Shown: positions 1-16,945 of the stretch, one piece after another
How the letters are laid out: each line of letters opens with the position of its first letter
How positions within the stretch are numbered: position 1 is the first letter of the stretch
Source of the DNA: a bacterium
Lineage (GTDB): Bacteria; Zhuqueibacterota; Zhuqueibacteria; Oceanimicrobiales; Oceanimicrobiaceae
Assembly (NCBI GenBank): GCA_046757165.1
Contig: JBHHXT010000100.1
Coordinates: forward strand, 1 to 16,945
Direction of reading: 5' to 3'
DNA length: 16,945 nucleotides
Made by a program: the position numbers and the translations under genes
Notes under the pieces: model-generated
The model's database searches: none
The model's input: the letters and a program-made list of their open reading frames with translations, nothing else
Told to the model about the DNA's origin: nothing

Positions 1-465
1 GTTGAAATCCGGCCGCTCGCGCCGGATGACCACAGTCGGGCAACCGACTTCTTTGGGGACGCCGACCGCGTGTTCACGCTTGGCCGTGAGTATTTCTTGT
101 TCGAGCTGTCAGGCTTCGTGGCGGTTCAGGAGACGCTGCCTATCGGTCTCATAACCTACCACATGGAGGGGACTGAGTGCCAGATTGTCACCATCAACAG
201 CCAGGTAGAGGGCATGGGGATCGGCACGGAGTTGCTGAAAGCCGTGATCAAAACGGCGGTCGCCGCCGGATGCGAACGGGTGCGTGCCGGGGTCACAAAC
301 GACAACGTGGACGCGTTGCGCTTTTTCCAGACGCGAGGCTTTATCCTGGCGGCGTTGAATCGCAACATCACCGACTCCTACCGCCAGCGCCATCCGAGCT
401 ACCCGGGTTATGGCATGCACAGCATCCCGATTCGGGATGAGATTGAGGTGGAGATGAATTTCTGA
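1..465 (+). CDS. GNAT-family N-acetyltransferase (5' end lies outside the window)
   Basis: Frame 1 is open from base 1 (VEIRPLAPDD...), upstream of the GTG at 70 used by the ORF track. It has an acetyl-CoA-binding motif A variant (EGMGIGTELL) and the C-terminal GNAT motif TNDNVDALRFFQTRGF. Stop TGA at 463-465. Confidence 0.88.
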   Translation, partial: VEIRPLAPDDHSRATDFFGDADRVFTLGREYFLFELSGFVAVQETLPIGLITYHMEGTECQIVTINSQVEGMGIGTELLKAVIKTAVAAGCERVRAGVTNDNVDALRFFQTRGFILAALNRNITDSYRQRHPSYPGYGMHSIPIRDEIEVEMNF

Positions 466-536
466 GGCGGGTGTGAAGAGATGGGGGGAAAGTCGCATCA
501 TTCAGCCACCGGGCTCAGCAACCCAATAATAGATTC

Positions 537-566
537 AGCCACGAATTAACACGAATTGGCACGAAC
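537..566 (+). repeat. Period-10 tandem repeat (CACGAA x3) abutting the recC start codon
   Basis: AGCCACGAAT-TAACACGAAT-TGGCACGAAC is followed directly by ATG at 567. ATTCAGCCAC is also directly repeated at 500-509 and 533-542. Confidence 0.75.
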
Positions 567-3500
567 ATGCCGTTCAAACTTTGCACGAGCAACCGCTTAG
601 AACTGCTCGCTGACCAGCTTGCCGAGACCTTCCGCCAGCCATCAGGCTCTGCGCTCGAGCCGGAAATCGTGGTGGTGCAAAGCCACGGGATGGCGCGCTG
701 GCTCTCCATTCAGCTTGCCCACAAGCTCGGCGTTTGCGCCAATGTCCGCTTTCCCTTTCCAAACACGTTTGTGCAGGAGGTGACCCGTAACGTCCTGCCG
801 GTGCAGGACCTGCCTCAGCAAGCCGAAGATAACGTTGACAGAACGCCTGACCCGTACGCCCCTCACATCCTGACGTGGCGTGTCATGCGCATTTTGCCGC
901 TTTGCCTGCACAAGCGAGAATTCAGCGTGCTGAGAACCTACCTCGAGGAACCGGGCAGCCAGGTCAAACGATTGCAGCTCTCCAGCCGCATCGCAGATTT
1001 GTTCGACCAGTACCTGCTTTTCCGGCCGGAGATGATGTTGAAATGGCAGGCAGGGGAGGGAAACGGCTGGCAGGCCCAGCTCTGGCGTGAAATCAGCAGA
1101 GAGCATCCGGGGAGGCACCGGGCTGCACTCCGGCAGGCGCTGATGAAGAAACTCAGCGAGCCGGATTTCAAGCCTGATCTGCCCCCCCGAATCACGGCCT
1201 TCGGTATTTCCGCCCTGCCCGAGTTTCACGTTCAGGTGTTCGACGCGATTTCGAGATTCTCGCAGGTCATGCTTTTTCTCATGAATCCATGCCAGGAGTA
1301 CTGGGGGGACATCGTCTCCAATTCAGAGATAAAGCGGGCCATGGCGCGCAAAGGCCAGCGCAAGACCATCGAGCTGTTCAACCTCGAAAAGGGCAACGCC
1401 CTGCTTGCTTCCATGGGGAAACTGGGGCGGGATTTTTTCGATCTGGTGGAGCAGTTCGATTATGAGCAGATTGAGGCATTCGAGGACCCCGGTGAGGCGA
1501 CTTTGTTGGCCTGCCTGCAATCTGACCTGCTGCACCTGCGCGACCGCGGCCTGACGGGCGAGAACAAGAAATCGGTCGCGGCCGAAGACAGCTCGATTCA
1601 GTTTCATTCCTGCCACAGCGTCAGACGTGAGGTCGAGGTGCTGCAGGACTATCTGCTCGATTTGTTTCAAACCCGCCCGGATCTCGAGCCTGGCGACATC
1701 CTGGTCATGGCACCCGACATCGAACCGTACGCGCCGTTCATCCAGGCGGTGTTTGATTTGCCCCATGACGACCGCCGGCGCATCCCGTTCAGCATCGCTG
1801 ATCGCACGTATGGCAGAGAAAGCGAGGTCATCTCCGCCTTTTTTGCGCTTCTCAATTTACATGACAGCCGCTTTGAGGCGACCCGGGTTTTGAGCCTGTT
1901 GGAAGCGCCGCCGGTACAAAAAAACTTTGGTCTTAGCAGTGAAGACCTGGAGTGGATTCACGCCTGGGTCAGAGAGACGTGTATTCGCTGGGGCCAGAAT
2001 GCGCAGGACCGTCGTCGCTTTGGGCTGCCCGAGGTGGCACAAAACACCTGGCAGGCCGGGCTGGAAAGATTGCTGCTCGGCTACGCCCTGCCTGGTCACG
2101 ACGAACCACAGCTTTTTGCCGACACCATCGTCCCGTATGACCATGTCGAAGGGGGCCAGGCAGCAGCCCTCGGCAACCTGGCGGAATTCCTGCAGCGGTT
2201 GTTTGCTGCGGTGGACGCGCTGGGGGGCAAACGGACGCTGGTGCAGTGGCGCCAGGTCCTGACTGGCTTGCTCGAGGCCTTTTTTGCCGTGCGTGACGAG
2301 ACGGTTGCGGATTTGCAGACCATCCGGCGCGTTCTCATGAGCCTCGAAGAAATGGAGGCTGTGTCCGGGTTCGATGAAAAAGTCGAGCTGCGTGTCATTC
2401 AGCATTTCCTGAAGCCGCGGTTGCAGAAAGAAGGGCATGGCTTTGGCTTCCTGACTGGTGGCGTGACGTTTTGTTCGATGCTGCCCATGCGCAGCATCCC
2501 GGTGCGCGTTCTTTGTTTGATGGGGATGAGCGGCGATGGTTACCCGCGGCGCAGCAAACACCTGGGATTCGACCTGATGGCGCAGAAGCCACGCAAGGGC
2601 GACCGTTCGCGCCGCCAGGATGACCGCTACTTGTTTCTCGAGGCGCTCCTTTCCGCGCGGGAGAGATTGTATTTCAGTTATGTGGGACAGAGCATCAAAG
2701 ACAACACCCGCGTGCCCCCGTCCGTGCTCATCAGCGAGCTGCGTGACACCCTGGCCGCCAACTTCGAAATGAAGGGGGAGGATATCCTTGAAAAACTGAC
2801 TTTTGTACACCGGCTCCAGGCATTCAGCCCGGCCTACTTCGACGGCTGCGATAAGCTTTTCAGCTACTCGCAGGACAATCTGGCTGCGGCCAGAAGCCTG
2901 GTCAGCAGCGAGCCGCTGCCGCCGGCGCTGTTTATGCCGCAACCCTTGCCGGAACCGGAGCCAGCGTTCAAAACCGTGTCCCTGGCCGACTTGTACCGTT
3001 TCTTCCGCAACCCGGCGAATTTTCTGTTGAACCGGCGACTGGGGATGGTGCTCCGCGAGGGAAGCGAGGGGATAGAAGAGACGGAAGCCTTTGCGCTGCA
3101 AGGTCTCGACCGCTATGAGGTCGCGCGCCACCTGGTGGAAAGGTACGTCACCCGGACGGATGAGCGGGCATTGCGTGATTTTAGAAAGGCGAAGCTAGCC
3201 ACCGGGGAGCTGCCGCACGCTGCGGTTGGGGCCTGCGAATACGACCGGTTGCAGGCCCGAGCCAGACATTTCGTCGAGTTGACGGACCGCTTTGTGGCCG
3301 GCGAGGCGCTTCCGGCGCTGGATTTCGAGCTCGAGTTGGCAGGCTGCCTGCTGCGCGGGAGCGTGGAGGGCATCTTCCCAGCCGGTGCCGTGATTTACCG
3401 CTTTGCGCGTGTGCGCGCGAAAGACTATTTGCGCGCCTGGCTGCATCATTTGGTGTTGAACCGTGTGCGGCCGGAGAACTATCCGGCGCAAACGCTTCTT

Positions 3501-3884
3501 GTCGGGGTCGAGACGGCACGGGAAGGCAACTGGTGCGGCTGGCGCTTCCAGCCTGTTGCCAACAGCCAGGAGGTGCTCACCAGCCTGGTCGAGCTGTACT
3601 GGCAGGGCTTGCGTCAACCGCTGCGCTTTTTCCCGGACTCGGCCCTGGCGTACGTCGACAAGTTGCTCAACTCGAAGAAGACGCCGGACGAGGCCGTGAA
3701 AAAAGCACAAGAGACCTGGGACGGCGGCACAGGCGACGGCGGTGAACGTATTCGCGGTGAAAAAGACGACCCCTATCTCGACCTGTGTTTTGGCAGAGAG
3801 GACGCGCCGCTGAATGCCGAGTTTCAGCATCTGGCACGCGCCATTTTTGAGCCGATCGTGAACCACCGGGAGGTGATCAGTTGA
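567..3884 (+). CDS. recC: Exodeoxyribonuclease V gamma subunit
   Basis: 1105 aa. N-terminal SNRLELL, EIVVVQSHGMARWLSIQLA..GVCANVRFPFP, IADLFDQYLLFRPEM, NPCQEYWGDI, HSCHSVRREVEVLQD, DILVMAPDIEPYAPFIQAVF, GGVTFCSMLPMRSIP and GDRSRRQDDRYLFLEALLSAR are all RecC hallmarks. Confidence 0.97.
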   Translation: MPFKLCTSNRLELLADQLAETFRQPSGSALEPEIVVVQSHGMARWLSIQLAHKLGVCANVRFPFPNTFVQEVTRNVLPVQDLPQQAEDNVDRTPDPYAPHILTWRVMRILPLCLHKREFSVLRTYLEEPGSQVKRLQLSSRIADLFDQYLLFRPEMMLKWQAGEGNGWQAQLWREISREHPGRHRAALRQALMKKLSEPDFKPDLPPRITAFGISALPEFHVQVFDAISRFSQVMLFLMNPCQEYWGDIVSNSEIKRAMARKGQRKTIELFNLEKGNALLASMGKLGRDFFDLVEQFDYEQIEAFEDPGEATLLACLQSDLLHLRDRGLTGENKKSVAAEDSSIQFHSCHSVRREVEVLQDYLLDLFQTRPDLEPGDILVMAPDIEPYAPFIQAVFDLPHDDRRRIPFSIADRTYGRESEVISAFFALLNLHDSRFEATRVLSLLEAPPVQKNFGLSSEDLEWIHAWVRETCIRWGQNAQDRRRFGLPEVAQNTWQAGLERLLLGYALPGHDEPQLFADTIVPYDHVEGGQAAALGNLAEFLQRLFAAVDALGGKRTLVQWRQVLTGLLEAFFAVRDETVADLQTIRRVLMSLEEMEAVSGFDEKVELRVIQHFLKPRLQKEGHGFGFLTGGVTFCSMLPMRSIPVRVLCLMGMSGDGYPRRSKHLGFDLMAQKPRKGDRSRRQDDRYLFLEALLSARERLYFSYVGQSIKDNTRVPPSVLISELRDTLAANFEMKGEDILEKLTFVHRLQAFSPAYFDGCDKLFSYSQDNLAAARSLVSSEPLPPALFMPQPLPEPEPAFKTVSLADLYRFFRNPANFLLNRRLGMVLREGSEGIEETEAFALQGLDRYEVARHLVERYVTRTDERALRDFRKAKLATGELPHAAVGACEYDRLQARARHFVELTDRFVAGEALPALDFELELAGCLLRGSVEGIFPAGAVIYRFARVRAKDYLRAWLHHLVLNRVRPENYPAQTLLVGVETAREGNWCGWRFQPVANSQEVLTSLVELYWQGLRQPLRFFPDSALAYVDKLLNSKKTPDEAVKKAQETWDGGTGDGGERIRGEKDDPYLDLCFGREDAPLNAEFQHLARAIFEPIVNHREVIS

Positions 3885-6800
3885 ACTCTGCCCCACACCA
3901 TTTTGACCTGCTGAACAGCCCGCTGGCCGGCAAGAATTTGCTCGAGGCGAGCGCCGGCACCGGCAAGACGTACACCATCGCCGGACTCTTTCTGCGACTG
4001 CTGCTGGAGGCAAACATCCCGGTGGAGCGCATTCTGGTTGTGACCTTTACCGAGGCCGCCACCAATGAGCTCGAGGATCGAATCCGCACGACCTTGCACA
4101 AGGCCCGCGAGGGGTTCACGAACAAGTCGAGCGATGATCCTTTCCTCGACGCCTACATCAAGAAACATAAGAAGCACGAGTGCGCCATCGACCAGCTTCA
4201 TCTCGCGCTGCAAAACTTTGATGAAGCCGCCATTTTGACCATTCACACATTCTGCAACCGCGTCCTGCAGGAAAATGCCTTTGAGAGCGGTGGCTTGTTC
4301 GAGGCAGAGTTGATCACGGAGCAAACAGAGTTGCTGCGCCAGATCGTTCAGGACTTCTGGCGCAGAAATTTCTATTCCGCCTCCGGCTTGTTTGTGCGCT
4401 ACGCCCTGAACGACCTCGACCCGGATGCGCTCTTCCGGCTGGTGCAGGGCAAAGTGGGGCTGCCTGATTTCAAAATCATTCCACCGGTCGCTGCGCCGGA
4501 TTGTTCTTCTCTGGAAGCGCGTTTTGAGAGTTCGTTTCAGACCGCTCGCGCACTCTGGCTGCACACGCGTGACGAAGTCGCCAGCCTGCTGCTACAGGCA
4601 AACGGCCTGAACAAGCGCTCGTACAACAAGGAAAAAATCCCCGCCTGGATGAACGCCATGGACGCCTGTCTTGGACCAGAGCAGCCGACGCCGGTCTTGT
4701 TCAAGGATTTCGGGAAATTCACGAGTGGCACCATTGCCAGGAGCATGAACAAAGGCCACACGCCGCTCAAACATCGGTTCTTTGACGCCTGCGAGCAGCT
4801 TCTTAACGACAGCGTGGCGCTCGCGAATGGATTCGAGCAGCGCCTCATCGCCTTGAAAACCGAGGTGTTCGACTACGTACGTCAGGAGCTGCAAAAACGG
4901 AAGCAGGAGCGCAATATTTTATATTTTGACGATTTGCTGCTCAATCTGCATGCCGCCCTGCACGAACGCGGCGACACCCTGACGCGTGCGGTCTCTGAAG
5001 AATACCGGGCCGCCCTTATCGATGAATTCCAGGACACGGACCCGGTGCAATATGAGATTTTTCGCAGGATTTTCGAGCGCGAAGAGCGACCGTTTTTTCT
5101 CATCGGTGATCCGAAGCAGGCCATCTACGGCTTTCGCGGGGCGGACATTTTTGCCTATATGCGCGCCCGGGCCGAAACCCGGGCGGAAAACCGGGCCACC
5201 CTGTCGACCAACTATCGTTCGGCGCCCGCGCTGATCACCGCCACGAATGCTATTTTTTCCAGGGCGCCGGCGCCATTTGTCTATCCTGAAATCCCTTTTC
5301 AAAGCGCGTCTCCGGCGCCGGACCAGAGCCAACGGGAGGAACTGATAATCAACGGTGAGCAGGAGTGTCCCCTGCGCGTCTGGTATGTGGACGCCAGTGT
5401 GCACCACAAAAAAGACCGCGCGTTGAGCAGGCACGACGCGTGCGCGCTCATCACCCGGGCGGTTGTTGCCGAGATTGTGCGCTTGCTTGCGCTGGGCCGG
5501 GAGGGCCGGGCGGTGCTGGGTGACCGGGCGCTTGCGGAGCGCGACATCGCTGTGCTGGTGCGGTTTAATCGGCAGGCCAGCGACCTGCAAGCCGCGTTGA
5601 GTGCGGCAAATGTGCACAGCGTTTTGTACAGCACGGCCAACCTTTTCGATGCCCGCGAAACGGTCGAGCTTGCGACCATTCTCGCTGCGGTGGCCGAACC
5701 CCGGCGGCAAAGTCTGCTCAAATCAGCGTTGGCCACGGAAGCCATTGGGGTCAGCGGTGAAGCGCTGTTCAATTTCACCCACGAGGATGATGGCTTCGAA
5801 GTTTGGTTCGACAAGTTTATGCGTTACCACGAAATCTGGCAGCAGCACGGCTTCATGCGCATGTTCCGCGATTTGATGAGGCAAGAGCAAATTCCGGCGC
5901 GTCTCATGCGCTACGCCGACGGCGAGCGGCGCATGACGAATCTGCTGCATCTGGCTGAAACTCTGAACCAGACCGAGACCACGCGCAAGCTTGGCATGGC
6001 CGGCTTGCTCAAATGGCTCGCCGAGCACCAGGCCTCCGCCGCAGCTCCCAGCGACGAGCACCAGCTTCGCCTCGAAAGCGACGAAAACGCGGTGAAACTG
6101 GTCACCATGCACAAGTGCAAGGGGTTGGAGTATCCGGTGGTATTTTGCCCATTTACCTGGCACGGCTCATGGGTGCGGCGCCAGGAGCCGATTAAGTTTC
6201 ACGACGAAACCCAGGAGCGGACGTTTACGCTCGACCTGGGATCCGAGGCCCGGGACCATAATAAGACCAGGGCTGAGAAAGAAACGTTAGCCGAGAATCT
6301 TCGCCTGCTGTACGTCGCGCTGACACGTGCCAAACATCGCTGCACCCTGGTGTGGGGCCGGTTTGGCGAGGGCAGCACCTCTGCGCCAGCCTACCTGCTG
6401 CATCAGCCGGAAAAGCTCGACCCCGGCAACCTGGTGGAGTGCCTGAAAAACCACCTCAAGGAGTTGAACGATCCCGATCTGCGCGCAGATTTACAGAAAC
6501 TCATGGCCAGCTCCTCCGGCGCTATCCAGGTCGAGGACTTGCCGCGACAGGAGGCGCCGCGGCTGCCCCGACAGGTCTTGCCAGAGCAGTCGCTGTCCGC
6601 CCGGCGCTTCACCGCGCGAGTCGACAGCGGGGACCGCCTGGCCAGCTATTCCTGGCTTATTTCTGGCCATCCCTACAGCGCGGAGCTGGCGGATTACGAT
6701 TTGGTCGGCGTTCAGGGTGAGACCGAAGAGACCCCTGGCCTCGCCACAGAGGAACAAACACATGCACATTTCCTGCGATTTCCGCGCGGAGCGAAAACCG

Positions 6801-7510
6801 GCACCTTTGTGCATGACATCCTGCAGAACCTCGATTTCGCCGAATCGTCGCAAGAGTGGGTCGAACGGCTGGTGGGCGCGAAACTGAACGCCTACGGCTT
6901 CGACGAAAAATGGCTGGGCGCGGTCTGCGACATGATTGAACGCGTGCGCGCGGTTCCCTTGCGCGGCCCCGGCGGCGCGTTCACTTTGTCGCATATCACC
7001 CGGCAAGCGCGACTCAGCGAGCTGGAATTCTACTTTCCGCTCAGGCAATTCTCGCCCCGCGCGCTGGCGGAGGTGTTTTCCGGCAACGCCGGGGGCGTCC
7101 CGCCAGGTTTCGCAGAGAGATTAGCCACGCTCTCCTTTGTCCCCTTCAAAGGGTTGATGAAGGGGTTTATCGATATGGTGTTTGAGCACGCCGGACGGTT
7201 CTACATCATAGATTGGAAATCGAACTATCTGGGCAGTGAGGTCGTGCGCTACAACCAGACCACCCTGACGCAGGCGATGGTGGACAACCTGTACATTTTG
7301 CAGGCCCATATTTACGCCGTGGCCTTAGAGCAGTACCTGCGCGTGCGTTTGCCAGACTACACCTTCCAATCACATTTTGGCGGGATTTTCTATATTTTTC
7401 TGCGCGGCCTCGATGTGCAAGCAGGGCCGGAGCTCGGCGTCTACCAGGCCGGGCCGGATGAGCGGCTGCTGTCAGAGCTGTCTGCGAGACTGGTGCAGGA
7501 GAACAGCTAG
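3881..7510 (+). CDS. recB: Exodeoxyribonuclease V beta subunit (SF1 helicase plus C-terminal nuclease)
   Basis: 1209 aa. Walker A EASAGTGKT, VVTFTEAAT, LIDEFQDTD, IGDPKQAIYGFRGAD, TMHKCKGLEYP, LYVALTRA, and the RecB nuclease motifs GFIDMV...IIDWKSN and YILQAHIY. The TTG start overlaps the recC TGA (TTGA, 3881-3884), with SD GGAGGT at 3869-3874. Confidence 0.97.
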   Translation: MNSAPHHFDLLNSPLAGKNLLEASAGTGKTYTIAGLFLRLLLEANIPVERILVVTFTEAATNELEDRIRTTLHKAREGFTNKSSDDPFLDAYIKKHKKHECAIDQLHLALQNFDEAAILTIHTFCNRVLQENAFESGGLFEAELITEQTELLRQIVQDFWRRNFYSASGLFVRYALNDLDPDALFRLVQGKVGLPDFKIIPPVAAPDCSSLEARFESSFQTARALWLHTRDEVASLLLQANGLNKRSYNKEKIPAWMNAMDACLGPEQPTPVLFKDFGKFTSGTIARSMNKGHTPLKHRFFDACEQLLNDSVALANGFEQRLIALKTEVFDYVRQELQKRKQERNILYFDDLLLNLHAALHERGDTLTRAVSEEYRAALIDEFQDTDPVQYEIFRRIFEREERPFFLIGDPKQAIYGFRGADIFAYMRARAETRAENRATLSTNYRSAPALITATNAIFSRAPAPFVYPEIPFQSASPAPDQSQREELIINGEQECPLRVWYVDASVHHKKDRALSRHDACALITRAVVAEIVRLLALGREGRAVLGDRALAERDIAVLVRFNRQASDLQAALSAANVHSVLYSTANLFDARETVELATILAAVAEPRRQSLLKSALATEAIGVSGEALFNFTHEDDGFEVWFDKFMRYHEIWQQHGFMRMFRDLMRQEQIPARLMRYADGERRMTNLLHLAETLNQTETTRKLGMAGLLKWLAEHQASAAAPSDEHQLRLESDENAVKLVTMHKCKGLEYPVVFCPFTWHGSWVRRQEPIKFHDETQERTFTLDLGSEARDHNKTRAEKETLAENLRLLYVALTRAKHRCTLVWGRFGEGSTSAPAYLLHQPEKLDPGNLVECLKNHLKELNDPDLRADLQKLMASSSGAIQVEDLPRQEAPRLPRQVLPEQSLSARRFTARVDSGDRLASYSWLISGHPYSAELADYDLVGVQGETEETPGLATEEQTHAHFLRFPRGAKTGTFVHDILQNLDFAESSQEWVERLVGAKLNAYGFDEKWLGAVCDMIERVRAVPLRGPGGAFTLSHITRQARLSELEFYFPLRQFSPRALAEVFSGNAGGVPPGFAERLATLSFVPFKGLMKGFIDMVFEHAGRFYIIDWKSNYLGSEVVRYNQTTLTQAMVDNLYILQAHIYAVALEQYLRVRLPDYTFQSHFGGIFYIFLRGLDVQAGPELGVYQAGPDERLLSELSARLVQENS

Positions 7511-7551
7511 TATTTACATAAGTGTTTGATTATGCATGTCTTGGATAAATC

Positions 7552-7634
7552 GCAGTGCAACGCTGAAGCGTTGCACTGCCGCGCTGCAACGGAAGAGTGG
7601 TGCAGGTGAAAGTGAAATGCTAAAGCATTTCACT
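7552..7634. repeat. Pair of related REP-like palindromes flanking a small central hairpin
   Basis: GCAGTGCAACGCT-GA-AGCGTTGCACTGC (7552-7579) and AGTGAAATGCT-AA-AGCATTTCACT (7611-7634), with CTGCA...TGCAG (7584-7605) between them. Confidence 0.8.
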
Positions 7635-7710
7635 CCTTGCCTATGAGACGCAAACGACCCGATAGAACATCACCGCAGGAATCTCGAAGGTTTGAGGAAA
7701 GGAGGAAGGC

Positions 7711-8694
7711 GTGAAAGCATTAGTTACAGGTGCCCGGGGCTTCATCGGCAGCTTCCTGGTCGAGCAATTGCTGGCCAGCGGTGTCGAGGTGCACTGTCTT
7801 TTGCGCGGCACAACGAGCGCAAATGTCTGGATTTCGGGCCTGACCTGCAAACGCATCACCGGCGATATCACCGAACCGGCAACCTTGCCACAGGCAGTGA
7901 GCCAGGTCGACTATGTTTACCACCTGGCCGGTTGCACAAAGGCGGTCAACCGCCGGCAGTACGAGCAAATCAACGCTGACGGAACGCGCAACTTGCTGGC
8001 CGCCACGCTGGCGCAGAATCCGGCAGTGAAGCGCTTTGTGCTGGTCTCCAGCCTGGCTGCGGCTGGCCCGAGTTTGAACGGCGAGCCTTTGACCGAGGAG
8101 GACCAACCCCACCCGGTTTCCAGCTACGGCCGCAGCAAACTGCGCGCAGAAAAGATCGCTCTGGATTATGCGAACAAACTGCCGATCACCATCATCCGGC
8201 CGCCCGGCGTCTACGGCCCGCGGGACCGGGATGTCTATAGATATTTCAAATACGCCAGACAGGGCATGCGACCGGTTCTGAGCGGCGGCGCAAGAAGCAC
8301 CAGTTTTATTTATGTCAAAGACCTGGCCAGGGGCATTATCCTGGCCTCGGAAGTGAGCGCCGCCATCGGACAGACCTATTTTTTGTGCGATGATGAGCCG
8401 TACACCTGGGAGGAACTGGGCGCCGCCATCGCCTCAGCGCTCGATGTTCAAACCAGGAAACTTCTTCTGCCCGTCTTCCTCGCCCTTCCCGTGGCGGCCA
8501 TCGCCGACTTAACTGCCAGAATCCGCAACCGGCCCTCGATCATCAACCTGGACAAATACAAAGAGCTCAAAATGAGCCATTGGATTTGTAGCAACGATAA
8601 GGCGAAGAAAGAGTTGGGCTTCAACACGGGCTTCACCCTCGAGGAAGGGATAAAAGAAACCGCTGAGTGGTATGTTGAAAACGAATGGCTTTGA
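7711..8694 (+). CDS. NAD-dependent epimerase/dehydratase family protein (extended SDR)
   Basis: 327 aa. Rossmann motif TGARGFIG, HLAG, catalytic YGRSK (YxxxK) and IIRPPGVYGP. GTG start with SD GGAGG at 7701-7705. Confidence 0.93.
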   Translation: MKALVTGARGFIGSFLVEQLLASGVEVHCLLRGTTSANVWISGLTCKRITGDITEPATLPQAVSQVDYVYHLAGCTKAVNRRQYEQINADGTRNLLAATLAQNPAVKRFVLVSSLAAAGPSLNGEPLTEEDQPHPVSSYGRSKLRAEKIALDYANKLPITIIRPPGVYGPRDRDVYRYFKYARQGMRPVLSGGARSTSFIYVKDLARGIILASEVSAAIGQTYFLCDDEPYTWEELGAAIASALDVQTRKLLLPVFLALPVAAIADLTARIRNRPSIINLDKYKELKMSHWICSNDKAKKELGFNTGFTLEEGIKETAEWYVENEWL

Positions 8695-8760
8695 CTTCTT
8701 CGTGTCCTGCGGGCGCACCACAATGCTTAGAAACAAAAAGTTTTTGTCACTCTAATTTCT

Positions 8761-8792
8761 CCATTCGCGTGTCTTCGCGTTCATTCGCGGCT
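8761..8792 (-). repeat. Period-10 tandem repeat (CGCGAA x3 on the minus strand), related to the element at 537-566
   Basis: The plus strand reads CCATTCGCGT-GTCTTCGCGT-TCATTCGCGG-CT. Its reverse complement is AGCCGCGAAT-GAACGCGAAG-ACACGCGAAT-GG. Confidence 0.75.
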
Positions 8793-8835
8793 ATGGGTTA
8801 GCTCGGGGTTTCATCGCGCCAGGAATCGTCTGCCG

Positions 8836-9726
8836 TCATTGCTCGAACAACCGATAGAGCTTCCTTTCTAACAGCTTCTGGTAGTTGGCTGTATAATTAT
8901 TGCTCTGCAAATCGTAGTCCTGCTCATTTTGGGCAGCCAGTGCCAGAAATCGTTTGGCGTCCATGTAGGTGAACAGCTTTTCTTTGGTGACGATGGGCCA
9001 GTAGAGGTACTGCTTGTTCTTGCGGTTTTTTGAGCTCAGCTCGATTTGTGCGATGCCAAAGAGACTGAACTCGTTGGAAGGGGAGATTTTCTTGCGGTCC
9101 AGAAAGCCGCGGTCGACCATGCGTGCCAGGATGGCGCGCAGCTCCTCTGCGAAAATGACTTGCGAGGTGTCCAGCTGGACATAAATCTCCCCGGCCGTGG
9201 CCTTCTTTTCTACCCACAAGATCTTCAGGATGTCGATCTCCGTATCGGTCGGAATGGGCAGATTGCGGTCCTCCAGCCGTTTCGGCTTCTTCTTGAAGGT
9301 CCTCACCAGGTTTCGAATCGCATCGTTGAGCGAGATGGTTGGCGGGATATCGCTCTGGCGGCGCCGCAGCTCCTCGCCGATCCAGTCCTGGCTGCCGGCG
9401 CCGGGTTCGAGCGCCTTCAGTCCATCCTCGTCGAGGAAAAACGGCAAGGGCTGGTTGGCGTCCATCTCGAAGGCCAAGTCTGAGGTCGTCGAGTCGGTGA
9501 AACTGACCGTCGCGTCGTCGATGAACCGGATCTTGCGCAGGAAATACAGCTTCTTTTCCGCGGTGTTGCCGGTCAGGACATCCTTGGCATTGTGGTTGGC
9601 TTTTTGGGGCGTTTCTTCGTCAGAATCTGACTGTGCAAATGCCTGGCCAACAAAAGTGAGTGTGGCCAGCAGTAGCGTCAGGGAGAGCGTGAGCAGGGTA
9701 GGTTTGCATCTGGTTGAATGGGTCAT
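8836..9726 (-). CDS. Hypothetical protein with an N-terminal signal-peptide-like segment and a C-terminal BlaI/MecI/CopY-like winged helix-turn-helix
   Basis: Probable start is ATG 9726 (296 aa); the ORF track extends it to TTG 9771. The N-terminus MTHSTRCKPTLLTLSLTLLLATLTFVGQAFA-Q fits a Sec/SPase I signal. PTDTEIDILKILW..KKATAGEIYVQL...LRAILARMVDRGFLDRKK...YLYWPIVTKE matches the BlaI/CopY pattern as I recognise it. Confidence 0.72.
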   Translation of the reverse strand: MTHSTRCKPTLLTLSLTLLLATLTFVGQAFAQSDSDEETPQKANHNAKDVLTGNTAEKKLYFLRKIRFIDDATVSFTDSTTSDLAFEMDANQPLPFFLDEDGLKALEPGAGSQDWIGEELRRRQSDIPPTISLNDAIRNLVRTFKKKPKRLEDRNLPIPTDTEIDILKILWVEKKATAGEIYVQLDTSQVIFAEELRAILARMVDRGFLDRKKISPSNEFSLFGIAQIELSSKNRKNKQYLYWPIVTKEKLFTYMDAKRFLALAAQNEQDYDLQSNNYTANYQKLLERKLYRLFEQ

Positions 9727-9821
9727 CTCGTAACCTTGTTTTGGGGTTCGGCAGTCTCTGTATTTCAACAAAGGCTGCGTTACTTATGTTCCCGGCAAGA
9801 CCTTCTTACCAAGATCACCTG

Positions 9822-9934
9822 TCATCCACCGATCATCCACCGAATTTCACCGAAAGCACCGAGCCTCACCGAAAGTATGCTTTGAACAAAAACTTTCAGT
9901 GCGACCCGGTGACTTCGGTCCAACTTCGGTGGAT
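9822..9934. repeat. ~100-bp imperfect inverted repeat built from tandem CACCGA units
   Basis: CACCGA occurs at 9827, 9838, 9848, 9857 and 9867. The left arm 9835-9876 pairs with the right arm 9892-9934 around a 15-nt loop. TCATCCACCGA is duplicated exactly at 9822-9832 and 9833-9843. Confidence 0.85.
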
Positions 9935-9942
9935 AAATTTGA

Positions 9943-9971
9943 TTGAAATTGTGCGATGGTTTTCGTATTAT
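9943..9971 (+). promoter_or_regulatory. Putative sigma70-type promoter of the M2 peptidase gene
   Basis: TTGAAA (9943-9948), 17 nt, then TATTAT (9966-9971), about 55 nt upstream of ATG 10026. Confidence 0.65.
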
Positions 9972-10025
9972 TGCTCCGGCCTGACACCAACCCGGAGGGA
10001 AGTCACAAAACAGGAGGGTTATCCA

Positions 10026-11831
10026 ATGAATGCCAAGACGTTGTGTACGGTTTTTCTTTCATGTGCTGTGTTACAATTCGCCTGTGTGCAAAACCAGACC
10101 CGCAAAGAGGCGCAGGAGTTCCTCGATGAGTACACCCAACAGTTCCAGGAACTATATTACGAGTCGGCCAAGGCCTCCTGGCTGGCCAACACCGATATCA
10201 GCACCGAGCATGACAGCCTGAGCGTCATTGCGGACAAGGCGTTCGCCGAGTACGTCGGCAGCTCGACGGTGATTGAGAAAGTGAAAGGGTTTCTGCAGCA
10301 GTCCGAGGCGCTGAGCGAGCTGCAACGACTGCAACTGGAAAAGATCTTGCTGCGTGCGGCGCACCAGCCGGGCACCATTCCGGATGTGGTCGAGAAGCTG
10401 ATCGCGGCCGAGACGGAGCAGAACAGCCGGCTGTTTGGCTTCGACTTCGTCCTGCGTGACAAACGCGGCAAGGCAAGAATCGTCACCACCAACGAGCTCG
10501 ACCGCATTCTGGTCGCTTCCCGAGATGTCGACGAGCGGCTCGCTGCCTGGGAATCGAGCAAGGAGGTAGGCAAGGTTCTCAAAGATGGCCTGGAGAACTT
10601 GCAGAGCCTGCGCAACCAGGTCGCGCGCGAGATGGGGTACAGCTCGTTTTTTGTGCTCGAGGTCGCCGACTACGGCATGACGGTCGAAGAGCTGATGGCG
10701 CTGATGGACAACCTGGTCGAGGAGCTGCGGCCGCTCTATTCCGAGCTGCACACCTGGGCGCGTCACAAGCTGGCTGAGCGCTACAACCAGCCGGTGCCTG
10801 AGAAACTGCCGGCGCACTGGCTCCCCAATCGCTGGGGTCAAAACTGGCCCGGCATCATCGAAACGGTCAACCTGGACGATTTGTACAAGGATAAGACCGC
10901 CGAGTGGATCCTCGAGACGGCAGAAGATTTTTACGTCAGCATCGGCTTTGACACGCTGAACCAGAATTTTTGGCAGAACTCCGACCTCTATCCTGTGCCG
11001 GCAGGGGAAGCGCGCAAGAAAAACAACCACGCCTCCGCCTGGCACCTGGACTACGACCAGGACTATCGCTCGCTCATGAGTGTGGAGCCCAACAACCGCT
11101 GGTTCCGCACCGCCCACCATGAGCTGGGGCACATCTACTACTACATTGAATATACCAATCCGCAGCTTCCGCCCCTGCTGCGGCGCGGCGCCAACCGCAG
11201 CTACCACGAAGGCATCGGCGATTTGCTGGCCATCGCGTCGTCGCAGCGACCCTATTTAGAACAACTGGGGCTGCTGTTAAAAGAGATGGAAATCGACGAA
11301 ATTCAGTGGCTGCTCAACGACGCGCTTTCCAGTAGCTCGGTGGTTTTCATCCCATTTGCGGCCGGCACCATGAGCCACTTCGAGCATGACCTGTACGAGA
11401 AGAATCTGCCAAAAGATGAGTACAACAAGCGCTGGTGGCAGTACGTCGAAAAATATCAGGGCATCGTGCCACCTTCGCCGCGCGGGGAAGAGTACTGCGA
11501 TGCTGCGAGCAAAACACACATCAACAACGACCCCGGCCAGTACTACGATTACGCGCTCTCATGCGTGCTGAAATTTCAGCTTCACGACCACATTGCACGC
11601 AATATTTTGAAGCAAGACCCACACAACTGCAACTACTATGGCAGCAAGAAAGTGGGGGAATTCCTGCAGAGCATCATGCGGCCAGGCGCGAGCAAAGATT
11701 GGCGCAAAGTGCTGCGCGAAAAGACGGGGGAGGACTTGAGTGCCCGCGCGATGCTGGAATACTATGCGCCGTTGCTCGAGTTTTTGAAGAAAGAGAATGA
11801 AGGGCGGCAGAGCGTGATCGCGGGGTTGTAG
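10026..11831 (+). CDS. M2 family zinc metallopeptidase (angiotensin-converting-enzyme-like peptidyl-dipeptidase), probable lipoprotein
   Basis: Start reassigned to ATG 10026 (601 aa) because SD AGGAGG lies directly upstream and a lipoprotein-like signal follows (MNAKTLCTVFLSCAVLQFA-C). ACE motifs present: LPAHWLPNRWGQNW, HASAW, zinc-binding HHELGH (11115-11132), RRGANRSYHEGIGD and DAASKTHI. Confidence 0.95.
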   Translation: MNAKTLCTVFLSCAVLQFACVQNQTRKEAQEFLDEYTQQFQELYYESAKASWLANTDISTEHDSLSVIADKAFAEYVGSSTVIEKVKGFLQQSEALSELQRLQLEKILLRAAHQPGTIPDVVEKLIAAETEQNSRLFGFDFVLRDKRGKARIVTTNELDRILVASRDVDERLAAWESSKEVGKVLKDGLENLQSLRNQVAREMGYSSFFVLEVADYGMTVEELMALMDNLVEELRPLYSELHTWARHKLAERYNQPVPEKLPAHWLPNRWGQNWPGIIETVNLDDLYKDKTAEWILETAEDFYVSIGFDTLNQNFWQNSDLYPVPAGEARKKNNHASAWHLDYDQDYRSLMSVEPNNRWFRTAHHELGHIYYYIEYTNPQLPPLLRRGANRSYHEGIGDLLAIASSQRPYLEQLGLLLKEMEIDEIQWLLNDALSSSSVVFIPFAAGTMSHFEHDLYEKNLPKDEYNKRWWQYVEKYQGIVPPSPRGEEYCDAASKTHINNDPGQYYDYALSCVLKFQLHDHIARNILKQDPHNCNYYGSKKVGEFLQSIMRPGASKDWRKVLREKTGEDLSARAMLEYYAPLLEFLKKENEGRQSVIAGL

Positions 11832-11849
11832 CAGACGGTTGGGGCTGTC

Positions 11850-11887
11850 AAATCCCCCCTGTCCCCCCTTTTCCAAAGGGGGGGACT
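11850..11887. repeat. Poly-C/poly-G palindromic element, possibly also the bidirectional terminator between convergent genes
   Basis: AAATCCCCCCT-GTCCCCCCTTT-TCC-AAAGGGGGGGACT. The stem runs 11861-11886 with one bulged G and is preceded by an extra TCCCCCCT unit. Confidence 0.7.
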
Positions 11888-11980
11888 CTTGTCGCGGATT
11901 TTGGGTTTGCAAGTCGGGCGGTGCGCCCGCAGGGCGCGACCCGGGGAAGACAGCCCGCGTTCGCGAACCAGACGCCTGTG

Positions 11981-14900
11981 CTACGAGACCCGTATCCCGT
12001 GCGACAAGTTCAGGAGCTTCGCCACGGCGTCTTCTGATGGCGGCCAGGTGGAGCTTCTCTGATGCTTCTCAATCGCCTTCTTCAGGATGCGACTGATATT
12101 TTCAGCTTCATCCGCGGAATAACCGTTTTCGGTCGTTTCCACCTCTCCAGTCTTTATTTTCTGCCACAACTCTTCATCTTCCAGCCACGCAGAGTTGAAA
12201 TGATGCAGCGCGCTGAGCGCCACCAGCGTGGGTTCATCCATCGGTCCGTTCTCTTGCAACTGGTCTGCGGGCGGCGCTGTTTTTTTCTTGAATAGAGCCG
12301 CCAACAAGCCCGGACCAGACTCGGGTTCAGGTTGCGCCTGCGGCAACCCCATGGCGAGGAAGCGCAGCCGGTTCATGAACCGTTTGATGGCGCGCGGCGT
12401 GTTCTGTCTGGAGATGATAACGCGGTGCCACACCTGCAAAGCGGTGCGAAAGGCCTCGGAATCTTTCACAACCGTCTCCGGCCGCAGGGTCAGGCGCCAC
12501 ACTCCCGCGAGCAGCAGGGCGGCCAGGGGCAGGAAGAAAACCCAGCCGGGAACGTCCGTGGGCTTGCCAGGCTCGAAGCGGCCTGTCCGGGCTGGACTCT
12601 TGTCCGCTTCCGGGTCAAGTGGCAAAGGGTTGGGGAGCTGTTGTTCCTTCTCATCAGTCGTCGTCGGCCGGGCAGGCGCAGTCGAGGGTGTCGACGGTTG
12701 CCATCGAGACGCCACGGTGGAGCCGAACCAAAAAGCAGCGACAATCGCAGCTAAGATAAGTGGAGCTGTCAAAACGCGCTTTACCGTCCGCAGCAGGTTG
12801 GCCGCCCGCGGTGATGCGGTTCTTGCGCCGTCTTGTTCCTCGGGGACCAAAAGCTGCTTCGACTGGTCTGTCGTCGGCTCCGGCACCGGGACTTCGATGT
12901 TGATGAGCTTTTCCAGATACTGCCGGGCAAACTCGGCCCGTCTTCTCTTGCCCGCGGCGCTTTCGGATTCACCGTTGGTTTGCCCATTTTGCGCGTGGCT
13001 GTCGCCGCTGCTCTCCTCGTCCCACAGTTCTTCGGCGACCTCTTTGAATCCCAGACCGACGCACCGCTCGACCCGCTTCAGATCCAGACCCAGGACCACG
13101 AAGCATCCGCCGGAGGCGACGAGGAAGTTGACGGCTTCCAATACCTCCAGCACATTTTCCGGCCGGCACCGGTCCAGGTCGTCGATCAAAATTACCAGGT
13201 TGTGCGGGTTCAAGGCCCTGGTGACGTCGCGAAATTCTCTTTCGAAGCGGTACCGGAAGCCCGTCTGCGCCATGAAGTCGCGCACGCTGAAGCGGCCGGA
13301 CATGGAAGCCATGAGCCTGGCCGGCTCGAGGCCGAAGGCGCGCACGGCCCGCCACAGCATACGCGCAACGCCACCCACACCAGCAACGCCCACACAGGAC
13401 GTGAGTAAAGCGATGATGGCACCGCCCTCCGCATTCGTTGGAAGCTGGAGTTGCAGGAGTTCCCTGACCAAGGACGGGCGTGCGGCCAGAGAGGCCAGCA
13501 AAAAGCTGCACACTGCGGAAGACAGCAGAATCAGGGCCAGGAATCCGAGCCAGTTTCGACGAAGCCGAATCACAAGCAACCGCAGCCGAAAATCGATGTT
13601 CATGAGGCTGAGCCAGGGCGGGACCGCTTGCCGCTTGACGTTCTCCAGCAAGGCAGCCAGCAGGTGCTCCTCTTTTTGATGGTGCCAGGCGTTGAACCAG
13701 ACGCTCTGGAACTTGTGCTGGCGCAGGTCTGCTTTCAGCAGGTTCATGAGTGAGCTTTTGCCGCTGCCCCAATTTCCGGTAATGGCAATGGTGAGCGGCG
13801 GAAGGGTGTTCTCGTTGCGTATGAAGCGCGACAGCCCGAATGCGATGGGCTTGAATTTGAGCGGGTCCGGGTCGCCCATTTCGAGTGGCCGGTCAGAGAT
13901 GAGCACATTCTCTATCGATTCGCGCACATAGCGCGTGTCCGTGGTATCCGGCTTGCGCAAACCGGGAACGAGCAGGAAGGCCACCAGCAGCCAGCTCAAA
14001 TAGTACCAGGGCGCTGGCAGCTTCCAGTAGGCGCCGGCGTCCGTGGCCGGGTCGCGGGTTTGTTGAAACCAGGTGGCACCGCCGTCGAGGGTCGCGAGCA
14101 ACGTCCCCCGGTGGCCGACCGCCCAGCCGCGGTTTTTATCCCGGAATTGGAGGGCGTTGATAGTGTTGTTCGTGCCGGTTGGCTGTTTTTGCCAGGAGGC
14201 ACCCCCGTCGCTGGTTTTGTAGATGGCGCCCTGCCAGCCTGCCACCCAGCCCGTCGAATCGTTGACGAAATGGACAGCGAAAAGCGGGTCGGTTATGGTG
14301 TCGTTCCTGGTGTTCCACGTCAGTCCGCTGTCAGTGGTGTGCTTGATCGTGCCAAAGCTCCCGACGGCCCAGCCAGTCGTGCGGTTGCCCGGGAAATGGA
14401 GGGCGTAATAGTGGACTCGCCCGTCCCGTGTTTCGTCTGTTACCTTGGGAGGCGATTCGCCTGACTCCGGGACATCGACGCGGGCGAAGCCGGGGCCGGC
14501 GACTCGAAAAGTGTTCTGACCTGTCGGTGCCGCCGCCCGAATTTCTTTACCGCCGAGAATCTGACGTCCGCCAGGCAGCCAGCTCAGTCCCGGGTTGGTC
14601 GTGTACAAGATGGTGCCGCCATCCCCAACGATGAGACCGCGCCCAGTGGGAGCAAAAACGACATCGTTCAGGTCGTATTGTGTGCCGGATTGTTGAACAC
14701 GCCAGGTGGCGCCGCCATCCTTTGTGGCCAGAAGACGGCCGCGGTTGCCCACCGCCCAGCCGGTGTTTTCGTCCAGAAAGGTGATGCTGTTCAGGTGGCG
14801 GGCGTAGAGGGAGTCCGCATCTTCGGCAGCCAGTTGCGCTTGTTGTTGTGTCCGGTTGCCTGCATCACCAGCTTGCTGGACAGTGGGTTGCCGTTGTTTT

Positions 14901-15388
14901 ATCGCTTCTGCTTTAGCTTGCTTTTTGTCAGATTTCTCGCCGGCGTAGGCCGGGGAGATCAGGCCGAAGGGCTCCGGGCTTGTTCTGGCCGCGGCGGCGG
15001 GCGGCAGACCATTTTGCACCGCCTGTTTTTCCCATGTCCGTCCGCCGTCCTCGCTGTGCAGGATCAGGCTGCCGGCGCCGACCACCCAGATTTTCTCCGT
15101 TCCTGGCAGGACGAAAAGGTCGCGCAGGTCCGACTCGATGACCGGCAAACGCGCCACGGCATTCACCTCGATGGGCGTTCTCCACCAGGTGGCGCTGAAT
15201 GTTGGGGGGGCGTGGTACGCATCAGGCCGCGGAAACTGCACGAGCGCCGCAAAGGTACAGACCACGAACACGGCCATGGCGAGGCCAAACCAACGCCTGC
15301 GGCGGTCAACTCTGGGGGGTAACGTTTGTTCTGGTCTGGGGCTCCCGGAGGTGGAGCGATTTACAGATGATTTCTGTTTGACGGCCAT
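11981..15388 (-). CDS. Multi-pass membrane protein: YCF48/BNR (Asp-box) beta-propeller fused to a KAP-family P-loop NTPase
   Basis: 1135 aa, with SD GGAGG before ATG 15388. Six Asp-box repeats (SEDGGRTW, TKDGGATW, TTNPGLSW, TTDSGLTW, TSDGGASW, TLDGGATW). KAP motifs: PLTIAITGNWGSGKSSLMN (Walker A, 13751-13777), VWFNAWHH, a hydrophobic hairpin between the Walker motifs, LVILIDDLDRC (Walker B), YLEKLINIEVPVP and TPRAIKRFMN. Confidence 0.9.
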   Translation of the reverse strand: MAVKQKSSVNRSTSGSPRPEQTLPPRVDRRRRWFGLAMAVFVVCTFAALVQFPRPDAYHAPPTFSATWWRTPIEVNAVARLPVIESDLRDLFVLPGTEKIWVVGAGSLILHSEDGGRTWEKQAVQNGLPPAAAARTSPEPFGLISPAYAGEKSDKKQAKAEAIKQRQPTVQQAGDAGNRTQQQAQLAAEDADSLYARHLNSITFLDENTGWAVGNRGRLLATKDGGATWRVQQSGTQYDLNDVVFAPTGRGLIVGDGGTILYTTNPGLSWLPGGRQILGGKEIRAAAPTGQNTFRVAGPGFARVDVPESGESPPKVTDETRDGRVHYYALHFPGNRTTGWAVGSFGTIKHTTDSGLTWNTRNDTITDPLFAVHFVNDSTGWVAGWQGAIYKTSDGGASWQKQPTGTNNTINALQFRDKNRGWAVGHRGTLLATLDGGATWFQQTRDPATDAGAYWKLPAPWYYLSWLLVAFLLVPGLRKPDTTDTRYVRESIENVLISDRPLEMGDPDPLKFKPIAFGLSRFIRNENTLPPLTIAITGNWGSGKSSLMNLLKADLRQHKFQSVWFNAWHHQKEEHLLAALLENVKRQAVPPWLSLMNIDFRLRLLVIRLRRNWLGFLALILLSSAVCSFLLASLAARPSLVRELLQLQLPTNAEGGAIIALLTSCVGVAGVGGVARMLWRAVRAFGLEPARLMASMSGRFSVRDFMAQTGFRYRFEREFRDVTRALNPHNLVILIDDLDRCRPENVLEVLEAVNFLVASGGCFVVLGLDLKRVERCVGLGFKEVAEELWDEESSGDSHAQNGQTNGESESAAGKRRRAEFARQYLEKLINIEVPVPEPTTDQSKQLLVPEEQDGARTASPRAANLLRTVKRVLTAPLILAAIVAAFWFGSTVASRWQPSTPSTAPARPTTTDEKEQQLPNPLPLDPEADKSPARTGRFEPGKPTDVPGWVFFLPLAALLLAGVWRLTLRPETVVKDSEAFRTALQVWHRVIISRQNTPRAIKRFMNRLRFLAMGLPQAQPEPESGPGLLAALFKKKTAPPADQLQENGPMDEPTLVALSALHHFNSAWLEDEELWQKIKTGEVETTENGYSADEAENISRILKKAIEKHQRSSTWPPSEDAVAKLLNLSHGIRVS

Positions 15389-15462
15389 GACGCCTCCCTG
15401 GCACGAGCTTATGAGATGCAGAATCTGATGTGGTGTCGCGAATTCTTACGAAACGATGACGT

Positions 15463-15491
15463 AATTTAATATCATGTGAAGATTTTGTCAA
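15463..15491 (-). promoter_or_regulatory. Putative sigma70-type promoter of the propeller-KAP NTPase gene
   Basis: The minus strand reads TTGACA (15491-15486), 17 nt, then TAAATT (15468-15463), about 75 nt upstream of ATG 15388. Confidence 0.65.
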
Positions 15492-15621
15492 GGAATTGTT
15501 TCTTGTTGGAGTGTTCCCCCGTTTGGGGATAGAATTAGTTCGATCCTGATCCAACACAGTTAGCAACCGTGTTTTAGGGGAGGCGATTCCTACAGCCTAA
15601 CGGCCTGAGAAGCCTTTTTGC

Positions 15622-15650
15622 TTGGAAATGCCTCCATTTCGTCTTATATT
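15622..15650 (+). promoter_or_regulatory. Putative sigma70-type promoter of the cysteine desulfurase gene
   Basis: TTGGAA (15622-15627), 17 nt, then TATATT (15645-15650). The inverted repeat GAAATG-CCTC-CATTTC (15625-15640) overlaps it. Confidence 0.5.
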
Positions 15651-15685
15651 TACCCGTCGTAAATTGAATTATCAAGAACAGATGA

Positions 15686-16861
15686 ATGAGGGTGAACCGT
15701 CTGAAGAAAAGAATCTATCTCGACCATAGCGCCACCACGCCCGTCGACCCACAAGTTGTCGCGGCGATGTTGCCGATGTTCAGCGAGTGCTATGGCAACG
15801 CCTCCAGCATTCACGGCTTTGGCCAGGAAGCGAAGGTGGCGCTCGAGGAGGCGCGCCGCCAGGTCGCCCGTGTTCTCAACGCCGAGCCGGCAGAAGTCGT
15901 TTTCACTTCCGGGGGCACCGAGGCGGACAACTGGGCACTCAAGGGTGCGGCAGCGTTCTTTCAGGGCCGGAAGAATCACATGGTCACCTCATCGGCCGAG
16001 CACCACGCCGTCCTTTTCGCCAGTCAGTACCTGGAGAAGAGGGGGTTCGAGGTGACCTATGTGCCCGTCGATGCAACCGGGATGGTGGACCCCCAAAGAA
16101 TCGCGGACGCCATTCAGGAGGATACCTTCCTGGTCAGCATCATGCACGCCAACAACGAAGTGGGCACCCTCAACCCGATCCGCGAGATCGGTGCAGTCGC
16201 CCGGGGAAGGGGCGTGTTGTTTCACACCGACGCGGTGCAGACGTTCGGCAAGATTGCGGTGAATGTCAAGGAAATGAACATCGATTTGCTGTCGCTCTCG
16301 GGTCACAAGCTCTACGGGCCGAAGGGCATCGGCGCGCTCTACATGCGGCAGGGGCTGCAGCTCGACAAGCTGCTGCATGGCGGCAAGCACGAGCGCGACC
16401 GCCGGGCCGGGACCGAGAACGTCCCGGCTGCCGTGGGGTTGGGCAAGGCCGCTGAGATTTGCAGCCAGCGCATGGAGGAAGATATCGGCAAGCTGAGGAG
16501 CTTGCGGGAGGAATTATTTCGCAAGGTGACCGCCGCCATCTCCGGCGTCCACTTGAATGGGCACAAAACGAAACGCCATCCCGGCATTCTCAATCTCTCG
16601 TTTGAAGGTGTGGCGAGCGATTCCTTGCTCCTGAGTCTGGACCTGAAAGGGATTGCGGTATCGAACGGCTCGGCCTGTACTTCGGGCACGATTGAACCTT
16701 CGCATGTGCTGCGCGCCATGGGGCTGCCCAAAGACCTGACCAATTCAGCCATCCGGTTTAGTTTTGGCCGGCAGAATAGCTCTCGGGAAATCGATGAGGT
16801 CGTGGAAGCTTTGGGCGAAATCCTGGCCAGGCTGAGGAAGCTGAAGAGAAGGACAAGATAG
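15686..16861 (+). CDS. iscS: Cysteine desulfurase, group I (IscS/NifS type), PLP-dependent
   Basis: 391 aa. IYLDHSATTP, YGNASSIH, FTSGGTEADN, HTDAVQ, the PLP lysine motif LSGHKLYGPKGIG and the catalytic loop SNGSACTSG, which is group I rather than the SufS RxGHHCA type. The exact start codon is uncertain by a few codons, and iscS versus nifS is not resolvable here. Confidence 0.93.
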   Translation: MRVNRLKKRIYLDHSATTPVDPQVVAAMLPMFSECYGNASSIHGFGQEAKVALEEARRQVARVLNAEPAEVVFTSGGTEADNWALKGAAAFFQGRKNHMVTSSAEHHAVLFASQYLEKRGFEVTYVPVDATGMVDPQRIADAIQEDTFLVSIMHANNEVGTLNPIREIGAVARGRGVLFHTDAVQTFGKIAVNVKEMNIDLLSLSGHKLYGPKGIGALYMRQGLQLDKLLHGGKHERDRRAGTENVPAAVGLGKAAEICSQRMEEDIGKLRSLREELFRKVTAAISGVHLNGHKTKRHPGILNLSFEGVASDSLLLSLDLKGIAVSNGSACTSGTIEPSHVLRAMGLPKDLTNSAIRFSFGRQNSSREIDEVVEALGEILARLRKLKRRTR

Positions 16862-16886
16862 AGGTCGGGCAAACGCTTGCAGGAAA

Positions 16887-16945
16887 TGGAGTCGTGGAGA
16901 AATGGAGTTGTGGAGTGTTGGATTTTCGGCCAGCCATTACTCCAT
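16887..16945. repeat. Period-8 TGGAGnnn tandem array followed by the start of its inverted copy (truncated by the window end)
   Basis: TGGAGTCG-TGGAGAAA-TGGAGTTG-TGGAGTGT-TGGAT (16887-16923), then CCATTACTCCAT (16934-16945), whose reverse complement is ATGGAGTAATGG. Confidence 0.8.

Follow-up and report, generated by a model that had tools for sequence, protein, structure and literature searches.

The KAP family of P-loop NTPases has Kidins220/ARMS and PifA among its members, as outlined in PMC13552941 and PMC13001434. PifA is described as being without transmembrane (TM) helices (PMC13001434). Phage are blocked by EF_KAP, whose action depends on its Walker B motif, and by three further KAP proteins (PMC13552941), and a mutation hotspot in Geobacter has been annotated 'KAP NTPase' (PMC13194489). 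Outside this family, Tmn (YobI-family) is a characterised stand-alone membrane NTPase of defence that has no conserved operon, exports Mg2+ and senses in the cytosol (PMC13001434). Variable propellers joined to NTPases are known from fungal HET-E/HET-D NWD proteins and bacterial WRAP-STAND proteins, which belong to the STAND/NACHT type, reside in the cytosol and combine effector domains with WD40 sensors at the C-terminus (PMC1805685, PMC9218822); HET-E has four selected positions per blade, located in the d-a loop and the b-c turn (PMC1805685). The role of prokaryotic membrane KAP NTPases is a question dating from 2004, of which the family of propeller-KAP proteins described here would offer a clean test. 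Literature searches, which covered titles and the openings of abstracts among the papers listed but not the founding KAP paper or any supplementary tables, found no description of such a fusion.

Gene and domain architecture

The propeller-KAP gene, P0001, is a single intact open reading frame (11981-15388, minus strand; 1,135 aa, zero internal stops) in a window of 16,945 nucleotides, the whole stretch of DNA analysed. From the N-terminus it encodes TM1, an Asp-box propeller and TM2, followed by a KAP NTPase that contains two TM hairpins. It stands alone, diverging from iscS on one side and converging with an M2 peptidase gene on the other, and it has a ribosome-binding-site-like GGAGG (15393-15397, minus strand) 4 nt before its ATG. 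Further upstream a sigma-70-like promoter match, TTGACA-17-TAAATT (15463-15491, minus strand), agrees with the consensus at 10/12 positions, a consensus match only, and is the top of five sites where shuffles predict 0.8. The preliminary description, made from the sequence, was therefore right in proposing a solitary gene with its own promoter-like sequence. All features below lie on the minus strand.

The two Pfam families which that description had named for confirmation both match above cut-off, PSII_BNR (PF14870) with 103.3 bits against 27 and KAP_NTPase (PF07693) with 101.6 bits against 20. A structure model was made with AlphaFold2 using 50 homologues (mean pLDDT 77). It contains seven four-stranded blades, of which blade 4 is without an Asp-box, and six membrane-length helices, TM5 having low confidence in the full-length model. 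Six hydrophobic segments were found at aa 34-52, 459-477, 614-632, 657-675, 872-890 and 950-968, and an extra peak at aa 749-767 is the NTPase helix and strand following Walker B rather than a TM helix; the earlier estimate of about six TM helices, with two hairpins in the NTPase half, thus agrees with both hydrophobicity and model.

The predicted cytoplasmic N-tail ends with the basic RRRRW (aa 29-33; 15290-15304) and is followed by TM1 (aa 34-52; 15233-15289), assigned N-in by hydrophobicity, model and charge bias. Conservation and the model delineate a stalk (aa 53-84; 15137-15232), ordered and sited at the base of the propeller, in which P72, E74, N76 and R80 are kept in at least 90% of 118 homologues. 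Next comes the predicted periplasmic, seven-blade, Ycf48-like Asp-box beta-propeller (aa 85-445; 14054-15136), with six Asp-boxes at aa 112, 222, 263, 351, 392 and 433. Motif scan and model identify blade 4 as degenerate (aa 283-322; 14423-14542), and a Pro/Gln/Ala insert at the junction of blades 1 and 2 (aa 130-191; 14816-15001) is disordered, with pLDDT below 50. A family motif, Y-x-R/K-x-P-A-P-W, stands just before TM2 (aa 459-477; 13958-14014). Motifs, Pfam and AlphaFold2 hence reproduce the N-terminal half as first described, including its seven blades.

The predicted cytoplasmic KAP P-loop NTPase core (aa 498-848; 12845-13897) has, as had been noticed, an intact Walker A, GNWGSGKS (aa 538-545; 13754-13777), and Walker B, ILIDDLDRC (aa 733-741; 13166-13192). 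The Walker A pattern is present in 170 of the 173 scored homologues, and K544, D736 and D737, as well as the complete DDLDRC, are invariant in 118. The 2004 KAP paper reportedly gives TM helices inserted between the Walker motifs as a KAP feature, and the TM3-TM4 hairpin (aa 614-675; 13364-13549) lies in precisely that interval. TM insertion had been put forward as a family trait in general; this holds for the inter-Walker hairpin but not for the second one, TM5-Pro/Thr-rich loop-TM6 (aa 872-968; 12485-12775), which is clade-specific among the controls examined and sits as an insertion after the last core strand, ahead of the C-terminal helical domain. Its loop is disordered except for GRFEPG (aa 936-941; 12566-12583). 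The model has a beta-bridge at aa 938-939. The C-terminal helical domain (aa 976-1135; 11984-12463) matches no Pfam family and had no fold match among the matches listed, where the NTPase core filled the list; D976, F980, P998, R999, K1002, N1006 and R1009 are invariant, and the TPRAIKRFMN motif is found at aa 997. Neither Pfam nor fold searches identified an enzymatic effector domain, as anticipated.

Mean K+R numbers in the 12-residue flanks (N-side/C-side; 109-118 homologues) are 2.4/1.4 for TM1, 1.8/2.7 for TM2, 4.0/1.0 for TM3, 1.2/1.6 for TM4, 2.6/1.05 for TM5 and 1.0/2.4 for TM6. Because the positive-inside bias holds at all six helices, it supports the predicted topology of six helices in N-in orientation, which puts the propeller outside and leaves the NTPase inside, on opposite sides of the membrane as originally suggested.

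Nearest relatives of propeller and NTPase

Ycf48 is the top match of the propeller in sequence and in fold: it ranks first by Foldseek, and superposition on 7-blade propellers yields VIA Z of about 30 with rmsd 2.4-2.7 over about 270 residues. Ycf48/HCF136 (PSII_BNR; PDB 2XBG, 5OJP), with solved structures that include D1-peptide complexes, is likewise an Asp-box propeller of seven blades, located trans to a membrane, but it is a stand-alone photosystem II assembly factor. Equivalog identity was rejected (PRK13684, 101.4 bits where 326 are needed); 'YCF48-related protein', the label used in databases, names no more than a domain. Some Asp-box propellers are glycoside hydrolases, and GH74 enzymes appear lower down the Foldseek list; membership of the BNR glycoside hydrolases (sialidase, GH74) was rejected, as the F/Y-R-I-P (FRIP) motif of BNR sialidases is absent from P0001 and top-face residues are not shared between clades.

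With the KAP family the NTPase shares a core above the Pfam cut-off, a DD-type Walker B, the inter-Walker hairpin and PR-x-x-KR-x-x-N. It departs from the family in its predicted periplasmic propeller clamped by TM1 and TM2, in the second hairpin N-terminal to the C-terminal helical domain and in being chromosomal, there being no family match in 72,556 plasmids. EF_KAP and related fusions are also single-gene, membrane-anchored KAP NTPases with a non-enzymatic variable region, but their variable region is C-terminal and the proteins are encoded next to serine recombinases in gut bacteria (PMC13552941), whereas here an N-terminal, predicted extracytoplasmic propeller is found in housekeeping surroundings. 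Identity with PifA was rejected, the best stretch covering profile positions 5-98 of 720, with no plasmid match and with six predicted helices. QatA was rejected too (104.6 bits versus an NCBIfam QatA equivalog threshold of 600), and so was a Qat system, since qatB, qatC and qatD are absent downstream of this solitary gene and no such neighbour occurs across the family loci.

PDB sequences searched with a profile of the NTPase part yielded nothing below E 0.03. By fold, the closest solved NTPase is RADAR RdrA (VIA Z 13.1, rmsd 3.9-4.2, 222-223 residues; Foldseek E 7e-4), with a small margin because the next, unrelated rows reach Z 11.8. RdrA (PDB 8FNU, 8FNT, 8HR7; PMC9994260) has an insertion after strand 2, where P0001 has TM3-4, and both have a helical insertion at strands 4/5. 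Unlike P0001, RdrA is soluble, heptameric and dependent on the RdrB deaminase (PMC9994260); no RdrB adenosine deaminase was found in the window or among 256 neighbours of family members. Tmn resembles P0001 in being a membrane P-loop NTPase complete in itself, which has a repeat sensor and lacks both an enzyme effector and a conserved operon, but it belongs to another NTPase family, has two helices and a cytosolic helical solenoid sensor and is often plasmid-borne (PMC13001434). Tmn/YobI identity was rejected (PF20693, 25.2 bits against a cut-off of 27, aa 532-575 only; no Tmn profile among the PADLOC matches), as was a Tmn-like solenoid arm, the C-terminal domain measuring just about 160 aa. 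Membership of the STAND/NLR class was rejected on the basis of the KAP core, the predicted periplasmic sensor and the lack of an effector domain.

Family spread and evolution of the propeller

The family is widespread, patchy and chromosomal, with mostly 7 or 14 blades. It has at least hundreds of members in more than ten mostly diderm phyla, and cultured hosts include Pseudomonas jinjuensis, P. schmalbachii, Roseateles noduli, Malonomonas rubra and Plasticicumulans lactativorans. Within the phylum of the present genome 9/145 genomes carry the gene, this one counted; it was not found in the other 136. Asp-box counts are bimodal, at most seven in 53 of 118 proteins and 13-15 in another 53. A quick tree, in which 39/80 inner branches are open, was used for sister pairs only and not for transfer claims. 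In a Gallionella sister pair the NTPases are 93-97% identical while the TM1-TM2 spans are 47-53% identical and have 7 versus 14 blades; elsewhere in the same NTPase clade WD40 or NHL-type repeats precede TM2 (P0276, P0283 and P0289). A search with the N-terminal stalk of a KAP-less protein (locus L189) returned nothing. Variation also segregates in the runs, namely an allele that is mosaic in blades 4-5 and a 663-nt deletion that is probably null, and in a minor allele of run X1 blade 4 has been swapped for an unalignable in-frame tract. Disrupted or null gene copies occur.

Among recently amplified copies (86 close blade pairs, 21 genes) omega is 2.1 at four top-face codons per blade (gene bootstrap 1.4-3.5; LRT 51, falling to 9 when the site rate is left free), the sites having been picked post hoc, after seeing the data, and omega being at most 1 in 7 of the 21 genes. 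Other exposed sites have omega 0.56 and core sites 0.10. With strands taken from the AlphaFold2 model, the four codons occupy the same d-a loop and b-c turn as those of HET-E. Asp-box arrays that lack KAP vary at these four positions too (omega 1.56, LRT 6.1, 12 genes; 1.7 with interval 0.7-6 in a stricter set of 10 genes), so the diversification signal is not fusion-specific. HET-E/HET-D and WRAP-STAND proteins (PMC1805685, PMC9218822) similarly combine an NTPase with recently amplified 7- or 14-blade propellers in which four top-face positions diversify and blade number varies, and disrupted copies are found; unlike those proteins, the present family lacks an effector and pairs a KAP NTPase with an Asp-box propeller predicted to lie on the other side of the membrane.

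The blades of P0001 itself have diverged and do not form a recently amplified array. Its top face is identical to those of two orthologues at 17/24 and 18/24 positions, compared to 23/66 at other exposed positions (Fisher p 0.004 and 0.001), which implies a fixed ligand in this lineage. The top-face patch includes Y328, F345, F370, W385 and H426; no top-face residue is conserved family-wide or between clades. Judged from these sequences, the propeller behaves like a specificity module that is swapped between sisters and changes in blade number. Natural propeller swaps on near-identical NTPases mark the exchangeable part and make the design directly testable.

Genomic context and probable function

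Nearest neighbours are mostly housekeeping genes (256 examined, 76 loci). PADLOC matches 16 of them, a raw count not set against a background rate; 13 read as housekeeping or generic cross-hits (UvrD, DEAD, ClpB, TPR, ABC, IscS, sigma-54, GlgB), and what remains is one TumE-like toxin and two ambiguous matches, a DpdF/RecQ-like helicase and a Ser/Thr kinase. Pfam adds one MazF among the nearest 125, where it detects no methylase, integrase or transposase, and toxin-antitoxin toxins number two among the 256. There is no family match in 50,697 cultured phages and, at 21 viral-contig loci, one distinct full-length protein. The gene adjoins iscS in three other genera. That site was rejected as a defence hotspot: PEMT-like, SIS, phosphodiesterase, two-component and kinase genes make up its alternative cargo, which points to metabolism or signalling rather than defence. 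No conserved operon partner was found across the family loci, whereas five viral KAP loci have a recurring downstream gene set. Defence-island enrichment, the check proposed earlier for a sensor/defence role, is not supported. The sensor half of that proposal gains from the swaps, the 7/14 switching and the top-face selection or conservation, but its defence half loses the island context; given that plasmid and cultured-phage matches are lacking as well, the case for defence comes down to family precedent and evolutionary pattern.

P0001 is very probably a ligand-gated receptor-ATPase, and the chances that its job lies in conflict or immunity are evenly balanced. Since the propeller is swapped and diversified between relatives, it is likely an outward-facing receptor, possibly for invaders. 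Our best explanation, put forward tentatively, is a one-chain receptor-ATPase whose predicted periplasmic propeller most likely serves defence against an envelope-entering invader. The four top-face positions per blade would, as their evolution suggests, form a binding surface, diversified in recently amplified relatives and present as a fixed aromatic patch on blades 5-7 in this lineage. Ligand binding by the periplasmic propeller would switch on the ATPase. The model suggests that stalk, TM2 and the GxFxPG-TM6 segment may pass the binding signal on to the C-terminal helical domain, and that the invariant Arg/Lys residues there may regulate nucleotide turnover. By analogy with RdrA and Tmn the NTPase would oligomerise into a ring, for which a homodimer prediction of aa 510-1009 (score 0.00) counts neither for nor against. 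As neither an enzyme effector nor a partner gene is present, the output would come from the membrane helices (ion loss), from ATP drain or from both.

More doubtful is that the family represents an NLR-like switch across the inner membrane, a widespread set of outward-facing bacterial pattern-recognition receptors that detect invaders before these reach the cytoplasm. Targets would be phage injection proteins, periplasm-invading predators or injected effectors, read by a propeller that is re-amplified, swapped and positively selected at HET-E's four positions, and detection would open the protein's own membrane ring or drain ATP. Standing alone among housekeeping genes, receptors of this kind would escape defence-island mining. 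Sensing is cytosolic in Tmn, and STAND receptors work inside the cell; a family that exposes a variable propeller to the periplasm would carry bacterial pattern recognition out to the envelope.

The main rival to defence is an envelope or housekeeping sensor, rather unlikely in our estimate: an envelope-surveillance or assembly factor whose propeller recognises a host ligand, either an unfolded stretch of a membrane protein (cf. Ycf48 and the D1 peptide) or a cell-wall/glycan fragment, while membrane proteins of the host, with genes at other loci, are remodelled or recruited by the KAP ring, a role proposed for Kidins220-type scaffolds. The likeness to peptide-bound Ycf48 fits, as do the housekeeping neighbours, the lack of mobile-element matches for the family and a position and top face that are conserved across genera of this lineage. 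A host ligand nevertheless leaves unexplained an omega of about 2 at the binding face, wholesale sister swaps and 7/14 switching, and the absence from most genomes of the phylum and the null copies also argue against it. Even as a housekeeping protein it would represent an unnamed one-component receptor class, mislabelled in the databases.

Improbable, too, is a kin or neighbour recognition receptor, in which the variable propeller would read a polymorphic molecule delivered or shed by neighbours and trigger arrest or a change of behaviour, as with fungal het-e. It would account for the four-position diversification shared with HET-E, for mosaic alleles within one population and for a host range in which formers of aggregates or biofilms, such as Planctomycetota, Myxococcota and Brocadia, are numerous. 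However, an inner-membrane, periplasm-facing propeller has no direct contact with another cell, no linked polymorphic partner gene was found in 81 loci, and the top face is conserved between genera here. Least probable is a one-chain ATP-driven transporter or scavenger of a nutrient or glycan, its path made by the six helices of the oligomer, or a propeller acting as a glycoside hydrolase: an outside binding domain, six helices, an inside ATPase, the GH74 matches and the precedent of Tmn, that such NTPases move ions (PMC13001434), would suit it, but the family loci have no recurring catabolic or uptake neighbours, the FRIP-type motif and any family-wide top-face residue are missing, and TM3-5 are poorly conserved between sisters.

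Gene, protein and predicted topology

The propeller-KAP gene at 11981-15388 (minus strand) is an intact ORF encoding 1,135 aa, which shares the window, itself the whole of contig C100, with a GNAT gene, recC, recB, an epimerase, a BlaI-type HTH protein, an M2 (ACE-like) peptidase and iscS. Its GC content resembles that of the flanking DNA, it is single-copy in its genome and its closest relatives carry the labels Calditrichaceae or KSB1; DNA of the window was present in four hydrothermal-vent metagenome runs, all from one study. A sequence scan recovered every feature listed in the preliminary description, namely RRRRW, six hydrophobic helices, six Asp-boxes, both Walker motifs, TPRAIKRFMN and a promoter-like site; a GGAGG is also present, and the two domains named in that description, PSII_BNR and KAP_NTPase, both exceed the Pfam cut-off. 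Lys+Arg bias over 109-118 aligned homologues alternates at 6/6 helices as an N-in topology needs, being weakest at TM2 and TM4, so the propeller, TM3-4 loop and TM5-6 loop are predicted to lie outside and the NTPase inside, on opposite sides of the membrane as had been proposed.

AlphaFold2 modelled seven blades, blade 4 being without an Asp-box, an ordered stalk following TM1 (pLDDT >90) and disorder at aa 130-191 and aa 896-934. In fold searches Ycf48 was the top match of the model, with 7-blade propellers at Z ~30, and both searches with the separately modelled NTPase part (pTM 0.80) put RADAR RdrA at the top, narrowly ahead of AAA+ proteins. The protein is a KAP NTPase on every criterion tested; QatA, PifA, Tmn, RADAR, a STAND receptor and Ycf48 were each ruled out as its identity. 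No description of the fusion was found in the literature searched, and the 2004 founding KAP paper may show the architecture. KAP or propellers are mentioned in other conflict systems in three papers (PMC8195603, PMC10907252, PMC7159879).

Elsewhere in the window, recC and recB (567-7510) stand with no recD immediately following recB. The product of 8836-9771 (minus) has a hydrophobic N-terminus and, in its C-terminal half, a weak BlaI/Penicillinase_R HTH match; several genomes of the family keep this gene beside the epimerase, in divergent orientation to iscS. The bacterial angiotensin-converting-enzyme-like M2 peptidase (10026-11831) occurs in 13/20 genomes of the family at 72-79% identity, with variable neighbours. 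Between it and the KAP gene lies a palindrome of G/C runs (11848-11885), a dispersed REP-like repeat; its summed depth is high, and its loose ends are numerous, in each of the four runs.

Distribution and gene neighbourhoods

The homologue search yielded 777 proteins out of 8,000 candidates, and PF07693 and PF14870 are both present in 118/120 homologues among the matches listed. A search of 50%-identity representatives agrees with it, KAP motifs being found in 217/224 proteins. In the ESM Atlas one cluster, with 142 members and the automatic name KAP/YCF48, is probably that of our protein, and WD40-KAP clusters stand apart from it; databases label family members 'YCF48-related protein'. The best 80 genome loci belong to Calditrichota/KSB1, Acidobacteriota, Planctomycetota, Pseudomonadota, Myxococcota, Gemmatimonadota, Verrucomicrobiota, Spirochaetota, Nitrospirota, Thermodesulfobacteriota and others, including one MAG labelled Bacillota. 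The spread is patchy: a match including the NTPase was found in 5/40 relatives, and 9/145 genomes of the phylum are positive, our genome counted. There were 0 matches in 72,556 plasmids and 0 in 50,697 phages. Among 21 viral-contig loci, the two full-length ones (L081 and L082, about 5016-8942) are identical to each other and encode a 1,308-aa, 14-blade member; they lie on two IMG/VR contigs of putative viral origin, and their flanking genes have no Pfam hits.

Judged against the controls below, the second TM hairpin marks the propeller-KAP clade. Walker B and the PR motif occur together in 196 homologues, of which 23 were unscorable; the remaining 173 showed two hydrophobic segments at the site in 155 cases, one in 17, three in 1 and zero in 0. 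The second hairpin is absent from five soluble viral KAPs that share the PR motif, and the second KAP gene of our genome has a hairpin between the Walker motifs only. The latter gene (L259:1210-3951, contig C77, minus) encodes a single 913-aa protein, an unusual fusion of Amidase_2 (95 bits), a weak TIR_2 (22.7 bits, under the cut-off) and a two-helix KAP NTPase.

Neighbourhoods were compared by clustering 1,165 ORFs, called with a simple codon model, from 101 loci and the window. No partner gene recurs across phyla in this set; the same clustering did find a recurring gene set, read as Qat-like, downstream of five viral KAP genes. The 256 nearest of 841 neighbours (within 1.9 kb, 76 loci; two are antisense miscalls over the propeller-KAP gene itself) went through PADLOC, with a cut-off of E 1e-20 applied to the first 125 and E 1e-25 to the other 131. 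Raw matches numbered 16/256, comprising 13 cross-hits to generic or housekeeping genes, a TumE-like toxin and two ambiguous hits, one DpdF/RecQ-like and one Ser/Thr kinase. A Pfam scan of the first 125 neighbours added one MazF and found no methylase, integrase or transposase. Neighbour content is plainly metabolic and regulatory. As in the window, the gene is divergent from iscS in three further genomes (G001, G004, G005); 12 other genomes of the family with this region have no propeller-KAP gene there, and what they carry upstream of iscS differs, some having nothing and others PEMT-like, SIS, phosphodiesterase, kinase or two-component genes. One contig ended too early to score. Given this neighbour content and the variable non-defence cargo at the iscS site, the test for defence-island enrichment proposed in the preliminary description is negative. 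Two lineage-limited neighbours were seen, a phosphoketolase directly downstream in three Acidobacteriota loci (L027, L037, L055) and RtcB in two Pyrinomonadaceae loci (L006, L061).

Variation and probable selection in the propeller

The propeller behaves as a specificity module. Of 118 proteins with the N-terminal stalk, 53 have <=7 Asp-boxes, 12 have 9-12 and 53 have 13-15, as would fit one or two propellers per protein, and blade number differs even between sisters (Gallionella 7 vs 14, Malonomonas 6 vs 13). The Gallionella pair share 93-97% identity in the NTPase, whereas from TM1 to TM2 identity falls to 47-53% and synonymous divergence is doubled; these sequence comparisons therefore indicate exchange of the whole TM1-TM2 module. 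Five fragments from this NTPase clade (P0276, P0283, P0289, P0302, P0311) vary in the repeats ahead of TM2, which are either near-identical copies of WD40 or NHL type or a mixture of WD40 and Asp-box repeats. Two metagenome loci, L189 (3761-5857, minus) and L150, encode TM1-propeller-TM2 as a protein of its own that keeps the stalk and TM2 motifs typical of the family, and have no KAP domain in the locus; these proteins may be decoys or truncated forms, or may have donated the receptor module.

Near-identical blades, with DNA identity up to 96%, are common among members, and changes between them cluster at four codons, on both sides of the Leu opening strand a and at the two positions after W-A-V-G. 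Under a three-class codon model (86 pairs, 21 genes; LRT 51) omega was 2.10 at these four codons, which were picked post hoc from the data tested, vs 0.56 at other exposed and 0.10 at core positions. The gene bootstrap gave 1.4-3.5 and a free rate at those sites an LRT of 9.1; omega was >1 in 14/21 genes. By the strands of the structural model the four codons lie in the d-a loop and the b-c turn, the two elements at the top of the propeller in which Paoletti et al. located the four selected positions of HET-E (PMC1805685). Asp-box arrays without KAP vary at the same four places (omega 1.56, LRT 6.1, 12 genes; 1.7, interval 0.7-6, when L189, L134 and L150 are left out). Recent amplification is known in all propeller lineages, Asp-box included (PMC9218822).

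Blades of the protein studied here are mutually diverged. Compared with its orthologues P0002 and P0003, its top face is conserved, not variable, with identity at 17/24 and 18/24 positions vs 23/66 other exposed positions (p 0.004 and 0.001; L001 only duplicates P0002 and adds no independent evidence). Residues conserved in this way include Y328, S344-F345, F370, W385 and H426. Only 2/24 and 5/24 match in the more distant P0052 and P0048. Two pairs gave the opposite pattern, the top face being less identical (L026/L034, 2/20 vs 19/55; L005/L014, 5/24 vs 36/65), the L005/L028, L016/L011 and L061 pairs were not significant and two further pairs were unscorable. Fixed inside a lineage and reset between lineages, the top face varies as a binding surface should, judging from these alignments.

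Allele data came from contigs of runs of one study. In run X1 a minor allele (depth 5.4 of 20) is ~85% identical over blade 5 and carries an in-frame replacement of blade 4; 14/25 listed codon changes are silent and none of those listed falls on the blade 5 top face. In X3 a 53-nt contig, its short side only 23 nt, links 14838 to 15502 over a 7-nt microhomology, a probable null allele. X4 differs at 31/2,396 nt in the gene vs 4 across about 2,400 nt of upstream sequence and 3 across 1,491 nt within iscS, and the changes listed sit in the NTPase half, none in the propeller. Several homologues, that of G001 among them, have frame breaks, some of which may be assembly errors.

Proposed mechanism

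The domains, the intact and invariant catalytic motifs, the stand-alone gene and its modular evolution are established, and we regard the protein as very probably a receptor-ATPase. A ligand would bind the propeller top face, and the ordered stalk, TM2 and the GRFEPG-TM6 segment would relay the signal to the C-terminal helical domain; in the model this segment is ordered, with a beta-bridge at aa 938-939, and R999, K1002, N1006 and R1009 of the helical domain are invariant. The NTPase would form a ring with active sites between subunits, as described for RdrA (PMC9994260). Because there is no enzyme domain and no partner, output would be via its own helices or by draining ATP, for which Tmn is a precedent (PMC13001434). 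We hold this complete mechanism tentatively, at a little under even chances.

What the receptor-ATPase serves is a separate matter. For a role in conflict the chances appear evenly balanced; EF_KAP, a single KAP fusion, gives phage protection dependent on Walker B (PMC13552941). The main rival, envelope surveillance with a host ligand, suits this particular lineage well and seems to us rather unlikely. Elsewhere among annotated KAP NTPases, Geobacter sulfurreducens KN400_0686 is tabulated as a mutation hotspot in long-term anode biofilm isolates (PMC13194489, Table 2).
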